Shown piece after piece: positions 1-55,575 of a stretch of DNA of 55,575 nt. A program made the position numbers and the translations under genes. Under the pieces are notes generated by a model. It was not told where the DNA came from, did not search any database, and saw only the letters and a list, made by a program, of their open reading frames with translations. Within the stretch, counting starts at the first letter, position 1, and every line of letters starts with the position of its first letter. The DNA comes from Desulfobacterales bacterium (GTDB lineage Bacteria; Desulfobacterota; Desulfobacteria; Desulfobacterales; UBA5616), in the NCBI GenBank assembly GCA_046483495.1, contig JAWODC010000061.1:1-55575 (forward strand). The letters are read 5' to 3'.

Positions 1-242
1 GCTGGAAAAACATGTTCAATCTTTATAAAGGAAGCGGACTCGGCCTGGCCCACGACCTCAACCAGGTGGGCGGCTTTCGGCCCAACAACAGGGATGAAAA
101 ATTTAAAAATGTATATTACGTGGGATCATCCACGGTTCCCGGTACGGGATTGCCAATGGCTGTCATCAGTTCACAACTTGTAACCAAAAGAATAAATCAT
201 GAGCAGAGATCTGTACACCAAAAACAACCTGCAGCTAAGTAG
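1..242 (+). CDS. crtI: phytoene desaturase, C-terminal part (5' end outside window)
   Basis: Frame is open from the window edge (WKNMFNLYKGSGLGLAH...FRP...YYVGSSTVPGTGLPMAVISS), the typical CrtI C-terminal motif; directly upstream of crtB. Confidence 0.85.
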   Translation, partial: WKNMFNLYKGSGLGLAHDLNQVGGFRPNNRDEKFKNVYYVGSSTVPGTGLPMAVISSQLVTKRINHEQRSVHQKQPAAK

Positions 243-1038
243 GTTGACCACCTTGAATTACAGCACATCCTTCTCTCTCGGGGTAAGGATGCTCAACAGG
301 AAAATACGCAACCCGATTTTCGCCATCTATGGTTATGTTCGCTATGCCGATGAGATTGTGGATACTTTTTTCGGCTATCCCCAGGAGGACATGCTGGAAG
401 AATTCATCCATGAAACTTACAAGGCCATAGAAAGGGGAATCAGCACCAATCCGATACTGGACAGTTTCCAGACCATTGTCAACCAATATGGAATAGAACG
501 GGAGCATATCGACGCTTTTCTGGAAAGTATGCGGATGGATCTTTATAACCACAACTACGAAAAATCCAAAGTACAAGATTATATCTACGGCTCTGCTGAG
601 GTAGTTGGACTTATGTGTCTAAGGGTCTTTTATTATGATGACGATGAGCAATATGAGTCATTGAAATACTATGCCCGTAAGCTGGGAGAAGCCTTTCAGA
701 AGGTAAACTTTTTGCGGGACATTCAAAGCGACTATTCTGACAGAGAAAGGATCTACTTCTCCGACATCAGTAACAACGGATTCTCCATTGAAGTAAAAGA
801 AAGGATTGAACGGGAGATCCAGCATGATTTTGAGGAAGCCTACAAGGGCATCAAAATACTCAATAAAAGAGCGCGCTTTGGAGTATATCTGGCTTATATA
901 TATTATCAAGGGCTATTCCGTAAAATACGAAAATCGGAACCCAACGTGCTAATGAACGGAAGGGTCAGAATTCAAAACACCCGTAAGATATATCTGCTGT
1001 TTCAGGCATATTTACGCAATTCAATGAACCTCTTTTAA
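199..1038 (+). CDS. crtB: phytoene/squalene synthase
   Basis: YSTSFS, YVRYADEIVD, YIYGSAEVVGLMCL and FQKVNFLRD motifs; Bacteroidota-like sequence. Confidence 0.93.
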   Translation: MSRDLYTKNNLQLSRLTTLNYSTSFSLGVRMLNRKIRNPIFAIYGYVRYADEIVDTFFGYPQEDMLEEFIHETYKAIERGISTNPILDSFQTIVNQYGIEREHIDAFLESMRMDLYNHNYEKSKVQDYIYGSAEVVGLMCLRVFYYDDDEQYESLKYYARKLGEAFQKVNFLRDIQSDYSDRERIYFSDISNNGFSIEVKERIEREIQHDFEEAYKGIKILNKRARFGVYLAYIYYQGLFRKIRKSEPNVLMNGRVRIQNTRKIYLLFQAYLRNSMNLF

Positions 1039-1043
1039 ATATA

Positions 1044-1760
1044 ATGGAATATACCAATTTCACATACCTGTTCTTATTGCTGATTACAATAGCATACCCC
1101 CTGGCAAAAAGCTTTGAAAGCAGACTTCAAATATATAAAAAACTGAAATACATCATCCCGGCCATCATCATCACAGCAATTCCTTTTCTAATATGGGACA
1201 TCATTTTTGAAAACCACCATATCTGGTCATTCAGCCCCGTTCATACCATTGGAGTCAACATTCTCGGCTTGCCTCTTGAAGAGTGGTTGTTCTTCTTCAT
1301 CATACCCTATGCCTGTTTTTTTATTTATGAAACGGTGATATACTTCACAGGAAGGGCCACATTCCGCTATATACGCCAGACGACCTTCTTCCTGGCCTTA
1401 GTTTTGTTCCTTGCAGGGCTTTTGACCGTCCATCTAAGTTATACTTTCGTCAGTTTCATACTGGCTTCCATCATATTGTTCATGATTGCCAACAAAAAGC
1501 ATATTGCAGTTCACCTGAGCAATTTTTTCAAGGGATATCTGGTATCATTGATTCCATTTTTTATTATCAACGGAGTTTTAACAAAATTACCGTTAGTATT
1601 GTACAATAATGAAGAAAATCTTAGTTTAAGAATTTACAGCATACCTGTTGAAGATGCGGTATATTTGTTAAGTTTGCTGTTTATAAATTTTTCTCTGTAC
1701 GAAATTTTCAAACAATATGACCGGAAAAGGCAAGCTCAGGCTCAAGACGGAAATAGATAA
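1044..1760 (+). CDS. membrane-type lycopene cyclase domain protein (CrtYcd-like)
   Basis: Hydrophobic, with two repeats carrying PFLIWD...LPLEEWLFF and IPVED motifs; follows crtB. Confidence 0.85.
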   Translation: MEYTNFTYLFLLLITIAYPLAKSFESRLQIYKKLKYIIPAIIITAIPFLIWDIIFENHHIWSFSPVHTIGVNILGLPLEEWLFFFIIPYACFFIYETVIYFTGRATFRYIRQTTFFLALVLFLAGLLTVHLSYTFVSFILASIILFMIANKKHIAVHLSNFFKGYLVSLIPFFIINGVLTKLPLVLYNNEENLSLRIYSIPVEDAVYLLSLLFINFSLYEIFKQYDRKRQAQAQDGNR

Positions 1761-2049
1761 CCGATCGGGGTTTTGCTTTGGGGTTGTCAAAGCGATACAA
1801 AAGGCGGAAGAGCTTCTCGATCAGGGTGAAGAAGTGTATTGTGTGGGACAGATCGTGCACAACGAAGAGGAGGTGAACCGGCTGAAGAAGAAGGGACTGA
1901 TTACCATCAACCATGAGGATCTGCCAAAGTTTAAAAATAAAAACATCCTGTTCAGGGCTCATGGAGAGCCTCCCGAAAGTTACAGCAAAGCCAGGGAAAA
2001 TGACAACCGGGTCGTTGATGCTTCCTGTCCGATCATTCTGAAACTCCAG
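1717..2049 (+). pseudogene. ispH: IspH (HMBPP reductase), N-terminal 111 aa only, truncated at junction
   Basis: SGFCFGV, GQIVHN, FRAHG and DASCP motifs; IspH likeness ends at KLQ (2047-2049), after which the frame reads antisense tex. Confidence 0.88.
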
Positions 2050-2052
2050 CTG
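2047..2052. other. junction between Bacteroidota-like and Desulfobacterota-like DNA (CAG|CTG)
   Basis: ispH (+) and tex (-) both break off here, converging; base composition visibly changes. Confidence 0.85.
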
Positions 2053-3441
2053 ATCGACATCATGCTGATACTGACCGACACCGATGGATTTGGGATCGAT
2101 CTTTACAAGCTCGGCGAGAGGATCCATTAACCTTCTGCCGATGGATACGGCCCCTCTCACCGTCAGATCCAAATCGGGAAACTCTTCCCGTGCGGTCTCC
2201 GAAGCCGAATAAATCGAAGCCCCGCTCTCGTTTACCATGATAATTACAATCGAATCGGGCAGGTCGATGCTGCGGATAAACGCTTCGGTTTCCCGTCCGG
2301 CGGTTCCGTTTCCTACGGCAACGGCCTCGATTCCGTATTTTTCGCACAGTGTTTTTACCGCGGATTCAGCCTGGCGCGCACCTTTTTCGCCGATGTGGGG
2401 GTGAATCGTTTCATGGTGAAGCAGCTTACCCTGACGGTCCAGGCAAACGACTTTGCATCCCGTACGAAACCCCGGATCGATACCCATTACCCGTTTTGCT
2501 CCAAGCGGAGAGGCAAGAAGCAGTTCGCGGAGATTCTCGGCAAAAACACGGATGGCCTCTTCATCCGCTTTATTCTTGGCGGCCATTCGGATTTCCGTCT
2601 CCATGGAGCGGGACAGCAGCCGTTTATAAGCGTCGTTTGCGGACTGTTTCACCTGCTCGGAATCCGGACCTTCTCCGGTGACGGTAATGTTCTCGATCAA
2701 ATTGACGGCCTCTTCTTCCGAAGGTGCAATGGTCAGGTTGAGTATGTCTTCCTTCTCGCCCCTGCGCATGGCCAGCAGCCGATGAGAAGGGACGGTGGCG
2801 GCGGGTTCTTTCCACTCGAAATAGTCTTTGAATTTGGCTCCTTCGTCCTCTTTGCCGGTCGCCAATCGGCACTCTATCAGGGCTTTTTCGGCAAACAACC
2901 GCCGTAAAGCCGCGCGGATTTCACCGTCTTCGTTTATTGTTTCGGCGATGATGTCCCTTGCCCCGGAGAGGGCGTCGTCAATCGAGGTCACCCCTTTTTC
3001 CGGATCGATGTATTCGCGAGCCGATTCATGCGGAACAATGCCGGACTGAGATAAGATCGCCAGTGCCAAAGGCTCGAGCCCTTTTTCCCGTGCCGCCATA
3101 CCTCTGGTTCGCCGCTTGGGCTTATACGGCAGATAGATATCTTCGAGAATGGCCATCGTGGGTGCATTCAAAACCTGTCCGTTCAGTTCATCGGTAAGAT
3201 GACCGTGCTGTTCGAGTGACTTTATGACGGCTTCTTTTCGGGCATCTAAATCGGCCAGTTGCATCATGCGGTCTCGAACATGCATGATCACGGTTTCATC
3301 CAGGCTGCCGGTGGATTCTTTTCGGTATCGGGCGATAAAGGGCACAGTGGCACCTGATTCAAGCAATCCTGCGACAGCCTTGATTTGGTTTTCAGGCAAA
3401 TTCAATTCTTGTGCAATCTTGGCGACGTGCGAATCGTTCAT
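2050..3441 (-). pseudogene. tex: Tex RNA-binding transcriptional accessory protein, 3'-truncated after about 464 aa
   Basis: TVPFIARYRKE, GIDPGFRTGCK, VNESGASIYSAS and DPKSIGVGQYQHDVDQ motifs; C-terminal HhH/S1 region absent; the rest of ORF 1708-2049 is antisense ispH. Confidence 0.9.
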
Positions 3442-3537
3442 GGTTTCCTTTCAGATCATTTAAAATCGGCAATAACAGATTTATTCCTGAAATTGAGTTA
3501 AAGCATTCGAACCGGTATTGGAATAGAAGCCTGGTGA

Positions 3538-4707
3538 TTAAAAAGCCTTGAGCATCATGGGAAGGGCAACAAACGTGCCCAGGGAACTTCCCACATTTGT
3601 AAACACCACGACCAGTAAAATTTTGGTGATTTTGTTTCTCCAGAATCCTTTCATGGACAGAATATCGCCGGAGAGGTCTTCAAAATCCTTGACCTGGGGC
3701 TTTCGGGTGAACGCCTCCACGAGACCGGCCAACCATCCCGCAGCGATCATGGGATTCAAAGAGGTCAGGGGAGCGGCAATAATAGACGAAAAAATCGTCA
3801 GGGGGTGCGCCAATGCCGCGAGAGCGCCGATTCCCGCCAGTGCGCCGTTTGCCGCAAACCACCACATGAGCATATCGGTTCCCGCCTTTGCGCCGCCGAG
3901 AAAGAATCCCGTTACAATCAGCGCGGCAATGCAAACGGGCAGAAGCCATTTGACAAATGCCGTCCATCGTCTTCCGGGAGGCAGGATTTCAAGCGGGCGG
4001 ATATCCTCGACCACCCCCCAATTTTCCTTAATGCCGGGAACATGTCCTGCGCCTACCACGGCGACGATTTTCCGACCGGGCGCATTTTTTATCCGATAGG
4101 CGAGGTAGGCATCACGTTCGTCGATGAGAATCCGCCTGACCTCGGGAAGGGCCTTCCCCACCTCGGACAAAATGGTTTCGAGCACATCCTCCTGCTTCAT
4201 TTTTTCGATGTCCTCCTCTTTGATATCTTCGATATTGCCGAAGGAGAGGAGCATGTGAAAGAGAATTTTGATTTTCGACCACACGCCCATGCTTCGCCAT
4301 GCTCTTGCCAGAGTAATGCGGATATCCCGGTCCGCCGGATAAATGTCTGCACCGACGGATTCTCCGGTTTCGATGGCGCGGATCATTTCTTCACCCGGAT
4401 GAATATCCAATTTGGCGGCAATCCGTTTTTGAAAAGATGCCATGATCAGATTGGAAAGCAGCAGAAATGCTTTTTTTTCCTTGATTACCTCGACGATATT
4501 GGTTTCCCGCCATTTATCTTTTTGCCGGATGGATTGATACCGGCTTTCGCACAATTCAACACATACGGTGTCGGGTTTTTCCGAAACGATAATTTCAGCA
4601 GCCTGCTCGGCACTCTCGCGGGACACATGGGCCGTACCCAGCAGGACGATTTCTTTATCATCCGCACGCAATCGATGGACCATCTTGGTGTTGCCTAAGT
4701 TCGTCAT
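3538..4707 (-). CDS. TraB/PrgY (pheromone shutdown-like) family protein with C-terminal membrane region
   Basis: LLGTAHVS, VCVELC, LIDERD and VAVVGAGHVPG motifs; hydrophobic C-terminus. Confidence 0.9.
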   Translation of the reverse strand: MTNLGNTKMVHRLRADDKEIVLLGTAHVSRESAEQAAEIIVSEKPDTVCVELCESRYQSIRQKDKWRETNIVEVIKEKKAFLLLSNLIMASFQKRIAAKLDIHPGEEMIRAIETGESVGADIYPADRDIRITLARAWRSMGVWSKIKILFHMLLSFGNIEDIKEEDIEKMKQEDVLETILSEVGKALPEVRRILIDERDAYLAYRIKNAPGRKIVAVVGAGHVPGIKENWGVVEDIRPLEILPPGRRWTAFVKWLLPVCIAALIVTGFFLGGAKAGTDMLMWWFAANGALAGIGALAALAHPLTIFSSIIAAPLTSLNPMIAAGWLAGLVEAFTRKPQVKDFEDLSGDILSMKGFWRNKITKILLVVVFTNVGSSLGTFVALPMMLKAF

Positions 4708-4928
4708 AAGCGATATAAAAACCCTTTTAAGTGGAATAGTTGTCCGGCATCAAAATCGTGCAGACCTTTTCTTTTGCGATCCATTGCCGGAGCAGCAACA
4801 GTATTGATATGCATGACATAAAAAAGCAAGTGATATAGTCCGGAAATGAGAAAATTCGCTTCAGTAAAGGCGGTGAAACATGTTAACCGCAGAAATACCC
4901 TGATAAATTATAGGCTTAAACTTTTCAC

Positions 4929-4944
4929 CGGCACAGAAATGGCA
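4929..4944 (+). promoter_or_regulatory. candidate sigma-54 (-24/-12) promoter
   Basis: CGGCAC-AGAAA-TGGCA fits TGGCAC-N5-TTGC spacing with the conserved GG and GC; upstream of the NorQ-like gene. Confidence 0.35.
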
Positions 4945-4974
4945 TGATCAGCCGTTTCCGGATGGGCAATCATT

Positions 4975-5850
4975 ATGCGAATTGAAAAGCCATTGCAACA
5001 TGAAATGCATGTGAAATGGCCGGAGGATAATAATTTGAAAAATCTCAGCCATAGCGGTTTATCGGATTACATGATCGCCCGAAAGCCGTATTATCTTGCT
5101 TCGGGAAACGAAATCGACCTTTTTGAGGCCGCCTGTGACGCCAAAATTCCGGTGATGCTCAAGGGGCCGACCGGATGCGGCAAAACCCGGTTTGTAGAAT
5201 ACATGGCGCATCGCCTGAATCGGCCATTGATTACCGTTTCGTGTCATGAGGACCTCTTCGCCTCGGATTTGATCGGCCGCTATCTGCTCAAGCACGACCA
5301 GACCGTATGGGTGGACGGACCTCTGGCATTGTCCGTAAAACACGGAGCGATATGTTATCTGGATGAAGTGGTGGAGGCCCGAAAAGACACCACGGTGGTC
5401 ATTCACCCGTTGACCGACAATCGACGGACCCTGAATGTCGATAAAAAAGGCGAGGTCGTACCGGCCCATCCCGATTTTATGATGGTGATTTCCTATAATC
5501 CCGGATATCAATCGGTGCTCAAGGATTTGAAGCAGAGCACCCGTCAACGATTCATGGCAATTGAATTCGATTACCCGGACGAGCCGAAGGAAACCGAAAT
5601 CGTCGTTTCAGAAGGCGGAATCGATGCCGCTGTTGCCAAACGGCTGGTGATGCTGGGCCGCAAAATTCGAAACATTCGAGAGCATGGGTTGACCGAGGGC
5701 GCAGGCACCCGTCTTTTGATTTACGCGGCTCAGTTGATATCGCGGGGGGTGTCTTACAAAGACGCCTGCCGGACGGCCATTTGCCTGCCGTTGACCGACG
5801 ATGAGCGGCTGCAGGAAACGCTGGCCGACCTCGTCGAGGACATTTTTTAG
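4975..5850 (+). CDS. CbbQ/NirQ/NorQ-family MoxR AAA+ ATPase (true start may be later, e.g. 5071)
   Basis: KPYY, Walker A GPTGCGKT, Walker [29 protein letters not shown] and KQSTRQRF. Confidence 0.93.
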
Positions 5851-5853
5851 AAA

Positions 5854-8574
5854 ATGCCGCACAACCTGCTCAGAGACTTGCATACGGCGGATCCGGAGCT
5901 TGCGGGCCGGATAACCGCTGAATTGGGACCCGACGACATTCCCGGGTTGGTGCCGTATATTCAGGAAATGGTCGATGCGGTGATATGGGCACTGTCACTT
6001 GAAACCGCCTTCGGCCGGACCTTGGGGTTAGGGTGCGTCGAACTGGCCAAAGCCCGTAATGCCCGCCGGGTTCCCCGATACGTCCGGCTTATCCGCGAGT
6101 TCGGTGCCGTCGGCCCGACACTCGGTACAATCATGGCTGAAACGCTCGTTCCCGTTTTGAAATTGGATGATGCCGGAATCGAAAAGCGGTTTCTTCACAC
6201 CGCTGCGGTCATGCTGAAAAAAGGAACCTATACCCTGTACAACCCGTTCAAGGCCCTTGCCGATCTGTGCTCGGAAAACGATAAGGCGGGCATTTCGGCT
6301 TATCTACATGTGTTGTCCTGCACCTTTTCGCTGGATATGACCTACAAGCAATGCCGCCCGTTTACCTATATGCTTCCGAAAGCGGTAATGGCATTTTCTC
6401 CTGGTAAAAGGCCCTTTCAGGTCGAACAGCTTTGCCGGGTCATACGGGCGGATTTTGGACTGGCCGAGGCTTTTCTGGAAGGTATGGAAAAAGGCCTGCG
6501 GCTTCTGAGCCGGGATGCTTTGGATGATTTTGTAACAATAGCTTTGGCAAAACATGACAGGAACAGAAATTTATGTGCCAAATACTTGTCGCTTACTTCC
6601 AGTACGGCACTGAACTCGTTTGAATCGATGCAGGTGACGGTTTCGCTGTCCCGGGTTCGTTATTTTATAATGCAGTATATCGGCGCCCGAACAGGGCGCC
6701 ATCTTCCCGTGAAAGGGATGAAGAAAGCCTGCGGGAAGGGCGTTCGGGAGGCATTTTCCTTTTCCGACGGGTCTGCGATATGGCTTCCCGAGGAGATCGG
6801 TTTGTTCGCCGAAAAGCAGCGGAATTTGGATTTGTATAAGCATCTGGCAAAGCTTGAAGCAGGTTTTTTCGAATTCGGCACCTTCGATTTCGATCTGGAA
6901 AAGCTGATGAAACGGCTGCCCTGCCGGCCGGATATTGCGGCTCATTCCGCAGCTTCAGAGCTGGCGCAGTTCCTTCACCATTTCCCAAATCCGGACCTGG
7001 CAAAACATCTGTTCACCGTTTTCGAGCACGGCCGCATCAAGGATCTGACCGCTATCCGTTACCCGGGCATCATTCGGCGTGTATTGCCCGAATTGCAGGC
7101 CGAGGCCGCCCGTATGCTCGATGGGAGTCAGCCCTTCGGTCTTCTGCAGGTGCTTTACCATCACATTGCCCTGGGCATGGATCATATCGGGGGTGCGGAA
7201 ATCGGCGGTGCCGCGGACGATAAGGTCCGTGAAATCAAGCATCTCTACCGCTGGAAAACCGCCCGGGATCCTGTCGTGGAGACAGCCGCCGAAATGGTTT
7301 TTTTGACCTATCCGATTCTCGAACGCCGGATCGTCCGGTGTAAGAACGCGGGCATGCTCAGGACACCGTTTAACCGCGAAATCGATCCGGACCTGTACTT
7401 TTCATCACTTTCGGGTCCGGACCGGATTGCCGGTTCGATAAAGGATAAACTTGCGGATAAAGGCATTCATGTTTACCGTTCCGATCTTCGAAAACGCCTG
7501 GTTGAAAACAACGGTGAAATTACTCCGGCAGATATCAGGGAGATCGCCATCAGTCCGGCGGATAGCAATACGGACACCGGTCCTGCGCTCTTGCGGAATT
7601 CGGATCTTTCGAATGTGACGGTGACAGGGCTTTTGGCCGAAGCAGGTATGTGCGTTTGCCCCGAACCGGAGGCCTTTGAAAATGCCCGTTTTTACAAGGA
7701 GTGGGACAATCGGCTGGGGGATTACCTGCACCATCATACCCGTGTGAGAGACCGAATGATCCCAGGAATAGACGGCAATTTTTACCAAAATACATTGGAC
7801 CGTCACCATGGTCTGATTAAACGCATTCGATACGCCTTTGAATTGCTTAAACCGGAGGGGCTATCGATATTAAGGCAATGGGTGGAAGGCGACGAATTCG
7901 ATTACCGGGCGCTTCTCGACTTTGCCGTGGACAAGAAAGCGGGTGTCATGCCCTCTGATAAACTATACATCAAGCGGACCAAACAGCAGCGGGATGTCGC
8001 CGTTCTCCTGCTGGTGGATCTTTCCCGATCCACGGCAAATACCGTGGTGGACTCGGTGGAAACGGTTCTGGATGTGGAAAAACAGGCCATCATCCTTTTC
8101 TGTGAAGCCCTCGAGGTCGTGGGGGACCGGTATGCGGTGGCCGGCTTTTCCGGGACCGGCCGCCTCGGTGTGGACTATTTTCACATCAAAGATTTTGACG
8201 AAGATCTTGACGAGAATATCCGGAAACGGATCAATGCAATGGCCCCCCAGCGCAGCACCCGCATGGGGGCTGCTGTTCGGCATGCGACGGTTCAGCTCGA
8301 TGCGGTATCAGCGGGTGTGAAACTGCTGATCATCATCGGTGACGGTTTCCCCAATGATGTGGACTACAAAAAGGATTACGCACTTGAGGATACCCGAAAG
8401 GCTGTTTCCGAGGCGCGATCGAAGAATATTTACACCCACGGACTCACTGTCAATCTGCCCGGAGACCCGAATCTGGATCAGCTGTATGGAAACGTTCATC
8501 ATCATGTGATCTCAGACGTCCGTGAGCTCCCCGATAAGCTGCCCCGGATTTACAGTACGTTGACACGGTCATGA
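5854..8574 (+). CDS. NorD/CbbO-like VWA-domain adaptor protein with long N-terminal region
   Basis: YKEWD motif, MIDAS-like LLVDLSRST, STRMGAAVRHA and IIGDGFPND; 3 bp after the NorQ-like gene. Confidence 0.88.
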   Translation: MPHNLLRDLHTADPELAGRITAELGPDDIPGLVPYIQEMVDAVIWALSLETAFGRTLGLGCVELAKARNARRVPRYVRLIREFGAVGPTLGTIMAETLVPVLKLDDAGIEKRFLHTAAVMLKKGTYTLYNPFKALADLCSENDKAGISAYLHVLSCTFSLDMTYKQCRPFTYMLPKAVMAFSPGKRPFQVEQLCRVIRADFGLAEAFLEGMEKGLRLLSRDALDDFVTIALAKHDRNRNLCAKYLSLTSSTALNSFESMQVTVSLSRVRYFIMQYIGARTGRHLPVKGMKKACGKGVREAFSFSDGSAIWLPEEIGLFAEKQRNLDLYKHLAKLEAGFFEFGTFDFDLEKLMKRLPCRPDIAAHSAASELAQFLHHFPNPDLAKHLFTVFEHGRIKDLTAIRYPGIIRRVLPELQAEAARMLDGSQPFGLLQVLYHHIALGMDHIGGAEIGGAADDKVREIKHLYRWKTARDPVVETAAEMVFLTYPILERRIVRCKNAGMLRTPFNREIDPDLYFSSLSGPDRIAGSIKDKLADKGIHVYRSDLRKRLVENNGEITPADIREIAISPADSNTDTGPALLRNSDLSNVTVTGLLAEAGMCVCPEPEAFENARFYKEWDNRLGDYLHHHTRVRDRMIPGIDGNFYQNTLDRHHGLIKRIRYAFELLKPEGLSILRQWVEGDEFDYRALLDFAVDKKAGVMPSDKLYIKRTKQQRDVAVLLLVDLSRSTANTVVDSVETVLDVEKQAIILFCEALEVVGDRYAVAGFSGTGRLGVDYFHIKDFDEDLDENIRKRINAMAPQRSTRMGAAVRHATVQLDAVSAGVKLLIIIGDGFPNDVDYKKDYALEDTRKAVSEARSKNIYTHGLTVNLPGDPNLDQLYGNVHHHVISDVRELPDKLPRIYSTLTRS

Positions 8575-8684
8575 ATCCGCCGGTCTTCCCTGTCGGGGGC
8601 TGGTTTAAACTTGATTTTATGCGCTGAGTCTGGTAGCAATTTATTTTTCCATCAAAAGTTGGAGACGCGGGTGCTGTAAACCAT

Positions 8685-8710
8685 ATGACTTATCCGGATG
8701 ACTTATCCGG
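8685..8710. repeat. perfect 13-bp tandem duplication ATGACTTATCCGG x2
   Basis: 8685-8697 and 8698-8710 are identical. Confidence 0.85.
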
Positions 8711-8734
8711 TGTCCATCTAGAAAATGGACACTA
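8710..8734. repeat. short inverted repeat matching both ends of the MITE-like element at 31964-32105
   Basis: GTGTCCATCTAGAAA-ATGGACACTA versus element ends GTGTCCATCCAGAAA...ATGGACACTA. Confidence 0.65.
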
Positions 8735-8768
8735 TCCAATCTATTAACAGGTGAAGGAGGTTCTGAAT

Positions 8769-9677
8769 ATGGCAGAAGTAAGATTTGACGGTAAAGTGGC
8801 TGTTGTAACCGGTGCAGGCGGCGGACTGGGGCGATCCCATGCACTGACGCTGGCATCCAGGGGCGCCAAAGTGGTGGTGAACGACTTGGGCGGCACCATG
8901 GACGGCACAGGAGCGGGTAGTGCCATGGCCGACAAGGTCGTCGATGAAATCAAGGCAGCAGGCGGCGAAGCCGTTGCCAATTATGACGGCGTCGATACGG
9001 TCGAAGGTGGAAAAAACATCGTAAAAACCGCTTTGGACGCTTTCGGCAAGGTCGATATCCTGATCAATAATGCCGGCATATTGAGAGACAAATCCTTTAT
9101 GAAAATGGATGAGGAAGGCTGGGACAAGGTTATCGGCGTACATCTGAAAGGGGCTTACTGCGTAACCCACGCCGCCTTTCCGGTCATGCGTGAAAATGCA
9201 TATGGCCGTATCGTCATGACCTCGTCCGCCGCGGGACTTTTCGGCAATTTCGGCCAAACCAATTACGGCGCGGCAAAAGCGGCCCTGGTAGGCTTCATGA
9301 ACGTTCTCAAGCTCGAGGGCGCCAAATACAACATCAAGGTCAACACCATCGCCCCCATTGCCGCATCCCGGATGACCGAATCCCTCATGCCGCCGGAAGT
9401 TCTGGACAAACTTAAACCCGAATTTGTCACGCCGCTGGTAGCCTATCTGTGCTCGGAAGAGTGCGCGGAAACGGGCGGCGTTTATTCAGTGGGCGGCGGT
9501 CATTTTGCCCGAATCGCATTGATGGAAGGCCCCGGATACCAGCAGTCGGTGACCTCGCCCATCACGGTTGAAGATATTCAAAACAATTTTGACAAAATAA
9601 ACAGCCTGGAAAATGCGAAATACCATGCAAACCTGTCGGAAGAGAACGCCGCCATTATGGCCAATATCATGAAATAA
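8769..9677 (+). CDS. SDR oxidoreductase, MFE-2/Fox2-like 3-hydroxyacyl-CoA dehydrogenase type
   Basis: TGAGGGLG, VVVNDLGG, NNAGILRD and GNFGQTNYGAAK; RBS GAAGGAGG at 8753-8760. Confidence 0.9.
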   Translation: MAEVRFDGKVAVVTGAGGGLGRSHALTLASRGAKVVVNDLGGTMDGTGAGSAMADKVVDEIKAAGGEAVANYDGVDTVEGGKNIVKTALDAFGKVDILINNAGILRDKSFMKMDEEGWDKVIGVHLKGAYCVTHAAFPVMRENAYGRIVMTSSAAGLFGNFGQTNYGAAKAALVGFMNVLKLEGAKYNIKVNTIAPIAASRMTESLMPPEVLDKLKPEFVTPLVAYLCSEECAETGGVYSVGGGHFARIALMEGPGYQQSVTSPITVEDIQNNFDKINSLENAKYHANLSEENAAIMANIMK

Positions 9678-9694
9678 TTTACCGAAAACGCGTG

Positions 9695-9727
9695 AAAAGG
9701 CGTCTGCTTATTCGGGCGCCTTTTTCT
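9695..9727 (+). terminator. intrinsic terminator-like hairpin after SDR
   Basis: AAAAGGCGTCTG-CTTATT-CGGGCGCCTTTTT. Confidence 0.6.
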
Positions 9728-10369
9728 ATGCGCTTTGAAGCCTTGAACGACATGGCGCTGACAGAAGACCCTAAAAGGCGGGATGCTTTTTACGAGTTTA
9801 TTCCCTGGAATACCGATGATCTATGGCGGGAGGTGAATCAATGCATGGCCTACACCGTGAAAATTCACCGCCGCAGTTTGCACCGTGCCGTCGAAACCGC
9901 CCGGAGTCTGTATTCCGACTTAAAATCGACGTATTCCGTAATGGACGAGCTCTGTGCCGACATCTGCCCCGAATGCCGCGAGCCCTGCTGCCGGGTGGCG
10001 AAATTATGGTTCGATTTTCGGGATTTGATTTTTCTGCATCTGAACAAGATCCCGATCCCCGATGCCCAACCGTTGGCGCATTATAACGACAGCTGCCGTT
10101 ATCTGGGTGCAGCGGGCTGTTTGCTGCCCCGTCAGGCCCGCCCCTGGATTTGCACGTACTACGTATGTCCCGCTCAAACAGCCCGTCTGCGAAAATTAAG
10201 CCGCACCCGGCTTCATGAGCTGAATGCGTTGCTGGAAAATATCAAGACGAGTCGAAAGAGGCTCGAAGACGAATATGTACAGGGTATTTTACCGTCGGCC
10301 CCGTCTCAGTCGAGTGAATGGAGAAAAATTGTCTTGCCGGCCCTTGAAAAGGACAGCCGGCTGTTTTAA
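9728..10369 (+). CDS. Cys-cluster protein, YkgJ/FliB-like putative Zn/Fe-chelating domain (start uncertain)
   Basis: CPECREPCC...CRYL...GCLL...RPWICTYYVC pattern. Confidence 0.65.
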   Translation: MRFEALNDMALTEDPKRRDAFYEFIPWNTDDLWREVNQCMAYTVKIHRRSLHRAVETARSLYSDLKSTYSVMDELCADICPECREPCCRVAKLWFDFRDLIFLHLNKIPIPDAQPLAHYNDSCRYLGAAGCLLPRQARPWICTYYVCPAQTARLRKLSRTRLHELNALLENIKTSRKRLEDEYVQGILPSAPSQSSEWRKIVLPALEKDSRLF

Positions 10370-10446
10370 TTTATGTAGATTGCCGCAAGATCGGACTATC
10401 CGGCGGATCATTCAGGTCATCGATTGGGATATTGGGATCAGCCGAC

Positions 10447-10475
10447 TTGACAGGGGGAATGTTCTATAGTAGAGG
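10447..10475 (+). promoter_or_regulatory. candidate sigma-70 promoter for leader/aroA'-pheA
   Basis: Perfect TTGACA at 10447-10452; -10 uncertain (TAGAGG at 17-nt spacing). Confidence 0.35.
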
Positions 10476-10483
10476 AAAACATC

Positions 10484-10573
10484 ATGTCACACTATTCGAT
10501 CATCATCCAGGCTGATTTTTTTGGGTTTTTTGGTTTTTTTACCGGGACCTGCGGCCTGGGATGCGTCGATTAG
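10484..10573 (+). CDS. Phe-rich attenuator leader peptide MSHYSIIIQADFFGFFGFFTGTCGLGCVD (29 aa)
   Basis: ATG 10484 after AGAGGA; six TTT codons at 10517-10540; TAG 10571-10573; upstream of a terminator and of aromatic biosynthesis genes including pheA. Confidence 0.85.
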   Translation: MSHYSIIIQADFFGFFGFFTGTCGLGCVD

Positions 10574-10626
10574 CACGATACACAATCTCAGAGGGCCGCG
10601 GGTCAGAGACCGGCGGCCCTTTTTTT
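10504..10626 (+). promoter_or_regulatory. ribosome-mediated transcription attenuator (1:2, 2:3, 3:4 helices)
   Basis: CATCCAGGCTG (10504-14) pairs with CGGCCTGGGATG (10552-63); GACCTGCGGCCT (10546-57) pairs with GGGCCGCGGGTC (10593-604); terminator at 10592-10626. Confidence 0.82.
10592..10626 (+). terminator. attenuator intrinsic terminator
   Basis: AGGGCCGC-G-GGTC-AGA-GACC-G-GCGGCCCT followed by a T run, about 55 nt before the ADH synthase ATG. Confidence 0.88.
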
Positions 10627-10681
10627 ATGTCTCGAATCCGGTCGCCGTGATCCGCCGAGTCCTGAAAAAAGGAGGGGGCTT

Positions 10682-11476
10682 ATGCAACTCGGGAAATCGA
10701 TCAGACTGGAGCGAATCTTAAACCGCAATACCCGGCGAACCATTATCGTACCGCTGGACCATGGCGTTTCGGTGGGTCCGATTTTCGGGCTCGTGGATCT
10801 CCGGGACACCGTGGACAAAGTTGCAGAGGGCGGTGCAAATGCCGTTCTCATGCATAAAGGGATTCCCCGGCGGTCTCACCGGCAAAAAGGAAGGGATATC
10901 GGATTGATTATCCACCTGTCCGCCAGCAGCGATCTTTCTCCGTTTCCGAATGCCAAAACGCTGGTAGGCAGTGTTGAGGATGCCCTCAGAATCGGAGCAG
11001 ATGCCGTTTCCGTTCACTTGAATCTCGGTGATGAAACGGAACGGTTTATGTTAAGTGAACTGGGCCGCATTTCCACAAGCGCCGACCACTGGGGCATGCC
11101 GCTGTTGGCCATGGTCTATGCCAGAGGGCGGAAAATTAAAAACGAATTCGATCCAAAGGTCGTAAAACACTGTGCACGGCTTGCCGAGGAGCTCGGCGCC
11201 GATGTCGTGAAAGTCCCATACACCGGGGATATCGATTCATTTAAGGAGGTGGTTGACGGTTGTGATATTCCCATCGTCATCGCAGGCGGCCCCAGGATGG
11301 GTAACATAACCGAAATTCTGCAGATGGCCCATGATGCCATCGAAGCAGGTGCGGCAGGCTTGTCCGTGGGACGGAACATATTTCAGGCGGATGATCCCAC
11401 CGCACTGGTCCGCGCCCTGCACGGCATTGTCCATGAAAACTGGAGCGTCGAGCAGGCCAAAACGGTGTCGACATAA
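10682..11476 (+). CDS. 2-amino-3,7-dideoxy-D-threo-hept-6-ulosonate (ADH) synthase, DhnA-type class I aldolase (AroA'-like)
   Basis: [34 protein letters not shown] and VIAGGP; RBS GGAGG; linked to pheA. Confidence 0.85.
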
Positions 11477-11549
11477 ACGGCAGAACGGCATACGCCGTTC
11501 AAGCGCTGTAACGCCTTTACGACAACATCAAACAGACCGGACGGATTGC

Positions 11550-12671
11550 ATGAGTGAAAAAAATGACCACAAAGAAAATACCGATATCGCGCGACGGCTT
11601 TCCGATATCAGGGCCCGGATCGATGACACCGACCGGCGGATACTCTACTACCTGAATCAACGGGCCACGCTGTGCAAGGAGGTGGGTAAAATTAAATCCG
11701 CAGCCAAGGATGCCGTTTTCAAACCCTCAAGGGAAAAAGAGATTCAGCAGCGGTTGGTCAGGGAAAACCCCGGCCCGCTTCCCGAGGACCACCTGCTGAC
11801 CATCTACCGCGAAATTCTCTCGTCATCACGGCGTCTGCAACGGCCCCAGGAGGTTGTTTATTTAGGCCCGGAAGGAACTTTTTCTTATTTGGCCGGTGTC
11901 GAATACCTTGGCCACAGCGCCGATTTCCGGCCTTGCAAAAATCTCGCAGAAGTTTTTCATGCCGTATCTTTCAAGGATGCGGAACTCGGTATTATTCCAC
12001 TGGAGAATTCACTGCAGGGCAGCGTAGGACAAAGTCTCGACCTGTTTTTAAAGTACCCCGTTTATGTACAGGCGGAAATATTCTGCAAAATCAGCCATTC
12101 GCTGCTGAGCAATGAGACCGTTTTGGCGTCGGTCAAGACGGTATACTCCCATCCACAAGCCCTGGAGCAGTGCGCCGGATGGCTGAGAACGCATCTTCCG
12201 GCAAGCCACCTGGTTCCCATGGAAAGTACTGCCGCCGCTGGAAAAATGGTCACCGACCACCCCGAGAGCGCCGCCATCGGCCATACCAAACTGGGTGAAA
12301 TGTTTGGGTTGAATGTGCTTTCCCGGAATATCGAGGATCTGCCGGATAATTGGACACGGTTTATGATCATCGGTCCCATGATGCAGTCCGGGGGAAACAA
12401 TGAAAAAACCTCCCTGCTGTTTACATTGCCGGACAAGTCGGGCGCCCTCGTCGGTGTACTGGCGCTTTTGGCGCAGGAGCACATCAATATGAAAAAGCTC
12501 GAATCCAGACCCTTGCGATCGGAAAAATGGCAGTACGTATTTTTTGCGGATGTAGAGTGTGACCTTACGCAGGAACGGTTTGCACCGCTGAGGCGGGAGC
12601 TGGCCGAAAAGTGCCACACTATTCGTATCCTGGGAAGTTATCCGTCCGGCCCCCACCTCGATGGATTATAA
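11550..12671 (+). CDS. pheA: bifunctional chorismate mutase/prephenate dehydratase
   Basis: AroQ-type IRARIDDTD...LNQRA; YLGPEGTFS, PLENS, SHPQALEQC, NWTRF and ACT-domain LESRP. Confidence 0.95.
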   Translation: MSEKNDHKENTDIARRLSDIRARIDDTDRRILYYLNQRATLCKEVGKIKSAAKDAVFKPSREKEIQQRLVRENPGPLPEDHLLTIYREILSSSRRLQRPQEVVYLGPEGTFSYLAGVEYLGHSADFRPCKNLAEVFHAVSFKDAELGIIPLENSLQGSVGQSLDLFLKYPVYVQAEIFCKISHSLLSNETVLASVKTVYSHPQALEQCAGWLRTHLPASHLVPMESTAAAGKMVTDHPESAAIGHTKLGEMFGLNVLSRNIEDLPDNWTRFMIIGPMMQSGGNNEKTSLLFTLPDKSGALVGVLALLAQEHINMKKLESRPLRSEKWQYVFFADVECDLTQERFAPLRRELAEKCHTIRILGSYPSGPHLDGL

Positions 12672-12740
12672 GCAAGTAAACGTCTCAAGCGGTATTCCGG
12701 CGGTTTTCGCAGGTTTTTGCACTAAATTGATGATGACCGT

Positions 12741-12766
12741 AAAGGGGGGAACATGATTCCCCCCTC
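12741..12766. terminator. hairpin between convergent pheA and OMP genes
   Basis: GGGGGAA-CATGA-TTCCCCC. Confidence 0.45.
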
Positions 12767-12803
12767 ATTCCGTTTGGCAACCACTTTGCTATAAAATATA
12801 CGG

Positions 12804-13400
12804 TTAGAATTTGAAACGAACTCCTGCCGTCACGTTATGGCTGTCGTATTCGACTTCCGAGCTGCCTAATTCGGGGTCGTCCGTGGCAAAATAGCGGTAG
12901 GCAAGATCCAAATCCATGGTCGGACCGACGGCCCAAGCGACTCCCACGGTTCCATGATAGGCAAGAACCGTATCGTCATCATCCACTTCATGATAGGCAA
13001 GGCCGACACCGCCTCCAATGTAAGGGGTCAACGGCGCGCCGGTTTTAAGATCGTAAAATACATTCAGAAGAAAAGCCATGGTGTCGAGGGTATCGTCCTC
13101 TACGGCAACCCCGTCGACTTTTATGTCGAAATCACTGCGGCGGTACTCGAATTCTCCCTCGAGTCGGAAATTGTTATCCATGATCATGCCGATGGCGATG
13201 CCCCCCAACCAGCCGGCATCGAAGTCGATATCCACCGGAATCATCATTACCTCACCCTCTTCTTCTTCATCAAGGACGGCATCCGTATCATCGGCTTGGG
13301 TGTAACCGGCTTTGACGGCGACATACATCACTGCAGAGGCGGTGCTTGCGAACAAAAAGGAAAAACAAACCACAAACAATACCAAAATAAATTTTTTCAT
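12804..13400 (-). CDS. outer-membrane beta-barrel protein (opacity porin/OmpA-like membrane domain)
   Basis: Signal peptide MKKFIL...ASA, RLEGEFEY, PYIGGGVG, terminal Phe; RBS AGGAG. Confidence 0.85.
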   Translation of the reverse strand: MKKFILVLFVVCFSFLFASTASAVMYVAVKAGYTQADDTDAVLDEEEEGEVMMIPVDIDFDAGWLGGIAIGMIMDNNFRLEGEFEYRRSDFDIKVDGVAVEDDTLDTMAFLLNVFYDLKTGAPLTPYIGGGVGLAYHEVDDDDTVLAYHGTVGVAWAVGPTMDLDLAYRYFATDDPELGSSEVEYDSHNVTAGVRFKF

Positions 13401-13591
13401 GATTTTTCTCCTTGTTTCAGATGTGGCTGCCAAATCAGGCATGATTCTAAATAAAATCAATACCTAAAAATGGGTAACGAATCAAGGAAAAAAAGGATGG
13501 CAGCTGAATGGTTTTCGGATTGGAGCAAAAAACTTGCCTTTTTACCGATAGCTGATAAATTGATATCGATTTTTTTTTGCGGAGTGCATCT

Positions 13592-14080
13592 ATGAAAAAA
13601 TTTATCGATTATAACCGTTTACGGCAGTATATCCTCGATCAGTTTTATGATCCCGAAGGCTCCATTCACGCCGGCGGCCACTGGCGGCGAGTGGAAAGGA
13701 ACGGATTGTTTTTGGCAAAAAAAACCGGTGCCGACCTCGAAGTGGTTAAGCTGTTCGCTCTTTTCCATGATTCGCGAAGAATGAATGACTGCAGGGATGA
13801 GGGCCATGGGGCCAGGGGTGCCGAACTGGCTTTATCGCTTTTGGGGCGTTTTTTTCATCTTGACGCCGGACGGTTCGATCGATTGTATTATGCCTGTAAA
13901 TGGCATACCGATAAGCGTCATGACGGCGACCCGACCATCGGAACCTGTTGGGATGCCGATCGGCTGGACCTGGGCCGCATCGGCATCGCCCCGGATCCGG
14001 AATTTATGAGCACCGATTTTGCGCGTGAAATCGCCTCCAACGACAGCGTTGATAACCTGTTGGAAAGTATCACCGGATAA
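13592..14080 (+). CDS. HD-domain metal-dependent hydrolase-like protein
   Basis: IHAGGHWRRV, ALFHDSRR, HG and CWDADRLDL motifs. Confidence 0.8.
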   Translation: MKKFIDYNRLRQYILDQFYDPEGSIHAGGHWRRVERNGLFLAKKTGADLEVVKLFALFHDSRRMNDCRDEGHGARGAELALSLLGRFFHLDAGRFDRLYYACKWHTDKRHDGDPTIGTCWDADRLDLGRIGIAPDPEFMSTDFAREIASNDSVDNLLESITG

Positions 14081-14902
14081 TCATCCCGCACCTGCCGTTT
14101 GCCCCAAAAGCCGCTTGACAAACGTGTGGTCTTCGGGCTCATCCACATCCAGTGAAATCTCGGGATATGCCGTTACAACCGGCACCAAATCAACCCCCAG
14201 TCGCCAGGAGATCATTCGTGCCGTTTGTTGCAGCGTCAGTCCCGAAAACAGGTGTATGCCGAAAATAAAGGCCAGACCCATTATCGGGCCGGCGGCCAAT
14301 AATGCTTTTGCTGCATTTTTTCGGTTTTTGTAAGCCCTGCTCAAAGCTCCTGCGAAGGTTGTATTGTTGCGTATCGCCGGTGACAGCAAGGCCAGATTTC
14401 CATGGCACACCGACACATCCCTGAATGTGACAAATTTCTTCGGGGCATGCGCGTAAGGCCCCACAAAGGCGCTATCGGGCACAATCGACAGGAAAATAAA
14501 CGCCTTTTTTTCGGCCGCGTTTGAATATGTTTTAGCGAGAAAATCGTTGACGGCCTCTTGTGTAATCAGCGGCAGGTCGGCGGTTAGTGCCAGGATGACA
14601 GGGGATTGCGAGAAGTATTCAAGACCTTTTAAAAGGCTTCCGGCCATCGTATGGTCTCCGGGAAGAAAACGATACGCGCTCGAATCCGGGAGTTCGTCGG
14701 CGAGTTCATCCGTGGATCCAATGATAAGGGTTTCTCTTATTATGCGGACCTTTTTCAACACATCCAGAACATACTCCAGGGAAGTCTTTTGGCCGTATCG
14801 GATCAAGGCTTTTGGACCGGGCTTGTGTCCGGCGTATAGGGGGACGGCATTTCTGTCACCGGCGAGAACGAGACAGGGTATTTCTTCTTCATCGTGTGGC
14901 AT
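14081..14902 (-). CDS. MobA-like NTP-transferase domain protein
   Basis: LVLAG...KALI, TADLPLI and LDVDEPED. Confidence 0.75.
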   Translation of the reverse strand: MPHDEEEIPCLVLAGDRNAVPLYAGHKPGPKALIRYGQKTSLEYVLDVLKKVRIIRETLIIGSTDELADELPDSSAYRFLPGDHTMAGSLLKGLEYFSQSPVILALTADLPLITQEAVNDFLAKTYSNAAEKKAFIFLSIVPDSAFVGPYAHAPKKFVTFRDVSVCHGNLALLSPAIRNNTTFAGALSRAYKNRKNAAKALLAAGPIMGLAFIFGIHLFSGLTLQQTARMISWRLGVDLVPVVTAYPEISLDVDEPEDHTFVKRLLGQTAGAG

Positions 14903-14919
14903 AGGATAATCCCTTCCGC

Positions 14920-16095
14920 TTATCCCATTTCCGGATGGACACTGTTTCGCTTTTTTGAGATTTTCTTTTTGACAATCGAAAAGACGGCCTCTCTCCTGAT
15001 TTTATTGGAGAGTTTTCGGTAGGAGGCCGGAATCTTATGTTTTTCGTTTCTGAGAACCATTTCGTTCGATCCCGTCGGGCAAGTCGTGACGCAGAGTCCG
15101 CAGCCGATGCACCGGTCGGGATCGTAGAAAAGTGCGCCGTCGACATCGCGCCTGGCCGCTGTCGGGCATCGGGATATGCAGGTGAAGCAGGCACTGCAGG
15201 TGTTTTGGTCAAATTGAACCAGGTACCGCGAGGGTGCTCCCGCAAAACTTTCCCCCCTTTTCAGGCTTTTGATCAAAATACAGCAGCAGGAGCAGCAATT
15301 GCACAGGGTCCGTATGTTTTTAGAGCAGTTGTCGATGTTATGAACGAGTCCTTCCTTGTCGCAGTCTTGTATAATCTGAATCGCTTCCTCGTAATCGATT
15401 TCCCTTGCAAATCCATGCTCGATCAGGGTCTGGGCAAGCTCGTTGAATGCGAGGCAGGTTTCCATCGGATGGCCGCATCCTTCTCCCAGATGGCGTTTGG
15501 CCGCCCGACAGAAACATTTCGCCACACCGATGAGTTTGGCTTCATTTTTGATCATCTCCGTTATTTTGTCGATAGGCAACACTTCACCGGGTGGCGGAAG
15601 TGAGACATCGATGTCTATTTTTCTAAAGGCCTCGTTGCTGGTGATGGTCGGTTCAGACGGAATGACACGAAAATAGGGCGTTTTTGTCTCGATCGGCTCC
15701 TCGAGTTGTCCTTCAATTCCGTGGTTGAAAAATTCTGCAAAAACCGTTTTCTGCCGGGACGCTTCGGGTTTTCTCACTTGCTGTTCGGCCATAAAAACCG
15801 GATTGCCTCTTTCACAAAAGAGCCCCTTTTCATTTCGATAAAGGAGAATGAATCCTTCTGAAGCGAGAAAATGAAGATGGTGCTTCAAATCGTCTTCGAA
15901 AAGATCGGATTTCTTCAGCAATTTGGCGAATGGAATACCGCCGGAGGCGGGAATCAGAAAGTACGTTTCAAGGTAATTTTCAGAAACAGTTTGCTTCAAC
16001 GCTTCTTTAAACCGAATCCGATCCGGTATCTTCCCCACAAATATTTCATAAAACCGGCATAAGTCCTCGTAATAATCGTTTTTTTTCATAAGCAT
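14920..16095 (-). CDS. 4Fe-4S dicluster protein with Cys-rich central domain
   Basis: CFCR, ETCL, GLVH, CNCCSCCC and two CxxCxxCxxxCP motifs. Confidence 0.85.
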   Translation of the reverse strand: MLMKKNDYYEDLCRFYEIFVGKIPDRIRFKEALKQTVSENYLETYFLIPASGGIPFAKLLKKSDLFEDDLKHHLHFLASEGFILLYRNEKGLFCERGNPVFMAEQQVRKPEASRQKTVFAEFFNHGIEGQLEEPIETKTPYFRVIPSEPTITSNEAFRKIDIDVSLPPPGEVLPIDKITEMIKNEAKLIGVAKCFCRAAKRHLGEGCGHPMETCLAFNELAQTLIEHGFAREIDYEEAIQIIQDCDKEGLVHNIDNCSKNIRTLCNCCSCCCILIKSLKRGESFAGAPSRYLVQFDQNTCSACFTCISRCPTAARRDVDGALFYDPDRCIGCGLCVTTCPTGSNEMVLRNEKHKIPASYRKLSNKIRREAVFSIVKKKISKKRNSVHPEMG

Positions 16096-16118
16096 ATCTC
16101 CTCAAAAGGCTTGACCGC

Positions 16119-17717
16119 TCATGTGATATTTGCCTGATTTGCGGGGTCCAATCCGTTTTGAAGCATTTCCCTGAGGTTCCGCTTCAGTATTTTTCCTGTG
16201 GGTGTTCTGGGGATCTCCCGAATCGGGATGATGGCGGCCGGTATCTTGTGGTTTTCCATGTGATGCGAGCAGTACGCGGTGATGTCTTCCTTCGAGAGGG
16301 ATGCCTCGTCTTCGAACACAATAAAAGCGGCTACGGCTTCACCGAAATCGTAATCCTGCATGCCCACTACGGCGGTGTCCGCAATGCCGGGCATGGAAGC
16401 AAGAACCTCTTCGACTTCGGCCGGATAGATGTTTACTCCTCCCCGGATAATCATATCCTTCACCCGGTCGACAATGTAGTAGTATCCCGACGAATCTCTT
16501 ACAGCCACATCTCCGACCGTGATGTGTTTGCCGTGCCGTGTTTGGTCCGTTGCTTCAACATTCTTATAGTAGCCGTCCATCATGGCCTCGTTATACATAT
16601 AGAGGACTCCACGCGCTCCGTCCGGCATCTCTTTTCCGGTATCGTCCAGTATAATAAGATCATTGTTTGCAAAGGCCCTGCCGACACTGCTCGGCCGCTT
16701 TCGCATTTCGGAGGGGGTGATCAGCGTATTCATACCGGATTCCGTCGATCCGTAGTACTCGAATAGACAGTCCCCGTATCGGTCGAGAAAGGACAGCTTG
16801 TATTCGGGAAATAGCGGTGCGGCTCCGCAGATCACGGTTCTGAGGCTTGAAAGATCCAACCGGCGCGTTATGCTTTCCGGAACATCGAGCAGCCTGCGGA
16901 CCATCGTGGGGACCAGATGCGTCGAAGTCACCCCGTACCGGTCGACGAGTTCGAGAAACCCCACGGCGTCGAACCGGGGTTGCATGACCGTGGTGCCGCC
17001 TAAAAGAAAACTGATCGTGTTAAACAGGGTCGGTGCCGAATGGTAAATCGGGCAGCAAACGAGATGCACTTCATCGGCATTCATGCCGAGCGTGCTGATG
17101 GCGGTGAATATATAGTCCAAAACCCCCGGCTTCGAGACGAAATCCGTCTTTCGCGCCGCTCCTTTGGGCCGCCCTGTGGTCCCCGAAGTGTAGATCATGG
17201 AACTGCCCGGTTCGGCAGCGGGAGGTATGGCATCCAAATCGACGTCCGGAACATTGTCAAAAAGAAAACCATAGTCGGATGCTCCGTCAGCCTTTTTTTC
17301 ACCGAATGAAATGAAGCCGTCAGCAAGAATTTTGGGATAATGTTTTCTGAAAGGCAGAATACGGTCGGCGAACTCATGCATGAATATCAAGACCCGGGAG
17401 TCGGAATCATTCACGATATGCTCGATTTCCCTCGGTTTCATTCGAAATCCGACCATCACGAGGCCGACTTCAAGATAGGAAAGGGCTGCAGAGACTTCCG
17501 TATGGACGGGGTCATTGTAGGTCATCAACGCGACCTGGTCTCCCGGGCGCACGCCCATCTCGTAGAGGCTTTTTGCCAGGGCGCGCGCGCGTTTTTTCAA
17601 TTGACCGTAGGTCAGCATGCGGTCCGGGCCGACCACCGCCGGTTTGTCAGGATGGTTGCTTGCGTGAATCTCCAGATAGTTTGGGGGCTTTTCTCTTGGC
17701 ATATCGTTTGTCACCAT
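16119..17717 (-). CDS. AMP-dependent acyl-CoA synthetase/ligase
   Basis: YTSGTTGRPKG, YYGSTE, VGD, DRVKDMIIRGG and PRTPTGKILKR. Confidence 0.93.
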   Translation of the reverse strand: MVTNDMPREKPPNYLEIHASNHPDKPAVVGPDRMLTYGQLKKRARALAKSLYEMGVRPGDQVALMTYNDPVHTEVSAALSYLEVGLVMVGFRMKPREIEHIVNDSDSRVLIFMHEFADRILPFRKHYPKILADGFISFGEKKADGASDYGFLFDNVPDVDLDAIPPAAEPGSSMIYTSGTTGRPKGAARKTDFVSKPGVLDYIFTAISTLGMNADEVHLVCCPIYHSAPTLFNTISFLLGGTTVMQPRFDAVGFLELVDRYGVTSTHLVPTMVRRLLDVPESITRRLDLSSLRTVICGAAPLFPEYKLSFLDRYGDCLFEYYGSTESGMNTLITPSEMRKRPSSVGRAFANNDLIILDDTGKEMPDGARGVLYMYNEAMMDGYYKNVEATDQTRHGKHITVGDVAVRDSSGYYYIVDRVKDMIIRGGVNIYPAEVEEVLASMPGIADTAVVGMQDYDFGEAVAAFIVFEDEASLSKEDITAYCSHHMENHKIPAAIIPIREIPRTPTGKILKRNLREMLQNGLDPANQANIT

Positions 17718-18052
17718 CTTCTCCTCGAACGCTTATCTTAAGCGCTTTTTTGAATCAATCTTGACATCCATACCCAATAAATGTGTTATCCTTTTTTATG
17801 CCTGCCTCCTTGGTTTCGGCTCTGTGTTGGTGTTGTTTATCATTCGGCAATATAACCCACGTTTGCAAGGATGGCAGGTTTTTTTATGAAACGTTTGAAA
17901 ATAATGTCTTCCCCAGATCGAGAAAGCCAGCAAAAAATCATCATGGGCGAGAATGGGCCCATAAAATGCTCGTCGGAGCCCATGATGGTTTTTTGCGGGT
18001 TGCTTGCCTCGTTATGGCGAGCGCCTCGGTTTTAAACTGTCAACCATTATGT

Positions 18053-19048
18053 CTATGTAAGGGGGATTTCTCCCAACGCCGCACGGCAAAGATTACTGAT
18101 CGGCAAAACCGTCAGGCCATGTTCAGGCGCCCTTTTTCTCAAATTGGCATAACAAAGCGGGCACAGGGTGACCATGATTTCGGCGCCGGCATCATGAGCA
18201 TCTTTTAAATTTTTGTGCTTGATGTCATTGGCCATTTCCGGATTTCTCGGTACAATGGCTCCCCCGCAGCATAAGGCATCGACTCCTTCAAAAGAACGCG
18301 TTGGTTTTTCAGCCCCGACCAACTCGAACACGGCATCGACATATGGGTCCTTTTCCGGCGTATACCGGGAGGAACAGGGCCGTTGGTATGCGACGGTTTT
18401 ATCGATCGGCCTTATAGCGCTTTTTAGCTGCTCCAACCGGCGATACATAAACTCCGGCCAGCTTACGGGATGAAAAGGAACCCGGATGCCGAGTTCAGGG
18501 GCGACGGCTTTGAAAAAGGTATAACAATCGTCATGGTAGCACACCACTTCCCCGGCGCCCGTTTCCGCCACATTGCTTACCACTGCGGCGGCGTTTTTTT
18601 CGACCTTGCCGGGCAGGGAAATGTGGTAAAATCCGATTCCACAAAAATATTTTCCCCCTTTAATGAACGTCGCCCCATCAAAGAGCGACCCCTCGAAGAG
18701 TCCGGGAATCAAGGCGTACACGGAACACAGATCGATGATCGTATCCGTTCGATTACCTTGAATTTCCGCCGGCAAACGGTAAGCCATTTCCATGTTTTGT
18801 TCAGGCTGCTCGAAACGAAGCCCCTCACCTTGCTCTTCCTGGCGTTTGACGATCAAGGAAAACGGATCGGCCCCTTCCGGACATATTTCACTGCATCCCA
18901 TGCACGAAATACATTCGGAGATGATGCGGGAGGTGTCGCCTTTTATCAGGTGTTCGATTTGGATTTTACTTTCTTCTTCCGAAATGTCGATGTACGGGCA
19001 CCACATCAGGCACTCCCCGCATAGGGTGCAACGATCTTCTTTAAACAT
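18053..19048 (-). CDS. Fe-S protein with 2x[4Fe-4S] and CCG domains (HdrD/GlpC-like)
   Basis: CTLCGECLMWCP, CISCMGCSEICP, QRPC, CCGG and TLCPLC. Confidence 0.85.
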   Translation of the reverse strand: MFKEDRCTLCGECLMWCPYIDISEEESKIQIEHLIKGDTSRIISECISCMGCSEICPEGADPFSLIVKRQEEQGEGLRFEQPEQNMEMAYRLPAEIQGNRTDTIIDLCSVYALIPGLFEGSLFDGATFIKGGKYFCGIGFYHISLPGKVEKNAAAVVSNVAETGAGEVVCYHDDCYTFFKAVAPELGIRVPFHPVSWPEFMYRRLEQLKSAIRPIDKTVAYQRPCSSRYTPEKDPYVDAVFELVGAEKPTRSFEGVDALCCGGAIVPRNPEMANDIKHKNLKDAHDAGAEIMVTLCPLCYANLRKRAPEHGLTVLPISNLCRAALGEIPLT

Positions 19049-19104
19049 GAAATAACCTCCGGTAAGTTTTTGCCGGGATCGATCGAAAAGCTTGTAAACC
19101 GTTT

Positions 19105-19545
19105 CTACAATGAATCGGCTAATTCGGCGCCGAATGGCTCGGCCTGGCGCGAAAATACATACGAAAACGGTATCGCAATCAGGTCACCGATGATGTAAGT
19201 CAGCATTCCCGTCACGAACACCGCATCATTGGCGGTTAATTGCCCGTGAATAAACAGCGGAAGCACAACGGCGATGACCCATATCGACTTGTAAAACAGC
19301 TGCATCATCAATACGGGAAGAAAGGCCAGGGGTGAGCGAAGTCCAAAAATCGATAGAATACCGAAAGCAACCCACACACTGGCCACGACGCCGAACATCA
19401 TGGGATCTTGTGGAGCGAAGTTATTGATTTTGATCATTTGTTGAGGGAAAAAAAGCATTCCCAAACCGGAAAGCCCCGCCCCGATAATGGTATACCAATA
19501 CATGAATTTGATCCACCCATACCGAATTTTTTGGTGCTGAGACAT
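19105..19545 (-). CDS. hypothetical membrane protein (about 4 TM helices)
   Basis: RBS AAGGAG before ATG 19545; four hydrophobic segments. Confidence 0.7.
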   Translation of the reverse strand: MSQHQKIRYGWIKFMYWYTIIGAGLSGLGMLFFPQQMIKINNFAPQDPMMFGVVASVWVAFGILSIFGLRSPLAFLPVLMMQLFYKSIWVIAVVLPLFIHGQLTANDAVFVTGMLTYIIGDLIAIPFSYVFSRQAEPFGAELADSL

Positions 19546-19752
19546 GACGTTTCTCCTTAGGGAAAGCGTGCAGCCCGGCCTGGCTGCATTTGTTGAGGGT
19601 TGTCGAAGTGCTGAATTGATCGTTAACAAATTCCATTATGATCAATATCACAATCAAGGTCGATTTTAAAGGGAATCGATAAAAACTGAATATATATGGG
19701 CCAAACGGCCCCGAAAACCATGATAACGAATCGTTTGGTTGAAAAATAAACG

Positions 19753-21702
19753 CTACGGCATCATATCCTCTTCACTTAACGGTTCCCAGGGATCCGGTTG
19801 AGGCCATTCATCGACATCCGTCTCATGCCAGGGCAGCATGAATAAAAAATTTCTTCGAATGGCCTTACCCCTCTTGGGAAGTTCATTCCAAGGGATATGT
19901 CCCCACTGGGCGGCATATCCCATATTATATGTAACCGGATTGATAAGAGTGGGGTCGACGATGACGTTGATCACCGCGGGCCTGCCCTTTTCGGCGGATC
20001 CTAACGCCCGTTTCAGGGCCGGCACAAAGGCTTTCGGCGAATCGACATATTCACCATGAACACCAAAGACTTCAGATAGCTTGTCATACCGAATATTCGG
20101 CAGAAAGGCCTGACCATGGCGGCGGTCCTGAGGTCCCAGAACGTCCCAGTTTTTTCCATAATAATGATATTTCATTCCCGTCAACCACCCGTCGTTATTG
20201 GTCACGATATAGACAATCGGCAGCTGATACCTGACGGCGGTCTCGATATCGAATCCCGAATTACCCATTCCGGCGTCACCCATAAGCGAAATGACCGGAT
20301 GGTTTTTTGACTCGGGGTCGCCCAATGCCGCACCTATGGCCATTCCAATGCCGTGTCCGACGCCTGCCTGTTCCGAGGAATCCATAATCTGACCTGAATA
20401 GCGCGTCTTGGGGAAGGGGGGGATAAAGCCGGATATGGTATAGCCATCTATGATCAACCGATTCTTTCCTCCGTACAGGGACTCGCATGTATCCCACAGC
20501 GCTTTACACAGCCAGCCGTGATGAACCGGTTCATGATCCCTGTATTTTAAAGCCCGGGCGGCAAGCCTGGCGTCCGCCTCCTGCTGCATCCTTTGAATAT
20601 CGTTTATCCAGTGCTCCCTGCCGGCGGGTGGAGACAACCCGATGGCGCCTATTCTTTCCATCATCTGTTTTAGTACGTTTTTCGGGCTTCCTATAATAAT
20701 CATTTCGGTATCCACGGATTCAAAGATATGATCCGGCGATTCGTTGATCTGAACGCATGCAGGCCAATCGGACCCGAAACCGGAGTCGAAAAATCCGATT
20801 TTCATGCCGATGGACACCAATATATCGCATTGGGGCAAAATTTGCCGATGTATTCGGGAGTTAAAATGCAGCGGGTGTGTTTCAGGCATGGCGCCTCTGC
20901 CGATCCTTCTCCCGCAGACCGGTACGCGGGCCTTTTCCGCAAACGCGATCAACGCCTCCGATGCTCTGGACCAGTGGACGCCGTCTCCTGCGAAAATGAC
21001 GGGCTTGTCGGCTTTTTGAATCTTCATCACCAGCTTTTCGATCAGTTCCGGATCTCCGGCCGGTTGGGGCAGGGCTTTTCCTGTTTCATTTCCTCTCCAG
21101 CGGTGCTTGTAAAGAAGACTTCCCGCCATGGTCGTAAAACTCGGTGGGGTAGGGGGACCTACCATGGCGGCCAACGGGAATTCAATTACGCAAGGTCCCT
21201 TCGGATAGGCTTGAGCATCTTTGAATGCCTTGGAAAGATAGTGTTTGACTTCATAATCACCCACAATGCGCTGCGTCCATTTCGTCATATGAGAAAACAT
21301 GTGTTCGGCATAGGAAGGTTGGATCGTGTATGACTTTTCCTGTCCGATGATAGGACCGCCAACGATCCCTATAACAGGGGAACAGCTCAGAAAACACTGC
21401 TGAAGAGCGCTGGCGGTATTCGCCGAACCGGGGCCGGTATCCGCATAGAAAATTCCCACTTTGCCGGTTGCCTTGGCATAGGCCTCTGCGGCATAAACGG
21501 CTGTTTGCTCATGGTGGACGGTGATAAGCTTGATGCCGCTGCGGCTGATCTCATCGACAATGTTCCAGAGATCGCCCCCGTGAACGCCGAATGCCGTTTC
21601 GGCTCCATGCTCTTTGAGTGATTCTGCAAAAACGGCGGCCGCATTGGGATAGAATTCCCTTTTCCCCTTTAAGAGTTCGTTCTTTTTATCGGCAAATGTC
21701 AT
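19753..21702 (-). CDS. thiamine diphosphate-dependent enzyme (2-hydroxyacyl-CoA lyase/oxalyl-CoA decarboxylase/AHAS-like)
   Basis: HHEQ catalytic Glu, GPG and ThDP motif GDAGMG...ETAVRYQLPIVYIVTNND. Confidence 0.9.
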   Translation of the reverse strand: MTFADKKNELLKGKREFYPNAAAVFAESLKEHGAETAFGVHGGDLWNIVDEISRSGIKLITVHHEQTAVYAAEAYAKATGKVGIFYADTGPGSANTASALQQCFLSCSPVIGIVGGPIIGQEKSYTIQPSYAEHMFSHMTKWTQRIVGDYEVKHYLSKAFKDAQAYPKGPCVIEFPLAAMVGPPTPPSFTTMAGSLLYKHRWRGNETGKALPQPAGDPELIEKLVMKIQKADKPVIFAGDGVHWSRASEALIAFAEKARVPVCGRRIGRGAMPETHPLHFNSRIHRQILPQCDILVSIGMKIGFFDSGFGSDWPACVQINESPDHIFESVDTEMIIIGSPKNVLKQMMERIGAIGLSPPAGREHWINDIQRMQQEADARLAARALKYRDHEPVHHGWLCKALWDTCESLYGGKNRLIIDGYTISGFIPPFPKTRYSGQIMDSSEQAGVGHGIGMAIGAALGDPESKNHPVISLMGDAGMGNSGFDIETAVRYQLPIVYIVTNNDGWLTGMKYHYYGKNWDVLGPQDRRHGQAFLPNIRYDKLSEVFGVHGEYVDSPKAFVPALKRALGSAEKGRPAVINVIVDPTLINPVTYNMGYAAQWGHIPWNELPKRGKAIRRNFLFMLPWHETDVDEWPQPDPWEPLSEEDMMP

Positions 21703-21928
21703 TTTACACCTCCGGTTGCGGTTCGGTGCGACACGTAAGACGAGCTATGCAAGAGAAAACAATGCGTGCCGATCCGGTGGTGGCGCCAATTAACCATTCA
21801 TGGATAGAAAGTAACACTTAATTCAATCCACCGGTTTAGTCAATAAAAACCGAGTCTTGTCGTAAACAGGGTGGCTCTTCAAAAAAGGCGGCTTAAGGCC
21901 GGCTAAACGGAATAAATCGAAAAAAAAG

Positions 21929-21946
21929 ATCAATAAATTATTGATT
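21929..21946. promoter_or_regulatory. palindrome/IHF-like site in divergent promoter region
   Basis: ATCAATAA-A-TTATTGAT; minus-strand AATCAATAATTTA fits WATCAANNNNTTR. Confidence 0.35.
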
Positions 21947-22245
21947 GAATATGAGATAAGATCAAAAAATCGATAACAATTGATTTTTTCAAAACAGTCT
22001 GCTTTAAGCGGTGTAGCCTGTTGGGTTGTGTTATCATTCCAGTAATTATCTTTTGTTCCGGTCACTTGGTTTTGGCCTTACTTCATTAATTTTTCGATAT
22101 ACGTTTTGACCGTGTTCCAACGTGACGGCTTCGCCTGATCAATCGAACCACTCATTATTCGTATACGGTTTCCAAGAGAGTATCGAGTTGCGCAACTCGT
22201 CAATGCATTCAGTAGCAGGTAAAGAAAGAAAAAAGGAGAGAAAAA

Positions 22246-23523
22246 ATGACTGATACCAGGAAAAAGAGCGGCATTTTTTATGGCTGGTGGATCGTATTCG
22301 GCTGTTTTTTTATATATGGATTCGGTGCCCTCCTCAATTACACGTTAACCATATATGCCCCGTTTATCCTCGAGGAAATGAATTGGACGAGAGCTCATGT
22401 TGGAAACCTCAATACGATTTTTCTGCTGGTCCTTTTGGTGCTGGGCGTGGTGACCGGCTGGTTCATCGATAAATACGGCCCGAGGAGAATCATTCTAATT
22501 GGTTCCGTCCTTGGTGCCCTGGGGATGGTACTGTTCAGCACGATGCAGTCCATGACCGAGGCCTATGTGTTTTTCTCGGTATTCATGGGCGCCGCCATTG
22601 CCATGCAGATGCTGTTGCCGACGCAGACGCTTGCCCGCCGGTGGTTCTTGAAACGGGCCGCATTCGCGACCGGAACGATGATGTCTTCTTTCGGCCTGAT
22701 AGGCGCCGTTTTTTTCCCCCTGCTGGCCGGATTGGCCGAAGTACACGGCTGGCGGACGATTGTGATGTGGACGGGGGTGAGCATAGAGGCGTTCATCTTC
22801 GGGTTGGCTCTTTTTCTTGTCAAAGACAGTCCTGAAAGTATGGGGCTGCAGATGGACGGCATGTCCGATGAGCAGGCAAAAGCTATCTTGGGGGATGTTG
22901 GAACAGCATTGGCCGGCGAACCCCACATGTCCAGAGGGGAGGCATTGAAATCGCTTCAATTTTGGCTGATTGCCGTATCCCTCTCCCTGGCTACCCTTGT
23001 TTTCACAGGATTTTTATACAATGCAACGATGATCGGCTTAAGCGTTGGAATGACGGCCGGCCAGGCTGCACTGGTAATGTCGGCATGGGCGCTGCCCTCT
23101 ATATTGGGCAGGTTCGGCGGCGGATGGGTGGCAGATATGCTGGGCAAGCGAAAGTCACTGATGGCATTCGGCTTTCTTATCTCGGTGGGATATGCGTACG
23201 CATGGCTTTTTGCATCGGCTCCCACCCCCTTGTTTGTTTTTGCCGTATGGTCGGGTATATTCATGTCGCCCATACTTGTCATTATTCCGCCTTTTTTTGG
23301 AGATCTTTTTGGAAGGATGCACCTGGCATCGATTTTGGGGTTGTACGGCCTCGTTATCGGTCTGCTGGGTGCATTGGGTCCCTTTGTAGCGGGAGGGATT
23401 GCAGAGGCCACGGACAGCTATCAACTCCTTTATCTGCTTGGCGTTATTGCAAACATTCTACTCGTCGTCACGACCGTTTTTGTAAAACCTACCCGGGTGG
23501 AATTGGAAATGCAGGGGAGGTAG
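22246..23523 (+). CDS. MFS transporter (OFA/monocarboxylate-like)
   Basis: FYGWWIV, motif A GWFIDKYGPR, RWF and about 12 TM segments; RBS AAGGAG. Confidence 0.92.
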   Translation: MTDTRKKSGIFYGWWIVFGCFFIYGFGALLNYTLTIYAPFILEEMNWTRAHVGNLNTIFLLVLLVLGVVTGWFIDKYGPRRIILIGSVLGALGMVLFSTMQSMTEAYVFFSVFMGAAIAMQMLLPTQTLARRWFLKRAAFATGTMMSSFGLIGAVFFPLLAGLAEVHGWRTIVMWTGVSIEAFIFGLALFLVKDSPESMGLQMDGMSDEQAKAILGDVGTALAGEPHMSRGEALKSLQFWLIAVSLSLATLVFTGFLYNATMIGLSVGMTAGQAALVMSAWALPSILGRFGGGWVADMLGKRKSLMAFGFLISVGYAYAWLFASAPTPLFVFAVWSGIFMSPILVIIPPFFGDLFGRMHLASILGLYGLVIGLLGALGPFVAGGIAEATDSYQLLYLLGVIANILLVVTTVFVKPTRVELEMQGR

Positions 23524-23686
23524 GCGCTTGGATTCACACCATCATCGTGAAAAACGGCGTGCATCGGTCGTTTTGGGATGGGCACTCTTCATACGTCTTG
23601 ACCCTTAGGGTTTTTGTTGATGGAGTTAAAATTTTAGGTTATTATTAAAAGATTGGGTGATTTACTGAGATCGGCCCCGGCTGGGT

Positions 23687-23715
23687 TTGACAAAACGGGT
23701 CGGCTGAAATAGATT
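23687..23715 (+). promoter_or_regulatory. sigma-70 promoter candidate
   Basis: TTGACA-17 nt-TAGATT upstream of the kinase locus. Confidence 0.5.
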
Positions 23716-23883
23716 TAATTATTACGTAAATCGTGCCTGTTCGGAAACGGCCGAGTTTCACTGTTTCTGCGATGGCCGGGAATAACCTTTAAAATACTTT
23801 TAGCGTGTATCCTTGGTTAAGATCTTCGGTTCACTCGAACCGAATCGAATTTAATTCCGTATAGACACTAGACAGCTAAGCAT

Positions 23884-26406
23884 ATGTACAATAGTTTTTT
23901 TGAAAATAAAACGGCAATTGTGGGTGCCGGAAATTTTTGCGTTCGATTTCTCGAGCATTTTTTCCTCGGCCCACACGGGGGCACAAAACCGGAGATTATC
24001 GGCGTTGCCGATAAAGATCCGTCAGCTCCGGGGATTTCACTGGCACATGCATTCGGTTTCCCCACCACAACGGATTACCGTGAATTTGCAGCAATGGAGG
24101 GTCTCGAGGTCATTCTGGAAATGAGCAATGACCCGACGCTGGTGGACGAAATCGCCGGTCATATGCCGGACCACATCCGGGTCATCGATCATTATAAAAC
24201 CCGAAGTCTGTTCGACCTGCTGCTGATCCGGGAATTTCGGGATGAGGGCCTGAAAAGAATTCAAAATGAAGGCTGGAGTTCGACCGAAATCAAGAAATTT
24301 TTTGACTGCTTAATGGATCGGTTCGCCCGTATTCTCGAGGGGAGAAACAAACGTTCCAGGCAGATTGTAAGAGATCTCTGGGAGCAGGAGGAAACCGTCT
24401 CCCAGATCATTCAGGGCAGCACCATTCCCACCTTCGTCATTAACCGGGACCATAAAGTAACCCACTGGAATAAAGCATTGGAGCGGTTGACGGGTGTGTC
24501 TGCCGATGAGATGATCGGGACCAACCGTCAATGGTTCCCGTTCTATAGCGACGTAAGGCCTTCTCTGGCGGATCTGCTTCTCGATCAGATCGATATTCAT
24601 GATATCGGAAACCACTACGGGGCAGGATGGAATCCATCCAATTTAATCGACGGCGCCTATCAGGCGGAAGGATTTTTCGAAAATATCGGGGAAGGCAAAT
24701 GGCTGTTTTTTACCGCCGCTCCCATCAAATCCCGCAACGGTAAAATCATCGGCGCTATTGAAACGTTCTGGGATACCACAGAGGATAAACGTCTTGCCGA
24801 GGAACAGGCCCAATATACGCGGGAGCTTTCCACACTGCTCGACCTCTACACCTCCCTGAGCGCCCCGGCAAGTTTCGAAGAACGGCTCAATGAAGCCTTT
24901 CGCGTAATTGTCGATTTCATGGATGCAGTCAACGTGTGCATTTTCCTTCGGCAGGCGCCGGATTCCTATGAAATGCGTTACGGCTACGGCGAATATCCGG
25001 GTGGCAGCGGAAAGGATGTCGGCCATATAGCCAAAACAGTGGACAAGGACAGGCTGATTATTATCGATCGCCGGGAGACGGGCATTCCGGACAGCCAACC
25101 CGAACATCATGATCTTCATTACCGTTGCTTGGTGTATGTGCCTTTCAGCGACAAAGAAAAGAATCCTTTCGGTGTCATTCAAATCGCCAGCCGCAAGCCC
25201 CCGGCCTTCACTCAACGCGAAAAAGACATTCTCGAGCTGATGGGCAATCGCATCGGTGTGGCGGTGGAGAATGCGCTGCTTCAGGAAAAGTTTGTCCAAT
25301 CCGAGGAAAAATACCGCACGCTGTTCAATAACGACCCCACCCCGATTTTTATTCTTGACAGTGAAACCGGCCGTATCACCGACATGAACCATCGGGCTGA
25401 GGACACCTACGGTTATACGCTGGAGGAAATGCGGGACCGGCCGTTTACAGCATTAGGAGATGCCGATGACATCGAAGTCATCTCCGGTTTGGCTGAGGTC
25501 ACCCCGGAACAGTCTCTTCTGATTTCCAAGAAACGCCACTACAAAAAAACCGGCGAGCCCTTCTATGTGACCATCGTTATCAGTGCCGCCGAATACCGCG
25601 GCCGGGAAATCCTCATTGTCAACACGACGGATATTACTGAAATTATGGAAAAAGAAGCTCAGCTGATTCAGGCGGGGAAAATGACCACCCTGGGTGTGAT
25701 GGCGGCAGGTATGGCCCATGAAATAAACCAACCCTTGAACGTCATTCAGATCTGCGCGGATTATTTTCTGAAAATGCTGAAAAAAGGAGAACCCGTTCCC
25801 CCGGATGAATTAAAGGCTATGACCTTGAACATAGCGGAAAATGTCGATCGAGCATCGACGGTCATCAAGCGGGTTCGGGATTTTGCCCGGCAGACGGAAG
25901 TGGTGCGTCATGAGATAGGTATCAACAATCCCATCCAGGACAGTTTGAACGTGGTCGGCCATTCCCTGAAATCCAACGGAATAGAATTGCACCTCGAACT
26001 GGCCGAAAATCTTCCCCCCATTCTTGCCGACCATAACCGGCTGGAGCAGGTTTTCATCAATCTTATCACTAACGCTGTAGACGCCATCGAAGAAAAGGCG
26101 GAGAAATACCCGGACCGGCAAACTGAAAAGGTGATCACGGTAAAATCATTTTGTGAGAAGGGGGAAGTGGGTGTAACGGTTTCGGATGCAGGTGCCGGGA
26201 TGAGCGATTACGTGCGGGAGAAAATTTTCGAGCCTTTTTTCACGACGAAAAAGACCGGAAAGGGAACCGGCCTGGGAGTGAGCATCAGCTACGGAATCGT
26301 GAAGGATTATGACGGAAAAATCGAGGTGAACAGCGAGGTGGATAAAGGAACCACATTCAAGGTGACCTTTCCGCATGCAGGCATCACTGGAAAGGAATGT
26401 CGATGA
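23884..26406 (+). CDS. sensor histidine kinase (Rossmann-like N-domain, PAS, GAF, PAS, HisKA, HATPase)
   Basis: H-box AHEINQPL, N-box NLITNA, DAGAG, FEPFFTTK and GTGLG. Confidence 0.93.
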   Translation: MYNSFFENKTAIVGAGNFCVRFLEHFFLGPHGGTKPEIIGVADKDPSAPGISLAHAFGFPTTTDYREFAAMEGLEVILEMSNDPTLVDEIAGHMPDHIRVIDHYKTRSLFDLLLIREFRDEGLKRIQNEGWSSTEIKKFFDCLMDRFARILEGRNKRSRQIVRDLWEQEETVSQIIQGSTIPTFVINRDHKVTHWNKALERLTGVSADEMIGTNRQWFPFYSDVRPSLADLLLDQIDIHDIGNHYGAGWNPSNLIDGAYQAEGFFENIGEGKWLFFTAAPIKSRNGKIIGAIETFWDTTEDKRLAEEQAQYTRELSTLLDLYTSLSAPASFEERLNEAFRVIVDFMDAVNVCIFLRQAPDSYEMRYGYGEYPGGSGKDVGHIAKTVDKDRLIIIDRRETGIPDSQPEHHDLHYRCLVYVPFSDKEKNPFGVIQIASRKPPAFTQREKDILELMGNRIGVAVENALLQEKFVQSEEKYRTLFNNDPTPIFILDSETGRITDMNHRAEDTYGYTLEEMRDRPFTALGDADDIEVISGLAEVTPEQSLLISKKRHYKKTGEPFYVTIVISAAEYRGREILIVNTTDITEIMEKEAQLIQAGKMTTLGVMAAGMAHEINQPLNVIQICADYFLKMLKKGEPVPPDELKAMTLNIAENVDRASTVIKRVRDFARQTEVVRHEIGINNPIQDSLNVVGHSLKSNGIELHLELAENLPPILADHNRLEQVFINLITNAVDAIEEKAEKYPDRQTEKVITVKSFCEKGEVGVTVSDAGAGMSDYVREKIFEPFFTTKKTGKGTGLGVSISYGIVKDYDGKIEVNSEVDKGTTFKVTFPHAGITGKECR

Positions 26407-27965
26407 CCCGCTTGCTTTTAATCGATGATGAAAAGCTCAGTGTCGAAGTAATGGGAATTTCGCTGAGAAGCGACGGTTATGAGGTCCTTACAGCCTCCAG
26501 CGGGGAAGAGGGCCTGGATGTTTTTGACCGGGAATCACCCGACATCGTCATTACCGATATTAAAATGCCGGGAATGGACGGCATCGAGGTGTTGAAACGC
26601 ATCAAAGCGCGGTCCGATACAGCCGAAGTCATTATCATTACCGGTCACGGCGACGTGGAAAATGCCATTGAAGCGCTGAAGTACGGAGCCTCGGACTTCA
26701 TCAATAAACCTGTTCGGGACGAGACCCTTGCGCTTGCCCTGAAAAGAGCCGAAAGCAAGATAAGCATTCGGGCGACACTGAATGCTTATACGGAAAACCT
26801 GGAAAACGAGGTGGAGCGCGTCACCCGCGAACTTCGAACCCAGTCCAGGTTTCTTGAAAAATTGATTAAAACGTCGGAGGAAGGGATTGTTGCTACGGAT
26901 CGGGCATTCAATGTGGTGATCTATAATCCGGCGGCGGAGCACATTTTAGGTTATCCGGCGGAAGAGGTCCTCCACAGGAAAAAAGCCAAGGAGCTTTTTT
27001 CACAGGATCTTATGCGCAAATATCAAGCCAAGCGCCACGATCTTCAGAAACGGAGAAAACTGGAGCATTTCGAAACACAGGTCAGGCATCGGGACGGAAG
27101 CCTCATTCCGGTCCGGTTCACCGGCGTATTTCTTTATGAGAAGGGGCGCATCATGGGAAGCGTAGCCTTTCTCGAGGATTTGAGAGAGATCAAGCGCCTT
27201 CAGAAGGAGCTTTTGATGTCGGAACGCCTGTGCACTGTGGGACAGACTGTTGCCGGCATGGCCCATGGCGTGAAAAATATTTTGCATGGATTTAAAGGCG
27301 GCAGTTATTTGATGGAGGTCGGGTTTAAAAACGAAGACACCGAAAAGTTAAAGGCCGGTTGGAAAATGATCCAAAAACATATTTCCAGAACATCGGAATT
27401 GGTGATGGATCTTCTTACCTATTCAAAATTTCGTGAGCCCGAATATATGGTTTGCCGGCCCAATGATATTGTTCGGGAGGTCTGCCAGAGCCTGCAGCGA
27501 ACAGCGGTCGAGCATAACATCCGGATCGTAGAAGATCTCGACCCCGCCATAGGAGAGGTGATGATGGACGGCAGGAGCGTCCATACCATTTTGATGAATC
27601 TGATTTCCAATGCGCTCGATGCCTGTGTTTTTGACGATTCTTCCGGAAAATCGCCGGCTGTTGTGGTGAAAACGTTACTGGAGTACGATCGGATCGGATT
27701 TGAAGTGACAGACAACGGCATGGGAATGCCATGGGATGTTCAGGAAAAAATCTTCACTTCCTTTTTCAGTACCAAGGGCCACCGCGGAACGGGGCTCGGG
27801 CTTCTCGTGACCGGAAAATTGATCGAGGAACACAACGGCACCATCGATCTTTGGTCCGAAGTCGGCAAAGGCACACGCTTCACTGTGAAGCTCCCATTTA
27901 AAGAACCCGACGGCATTGAGAAAATAAACGATTCAGTGATGAGAAAGGAGCATGTGAATGAGTAA
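26403..27965 (+). CDS. hybrid REC-PAS-histidine kinase
   Basis: LLIDDE, TDIKMPGMDG, AHGVKN, DNGMG and GTGLG; ATGA overlap with the previous gene. Confidence 0.92.
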   Translation: MTRLLLIDDEKLSVEVMGISLRSDGYEVLTASSGEEGLDVFDRESPDIVITDIKMPGMDGIEVLKRIKARSDTAEVIIITGHGDVENAIEALKYGASDFINKPVRDETLALALKRAESKISIRATLNAYTENLENEVERVTRELRTQSRFLEKLIKTSEEGIVATDRAFNVVIYNPAAEHILGYPAEEVLHRKKAKELFSQDLMRKYQAKRHDLQKRRKLEHFETQVRHRDGSLIPVRFTGVFLYEKGRIMGSVAFLEDLREIKRLQKELLMSERLCTVGQTVAGMAHGVKNILHGFKGGSYLMEVGFKNEDTEKLKAGWKMIQKHISRTSELVMDLLTYSKFREPEYMVCRPNDIVREVCQSLQRTAVEHNIRIVEDLDPAIGEVMMDGRSVHTILMNLISNALDACVFDDSSGKSPAVVVKTLLEYDRIGFEVTDNGMGMPWDVQEKIFTSFFSTKGHRGTGLGLLVTGKLIEEHNGTIDLWSEVGKGTRFTVKLPFKEPDGIEKINDSVMRKEHVNE

Positions 27966-28356
27966 GAAGATACTGGTGGTCGATGATGATCCGGATGTTC
28001 GCCTTTTTTCTCAGACCGTCCTCGAAGAAAACGGATACATCCCCATCCTGGCCGGAAACGGCCTGGAAGGAGAAGAAGCAATCCGGAAAGAAAAGCCGGA
28101 TCTGGTTGTTCTCGATGTCCTGATGCCCCGGGAAAGCGGCGTCCGGCTCTACCGAAACATGAAGACGGACAAGAAGTTCAAGGACATTCCGATCATCATC
28201 TTGAGCGGCATTTCCGAGAATTCGTTTCTCAGATCTCAGAAAGTACTCACTCAATTCGGCGGCGATCCCGTGCCGGCTCCCGAAGCCTACCTGGAAAAAC
28301 CGGTTGATGGTGAAGTGCTTGCGGACACGATTAAGCACATACTCGATCGCAGCTGA
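27958..28356 (+). CDS. single-domain response regulator
   Basis: ILVVDDD, LDVLMP and YLEKP. Confidence 0.92.
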   Translation: MSKKILVVDDDPDVRLFSQTVLEENGYIPILAGNGLEGEEAIRKEKPDLVVLDVLMPRESGVRLYRNMKTDKKFKDIPIIILSGISENSFLRSQKVLTQFGGDPVPAPEAYLEKPVDGEVLADTIKHILDRS

Positions 28357-28466
28357 CAGACCGGATCGACGGTAAACCCTTTTATAAGCTCATTTGCCGC
28401 CGGCTTTGAAGAGGCGGGATTCGAAAGCCGGCGCAGCAGTATGGTTTGCAATTGGAGGAGGCTTGA

Positions 28467-29090
28467 ATGGCGGTTATCACAATTACAGGACAATTTGGGT
28501 GCGGAGGGCAAGCCTTGGGCAGAAGTGTTGCAGAAGCACTTGGATACGTCTTTGCCGAAAGCGAAATCATAACACGAATAGCCCGGGCGGCGAATGTCTC
28601 GGAAGCCTGGGTTGAACATATCGAAAAAGAGGCCGGGGGAAAATTTCTTTGGATCATCACCCAATTGGTATCCAAAGATCTGGTGAATAAAATCCTCAAA
28701 GATGAACGGGGCTATATCGATGAAAACATCTACCTGGATTACCTGGTGGTGCTGATTGCACAGTTTGCCGAGGAAGGCAATGTGGTGATCATGGAGCGGG
28801 GAAGCCAGTATATTTTAGATGACCATCCTGATGCCGTTCACATCCTTCTCGTGGATTCACTGGAAAACAGGATCGGGCGCATTATAAAACGCTTCGATTT
28901 GACCTACAAAGAAGCGGCTCAAATGGTGGGTAAAGAAGACAGGCGGCGGGCCGCTTTATATAAAAAGATCGGCAAAACAGATTACGAACAGGCCGACCTC
29001 TATGATTTGGCGATAAACTGCGCCCGGGTGGATGCTGATTCGGTCCGGGATATGATCATTGCGCTTGCGCGGCGCAAAGAGGGAGCTTGA
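28467..29090 (+). CDS. cytidylate kinase-like family protein
   Basis: VITITGQFGCGG, NVVIMERG and YDLAIN. Confidence 0.85.
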   Translation: MAVITITGQFGCGGQALGRSVAEALGYVFAESEIITRIARAANVSEAWVEHIEKEAGGKFLWIITQLVSKDLVNKILKDERGYIDENIYLDYLVVLIAQFAEEGNVVIMERGSQYILDDHPDAVHILLVDSLENRIGRIIKRFDLTYKEAAQMVGKEDRRRAALYKKIGKTDYEQADLYDLAINCARVDADSVRDMIIALARRKEGA

Positions 29091-30544
29091 AAAAGCCTAT
29101 GAATGCGGCTGACCGCGAACGAAAAGTGGTGGATGAACGGCGGCGGAATCAGTTGAGAAACATACCCGGTGTGGACAGCGTTTTACAATGGGCAAAGGCG
29201 GATGCATTTTTTGATCATGTCCCAAAATCCGTTCTCACCAATGCGGCCCGAGCTGTTACGGATATGCTTCGGTCATCCATACAAGCCAAGCAGAACGATG
29301 TGGACCCGGCCCGGTTTTCACAGCGCGTCGTGCTGAACCGGCTTAAAGAATCGGTGACGGAGCAGATGACACCCAATTTGCGGAAGGTGGTCAATGCAAC
29401 GGGCGTAGTGGTCCACACCAACCTGGGCCGCTCTCTGCTGCCGCAGGATGCCCTGGCCAACCTGTCGTTGATCGGCGGGAAATTCTCTAATCTCGAGTTT
29501 GACATCAAAGAAGGACGCCGGGGTTCCCGGTATTCGGCGGTGGAGGGACTGCTCTGCGAGATATGCGGGGCCGAAGCCGCAATGGTGGTGAATAACAATG
29601 CCGGTGCTGTATTATTGAGTCTGGACACCCTGGCAAAAGACAAACACGTCATTGTCTCCCGGGGAGAACTTGTCGAAATCGGCGGCTCATTTCGAATACC
29701 CGACGTAATGGCCAAAAGCGGGGCTGTATTGAAGGAAGTCGGCACCACCAACCGCACCCATTACGGTGATTATGAGAACGCCATCGACGGTAATACCGGT
29801 TTGCTTCTGAAAGTTCACGCGAGCAATTACTGCATCGTAGGATTTAAAAAAGAGGTTTCCCTGAAAGAACTCGTCACGCTCGGCTCAACGCACCGCATTC
29901 CTGTAATGGAAGACCTGGGAAGCGGAACGCTCGTGGATTTTTCCGAATACGGTCTGATGAAGGAACCCACAGTCCAGGAATCCGTAAAAACCGGTGCCGA
30001 TATCATCACCTTCAGCGGCGACAAACTTCTGGGCGGCCCACAGGCCGGCATCATCCTTGGAAAGACGGCTTACATCAAAAACATCAAAAAAAATCCCCTC
30101 ACACGGGCCTTGCGCATCGACAAATTGACCCTTGCAGCCCTGGAAACCACGTTGCGCCATTATCGGGAACCGCAGCGGGCTGTGTTCGAAATTCCGACCC
30201 TTCGCATGCTGACCCAGCCGCTTCGACGGATTGAAGAGAAGGCGATGGCACTTAAAAAGCGTTTGAATGCCACCGGCATATCCGTTCGCCTGATGGACAT
30301 CGCCTCGAAAGCCGGCGGCGGGTCCCTTCCGCTTTTAGAGCTGCCCAGCAAATGCATCGGCATCTCCGTTGCCGGCATGTCGGCCAATGCCGTTGAAAGA
30401 ACATTTCGGTATTCAACCCCGCCGGTTATCGGCAGGATTGAAGATGATATATTCATAATGGATTTGCGAACGATCGAGGAGGACGATTTTGAGGATATCG
30501 AATCCGCCGCCGAAAACCTGTTCAGCTCAAAAGGTATGCTATGA
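29087..30544 (+). CDS. selA: L-seryl-tRNA(Sec) selenium transferase
   Basis: VVNATGVVVHTNLGR, SRGELVEIGGSFRIPD, EDLGSG and FSGDKLLGGPQAG. Confidence 0.97.
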   Translation: MKKPMNAADRERKVVDERRRNQLRNIPGVDSVLQWAKADAFFDHVPKSVLTNAARAVTDMLRSSIQAKQNDVDPARFSQRVVLNRLKESVTEQMTPNLRKVVNATGVVVHTNLGRSLLPQDALANLSLIGGKFSNLEFDIKEGRRGSRYSAVEGLLCEICGAEAAMVVNNNAGAVLLSLDTLAKDKHVIVSRGELVEIGGSFRIPDVMAKSGAVLKEVGTTNRTHYGDYENAIDGNTGLLLKVHASNYCIVGFKKEVSLKELVTLGSTHRIPVMEDLGSGTLVDFSEYGLMKEPTVQESVKTGADIITFSGDKLLGGPQAGIILGKTAYIKNIKKNPLTRALRIDKLTLAALETTLRHYREPQRAVFEIPTLRMLTQPLRRIEEKAMALKKRLNATGISVRLMDIASKAGGGSLPLLELPSKCIGISVAGMSANAVERTFRYSTPPVIGRIEDDIFIMDLRTIEEDDFEDIESAAENLFSSKGML

Positions 30545-31878
30545 AAGAAATCCGCTCCCCCCTGTTTCACACCAAAAAAACCGACCATCAGTTCATGTAT
30601 TACAAGGCCGACGGCATTTGCCGGGTCGAACCGGATGAAGCGCCGGAGCTTGATCACCATGCGTTTGGAATCGCCCTGTCTGATGCATTTTGTGAAAAAC
30701 CGTTTTGCCGGGAGTTCATCGGCCAAGCCGTTTCATTTTCCGAAGGAGGCCCGGTTTTTTGCGTTCTGTCGTTAAGGATGGATGGGAATACCCGAAATTC
30801 TCATCCGGAAGAAGCAATCGGACCTGCCCGTATTCTTCAGGAGGTGTGCAAAGAGGAGAAGGGGCTTTGGGGTGCAACCGGCTGGTTCCGGTTTGCCTGT
30901 CTGTTCCCGGAAAAAACCGGGACCGAGGGATTGTACATTGCCAATCGCATACAAAACAGACTTTCTCATGAGCTGTGCCGTACCGTGACCATCGGTGTCG
31001 CAGCCTACCCCCTCGCCGGCTTTACAAACGATCGAACCCTCGAAAACGCCGAAAAGGCATTAATGCATGCTGCTTTTTTCGGTCCGGACAGTGCAGTGGT
31101 TTTTGATGCCGTAAGCCTGAACATCAGTGGCGATGCCTTTTATCAGAATGGGAACCTGGCCGAGGCGGTTGCGGAATTTAAAGCGGCACTCGAAATCGAT
31201 CCAAACAATGTCAATGTTCATAACAGCCTGGGTGTCTGCCTTGGACAGATGGGAGACCTCGACGGCGCCCTTAACCACTTCAACAGGGCAAGGTCAATGG
31301 ACCCACAGGATTCGATGGTTTGGTACAATACCGGTTTAATTTACAAGTTTCAGAAGAATACCGAAAAAGCGCTCGAATTTTTTTTGAAGGCCGGTGAAAT
31401 TGACGAAAATCTGTTCGAAGCGGCATTCCAGGCAGGCAAGATTTATTTTGAAAAAAATCTTCCCGAAATCGGGAAACAATATTACCGGAAAGCCATCGAC
31501 CTGAAGCCGGGAAATAACCTGAACTATCGTTTTTTAGGGGAGTGTTACATGGAAATGGGCATGGTTGACGACGCCGTGGCCGCCTATAAAAAAGCGATAC
31601 TGGAACACCCGAACGATGCTGTGGCGCTGTCCACTTTGGGTACACTATACGCCGAAAAAGGCGAAAATCCTGAAATCGCCGTATTGTTCTGCCGGCAGAG
31701 CATCGAAATCGCTCCCGAAAATGCGCTTCTGCACCACCGGCTCGGTGAAGTGTATGAAAAACAGAGCATGCATGAAAATGCCTTGCTGTCGTTTAAAAAG
31801 GCCTTCGAACTTGGATACGATGCTTCAGTGGATATCGAGAGAATAGAAACCGTTATCAACGGAAGCGATATAAATTGA
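30541..31878 (+). CDS. TPR protein with degenerate GGDEF-like domain
   Basis: TVTIGVAAYP...AEKALMHAAFFG (GGDEF C-terminal pattern) with no GGDEF signature; multiple TPR repeats. Confidence 0.8.
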   Translation: MKEIRSPLFHTKKTDHQFMYYKADGICRVEPDEAPELDHHAFGIALSDAFCEKPFCREFIGQAVSFSEGGPVFCVLSLRMDGNTRNSHPEEAIGPARILQEVCKEEKGLWGATGWFRFACLFPEKTGTEGLYIANRIQNRLSHELCRTVTIGVAAYPLAGFTNDRTLENAEKALMHAAFFGPDSAVVFDAVSLNISGDAFYQNGNLAEAVAEFKAALEIDPNNVNVHNSLGVCLGQMGDLDGALNHFNRARSMDPQDSMVWYNTGLIYKFQKNTEKALEFFLKAGEIDENLFEAAFQAGKIYFEKNLPEIGKQYYRKAIDLKPGNNLNYRFLGECYMEMGMVDDAVAAYKKAILEHPNDAVALSTLGTLYAEKGENPEIAVLFCRQSIEIAPENALLHHRLGEVYEKQSMHENALLSFKKAFELGYDASVDIERIETVINGSDIN

Positions 31879-31903
31879 CAATACGGCCGGCATTGGATAG
31901 GCT
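31875..31903 (+). promoter_or_regulatory. sigma-70 promoter candidate for the fmdB-like/hemC'/cobA-hemD unit
   Basis: TTGACA-17 nt-TAGGCT. Confidence 0.5.
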
Positions 31904-31963
31904 CTGCCAATTTTATAATCTAATATGGATCGTGTAAAAAGAATGATTATTTTAAATTAGTTA

Positions 31964-32105
31964 GTGTCCATCCAGAAATAGGCAATTTCGCGTGAGTTCA
32001 AGGCGGACCCAGGATCGAAACCGCAGGAATAGTATACTATTTTGAGGATTTCGATCCTGGGTCCAACGCAGAAATCGCGTGAAAGGGCCATTTATGGATG
32101 GACAC
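31964..32105. mobile_element. 142-bp palindromic MITE/REP-like element
   Basis: Terminal IR GTGTCCATCCAGAAAT/ATTTATGGATGGACAC (1 mismatch); perfect 16-bp internal IR 32005-20/32049-64; central palindrome AATAGTATACTATT; flanking direct repeat TAGTTA. Confidence 0.8.
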
Positions 32106-32136
32106 TAGTTATAATTCCGATGGGAGAATAAAACAT

Positions 32137-32370
32137 ATGCCTATTTATGAATATCATTGTAATGATTGTCAGCACGATTTTGAATATCTTGTTTTCGGAA
32201 GCGACCAGCCGACGGAGTGTCCTGAATGCGCCGGAAAAAAAATTCAAAGGCTGATGAGCAAGTGCGGTTTTTTCAGCAAGGGGAGCGGTGGGGAAACCAT
32301 TAAATCCTCTGCTTCCAATTCCGGGTGCAGCGGCTGCGCCGCTAACAGTTGTGCAAGCTGCGGCCATTGA
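32137..32370 (+). CDS. FmdB-family zinc-ribbon protein
   Basis: MPIYEYHCNDC...CPEC, C-terminal CSGC...CASC; RBS GGGAG. Confidence 0.9.
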   Translation: MPIYEYHCNDCQHDFEYLVFGSDQPTECPECAGKKIQRLMSKCGFFSKGSGGETIKSSASNSGCSGCAANSCASCGH

Positions 32371-32569
32371 TGATTCGTATCGGCTCCCGGGTAAGCAGGC
32401 TCGCCCTGCGGCAGGTATCACCGGGATGGAAAGCTGATAATCAAGGACGATTATGCCGGTCCGAGAAGTAGCCCGGATTAGGTGGGTGATGCATTGGCCG
32501 AAAAGCTGTCGGCCGGGGGGGCCGATAAAATCATCGATAACCTTCAATGCGAAGGATCTGAAAAAAACA
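32370..32569 (+). pseudogene. hemC: internally deleted hydroxymethylbilane synthase remnant
   Basis: N-terminus MIRIGSRVSRLALRQ (cf. IRIGTRGSxLALxQ) joined out of frame to C-terminus DGKLIIKDDYAGP..*VGDALAEKLSAGGADKII; usual hemC position before cobA-hemD. Confidence 0.8.
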
Positions 32570-34108
32570 ATGGATGGCGGCAAAGTATACCTCGTAGGCG
32601 CGGGACCCGGAGACCCCGGCTTGATTACACAAAAAGGGTTGGAATGCATCTCCCGATCGGATGTGATTATCTATGATTTTCTGGCATCCCCGGTTTTGCT
32701 GAGATATGCCTCAAGCCATGCCGAGATCATATATGTCGGGAAAAGAGGCGGTGACCACACGCTTGCACAGGATCAAATCAATCATTTGATCATCGAAAAA
32801 GCCGGACGGGGTTTGACGGTCACCCGCCTGAAAGGGGGAGATCCATTCATTTTCGGTCGTGGCGGCGAGGAGGCCGAGGAATTGGCTGCAGCCGGCATTC
32901 CGTTTGAAGTCGTTCCCGGCGTTACGTCTGCAATTGCCGCGCCCGCTTACGCAGGCATCCCCCTAACTCACCGGAATTTTACATCTACTCTGGCATTTAT
33001 CACAGGCCACGAAGACCCCGCCAAGGGAGAGTCCGGCATTGACTGGCATACACTGGCAACCGGCATTGGAACCCTCGTTTTTTTGATGGGCGTAAAAAAC
33101 CTGCCCCGCATCATCGGGCGGCTGAAGGAAAACGGAATGGACCCGAATACTTCCGTTGCCCTGATTCAATGGGGAACCACGCCGCAGCAAAGAACGGTTT
33201 CCGGTACCCTGAAAACCATTGTCGGTGATGTCGAAAAGGCCGGTCTCAAGGCGCCGGCCATCATCGTGGTGGGACGGGTGGTTACCCTTAGGGATCGGCT
33301 GAAGTGGGTTGAAAAGAAGCCTCTTTTAGGCAAGCGGATCATTGTAACCCGGGCGCGGGAGCAGGCAAGCCGATTGGTTCAAAATCTATCCGATCTCGGA
33401 GCCCGGTGCATCGAGTTCCCCACGATCCGGATAATGCCCCCCCAATCCTGGGATCCCCTGGATAATGCCATCGACGGCTTGAATGAATATCACTGGATCA
33501 TCTTTACCAGCGTCAACGGGGTTCGATTCTTTTTTGAACGTCTTTTTATGAATAACCGTGATGTCCGTTCCCTGGGTCATGTCAAAACAGCCTGCATCGG
33601 CCCGGCCACTGCGGCTGAACTGTTTACATTCGGCATTCGGACCGATGTGCTCCCGGATAGCTACCGCGCTGAATCCGTAGTGGATGCATTTCGAGACATT
33701 GATATTCGAAACCGTAAAATCCTGCTCCCCCGGGCTGAAAATGCCCGCCCGGTGCTTCCGAAGGAGTTGAGAAAAATGGGGGCCGCCGTAGACGAGATTA
33801 CCGCCTATACGACGCAAACGGTCGCCGAAGAAAGCGGCTTCGATCAGGATGCTTCTCTGCTTGAAACACTGGCGGAAAAAGGGGCCGATGTCATCACCTT
33901 CACCAGTTCATCAACGGTCACCAATTTCAAAGCCATGCTGCCGGAGAAAGATTTTGCCGCACTTATGCAAGGCCTTACCGTTGCATGTATTGGTCCCATT
34001 ACTGCCGAAACCGCCGAAAAGCTCGGATTTCATGTCAACATTATTGCCGACCGTTATACGATCGACGGATTGTGCGACGCCATTATCGCGTATTTCCGAC
34101 ACACGTAA
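32570..34108 (+). CDS. cobA: uroporphyrinogen-III C-methyltransferase / uroporphyrinogen-III synthase fusion (CobA-HemD)
   Basis: [31 protein letters not shown]; HemD half [16 protein letters not shown] and FTSSSTV. Confidence 0.95.
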
Positions 34109-34183
34109 ACGCGGAAGCTATTTTTATCGCCCATCCGACGGCTCATTCGAAAACCGATCCGCCATATTGTGATCAGCGGTAGG

Positions 34184-34789
34184 CTATCGGCCCCGGGAGT
34201 TTTGGGCATGCCTTTCGAATAATTCGGTAGACTCCAGTAAAATACCGCAAGCCAGGCAGACGATATTACCGTTGACCGTATTCCGAAAGCGGGTGATCAG
34301 GGATCTGTCGACCACCCAGACCATCCGCCCCCCTTTCCTCATGATTTGGTAGCAGCCCTCCCAACTTCTGTTTTCCAAAAAGCCGCCGACCCGCTTTTTT
34401 CTGGCTTCCGAAACGGGATTTACGTTTTCTTCGACTCCGGCGATATCCCGGTTAAACTGTAAAATGTCACCCCTGACGATGTTTTTATAACCGATTTCAA
34501 CCAGCTCTTGCGGGGTATAGCCGCTGATGGATTCAATGCTCGGGCTCATGTAAGCATGGGCGATTTCCGCGGCGCCATCTTCCCAAACCGTTACATAAGA
34601 AACCATGGGCATATCATTGACCATTTCATTGAACATCATCACGGCGATGCGTTCGCGTATTTCTTCTGATATTTCATCGTCCATTTCTAATTTCAGGGCC
34701 GTGATACAGTGATCGATTTGGGGGTGGCACAGTCGTATCAGGTCCTTCCGGATGTTCTGCATATGTGCCAAACGTATGTGGTTGTCCAT
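34184..34789 (-). CDS. stand-alone PAS-fold protein
   Basis: YMSPSIESISGYTPQEL and YQIMRKGGRMVWVVDRS (PAS/PAC-like); RBS AAGGAGG; no output domain. Confidence 0.7.
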   Translation of the reverse strand: MDNHIRLAHMQNIRKDLIRLCHPQIDHCITALKLEMDDEISEEIRERIAVMMFNEMVNDMPMVSYVTVWEDGAAEIAHAYMSPSIESISGYTPQELVEIGYKNIVRGDILQFNRDIAGVEENVNPVSEARKKRVGGFLENRSWEGCYQIMRKGGRMVWVVDRSLITRFRNTVNGNIVCLACGILLESTELFERHAQNSRGR

Positions 34790-34920
34790 GGCGCCTCCTT
34801 TTGGTTTTATGCGGTCGATGTGAAGAGCCGCAGCTGAACATCCTTGGCATCAGCGGATTTTCCGGGTGCTTTCTCACGGCTGCGCTCATGCGAAAGCTTA
34901 AACCGGAGGGAAGAAGAAAG

Positions 34921-35018
34921 CATCAGCTGCAGCCCCGCCGCCATCCTCCGTTTATCCGAAGGTAAGGCCGGTCGGCTTTGCGTCCCGCCCTTTCGAACGG
35001 TTTGCCCTCGCTGCGTGA
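34921..35018 (-). ncRNA. cyclic di-GMP-I (GEMM-I) riboswitch
   Basis: Minus strand reads GAGGGCAAACCGTTCGAAAGGGCGGGACGCAAAGCCGACCGGCCTTACC...GGCGGCGGGGCTGC, matching the GEMM-I core; about 130 nt upstream of the PAS gene. Confidence 0.9.
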
Positions 35019-35269
35019 TATGTAATCGGTCGGGGGCCAAAAGTCAAATCCCATCACGTGCAATAAACGGCAACGGCGTATCCGGTCCGGTTTCGGCTCG
35101 CAAAATGCCGATGCTTTTTCCGAATGGAAACGGGACTGAATTCTCGGGTATGGCACGACTCGCGAGGATACCGTTAGCGATGCTGAAAATACGACGTTTA
35201 CCCCATATCTGCATCATGCGCATTATCTTAGAGTGATCCTTAAGTAAACGAAAAAACAGGAGGATCATT

Positions 35270-35578
35270 ATGAAAGGGGCGCTTGTTGCCGCTGCCTCCA
35301 TTTTCATTCTCATCACGGCCGGTGCATCGGCGCATGCGATGGACAACTGGCGATGTGGAAATCTACTGTTGGATGAAGGGACCCATTCGTTTCTTGTAGA
35401 ACGCGATTGCGGAAGGCCATATTTGAAGAAACGCGTTGGATGTACAGGCGGCTGTTTTGAGGACGACAGCCATTTCATTATCGAAAAATGGGTATATGGA
35501 CCTTACAGCGGGTATTTCTATATCCTGTATTTTATCGGCGGGGAACTCGACCGGCTGGAATCAGTCCGTGCCGACTGA
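35270..35578 (+). CDS. secreted DUF2845-like protein
   Basis: Signal peptide, WRCGN, CGRP, EKWVYGP and LYFIGGEL. Confidence 0.75.
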   Translation: MKGALVAAASIFILITAGASAHAMDNWRCGNLLLDEGTHSFLVERDCGRPYLKKRVGCTGGCFEDDSHFIIEKWVYGPYSGYFYILYFIGGELDRLESVRAD

Positions 35579-35694
35579 GATCCATTTTACCGAGGAAGGC
35601 CCGGTCGTGGTGAACGGCAGATCATCTGCCTGCGCCCGCCATTGCGTGCGTGCAGAAAACGTCGAAACGGTCGCCCCTTACCGGATGCCGGCGC

Positions 35695-36900
35695 TTACAG
35701 ACCCAGAACCGCTGCTATAGATCCTCGGTGTTTTTCAAGTTTCTCTTCATCGAGCTCGATGCCGATGCCCGGACGGTCCGGCACCACCAGGTACCCGTCT
35801 TCCCATTCGAAGGGCTCCTTGACGATTTCATCGAAAAAGCCGCCGGACTTGTAAATGCTTTCCTGAATCAAAAAATTGGGGATATTGGCGTCGATCTGAA
35901 GTGCCGCAGCGGTGATCACGGGGCCGCCCCAGACATGGGGGGCCATAAGAACGTAGTGGGCCTCGGCCAGTGTTGCGATCTGCTTACCGGCCGTAATCCC
36001 GCCGCAGCTTCCTAAATCGGGCTGGGCGATGGCACAGGCCCCTTCCTCGAAGAGCTTTTGAAAATCATGGATGGTGACGAGGCGTTCGCCTGTAGCAATG
36101 GGAATGGATGTGCTTCGGGCGATTTTGGCCATTTCTTTGACGTTTTCCGGCGGGCAGGGTTCTTCCAACCATAGCGGGTCATAGGGTTCAACCCGCCTGG
36201 CAAGCCGCCGCGATACCGCCGGTGTCATTTGCCCATGAGTGCCGATGCAGATGTCGGCACGGTTTCCGACGGCCTCTCGAATGCTCCGAATGGCTTCTTC
36301 GGCGAAATCGTACTCTGCCATGGTAATCTCCCAGGGCGCCAGCGGAAAAGTCCCCGGCAACGCCTGATGCAACGGATCGATCTTGATGCCGGTAAACCCT
36401 TCGTCCACCCGCCTTGCGGCGATTTCAGCCAGTTTCACCGGGTTCTTGGTCCAATCCTCGGTCGCGTCCAGCAGGCTGCCCTCCAAATCCAGATTAAACA
36501 GGTAAGTATACGTTCTGACGGTTTCACGGCATTTGCCGCCCAATAGGTTGTATACGGGTGTGTCGTAGTATTTGCCGCAGATGTCCCATAACGCGATATC
36601 GAAGGCGCTGATCAACCCAACGGTAATATAGTCCGGATGCTGGGCGGTAAGGCTGTTATACAGCATTTTGTTCAGCGGCTCACGGTCAATGGGGTTTTTG
36701 CCTTTCAAGTAGATGTCAAATATGTTTTGAATCATCTTTTCATATCCCTGCTCCAGACCATAAAGGCTGAAAAGAACGGCGGTTTCCCCCCATCCGGAAA
36801 TCCCTTCGTCGGTCTCCAGTTTTAGAAAAAACCAGATGAATCCACCCAGATTCGGGGGCTTCGTTTGAACTGCATAGGGCTTTACACCGGTAAGTTTCAT
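35695..36900 (-). CDS. mandelate racemase/muconate lactonizing (galactonate dehydratase-like) enolase-superfamily enzyme
   Basis: ETDEGISGWGE, DIALWDICGK, YNLLGG, WLEEP, IATGER and QPD. Confidence 0.9.
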   Translation of the reverse strand: MKLTGVKPYAVQTKPPNLGGFIWFFLKLETDEGISGWGETAVLFSLYGLEQGYEKMIQNIFDIYLKGKNPIDREPLNKMLYNSLTAQHPDYITVGLISAFDIALWDICGKYYDTPVYNLLGGKCRETVRTYTYLFNLDLEGSLLDATEDWTKNPVKLAEIAARRVDEGFTGIKIDPLHQALPGTFPLAPWEITMAEYDFAEEAIRSIREAVGNRADICIGTHGQMTPAVSRRLARRVEPYDPLWLEEPCPPENVKEMAKIARSTSIPIATGERLVTIHDFQKLFEEGACAIAQPDLGSCGGITAGKQIATLAEAHYVLMAPHVWGGPVITAAALQIDANIPNFLIQESIYKSGGFFDEIVKEPFEWEDGYLVVPDRPGIGIELDEEKLEKHRGSIAAVLGL

Positions 36901-37095
36901 GGGAATTCCTCCTGATGTGTTTATGGGGTTTCGCGTCCGAAAAGATGCATTTGCTCTTAAATTTCTGAACAGGCCGCACCATTTTGTCAAGAAATAATTA
37001 TAAGATGTTTTGGTTTCTCCGAGATTTATTGTGTTTTATTGCTATTTTTGTTACAATATTTATTCATATAAGGAGAAGATCCATACCCTCTGGTC

Positions 37096-37959
37096 ATGAA
37101 AATGATCGACTTCCATAACTCGCTTCCCCGTGACCGGGCGGAATTGTATGGGTTGGTTCTGGCTTCAGCGGGAATCGAGTACCGGGTAAAAAAAGGCCCA
37201 TCCGGATGGCGTGTTCGGGTGGATGCCGAAAATCTTACCAGGGCAATAGATGCCCTCGATGCCTATTTTGAAGAAAATCCCGGTCATGGCACTGCGGAAG
37301 AAAAGGCGCCTTCGGTGAAATTGAACGCCTCTTCCGGATTAATTACGGCTCTGGTTTTATTGGTTTTTTACCTGGCTGTAGGAGAAGACAGGCCGATCTT
37401 TTTCAACGCGTTCGGGTCTTCAGCATCGGCTGTTTTGGATGGGGAGATTTATCGAACCGTCACTTCTTTACTGCTTCACGTAGACGCCGTGCACCTGTTG
37501 GGGAATATGGCGGGAATCGCTCTTTTCGGTTCGGTCATCGGATCACTGCGCGGAATGGGGATCGGGTGGCTGATGATACTTTTATCCGGCGCTCTGGGCA
37601 ATCTGGCGAACGCGTGGCTTCATCAAACAGACCATTTGGCCGTGGGGGCGTCCACGGCGGTTTTCGGGGCCGTCGGCATGCTGTCCGCCTATCAATTCTG
37701 GAACAAGATAACGATTCCCGGCCGACGTCTGAAAGCCTGGCTGCCTATCGCCGGGGGATTGGCCCTTCTGGGAATTTTTGGCTCAGGGGGCGGCCGCGTC
37801 GATCTGCTTGCCCATTTTTTTGGATTTTTAGCCGGAATTATTCTGGAAACGGGATATCGTTTCGGCATAAGACGCCAACCGTCGATCATGATTCAGTGGG
37901 CAAGCCTGATCATTTTGATCGGTATCGTCTCGATTTCCTGGTATGCGGGGACGGTGTAG
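37096..37959 (+). CDS. rhomboid intramembrane serine protease
   Basis: HLLGNM, GAS catalytic Ser and AHFFG. Confidence 0.9.
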   Translation: MKMIDFHNSLPRDRAELYGLVLASAGIEYRVKKGPSGWRVRVDAENLTRAIDALDAYFEENPGHGTAEEKAPSVKLNASSGLITALVLLVFYLAVGEDRPIFFNAFGSSASAVLDGEIYRTVTSLLLHVDAVHLLGNMAGIALFGSVIGSLRGMGIGWLMILLSGALGNLANAWLHQTDHLAVGASTAVFGAVGMLSAYQFWNKITIPGRRLKAWLPIAGGLALLGIFGSGGGRVDLLAHFFGFLAGIILETGYRFGIRRQPSIMIQWASLIILIGIVSISWYAGTV

Positions 37960-38044
37960 GGAAACATTTCGAATTTCGTGTCGAATTTAACCATTTGATT
38001 CAATCATCGGAAGAACCTTGGAAAAAGGTTAAGGAGGATCGTTC

Positions 38045-38848
38045 ATGGCGGATCTCGTAAAAATTTCAGTGGACAATCACGTGGCCGATGTCCGGTTGAA
38101 TCGTCCTGAAAAGTACAATGCCCTTAGCGGTGAAATGTTCGAGGCTATCGGTGAGGCCATTACGACCCTTTCCAAAAACCCGTCCGTAAGGGCTGTTGTT
38201 TTGTCGGGTGAAGGCAAGGGGTTTTGCGCCGGACTGGACTTCGATCGTTTTCAAGAAATGGAGGGTGGGGCTTTCGGGGAAAGCGCCATAACCGACCGGA
38301 TGGAAGGCAATATCGTCAATTCCGGTCAATTTATCGCCTACGGATGGAAGCAACTGCCCGTTCCGGTGATTGCCGCAGTGCACGGTGTTGCCTTTGGGGG
38401 TGGATGCCAGATCGCCCTGGGGGCCGATATTCGACTCGCCGCACCGGATGCCAAATTTTCGATTATGGAAATGAAATGGGGGCTGATACCGGACATGTCC
38501 GGCTCCCAGACGCTGAGGGATCTGGTGCGCATCGATGTGGCGAAGGAACTGGTGTATACAGGCAAAATTATCAGCGGTGAAGAGGCCGCAGACTTGGGAC
38601 TCGTGACACGCGTATGCGAGAATCCGCTTGCCGAAGCATTGAAGTTGGCCGAAGCAATCGCCGGCAAAAATCCTCACGCCGTTAGATCCGCCAAAAAGTT
38701 GTTCAATGAGTGCTGGCATGGTGATGCATCCAAAGGTTTGCTGATGGAATCACAACTCGAAGGAAAACTGATCAGCTCTCCCAACCAGGTTGAAGCCGTA
38801 AAGGCCAATTTCGAAAACCGGCAACCTCGATTCAACGATCCGGATTAA
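38045..38848 (+). CDS. enoyl-CoA hydratase/crotonase family protein
   Basis: LNRPEKYNAL, FCAGLD, AFGGG and WGLIPD. Confidence 0.92.
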   Translation: MADLVKISVDNHVADVRLNRPEKYNALSGEMFEAIGEAITTLSKNPSVRAVVLSGEGKGFCAGLDFDRFQEMEGGAFGESAITDRMEGNIVNSGQFIAYGWKQLPVPVIAAVHGVAFGGGCQIALGADIRLAAPDAKFSIMEMKWGLIPDMSGSQTLRDLVRIDVAKELVYTGKIISGEEAADLGLVTRVCENPLAEALKLAEAIAGKNPHAVRSAKKLFNECWHGDASKGLLMESQLEGKLISSPNQVEAVKANFENRQPRFNDPD

Positions 38849-38963
38849 ACGGCGGGGGTTTGGAACTGATTTTCGTATGGATCGGCAATTCCTGTGTTTA
38901 TATCCGCACCGCACCAGTGGTGGAGAATGCATAACCTCAACATTTTGAGAAGGAGGTGTCGTC

Positions 38964-40061
38964 ATGAAGATAAAAGCAGCTGTATCACCCCAAACTGGAA
39001 AACCCTTTGAAATTCAGGAAGTCGATTTGGAAGAACCCCGCCCAAATGAAGTGCTGGTAAGGATTGTCGGGACCGGGTTGTGCCATACGGACTTGCTGTT
39101 CAAGGACCACATGCCGATACCCCTGCCTGCCGTCTGGGGGCATGAAGGGGCCGGCATCGTCGAAAAAACGGGCGAGGCCGTGACATCCGTAAAGCCGGGG
39201 GACCCGGTCGCAATAAGCTACAATTCCTGCGGCAAATGCAACAACTGCATGTGCGGGATGCCATATTACTGCTTGAATTTTATCGGCCTGAACTACAGCG
39301 GAGCACGACTGGACGGCACCATGCCCATCTCCAAGGACGGATCGCCTGTTTTTGGAATGTTTTTCGGTCAGTCTTCTTTCGCCGAATTTTCATTGACCAC
39401 GGAACGCAACATCGTCAAAGCTCCGCCGGATGTGCCGGTTGAATTGCTCGGCCCTTTAGGATGCGGAGTGCAAACCGGCGCGGGAACAGTCCTCAATGCA
39501 TTGAGGGTTCAAGCGGGTTCCTCCATAGCCGTTTTCGGGACGGGTGCAGTAGGTCTCAGTGCCGTGATGATGGCCCGGGCGGTTGGATGCACCTGCATCA
39601 TCGGTGTTGACATTAAAGAGGAGCGGCTTAAGGCCGCACAGGAATTGGGCGCCACGCATGTGATCAACCCGAAAGAAAAAAATCCGGTAGAACAGATTCA
39701 GGCCATAACGGGAATGGGGGTGGATTACAGCATTGAGACCACGGCTGTTCCCTCGGTGTACCGGCAGGCGCTGGAGTCCCTTAATATGACGGGTGAATGC
39801 GTCCTTTTGGGGGCGCCTCCGCTTGGTACGGAAGTTACCTTTGACATGCAGTCCTTTCTCACTGGGAAGAAAACAAGGGGCGTCATCGAAGGCGACAGCA
39901 TTCCCCAGATTATTATTCCGCAACTGCTCGATCTCTACAAACAGGGGAAATTCCCATTCGACAAGATGATTACATACTATGATGCCAAGGATATCAACCA
40001 GGCCGTTGAGGATTCGGAAAAAGGGGTTGCCATCAAGCCGGTGATCCGGTTCGATCATTAG
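38964..40061 (+). CDS. Zn-dependent aryl/benzyl-alcohol dehydrogenase-like
   Basis: CHTD, GHEGAG, CGKCNNC...C, FFGQSSFA and LGCGVQTGAG. Confidence 0.9.
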   Translation: MKIKAAVSPQTGKPFEIQEVDLEEPRPNEVLVRIVGTGLCHTDLLFKDHMPIPLPAVWGHEGAGIVEKTGEAVTSVKPGDPVAISYNSCGKCNNCMCGMPYYCLNFIGLNYSGARLDGTMPISKDGSPVFGMFFGQSSFAEFSLTTERNIVKAPPDVPVELLGPLGCGVQTGAGTVLNALRVQAGSSIAVFGTGAVGLSAVMMARAVGCTCIIGVDIKEERLKAAQELGATHVINPKEKNPVEQIQAITGMGVDYSIETTAVPSVYRQALESLNMTGECVLLGAPPLGTEVTFDMQSFLTGKKTRGVIEGDSIPQIIIPQLLDLYKQGKFPFDKMITYYDAKDINQAVEDSEKGVAIKPVIRFDH

Positions 40062-40072
40062 CCGTTTTTACG

Positions 40073-40127
40073 GCCCGGGGCGGGCGTTTGCCGATTCAAC
40101 AGGTGGTGAATCGGCAGAACCCCGGGC
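40073..40127. terminator. long hairpin between convergent genes
   Basis: GCCCGGGG...TGCCGATTCA-ACAGGTGG-TGAATCGGCA...CCCCGGGC. Confidence 0.55.
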
Positions 40128-40132
40128 TGAAC

Positions 40133-40645
40133 TCAATTTTCTTCTCTTTCCTTCATCTGGTGAATCAGACTGTTTATCCGGTCGATGGCGGCAGGATCCC
40201 TTGACAGGGTTTTGGCATATGTCAACGCTTTTTCAGCATCATTATATCGCTTCATTCGAACATAAAAAGAGGAAAGGATCAGGTAATTATCGATATTCTC
40301 CGGATCCAACTCAATGGTTTTGACCATTTCGTCGGCTGCGCCTGAAACGTTTTTGCGAAGCGCATACACCCGCGCCAGGTAGCGGTGTGATTCAACGGAA
40401 GCATTGTCCAGGATCACGGCCTGTTCAAAGGCTTTTTCCGCCTGCTCGAAATTCCGGTTGGCCTCATCCATCTTGCCTCCGGGCAGCAATTCATAAAAAC
40501 CTTCATTAAACAGGGCCACACCTTTTTCATGAAAGTATGCGGCGCTGTTGACGTCAGTGTCGGATCCGCAACCGGTCATGAAAAGTGCGGTTGCGGCTGC
40601 CAGCAGCACCAGGACGCGGGCAGCATGCATACATCGTTTGATCAT
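40133..40645 (-). CDS. TPR-containing lipoprotein
   Basis: Lipobox-like FMTG-C; TPR-like helical repeats. Confidence 0.75.
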   Translation of the reverse strand: MIKRCMHAARVLVLLAAATALFMTGCGSDTDVNSAAYFHEKGVALFNEGFYELLPGGKMDEANRNFEQAEKAFEQAVILDNASVESHRYLARVYALRKNVSGAADEMVKTIELDPENIDNYLILSSFYVRMKRYNDAEKALTYAKTLSRDPAAIDRINSLIHQMKEREEN

Positions 40646-40658
40646 ATCGAATTTCTCC

Positions 40659-43340
40659 TTAATGGGCCGCAGCCCAGTTTTCGCCTTGGGCGATATTGAC
40701 TTTCAATGGAACTTTCAAATCCCAAATGCCCTCCATTGTGGTTTTCACCAGAGATACAGCAAGCTCGAGTTCTTCCGAAGGGACTTCAAATACCAGTTCG
40801 TCGTGCACGGTGAGAAGCATGGCCGACTGAAGTCCGCGTTTTTCTATTTCACGGTGAATGTGAATCATGGCCAACTTTATCAGATCCGCAGCCGTCCCCT
40901 GAATCGGCGTATTTACTGCGATACGTTCGGCGAAGCTGCGGAGATTGGCATTGGAACTGTTGATTTCAGGAATCATGCGAATACGATCTAAAAGGGTGCT
41001 CGTTTTTTCGGTGGTTTTAGCCTCTGCAATGGTGCGGTCGATGAACCGCTTTACGCCTTTATATCGTGAGAAGTAATTGTGGATGTAGCTTTTGGCCATC
41101 TTTTGGCTGATATTCAGCTCCTTTGCAAGACTGAACGGACCCATCCCGTATATGATTCCGAAATTGATGATTTTGGCATGCCGCCGGAGTTCGGGTGTAA
41201 TCATCTCCGGAAAAATCTGAAAAATCTCGGCGGCGGTTCGGGCATGAATATCCTCATTGTTGAGAAAGGCGTTTATCAGGATGGGATCTTCGGAATAATG
41301 GGCTAATATCCGCAGCTCCACTTGGGAGTAATCCGCGGAAACCATATGCCATCCTTTCTTCGGAACAAATGCGCTGCGGATCTCCCGGCCTTCCTCGGTT
41401 CGAATGGGGATGTTCTGAAGATTGGGATTCGAACTGCTCAGGCGTCCGGTAGCGGTCACGGTCTGGTTGTATGACGTATGGATTCGGCCGGTTTGCGGAT
41501 GAATCAAATCGATCAGCGCGTCGGCATAGGTGGACTTAAGCTTGGTCAGCGTGCGATGCCGCAGCACCAGTGCCGGAAGATCATGATGGTCCGCCAGAAA
41601 CGTCAAAACATCCACATCGGTGGAATAACCCGTTTTTTTCCGGGTTTTTTTCTGGATGGGGAGGCACAGCTTGTCAAATAGAATGCAACCGAGCTGCTGG
41701 GATGATTTGATATTGAATTCTCCCCCGGCCAATATATAAATCTCCTGTTCGAGCGCCGCCAATTGACGCTCGAAACCCCGGGAAAGCATCCTTAGCTTAT
41801 GCTCATCCACGGCAATACCGTGCATTTCCATTTTCATTAGAACTGGAATCAACGGCATTTCGACTGTTTCGAAGAGCCGAATCAATCCAATTTTTTCCAA
41901 TTCGGGCATGAGTGTATTCATGGCCCACAGGGTCATGTCGGCATCCTCGCAGGCATAAGGGACGGCCTTTTCAAGTGGTACACGGCTGAAGTTTTTTGCA
42001 CCGGTATCGTTGATGAGCTCTTTAAATGTCATGCACTTGTGTCCGCAAAAATCCATTGCGATCTGGTCCAGGTTGTGGGCCCGTTTGGAAGGATTGATCA
42101 GGTAAGAAGCCAACATCGTGTCGAACGCCACGCCGTTCAACTCGACACCGTGTCGCAGCAAAACCATCCAGTCGTATTTGATATTCTGCCCTGTTTTTTT
42201 AATGCCCGGATTTTCGAAAATCGGTTTCAGCCGTGAAAGAACATCCTCACGGTCAAGCTGTTCGGGGGCACCCTCATAATCATGTCCCAACGGGATGTAA
42301 TACGCTTCTGTGGGAACTACGGAAAAAGAAAGCCCGATGAGATCGGCTTTCATAGGATTTTCGGAAGACGTTTCGGTATCCAGAGCGAAGATGTCCGCGG
42401 ATGTCAATTTTTCGATCAGTTCCTGAAGATCCGGCAGTGTCAGGACGGCATGATAGGACGTCGGCCGATGCTCCGATTCGACTTTAAATTCCTGCTGAAG
42501 CTGCCTGAACTCTAACTGCGTAAACAAGTCAAAAAGTTTTTCGAAATCCGGCGGATCGGCTTTCAGGCGTTCAGGATCGAAATAAACGGGCACATTGCTG
42601 TTGATGGTGACGAGTTTTCTGCTTAAAAACGCCTGTTCCCGGAAATCTTCGAGATTTTCTTTCTGCTTTTTTTTTGTGATCCGGTCCAAATGGTCATAAA
42701 GATTTTCCAGGCTGCCGTATTGCTGAATGAGATCCTTCGCTGTTTTTTCACCGATTCCGGGAACTCCGGGGATATTATCCGATGTGTCCCCCCAGAGGCC
42801 CATGATATCGACAAGCCGGGCGGGTTCTACACCATAGGCGCTTTTAACGAATTGCAGATCCAGGATTCGATCTTTCATGGGATCCCACAGGGTGACGTTT
42901 TCGTCGATCAGCTGCATGAAATCCTTGTCTCCCGTCACAATGACGACATGAAATCCGGATGCCTTTGCAATCTTGGCGAATGAACCGATGAGATCGTCAG
43001 CCTCATAATGCTCCTGTTCATAAATGGGTATATTGAAACCTTCAGTGATGCGCTTGATATAGGGTATTTGAATGACCATATCCTCGGGTGCGGGGGGACG
43101 GTTGGCTTTGTAATCCTTGTAAATTTCATGCCGAAACGTAGGGCCGCGGGCATCGAAGAACATGGATATGTATGCGGGTGACCGTTCTTTGATCAATTTG
43201 ATAAGCATGCGCGCGAATCCAAAAGCGGCATTGGTGGGCAGGCCTTTTGAGTTGGTCAGGTTTCGAATGGCATGATACGCACGATAAATGTAAGCGGTAC
43301 CATCGATGAGGTATATCGTATTTTCTTTTTTCAGCGGCAT
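40659..43340 (-). CDS. polA: DNA polymerase I (start 43340 or 43397)
   Basis: LIDG, ALDTET, TATGRLSSSNPNLQNIP, ADYSQVELRILAH, NFGIIYG and VHDEL. Confidence 0.97.
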   Translation of the reverse strand: MPLKKENTIYLIDGTAYIYRAYHAIRNLTNSKGLPTNAAFGFARMLIKLIKERSPAYISMFFDARGPTFRHEIYKDYKANRPPAPEDMVIQIPYIKRITEGFNIPIYEQEHYEADDLIGSFAKIAKASGFHVVIVTGDKDFMQLIDENVTLWDPMKDRILDLQFVKSAYGVEPARLVDIMGLWGDTSDNIPGVPGIGEKTAKDLIQQYGSLENLYDHLDRITKKKQKENLEDFREQAFLSRKLVTINSNVPVYFDPERLKADPPDFEKLFDLFTQLEFRQLQQEFKVESEHRPTSYHAVLTLPDLQELIEKLTSADIFALDTETSSENPMKADLIGLSFSVVPTEAYYIPLGHDYEGAPEQLDREDVLSRLKPIFENPGIKKTGQNIKYDWMVLLRHGVELNGVAFDTMLASYLINPSKRAHNLDQIAMDFCGHKCMTFKELINDTGAKNFSRVPLEKAVPYACEDADMTLWAMNTLMPELEKIGLIRLFETVEMPLIPVLMKMEMHGIAVDEHKLRMLSRGFERQLAALEQEIYILAGGEFNIKSSQQLGCILFDKLCLPIQKKTRKKTGYSTDVDVLTFLADHHDLPALVLRHRTLTKLKSTYADALIDLIHPQTGRIHTSYNQTVTATGRLSSSNPNLQNIPIRTEEGREIRSAFVPKKGWHMVSADYSQVELRILAHYSEDPILINAFLNNEDIHARTAAEIFQIFPEMITPELRRHAKIINFGIIYGMGPFSLAKELNISQKMAKSYIHNYFSRYKGVKRFIDRTIAEAKTTEKTSTLLDRIRMIPEINSSNANLRSFAERIAVNTPIQGTAADLIKLAMIHIHREIEKRGLQSAMLLTVHDELVFEVPSEELELAVSLVKTTMEGIWDLKVPLKVNIAQGENWAAAH

Positions 43341-43386
43341 ACCGTCTGGTTTCTCCAAAGGCTGTATGACAACGCCTCTAAACAGG

Positions 43387-43415
43387 TTGACTTCCATTTG
43401 CCCTGACTATAGAGT
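43387..43415 (+). promoter_or_regulatory. sigma-70 promoter candidate
   Basis: TTGACT-17 nt-TAGAGT, divergent from polA. Confidence 0.4.
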
Positions 43416-43701
43416 TCGACAAGTAGTGATTTTCCGAGAAATGGCTGATTCATTCCATTTCTTCGTTGGCGGGAAAATTGTAATCCTCAAAATACTTAAC
43501 GTATTTCTGCGGTTAAAATTTCCCGGCCGCCTTGAAATGAAGCGAATTTTCTCATTTCCGGATAAACACCGGTTACACAACCCGGTCACGGTTATTATCA
43601 CCGGTCACCGTTTTCACCGAATACGGGGCAATGGCAGCCTCCGTTTTCCGGATGGCATTTTACTCATACCATCAAATGCCCTAAACGACAAGGTGGACAA
43701 C

Positions 43702-44142
43702 ATGGCATTGCCGAATGGAAAAATATTAAAGGACGACAAGGAAATAACAGCCGTATTATCGGAGGCTCAAACCATTGCGGTTTTGGGTTTGAGCCCCAAA
43801 CCCGCCCGGGATTCCCATCAGGTGGCAAAATACTTACAGAAGAACGGTTTCCGGATCATTCCGGTTCGGCCGGCACAAGCGGCGATCCTCGGCGAAAAGG
43901 CCTATAAGAGCTTGAATGATATAGGCGATTCGGTCGATATCGTGGACGTGTTCCGGCATCCGAATCAGGTCATGCAGCATGCACAAGAGGCCCTTCACCT
44001 GAAGCCGACAACCTTTTGGATGCAGAAGGGGATCGAGCACTATGATGCGGCACTGATGCTTACTGCCGCCGGCATCAACGTGGTCATGAATCGGTGTATT
44101 AAAGTGGAGTATGAACGACTTATCAAGACCGCGAACCTATAA
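43702..44142 (+). CDS. CoA-binding protein (YccU-like)
   Basis: IAVLGLS, RDS, IIPVRP, DIVDVFR, WMQKG and MNRCIK. Confidence 0.9.
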   Translation: MALPNGKILKDDKEITAVLSEAQTIAVLGLSPKPARDSHQVAKYLQKNGFRIIPVRPAQAAILGEKAYKSLNDIGDSVDIVDVFRHPNQVMQHAQEALHLKPTTFWMQKGIEHYDAALMLTAAGINVVMNRCIKVEYERLIKTANL

Positions 44143-44329
44143 AAGAAGACGTTCCAAGTGGCGGGAATGCCACTGTTGCGGCGCCCGGGTTCCATTTTGC
44201 TGGCATTGCCGCTGCGGCTTCAACATTTGCCAGGACTGCATGATGGAAAACCTTTGGGGTATGTCCTGTAATGGGATTACGTGGCAGTGCCCCGACTGCG
44301 GGCTTCACAACGGGTTCGGAAACCAATGA
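44111..44329 (+). CDS. small Cys-rich putative metal-binding protein (72 aa, 11 Cys)
   Basis: CHCC, CWHCRC, CQDC and CPDC; GGAG just upstream; overlaps the end of the previous gene. Confidence 0.65.
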   Translation: MNDLSRPRTYKRRRSKWRECHCCGARVPFCWHCRCGFNICQDCMMENLWGMSCNGITWQCPDCGLHNGFGNQ

Positions 44330-44398
44330 ACATGTTGAGGGGTGCATCGGTGTTGCCGTTCTATCCTTGCAGTATATTCGACGGCCGCTTCCAAACGC

Positions 44399-45022
44399 CT
44401 ATTTCCCCAAGCCCAGGAGAGAAACGACTTCCGCCAGATCGTTGATATGGTAATCGGCGGCAAGCCCCGGATTGTCATAGGCCGCAAACGGCACCAGTGC
44501 GCCCTTGGCGGCCATTTCATCCAGTTTGGAATCGCCGATATAAAGGCATTCCCCCGGTTTTAACGAGAAGTGCCGTAAAATTTTGATCAGCGATTCAGGA
44601 TGAGGTTTGGGGTTTTCCACATCAAGTGACGTGACCACCAGATCGAAGCATTGTTCAAGGCCGTGTTCACGTAAAACATGGTCCATCGTATCCGAGCGAT
44701 TCGTCGCCACAGCGGTTTTAACGACGGGTTTTATTTTTTTCAAAAGCGGTTTCAAATAAGGTTCGGCAATCATGTCCTTGATAAAAGGCATGTAGCCCAT
44801 GGTCTTTCGGAATGTTTTGGCGCGCTCCAGTTCATCCGGACAATCGGTCAAAAAGGCCAGTGTCTCGTCCACCGTATGCATATGTGCGAACTTGAACTGC
44901 TCCGGCGTCAGCGGAGGCTTCCCCAGGAAATGTAATATCTCATTATAGTAGGATGTATTTGCCGTCCGGGTGTCGAACATCACGCCGTCACAGTCAAATG
45001 CCACCAGTTTGTATAAGCTCAT
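44399..45022 (-). CDS. HAD-family phosphatase (phosphoglycolate phosphatase-like)
   Basis: FDCDGV, ATN, KPHP and YIGDS. Confidence 0.9.
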   Translation of the reverse strand: MSLYKLVAFDCDGVMFDTRTANTSYYNEILHFLGKPPLTPEQFKFAHMHTVDETLAFLTDCPDELERAKTFRKTMGYMPFIKDMIAEPYLKPLLKKIKPVVKTAVATNRSDTMDHVLREHGLEQCFDLVVTSLDVENPKPHPESLIKILRHFSLKPGECLYIGDSKLDEMAAKGALVPFAAYDNPGLAADYHINDLAEVVSLLGLGK

Positions 45023-45747
45023 AATGCCGGTGCCTGCTCCATGGTTTTTCGGATATTTCCAAAAACCCGTATTTTGATCTCAGGTTGAATCGTGCTGGTG
45101 GTTTTCAGTATCACGGTATCCGAATAGCGGCCGTCGCTTTTTCTGGCGTTTTCCACGGTCAGCAGATAGAGCCTGCCGTGTGACCCGGATTTTTTTTCGG
45201 AAAATTCGAACGTGATATCGGTGCCTTTCAGCGTGCTCACATCCGTTATCCGGAAAGGATATTTTTCTTCCGGTATGACGGTTATGGTCTGCTTGATTTC
45301 ATTTTCCGGATCTCCGGTGAGGTTGACAAGGATTCCCGGCAGTATTTTGGCAACTTTGTCGACATTTCCGGACATCGTCAAGCGATGTTTTGGCTGATCG
45401 GGATCGTTGGTGAGAACCCAAATCGTTTTCGCCAACTTGCGGCCGCCGTAACCTTTTGTTTTGATACTGATCGTGATCGTTCCCTCGCCCCCGGGAGGGA
45501 TTTGCTTCGTGTAAGAAGCGGCACGGCATCCTCAGCCGGGTTTTACTTGTAGCGACAGCATGGCCGTTCCCTTGTTAAGTACTTGGAAATCATGAGAAAT
45601 CTCCGTTCCTTCGGCCACCGGTTCAAACGCGTATGCGGGTTCGGGGATCACAGCCACGGGTACCGCCTGACCGGCGTCATCGGCATCGATAACAGCGCCT
45701 TGCATCAGTATGGCGGAAAAAGCAGCAAAAAAAATGAATCGTTTCAT
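45019..45747 (-). CDS. DUF1573-like exported protein, probable selenoprotein (Sec72, UGC motif)
   Basis: ORFs 45532-45747 and 45019-45435 share a frame; a single TGA (45532-45534) in VKPG*GC is followed by open sequence KQIPPGGEGTI...VLTNDP; signal peptide; RBS GAGG. Confidence 0.8.
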
Positions 45748-45857
45748 ACTTGCGTTCCTCGAATTGCACATGTGTATTGATTTTCAAAAATCGTTTTTAA
45801 GACAATCTGCGATTCAGCATTTTCGACCCCAAATCTATACCATATTCGAGACAAATT

Positions 45858-48323
45858 TTACATCATAAAATGAGGATCCACATCGATTCCGACCCGTACC
45901 TGCCGGTTATTGAACAGGTGTTTATAATCCGTGAGCATCCGGCTTACCGCTTGATGAAGTGGTTTTACGCGGCTTCCCTTTAGCAGAATCTGCCAGCGGT
46001 AATCCCCCGCAATTCGGGATATGGGCGATTCAATCGGACCCAAGACGGCAATTCGTCCATGGAAATCGGCTTCCGAGGATATGGATTGTATGGTTTTCCC
46101 CGTTTTGAAGGCGTGCTCCTTCGTTTGCCGGTAATCCCTACCTGTTATCCTAAACTGGATCAGTCGTGAAAACGGGGGGTAATTAAGGGTGCTTCGAAAC
46201 GTTAAGTCCTTGTGATAAAAAGCTAAAAAATCCTGGTGCAGGGCCGCGGATATGCTGAAATGTCCGGGATGATAGGTCTGCAGGATGACATTGCCCGGCG
46301 AGTCCCCCCTGCCGGCCCGCCCGGCAACTTGAGCCAGCAGTTGAAATGTTCGCACTCCCGAGCGAAAATCCGGAAAATTCAATGAAAGATCGGCACAGAT
46401 GATTCCCACGAGGGTAATATTCGGGAAATCATGCCCTTTGGCAACCATTTGCGTTCCAACCAGAATATCGACGGTGTTGTCCCGAACACGCTGAAGGATT
46501 TTTCTCAGGGCACCCTTTTTACGGGTCGTATCCCGATCGATTCTGGCGACTTCGGCACTTGGAAACATGCGTTTTACCGTCTCTTCCAGCTTTTCGGTTC
46601 CAATTCCCAGATGGCGGATATGGGATGATCCACAAACCGGGCAGTCCGTTTTGGCGGAACAGGAAAAACCGCAATAATGGCATTTATAGGCATTGTACCG
46701 CTGGTGCAGGGTCATGGATATTTCACAATTTCGGCACTTGACAGCCTCTCCACAGGTTCCGCATACCGATATATTTGAAAATCCCCTGCGGTTTAGAAAA
46801 AGGAGAACCTGTTGATCCCGCGCCAGGGTTTCCTGCATGGCCGTCTGCAATTGGGGTGAAATGAATTTTCGAAAACCCCTGAAATCCCGGGTTTTCCGAA
46901 GGTCCACCAATTGGATTGCGGACATGGGCCTTTCCATTACCCGTTTGGTTAGTCTCACTTCCGTGTACTTCCCCGTCTGAACGTTATAGTACGACTGGAT
47001 GGAAGGGGTCGCCGAACCCAAAACGACCACACACCCTTCCATGCTGGCGCGCTTTACGGCCAGATCCCGGGCATGATACATCAAGCCATGTTCTTGTTTA
47101 AAAGAGGGATCATGTTCTTCGTCCACAACGATCAGCCCGATGTCGGTCAAAGGGGCGAATACCGCCGACCTGGCCCCGATGACGATAGGCGCCCGGCCGG
47201 CCATAATTCTCATCCACTGATCATAACGTTCCCCGCTTGAAAGTCCACTGTGGAGAACGGAAACGCATTCTCCGAAGCGCGCCCTGAACCGCCGTTCCAC
47301 CTGTGAAATCAAGGCGATTTCGGGAACCAGGATCAGCACCTTTCGACCGGCGTCGATGACCTCTTTGGCAAGCTGCATGTACACTTCGGTTTTTCCGCTT
47401 CCGGTGACGCCGGTCAGCAGAAATCCGGAATACCCCTTTTTCACAACCTGTCGAATCCGGCCGACGGCGGATCGCTGTTCATCCGTTAGAATCGGCGGCG
47501 GTTCAGGCAGAACGTCATCTCCAAACGGATCGCGATACACCTTCTTCTTAACTATCCGGATATAACCGTCTTTCTCCAGCGATTTCAAAACGGAAGCGGC
47601 GGAAGGCACCTGACGCTGAAGCTCTGACGTTGACATCTCCGGTGTGTTTTTCAGAACAGATAGAACCGCATTTTTTACAGCGGATCGAAAGGTTCCCGGC
47701 TCTTTACCTTCCGCGAGGGTGACATAGCGTTTGAACAGGTGCTTGGGTCCGTTTCGACGCTGTCGGTTTCGTTTTAAAATCCAATTTCTATCGATAAGGG
47801 TTTGTATGACCGTTCTGGAAACCGGTTGACCCCGACCGGTAAAAAGATCTCTTTCCCGGCAGGCACCCTTCTCGAGCCGATGGAGAACGGCGGATTCCAC
47901 CGGGGTAAGCGGCAGGCCTTCCAAGGCCGCTTTGCCCGATTCAGACAAGGCAAGCACGGCATAAGAATTGACGTTCAATCCGGCCGGAAGGGCGCAGGCG
48001 ATAACCTCGCCGATGGGACACAGATAATAATCAGCGATCCAGTTAAACAGGGGGATCATGGATCGGGGAAACAACGGTTCGTCGTCCAGAACGTCCAGAA
48101 TCTGTTTAACCGCTTGGGACGGCTCTGAAAAATGTCGCTTCAGAATATATCCGGTCACCCGCTGACGTTTGAACGGCACCAGTATCCTGATGCCTTCACC
48201 GGCGAAGCTCGCCATGCCGGGCGGAATTTCGTACGAATAGGTTCGATATACGGGTAATGCCACCGCTACTTCCGCAAACATTCGAATGGAAGTACTGTTG
48301 GCCGATTGCTGCAACATCTTCAT
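45858..48323 (-). CDS. priA: primosomal protein N'
   Basis: GVTGSGKTEVY, VDEEHD, GSATPS, LNRRG, four CxxC pairs and GTQMVAKGHDF. Confidence 0.96.
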   Translation of the reverse strand: MKMLQQSANSTSIRMFAEVAVALPVYRTYSYEIPPGMASFAGEGIRILVPFKRQRVTGYILKRHFSEPSQAVKQILDVLDDEPLFPRSMIPLFNWIADYYLCPIGEVIACALPAGLNVNSYAVLALSESGKAALEGLPLTPVESAVLHRLEKGACRERDLFTGRGQPVSRTVIQTLIDRNWILKRNRQRRNGPKHLFKRYVTLAEGKEPGTFRSAVKNAVLSVLKNTPEMSTSELQRQVPSAASVLKSLEKDGYIRIVKKKVYRDPFGDDVLPEPPPILTDEQRSAVGRIRQVVKKGYSGFLLTGVTGSGKTEVYMQLAKEVIDAGRKVLILVPEIALISQVERRFRARFGECVSVLHSGLSSGERYDQWMRIMAGRAPIVIGARSAVFAPLTDIGLIVVDEEHDPSFKQEHGLMYHARDLAVKRASMEGCVVVLGSATPSIQSYYNVQTGKYTEVRLTKRVMERPMSAIQLVDLRKTRDFRGFRKFISPQLQTAMQETLARDQQVLLFLNRRGFSNISVCGTCGEAVKCRNCEISMTLHQRYNAYKCHYCGFSCSAKTDCPVCGSSHIRHLGIGTEKLEETVKRMFPSAEVARIDRDTTRKKGALRKILQRVRDNTVDILVGTQMVAKGHDFPNITLVGIICADLSLNFPDFRSGVRTFQLLAQVAGRAGRGDSPGNVILQTYHPGHFSISAALHQDFLAFYHKDLTFRSTLNYPPFSRLIQFRITGRDYRQTKEHAFKTGKTIQSISSEADFHGRIAVLGPIESPISRIAGDYRWQILLKGSRVKPLHQAVSRMLTDYKHLFNNRQVRVGIDVDPHFMM

Positions 48324-48597
48324 GCCTGAGGGATTGTCAATTGCGATTTGTTGATATCAGCAGAGGCTTCATTCATCTAAAAAAAGCATCCCAGCCCCTT
48401 TTTGGGCCGGAATGTACCGGCTGCTGTGAATATCGAGTTGCATGACGCGAAAATAATTGCTATTGTGCGCTTTATCAAATCACAAGGGCCGATTCCGGCC
48501 GATTCGGTTTCTTCTTCACTAAGCAAGGCAAGTACCGGCTCTGTATCGCCACATAGGGCTTAGCATTGACAACTGCGTGACTTACAAGGAGGCATGA

Positions 48598-48897
48598 ATG
48601 AGTAAGCTTGTCAAGAAATTATTGATCGTTTGGATTGCCGCCGCGATGGTTTTGCTTCCGATGTCGTCGGCATTTTCACAGCCTCGATGTTATGAAAAAA
48701 AAGCAACAGCCGAAGAAATGGCGGCCGACTTTCTGCTGGCAAGGCCATTGGGTTTTGCGTCTCTTGTGTTGGGCTCGGTTGTCTTCGTCTTCTCGCTGCC
48801 GTTTTCTGCAGCCGGGGGAAATGCGGACGAAGCAGCGGAAAAACTGGTTCAAAAGCCTGCAGAATATACATTCAAACGCCCCCTGGGCGATTTTTAA
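48598..48897 (+). CDS. small exported/membrane hypothetical protein
   Basis: RBS AAGGAGG, signal peptide, hydrophobic segment, C-terminal YTFKRPLG. Confidence 0.75.
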   Translation: MSKLVKKLLIVWIAAAMVLLPMSSAFSQPRCYEKKATAEEMAADFLLARPLGFASLVLGSVVFVFSLPFSAAGGNADEAAEKLVQKPAEYTFKRPLGDF

Positions 48898-48996
48898 AGC
48901 GGTAAGGGGGGCTGAAACGGGCGGCAGAGCGGGGCGGGTGCGTTAAATGCGGATCGGCAGTCGAACCGCTCCGCCGGTATATTCAAACGGCCGGGC

Positions 48997-49278
48997 CTAA
49001 ATGTCAATTTCGTTTTCCGCAATGAAAATATGAGGACGGCCGGAGGAATCGATGTTTAGCAGAATTTCTTTGTCCGAATGGCCGGCCAAATCCGGAAATC
49101 GGGTTCGTAATGATGAAAAATTCAGTTCCGTCAGCAAACGTCCGACGGCCTCGATTTTTTGTTCCGCAGTCGGCATCTTTTCCTCGGCATTGAAATAGTC
49201 CGAAATCATTTTATTGTGAAGACGCTTCAATGCCGTTTCAATACAATATTTGCTCAGGTTCAGCTTAAATCGGATCAT
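48997..49278 (-). CDS. hypothetical protein
   Basis: Overlaps the stop of the radical SAM gene on the same strand; normal composition. Confidence 0.65.
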   Translation of the reverse strand: MIRFKLNLSKYCIETALKRLHNKMISDYFNAEEKMPTAEQKIEAVGRLLTELNFSSLRTRFPDLAGHSDKEILLNIDSSGRPHIFIAENEIDI

Positions 49279-50887
49279 TCTTGAAACCCTCATTAATGTA
49301 ATCCGCCCATTCCCATTTTATGCCGCCGTTTTTGCGGGTATATGTGAGATAATTCTGTTCAACGGCGAATGTCAAGGTCCTGCAGATCGCGTCAAGGCCA
49401 CATGTTCGCTTGCTTTGCGGTTCATAAGTTCGAACGGCCAGGTTTGCCAGTTGCAGGATGAAGGCTTCATCTGAATCGGCCGGGCTGAAGGGCTTCAGCC
49501 GTTCGATGGTTCTGTCCATAAAGAGATCATATATCAGTACCGTGTGTTCCAAACGGGTCAACGGCCATAGTTCATCGGCCGTACCCCCGCCGTTCTTCCT
49601 GAGGGCCGCCAGTCGTCTCAGGTGGAGATCGTATTTTTCCTCCCAGCCGATTACGATGTCATTCATCATTTTTGCATTTACCGCAGAGGTCTCCACAACG
49701 GCCCGATTTGCATGATATCGGCGCCAGTCGTTCGTAAGGATTTTTAGATCGTATCGGTCGATGTTTTCCCGAATTTCGGTTCCCGGAAACGGTGCCAGGA
49801 TGTGAAAACCATGCTGGACCCCCATTTTGCGCAGGACTTGACCAAATTCGATGGAGTCTTGCATGGTCTCCGGGGTTTCTCCGGGCAGCCCGAGGATAAA
49901 GGATGCCTGCGGTGAAAGCCCTGCATCGAGACACATCCGGACGGCATCGATCACCTGCCGGCGCGTTATGCCTTTTTTGATCCGTTTAAGCATTTCCGGG
50001 TTGCCGGATTCCACCCCGAAACTCACGGTATGGCATCCGGCCGCTTTCATCTTCTTCAGAATTTCTCCGGAAACCGTATCCACACGGGCGAATGAGGTCC
50101 ATTGGACATTCAGTCCCCGATTGATGATTGCGTCACAAACGTTGGTGCAATGAATTGTATTGGCGGTAAAAAGATCGTCGGCCAAATTGATCTGGTGAAA
50201 TCCCATGCGGCTTAACTGTGACATCTCATCTGCAACGCTTACCGGGTTTCGATAACGAACTCCGGCGCCGACCATTTTTCGGCCCACGCAGAAAATGCAC
50301 TGAAAAGGGCATCCGCGGCTGGAGGTCATGCTCACCGGCATTCCCAGAGCCCTGTATCTTCCCAGTGGGATATGATGCCGTGCCGGTAAGGGCAGCCGGT
50401 TGATATCGACCGGCTTTCGGCTGCCGGTGATGTGGATGTGTTCACCGTTTCGAAAGGCAATACCTTCGACGGCGGCGAAATCGGTATTTTGCTCAATGGA
50501 TTTAACGAGATGGACAATGGTGTTTTCCCCTTCTCCCCTGACGATAACATCCAATTCCGGAAAGGCGGACAGCGTCGGTTCGACGTTAAAGCTTACATGG
50601 GGTCCGCCCATTACCGTAGCAATTTCCGGATTGATGTTTTTGGCGTCACGAATGACCCTTATGGCGTTGTCAAAGCTCATTGTCACACAGGTTGCACCCA
50701 CGACATCCGGTGAGAACCGATTGATATGATATTCCAGGATCTTTCGTGAATATGGAAATACGACGAAATCGAGAAGTTTCACCTCGATTCCGGCTTGTTC
50801 CAGAACCGCGGCGATAAACCCGAGGCCCAATGGCGGCGAGGGGGTTTCATCGATAGGGTATTGCGGGTTGATCAATAGCACACGCAT
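49265..50887 (-). CDS. cobalamin-binding radical SAM protein
   Basis: VLLINP..PPLGL, VMGGPHVS, SRGCPFQCIFC and FGVESG. Confidence 0.92.
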   Translation of the reverse strand: MRVLLINPQYPIDETPSPPLGLGFIAAVLEQAGIEVKLLDFVVFPYSRKILEYHINRFSPDVVGATCVTMSFDNAIRVIRDAKNINPEIATVMGGPHVSFNVEPTLSAFPELDVIVRGEGENTIVHLVKSIEQNTDFAAVEGIAFRNGEHIHITGSRKPVDINRLPLPARHHIPLGRYRALGMPVSMTSSRGCPFQCIFCVGRKMVGAGVRYRNPVSVADEMSQLSRMGFHQINLADDLFTANTIHCTNVCDAIINRGLNVQWTSFARVDTVSGEILKKMKAAGCHTVSFGVESGNPEMLKRIKKGITRRQVIDAVRMCLDAGLSPQASFILGLPGETPETMQDSIEFGQVLRKMGVQHGFHILAPFPGTEIRENIDRYDLKILTNDWRRYHANRAVVETSAVNAKMMNDIVIGWEEKYDLHLRRLAALRKNGGGTADELWPLTRLEHTVLIYDLFMDRTIERLKPFSPADSDEAFILQLANLAVRTYEPQSKRTCGLDAICRTLTFAVEQNYLTYTRKNGGIKWEWADYINEGFKNDPI

Positions 50888-50931
50888 GCGCAGGCCTTCT
50901 CTTGATGATGAGCAAGCTTTTATAGCCGGAA

Positions 50932-50965
50932 AAAAATGGGGTCCGTCATTTCGGACCCCATTTTT
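50932..50965. terminator. intrinsic terminator-like hairpin between fhs and the radical SAM gene
   Basis: AAAAATGGGGTCCG-TCATTT-CGGACCCCATTTTT. Confidence 0.7.
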
Positions 50966-51092
50966 ACGGCATGTAAATTATATTAGAAATAAAAGTTCCG
51001 ACATCAACGGCGGCATCGACACGCACCTATCGATAAACATGCGCCGTTTTCAACAGGACGTATATTGCCCTTAAACGCGATTGAGACGCCAT

Positions 51093-52856
51093 TTAAAAGA
51101 GCCCCGAAACTTTACCGGTTGCCGGATCGACGTCAACTCTTCTGAACGCAGGGTTGGACCCGGTCCCCGGCATCAGGCTGATCGTCCCCGCACAGGGGCA
51201 GAGGAATTTGGCGCCGGAGTAAATCAGAATGTCTCGAATGGGCAGGGTCCATCCCTTTGGGACACCCTTCAGCGTCGGATCATGGGTGAGGCTCAAATGC
51301 GTCTTAACCATCATGGTGGCAAAATCAGCATATTTGGGATCCTCTTCCAGCATTTTGGCTTTTTGCTCGGCTTCAGGTGCCCAGGATACCCCGGCAGCGC
51401 CATAAACTTCTTTTGCGATCACGTCGACACGATCCCGCAGTTTCATGTCCAGAGGATAAAGGAAATCAAAATCGTTTCCTTCTTCACAGGCGTCGATGAC
51501 GGCATCGGCAAATTCAAGAGCGCCTTCTCCGCCGAGTTCCCAGTGTTTGGATTCGGCACAGCGAGCTCCGGCAGCCTCGGCCGCCTTGCGAACGATGGCG
51601 CATTCGGCATCCGTGTCGGTATAGAACCGGTTGATGCAGACCACCGGGTTGATACCGGCTTTCCGAATGATGCCGATCATGTGAACCATATTTTCGATGC
51701 CTTTTTCCACCAGGGCTAAATTCTCTTTGGTGTACTCTTCCGGAAGGGCCTTGCCCGGGACGACCTTGGGTCCTCCGCCATGCATCTTAAGGGCGCGGAT
51801 TGTTGTGGTCAATACGGACACGTGCGGTTTGAGGCCGGAGAAGCGGCATTTTACGTTCCAGAATTTTTCAAATCCGATGTCGGCGGCGAATCCCGATTCG
51901 GTGACGTGGTAATCGAAAAGCTTCAGGCCGACGCGATCGGCGATAATGGACGATTGGCCTACTGCGATATTGGCAAAGGGGCCTGCATGGACAAAGCAGG
52001 GTTGATATTCGGCCGTGCACATCAGCGTCGGGTTGATGGTATTCCGCATGAAGGCGGCCATCGCGTTGCCGACTTCGAGATCGCGGCACGTCACGGGCTT
52101 TCCGCTCTTGTCGAATGCCAGGGTTATATCGTTGATCCTTTCCTTCAAATCGGCCAGGTCCGTTGCCACCGCCAAAATGGCCATGAGCTCCGAACCGACG
52201 GCGATGCCGAATTTGGACTGCATGGTATACCCGTCGAAACGGCCGCCGAGTCCGATTACGATGTTGCGCAGGGCCTGGGCACAGAAATCGATAATCCAGC
52301 CGAATTCCACGCGGGTTGGATCGATGTCCAGCCGGCGCATTCCGGTCAGCCTCTGGAGCTGTTCGTCATTGTAATTCCGCTCGTGCTGCATTCGGGCCGT
52401 CAATGCCACCATCCCTAAGTTGTGGGCGTTCATAATGTCATTGATGTCGCCGGTAAGTCCTAAAGAAAACTCCGTCATCGGAATCAAAAGGGAGTTGCCG
52501 CCGCCTGCGGCGGTCCCTTTCACGTTCATGGTAGGGCCGCCCGAAGGCTGACGCAGGGCGCCGCCCACATTTTTTCCGCGCATTCCCAAACCTTCCATCA
52601 GGCCCACGGATGTCGTGCTCTTTCCTTCTCCCAGCGGTGTGGGGGTAATGGCGGTCACCTCGATGTATTTGCCGTCGGGCTTATCCTTGAGCCGGTCGAT
52701 GACTTTTAGAAAATCGATTTTGGACAGCCGTCCCATGGGAAGCATTTCTTCTTTTAAAAGATTTAGTTTTTCCTGCCAGTCTTCCGGCATGGGCATATTC
52801 TTTTCCGCTTCTTCAGAAATCTGCCAGTCAGCCATTTCTACCGCATTGTAAGCCAT
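51093..52856 (-). CDS. fhs: formate--tetrahydrofolate ligase
   Basis: [35 protein letters not shown] and ALKMHGG. Confidence 0.97.
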
Positions 52857-53058
52857 TTATCCGTTCCTCCTTTATTAAGTGATGGGTTTTTAACGCAGAT
52901 CAGAAAAAATATTTAGCATCGGTTCCTTCATTTGGCAAGCGATATAACTGTAAACATACCATCCGAAAAGACGTTTCAAGCTCCTCCTGTGTGACGGCAT
53001 ATTCAATCCCGAAAGCAGGTACCTCCTAAAATTTAAAGGGAAAAATGTCAACAGTAAA

Positions 53059-55047
53059 TTACCCGGTTTGAAGCTGATGCAGCCTGAAATAAAATCCTTC
53101 TTTTTTCATCAGTTCATCATGGGTGCCCGTTTCTATAATCTCTCCGTCGTTCAGTACGATGATGCTGTCGGCATTTTTTGCCGTGGACAGCCGATGGGCC
53201 ACCATGATGGAAGTGCGGCCCCGCATGAGCTGCCGAAGTGCATCCTGTATTTTGATTTCGGTTTCCGAATCCACGTAGGAGGTCGCCTCATCGAATATGA
53301 TCAATTCGGGATCGCCGGCAAATGCTCTGGCGATGGAGATCAGTTGACGTTCACCGCTGGATAAGCCGCGGCCGCCTTCATTGAGAACCGTTTCCAAGCC
53401 GTTCGGCAGCTCCCGTATCAGGGCGCTTAAATGTGATGCGGAAACGATCTGTTTTAGCCGATCCGGGGGGATGTCCGGGTTGCCGTAAGCAATATTGTTG
53501 AAAATGGTGTTCGAGAATAAAAAGGGGTCCTGCATCACCAGCGCAATCTTTGCCCTGAGCGTGGACAGGTCAAAGGCGTCAATGGGGGAGCCGTTGATCA
53601 GGATCATGCCCGTATGGGGTTCGTAAAACCGCAGCAAGAGGTTTATCATGGTTGTCTTTCCCGATCCCGTCGGTCCGATGACGGCGAGGGATTTGCCTCT
53701 GTTCAGCTGAAATGAAATATTTTTCAGAACCGGTTCATTGTCGGTGTATCCAAACCAGACCCGGTCGAAGGTGATATGTTCAATTTTTTCTATTCCGGAT
53801 GGAGCGGTCGAGCGGCCCCGTTTTGGACCCGGAAGACGGCCGTCACGGTCAACCGTGTCCAAAACGAGGAATATCCGTTCGGAGGATGCCATGGCGTTCT
53901 GCATGATATTGTACTTTTCGGCAATATCCCGTATGGGTCTGAAAAACATTTTCATATACGTAATAAAGGCCACCAGTTCACCCAGGCTGATCCGCCCCCT
54001 GAGCACACCCGAACCGCCGTACAGAATCACGATGGCCAGCACCACCATTCCAAGGAGCTCGACAACCGGCATGAACAGGGCGAAGACACGGACCTGCCTC
54101 ATGCCGGCCAAATAATATGCATGGTTCAAATGCATAAAACCGCCGTAGTTTCGGGCCTGCTGTGAAAAAAGCTGAATGACATTTATGCCGAGAATGGTTT
54201 CTGAAAAACGGGTGTTTATCTCGGCTATTTTTACCCGCAATTCACGGAATGCTTCTCGTGCGAGACGGGAAAACATCAATGATGTGTAAACCACGAAAGG
54301 CAGTACGGCGAATGAAACCAGGGCCAGGCGGCGATTCATGGCCAGCAGGACTATGGAAATGCCCAGCAGCAGGAAGACGTCCTTGAACAGGAAAGTAACC
54401 ACCGATGTAAACAGGTCATGCATATTTTGGACGTCATTGGTCACGCGGGTCACCAGCCGCCCCGTCGGGTTTTTTGAAAAATAGGACACGGAGAGGTGCT
54501 GTATGTGATCATACAATCGAAGCCGCAGGTCATGCATCATTTTTTGGCCGGTAATTTCCATCACGATGTTCTGCAGGAAATTCAAACCGAAATGGAGGGA
54601 AATCAGCATGAGAAACAACGCCGATATCTGCATGAGACCGGATAGGTTCTGCGCCTGTATGATTTCGAGCTCTTCTTTTGAAAGCTTGACATAATCCGCA
54701 TACCGGATCATTGCCGTTTGGTTTTGACGCAAAAACCAGTGTTCGTGTTTCCGGATAACGGCTTCGATTTTCGGGCCGGTTATGTGAATTTCGAGCCACT
54801 GATCGCCCCCTGCTTTTGGCTCTGAAGTAGGCTGAAACTGTTCCCTCGGCACGATGTGCCGATCGATGGCGATTTTGACGATATAGGGGAAAGAAAGGTC
54901 TAAGGCGGTAATCAGCATCACGAGAAAAATGGAATAGAAAAAGAGTTTGCGAAAGGGGGCGGCAAACGGTGCCAGGCGTTTTAAAAGCTTTACATCATAA
55001 GGGCTTCCCAGCTTTTCATCTTCCGCGTATCCATACTCATCATGCAT
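53059..55047 (-). CDS. ABC exporter (permease + ATPase), MsbA/multidrug type
   Basis: TM domain, GPTGSGKTT, LSSGERQ, FDEAT and AHRLST. Confidence 0.93.
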   Translation of the reverse strand: MHDEYGYAEDEKLGSPYDVKLLKRLAPFAAPFRKLFFYSIFLVMLITALDLSFPYIVKIAIDRHIVPREQFQPTSEPKAGGDQWLEIHITGPKIEAVIRKHEHWFLRQNQTAMIRYADYVKLSKEELEIIQAQNLSGLMQISALFLMLISLHFGLNFLQNIVMEITGQKMMHDLRLRLYDHIQHLSVSYFSKNPTGRLVTRVTNDVQNMHDLFTSVVTFLFKDVFLLLGISIVLLAMNRRLALVSFAVLPFVVYTSLMFSRLAREAFRELRVKIAEINTRFSETILGINVIQLFSQQARNYGGFMHLNHAYYLAGMRQVRVFALFMPVVELLGMVVLAIVILYGGSGVLRGRISLGELVAFITYMKMFFRPIRDIAEKYNIMQNAMASSERIFLVLDTVDRDGRLPGPKRGRSTAPSGIEKIEHITFDRVWFGYTDNEPVLKNISFQLNRGKSLAVIGPTGSGKTTMINLLLRFYEPHTGMILINGSPIDAFDLSTLRAKIALVMQDPFLFSNTIFNNIAYGNPDIPPDRLKQIVSASHLSALIRELPNGLETVLNEGGRGLSSGERQLISIARAFAGDPELIIFDEATSYVDSETEIKIQDALRQLMRGRTSIMVAHRLSTAKNADSIIVLNDGEIIETGTHDELMKKEGFYFRLHQLQTG

Positions 55048-55575
55048 GGTAGGCTCTTTCCATTTCCTGCAGGGCGAATGTTTTGGCGTAATATGGATTC
55101 ACTCGGAGAAGTTCGTTGTGGCTGCCGGAAGCGGCAATCCTTCCTTTTTCGAGTACGATGATCCGGTCGGCGAACCTTACGGCGGCAATGCGGTGAGAAG
55201 CGATAATGATGGATTTGTCTGATCCGAGTGTTTTAATTGTTTCGATCAGTCTGTCTCCGGTCTCCTTGTCCACCTGGCTGACCGGATCGTCAAACAGGAA
55301 GATCGGAGCTTCTTTGAGCAGCGTCCGGGCGAAAACGGTGCGCTGCTTCTGGCCTCCGGATAGGATGATTCCTTTCTCCCCAATAACGGTATGAAGCCCC
55401 TCCCTGAATGAAAGGGCCTCCTTGAAGGAGGCCCGGGTCAACACTTCAGACAGGCGACGGTCCTCGGATGTATCGGATGTAAACGCAATATTGTCCCGAA
55501 GTGTGCCGGCAAAAAGAACGGGTTCTTGCGGCATGTGGGAAATGGCGGACCTGAGGTCCTCCAGGTGAATGTCCC
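55040..55575 (-). CDS. ABC exporter partner subunit, C-terminal part (5' end outside window)
   Basis: PQEP, LSGGQKQR, FDDP (degenerate Walker B) and SHR; overlaps the next gene start. Confidence 0.88.
   Translation of the reverse strand, partial: DIHLEDLRSAISHMPQEPVLFAGTLRDNIAFTSDTSEDRRLSEVLTRASFKEALSFREGLHTVIGEKGIILSGGQKQRTVFARTLLKEAPIFLFDDPVSQVDKETGDRLIETIKTLGSDKSIIIASHRIAAVRFADRIIVLEKGRIAASGSHNELLRVNPYYAKTFALQEMERAYHA

Follow-up and report, generated by a model that had tools for sequence, protein, structure and literature searches.

The closest described counterpart of the leader analysed here is the pheL-pheA attenuator of Escherichia coli and other gammaproteobacteria, with which it shares a short Phe-rich frame, alternative hairpins, an intrinsic terminator and pheA downstream. 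Attenuators are also reportedly claimed for delta-proteobacteria, with pheA among the genes concerned, in an abstract by Lopatovskaya from 2010. Within the same bacterial order as our host, Desulfobacterium autotrophicum potentially uses pheL, according to a single sentence in section 10 of PMC3082878. That putative leader lies directly before pheA, and the main text of the article, in its accessible sections, gives no structure, family or test for it; our covariance model detects family members in this position in two Desulfobacterales genomes. Leader frames at or near the 5′ end of a transcript, in which an amino acid is sensed by codons, are described in the accessible parts of reports on S. 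meliloti trpL (PMC7298713) and on mycobacterial polycysteine sORFs (bioRxiv 10.1101/834739), although these concern other amino acids and other phyla, and the start site in our case is predicted from promoter spacing only.

For the downstream enzyme, the closest described case is the Methanocaldococcus jannaschii route through MJ0400 (aroA′) and DHQ synthase II. The first enzyme of our unit likewise belongs to TIGR01949 and has the catalytic Asp and Lys, and DHQ synthase II is encoded in the genome. Unlike M. jannaschii, however, the host is bacterial, DHQ synthase II lies in another operon, and the substrates of the transaldol reaction, in which DKFP or a related donor would react with aspartate semialdehyde, are putative here. 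Systems with several entry-enzyme copies, one of them tied to Phe, are also alike, except that the copies here are ADH synthases and specificity apparently resides in the leader codons.

The locus lies in a contig of a Desulfobacterales bacterium (JAWODC010000061.1) that was analysed over its whole length of 55,575 nucleotides, hereafter the window. Its leader passes the pheL filter given in the accessible text of PMC3082878 (at least five Phe in 60 nt, a terminator and an antiterminator), although a search confined to the 200 nt ahead of pheA would overlook it because pheA is second in the unit. It differs from E. coli pheL in lacking an Rfam match, in having an ADH synthase gene first and then pheA, in being probably leaderless, and in belonging to an RNA family that also has mixed Phe/Tyr/Trp codon sets.

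The mechanism we propose is classical and of textbook type. A literature search on leader-peptide attenuation of Desulfobacterota aromatic genes or of the ADH synthase route yielded, in partly accessible sources, only the sentence in PMC3082878, and an earlier prediction is quite possible. The initial annotation had treated such an attenuator as possibly undescribed for this pathway in Desulfobacterota, pending a literature check; its novelty is lower than that, as PMC3082878 already suggests a pheL. Relative to the literature searched, what is new is the RNA family with its spread, its association with the ADH synthase route, a start that is probably leaderless, and codons retuned on shortened units. 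A term search of the accessible parts of PMC5764234, PMC7311316 and PMC10102598 found no reassignment of the Desulfovibrio DhnA-type enzyme.

Leader anatomy, predicted promoter and downstream genes

Table 1. Positions in the window of the leader elements and the two genes that follow
Feature	Position	Strand	Basis
TTGACA, predicted sigma-70 −35 box	10447..10452	+	sequence; 37 nt before uORF start
TAGAGG, predicted −10 region	10470..10475	+	17-nt spacer; weak match; TA at spacer 17-18 in most relatives
Leader uORF	10484..10573	+	ORF translation; kept in 18/22 ADH-synthase-pheA loci; probably leaderless or nearly so
Segment 1	10504..10514	+	pairs with 10552-10563 (G10560 bulged); fold; column test not above shuffles; significant per sequence in 9/18
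Sensing codons FFGFFGFF	10517..10540	+	codon reading; masked folds
Segment 2	10546..10563	+	10546-10557 pairs with segment 3 (10593-10604); 10552-10563 with segment 1
Segment 3	10592..10604	+	terminator 5′ arm and antiterminator 3′ arm; fold and pair counts
Segment 4 and T7 tract	10608..10626	+	intrinsic terminator; fold and pair counts
DhnA-type ADH synthase (aroA′)	10682..11476	+	TIGR01949 and PRK07226 over cut-off; MJ0400 match E 4e-99
pheA (chorismate mutase, prephenate dehydratase, ACT)	11550..12671	+	domain matches; only copy found in genome

Translation and codon reading confirm the unannotated 29-aa uORF that had been proposed from the sequence. It encodes MSHYSIIIQADFFGFFGFFTGTCGLGCVD, followed by a stop, and the FFGFFGFF run comprises Phe12, 13, 15, 16, 18 and 19, all six written TTT. 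An end-product codon cluster of the kind expected of an attenuator, six Phe within eight codons, is thus present ahead of an ADH synthase-pheA unit. When the whole genome was scanned by script, 2076 long ORFs gave 66 combinations of uORF and terminator, and at least five Phe in 10 codons occurred only in this uORF. The all-UUU run is mildly unusual, as UUU makes up 51% of Phe codons in the long ORFs of the genome; related leaders carry 114 UUU and 33 UUC Phe codons.

Three helices can be folded from the leader (Table 1). The extended domain of helix 1:2 has a folding energy of −32.7 kcal/mol (z −4.3), the region of helix 2:3, in which 12 of 12 pairs are standard, −31.1 kcal/mol (z −3.5), and the 3:4 terminator hairpin at 10592-10620 −27.1 kcal/mol (z −5.9), with T7 following at 10620-10626; the full leader folds with z −4.87. 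Because bases of 2:3 are common to 1:2 and to 3:4, the helices are mutually exclusive. The 12-bp antiterminator and the U-tract terminator of the initial annotation both stand, as does the anatomy of its comparison with E. coli pheL and trpL, which is upheld by uORF, terminator, antiterminator and masked-fold geometry. A generic promoter and terminator scanner scored both the terminator and the promoter of the leader below its thresholds. At E up to 10, an Rfam covariance search of the leader gave 13 matches, all short of gathering score (best E 0.93) and none of them Phe_leader; no T-box or riboswitch model matched at gathering score.

The predicted promoter geometry suggests a leaderless start. 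Among the leaders of the window's clade, 77 of 78 have TTGACA 32-40 nt ahead of the in-frame leader ATG (the nearest at least 30 nt downstream was taken by the script), a spacing seen for 371 of 166,192 ATGs (0.22%) in the genome background. Within the window, TTGACA-N26-34-ATG occurs 7 times versus 4.7 expected and is not enriched by itself. The usual sigma-70 spacing would put the start site at or just ahead of the leader ATG. The GAGG of the −10 region would not serve as a Shine-Dalgarno, since its predicted position is upstream of the start site, and none of the 77 leaders with this spacing has a Shine-Dalgarno-like word after the −10 position. Based upon the 77 of 78, the transcript probably has little or no sequence ahead of the uORF. 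The trunk leaders native to (usual in) the order have TTGACA within 41 nt in 0 of 15 cases, and in the other three leaders of the same genome it lies at 60-94 nt. Metatranscriptome contigs from four salt-lake runs cover the locus partly, in short low-depth pieces; one RNA contig over 10436-10582 has a depth of 23.9 versus 6-11 elsewhere in the same run, and such contigs cannot show starts, ends or levels.

The identities given beforehand to the two genes, a DhnA-type ADH synthase rather than a DAHP synthase and then pheA, were both upheld by the family matches. The ADH synthase gene, preceded by AGGAGG at 10670-10675, encodes a product that scores 392 bits against TIGR01949 (cut-off 299), and its Asp26 and Lys177 align with Asp33 and Lys184 of MJ0400, the roles of which are given in the accessible part of PMC4162585; the second gene has the chorismate mutase, prephenate dehydratase and ACT domains. 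A gap of 73 nt separates the two, which are presumably co-transcribed.

The genome (4.19 Mb, 96.7% complete) encodes three paralogues of ADH synthase and a single pheA. Profile searches with PF00793 and PF01474 detected no DAHP synthase there; PF01474 had zero matches, and the lone PF00793 match was rejected because it looks like KdsA by sequence and neighbours. For AroB, the genome search gave nothing beyond a fragment that scores below cut-off where a contig ends, and DHQ synthase II is present in an operon other than that of the window. This trunk operon (contig C63) comprises ADH synthase, DHQ synthase II, aroA, aroC and a tyrA-like gene, without pheA, and is headed by a mixed Phe/Tyr/Trp leader, MAYQTGRLYFYWYYFFRTGLPVVR. 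Behind it, trpE is headed by a Trp leader with WWWCAW, and elsewhere in the genome a candidate ilvD-like gene is headed by an Ile/Leu/Val leader. The third ADH synthase paralogue directly follows another gene and has no leader. Because the trunk operon has its own ADH synthase and no pheA, the unit in the window adds an extra entry enzyme to the Phe branch enzyme; by gene content and leader codons its ADH synthase is a secondary and putatively Phe-tuned version of the entry enzyme, a point absent from the initial annotation. The unit is likely the Phe branch of a three-leader system, mixed for the trunk, Trp for trpE, and Phe for the entry enzyme copy and pheA.

Conservation of the leader and of its pairings

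In 41 genomes searched, ADH synthase matched in 30. The six closest orthologues (70-89% identity) all have a Phe-rich uORF with the same terminator, and across this range the frame, its stop, the antiterminator pairing and the spacing persist while non-sensing residues vary freely. At 54-62% identity, 16 of 18 loci have a mixed aromatic leader, one being cut short and one, of a third type, having none; distant aldolases have it in 0 of 5. Among the best 80 of 396 loci in GTDB genomes, a leader precedes 75, four have none (L043, L057, L058 and L060, in the last of which a script pick was rejected by eye) and one is cut short. The closest named loci among these best 80 are labelled Desulfobacteraceae or Desulfobacterales.

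Counted by context over the best 80, the window and two further loci, the leader is present at 18 of 22 ADH-synthase-pheA loci, 6 of 6 stand-alone genes and 52 of 53 Desulfovibrionia-type whole-pathway operons, with the contig cut after the gene in 2 more. The initial annotation had made its reading depend on conservation of the Phe codons and helices in relatives; the Phe-rich uORF, antiterminator and terminator are all kept in 18 of the 22 ADH-synthase-pheA loci, and the other 4 lack a leader.

Covariation among these leaders, which the initial annotation had proposed to examine, favours two of the three helices. In 19 sequences of the pheA set, the terminator is 93.3% paired with 16 both-side changes (0/500 shuffles) and the antiterminator is 83.0% paired with a both-side change in just one pair; in 29 chosen sequences from both contexts, the antiterminator is paired in 89.9% of cells, with 16 both-side changes versus 6.7 shuffled (0/500) and with slid controls at 35-44%, all of these pair counts being inflated by the relatedness of the sequences. 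By contrast, helix 1:2, which folds where it had been placed around the Phe codons, gains no such support, the column test giving 65.6% versus 65.0% shuffled (201/500). Sequence by sequence, the 2:3 duplex exceeds shuffles in 18/18 pheA-type, 6/6 stand-alone, 52/52 whole-pathway and 4/11 native trunk leaders, and the 1:2 helix in 9/18 pheA-type, 4/6 stand-alone and 34/52 whole-pathway leaders.

Ribosome position, codon content and alternative explanations

From the sequence, modelled folds and conservation of the leader and from its codon content by context, we consider it highly probable that the element is a ribosome-mediated transcription attenuator that reads tRNA-Phe charging and opens ADH synthase and pheA when charged tRNA-Phe is low. 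RNA polymerase would begin at most a few bases from the leader ATG, and the uORF would be translated without a Shine-Dalgarno. With ample Phe, the ribosome would move past codon 20 and cover segment 2, the 3:4 hairpin would form, and transcription would stop at 10626. Under Phe shortage, the ribosome would stall on Phe12-16, or less effectively on Phe18-19, and leave segment 2 open for pairing with segment 3 while segment 4 is still to be transcribed, such that the polymerase would read through.

Folding with the ribosome masked, a check proposed at the outset, agrees with much of this scheme. With an assumed footprint of 10-13 nt and the transcript extended to 10606, 2:3 forms with a probability of 0.94 when the A site is on Phe12, 13, 15 or 16 and of 0 when it is on codons 20 to 29. 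For footprints of 10 and 13 nt this probability is 0.94 and 0.68 on Phe18 and 0.72 and 0.00 on Phe19, and these two codons are marginal stall sites in the masking model. In the ribosome-free transcript to 10606-10612, 2:3 is favoured over 1:2. The full-length leader does not follow suit: at equilibrium the terminator wins under every mask (P about 0.88 even with the Phe codons masked), so that read-through must be kinetic. Among relatives, predicted availability of 2:3 falls within 1-3 codons of the last counted aromatic codon in 16/18 pheA-type and 41/43 distinct whole-pathway leaders, after three native rows in which the script picked a second hairpin were dropped and with three having no called leader.

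The codons themselves vary with the genes that follow. In a sensing window of 14 codons, assuming a 12-nt footprint, Trp is present in 52/52 whole-pathway operons of the window's clade (43 distinct), in 0/18 pheA-type and 0/6 stand-alone leaders, and in 8/11 native trunk leaders. Outside the sensing window, 13 of the 18 pheA-type peptides do contain Trp, in 7 of them two codons past the last Phe, and the count of 0/18 therefore hangs on the assumed 12-nt footprint. Tyr averages 1.7 in the sensing window of pheA-type leaders versus 0-1 in the window's own family; as many pheA-type leaders keep Tyr, a description as 'Phe only' is valid for the window's family and not for all. Outside the clade the Trp rule is loose, with one family member directly before pheA having Trp and four before DAHP synthase lacking it. 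Because the pheA-type loci form one branch, the codon change may represent one or two events. The codon set has shifted as the genes behind the leader would lead one to expect.

Another explanation, which we regard as improbable, is that the same anatomy senses the general rate of translation or slippage on U runs, by ribosomal frameshifting or by the polymerase, with a shifted ribosome crossing the terminator. The sensing region contains two U-UUU-UUU heptamers, both alternative frames are open through the terminator, the Phe codons of the family lean to UUU, and the +1 frame is open in 13/18 pheA-type leaders. However, the −1 frame is open in only 3/18 of these, the +1 frame in 29/52 whole-pathway and 2/6 stand-alone leaders, and a heptamer occurs in 8/18 pheA-type and 1/52 whole-pathway leaders. 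Control by frameshifting or slippage is unlikely because neither the open alternative frames nor the slippery heptamers are conserved. Moreover, in-frame aromatic codons, including UUC, UAY and UGG, track gene content, and frameshifting in Salmonella pheL is without effect on pheA regulation, according to the accessible text of PMC3082878.

Less probable again is that the terminator is a fixed dampener or a source of a small RNA or peptide, and that the Phe-rich frame is a non-regulating relic of a whole-pathway leader. The preference for the terminator under every mask at equilibrium and the four relatives without a leader would fit such a relic, whereas the preservation of frame, stop, antiterminator pairing and spacing over 70-89% protein identity and the movement of the codon set as the downstream genes predict would not. 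That a protein, T-box or riboswitch rather than the ribosome chooses between 2:3 and 3:4 is very unlikely: the uORF does lack a Shine-Dalgarno once the promoter is accounted for, but a leader peptide can be leaderless (S. meliloti trpL, in the accessible text of PMC7298713), no Rfam family reaches gathering score, and the open frame and the aromatic codons at fixed distance from segment 2 are conserved.

A wider leader family, its origin and its meaning

By covariance-model matches, the leader of the window is one member of an aromatic-leader RNA family with a wider spread in Desulfobacterota. The model matched 74 of 141 Desulfobacterales genomes (E up to 0.01), and in the window's own genome it found the trunk leader at E 9e-5. 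All 24 matched loci that were examined have an aromatic-rich uORF, followed by ADH synthase in 14, canonical DAHP synthase in 8 (4 of them checked by HMM) and pheA in 2 (1 checked). Since the same leader stands before ADH synthase or DAHP synthase, it would stand at the head of the pathway with either type of entry enzyme.

The genes of the window resemble those of another lineage more than those usual in their order. Its ADH synthase shares 67-74% identity with Desulfovibrionia-type copies and 54-62% with those usual in the order; for its PheA the figures are 52-68% and 39-41%. In quick trees of both proteins, the window's genes group with Desulfovibrionia-type homologues, the two groups being split with SH-aLRT of 95-100. 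A grouping with the order's usual copies survived all four AU tests (p 0.17, 0.12, 0.09 and 0.18). Horizontal transfer out of Desulfovibrionia was accordingly not taken as proven, these values (p 0.09-0.18) being compatible with an old duplication as well and fixing neither donor nor direction.

A broader scenario is offered tentatively, as one that we judge a little more apt to fail than to hold. Desulfobacterota would run aromatic biosynthesis by one re-tunable leader RNA family and not by repressors of the TyrR/TrpR type. A leaderless Phe/Tyr/Trp attenuator at the head of a Desulfovibrionia-type whole-pathway operon would have reached some members of the Desulfobacterales together with a unit cut down to ADH synthase-pheA or to ADH synthase by itself. 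Loss of the Trp codons and of most Tyr codons would then have made one isoenzyme of the archaeal-type entry step responsive to Phe. If true, this would match E. coli AroG at the level of RNA and show, in nature, how codon swaps on a fixed scaffold change the specificity of an attenuator.

The proposed Phe attenuator gives aromatic amino acid synthesis in sulfate reducers a control scheme that is concrete and open to test, and it would connect the ADH synthase/DHQ synthase II route with leader-peptide attenuation. Because an attenuator stands on the ADH synthase route, it would also lend regulation-based support to a role of DhnA-type paralogues in aromatic synthesis. The mixed form of the leader is carried by genetically tractable Desulfovibrionaceae, and the family as a whole may provide a natural series for the rewiring of attenuator specificity as an operon is cut down.

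Leaders and accessory features in the same genome

The genome from which the window is drawn carries further amino-acid leaders (see table). The one preceding the trunk operon, which runs from ADH synthase to a tyrA-like gene, has a terminator followed by a second hairpin and a T run, and such tandem hairpins recur in most aro leaders of the type usual in Desulfobacterales as well as behind the trpE leader. The latter lies within the aro-trp gene cluster, with its own TTGACA (the predicted sigma-70 −35 box) and tandem terminators. The Cys-rich ORF in the window had no match in Pfam or NCBIfam at E 0.001. The AroB-like fragment is fused to sequence that looks unrelated, and is possibly an assembly chimera.

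Coordinates of features in the window and in its genome, G000 (L, single loci; C, contigs)
Feature	Location	Remarks
Hairpin without T tract, ADH synthase/pheA gap	window:11477-11549	−17 kcal/mol for gap
Cys-rich ORF, 225 aa	window:9692-10369	upstream of main element
Mixed Phe/Tyr/Trp leader MAYQTGRLYFYWYYFFRTGLPVVR	L038:3082-3156 (G000:C63)	upstream of trunk operon
Trp leader containing WWWCAW	L038:8349-8447 (G000:C63)	upstream of trpE
Ile/Leu/Val-rich leader and terminator	G000:C69, ~93145	minus strand; upstream of ilvD-like gene
Third ADH synthase paralogue, without leader	L039:8293-9096 (G000:C74)	
AroB-like fragment	L151:1405-2050	end of G000:C68

Genes without the leader

The third ADH synthase paralogue adjoins ectoine-like genes, its neighbours being, in our reading, an acetyltransferase, an aminotransferase and an aspartate kinase; they draw on the same aspartate semialdehyde as ADH synthase. 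In two ADH-synthase-pheA units (L057 and L060), TTGACA lies about 90 nt 5′ of the gene with neither leader nor terminator seen, and the attenuator has apparently been lost. A lone Desulfovibrionia-type pheA is found in one Desulfobacterales family alongside that family's usual pheA (L132-L138), and no leader was seen within 400 nt upstream of it.

Leaders before other entry enzymes

Nearly pure Phe leaders also precede stand-alone ADH synthases (L037, L063, L071, L072, L074, L088, L160 and L170), which have no aromatic gene downstream and are candidate Phe-responsive isoenzymes. Moreover, the same leader family is found before canonical DAHP synthases of Desulfobacterales (L168, L172, L174, L175, L177, L180, L183 and L184), implying that it outlasted the replacement of the entry enzyme.
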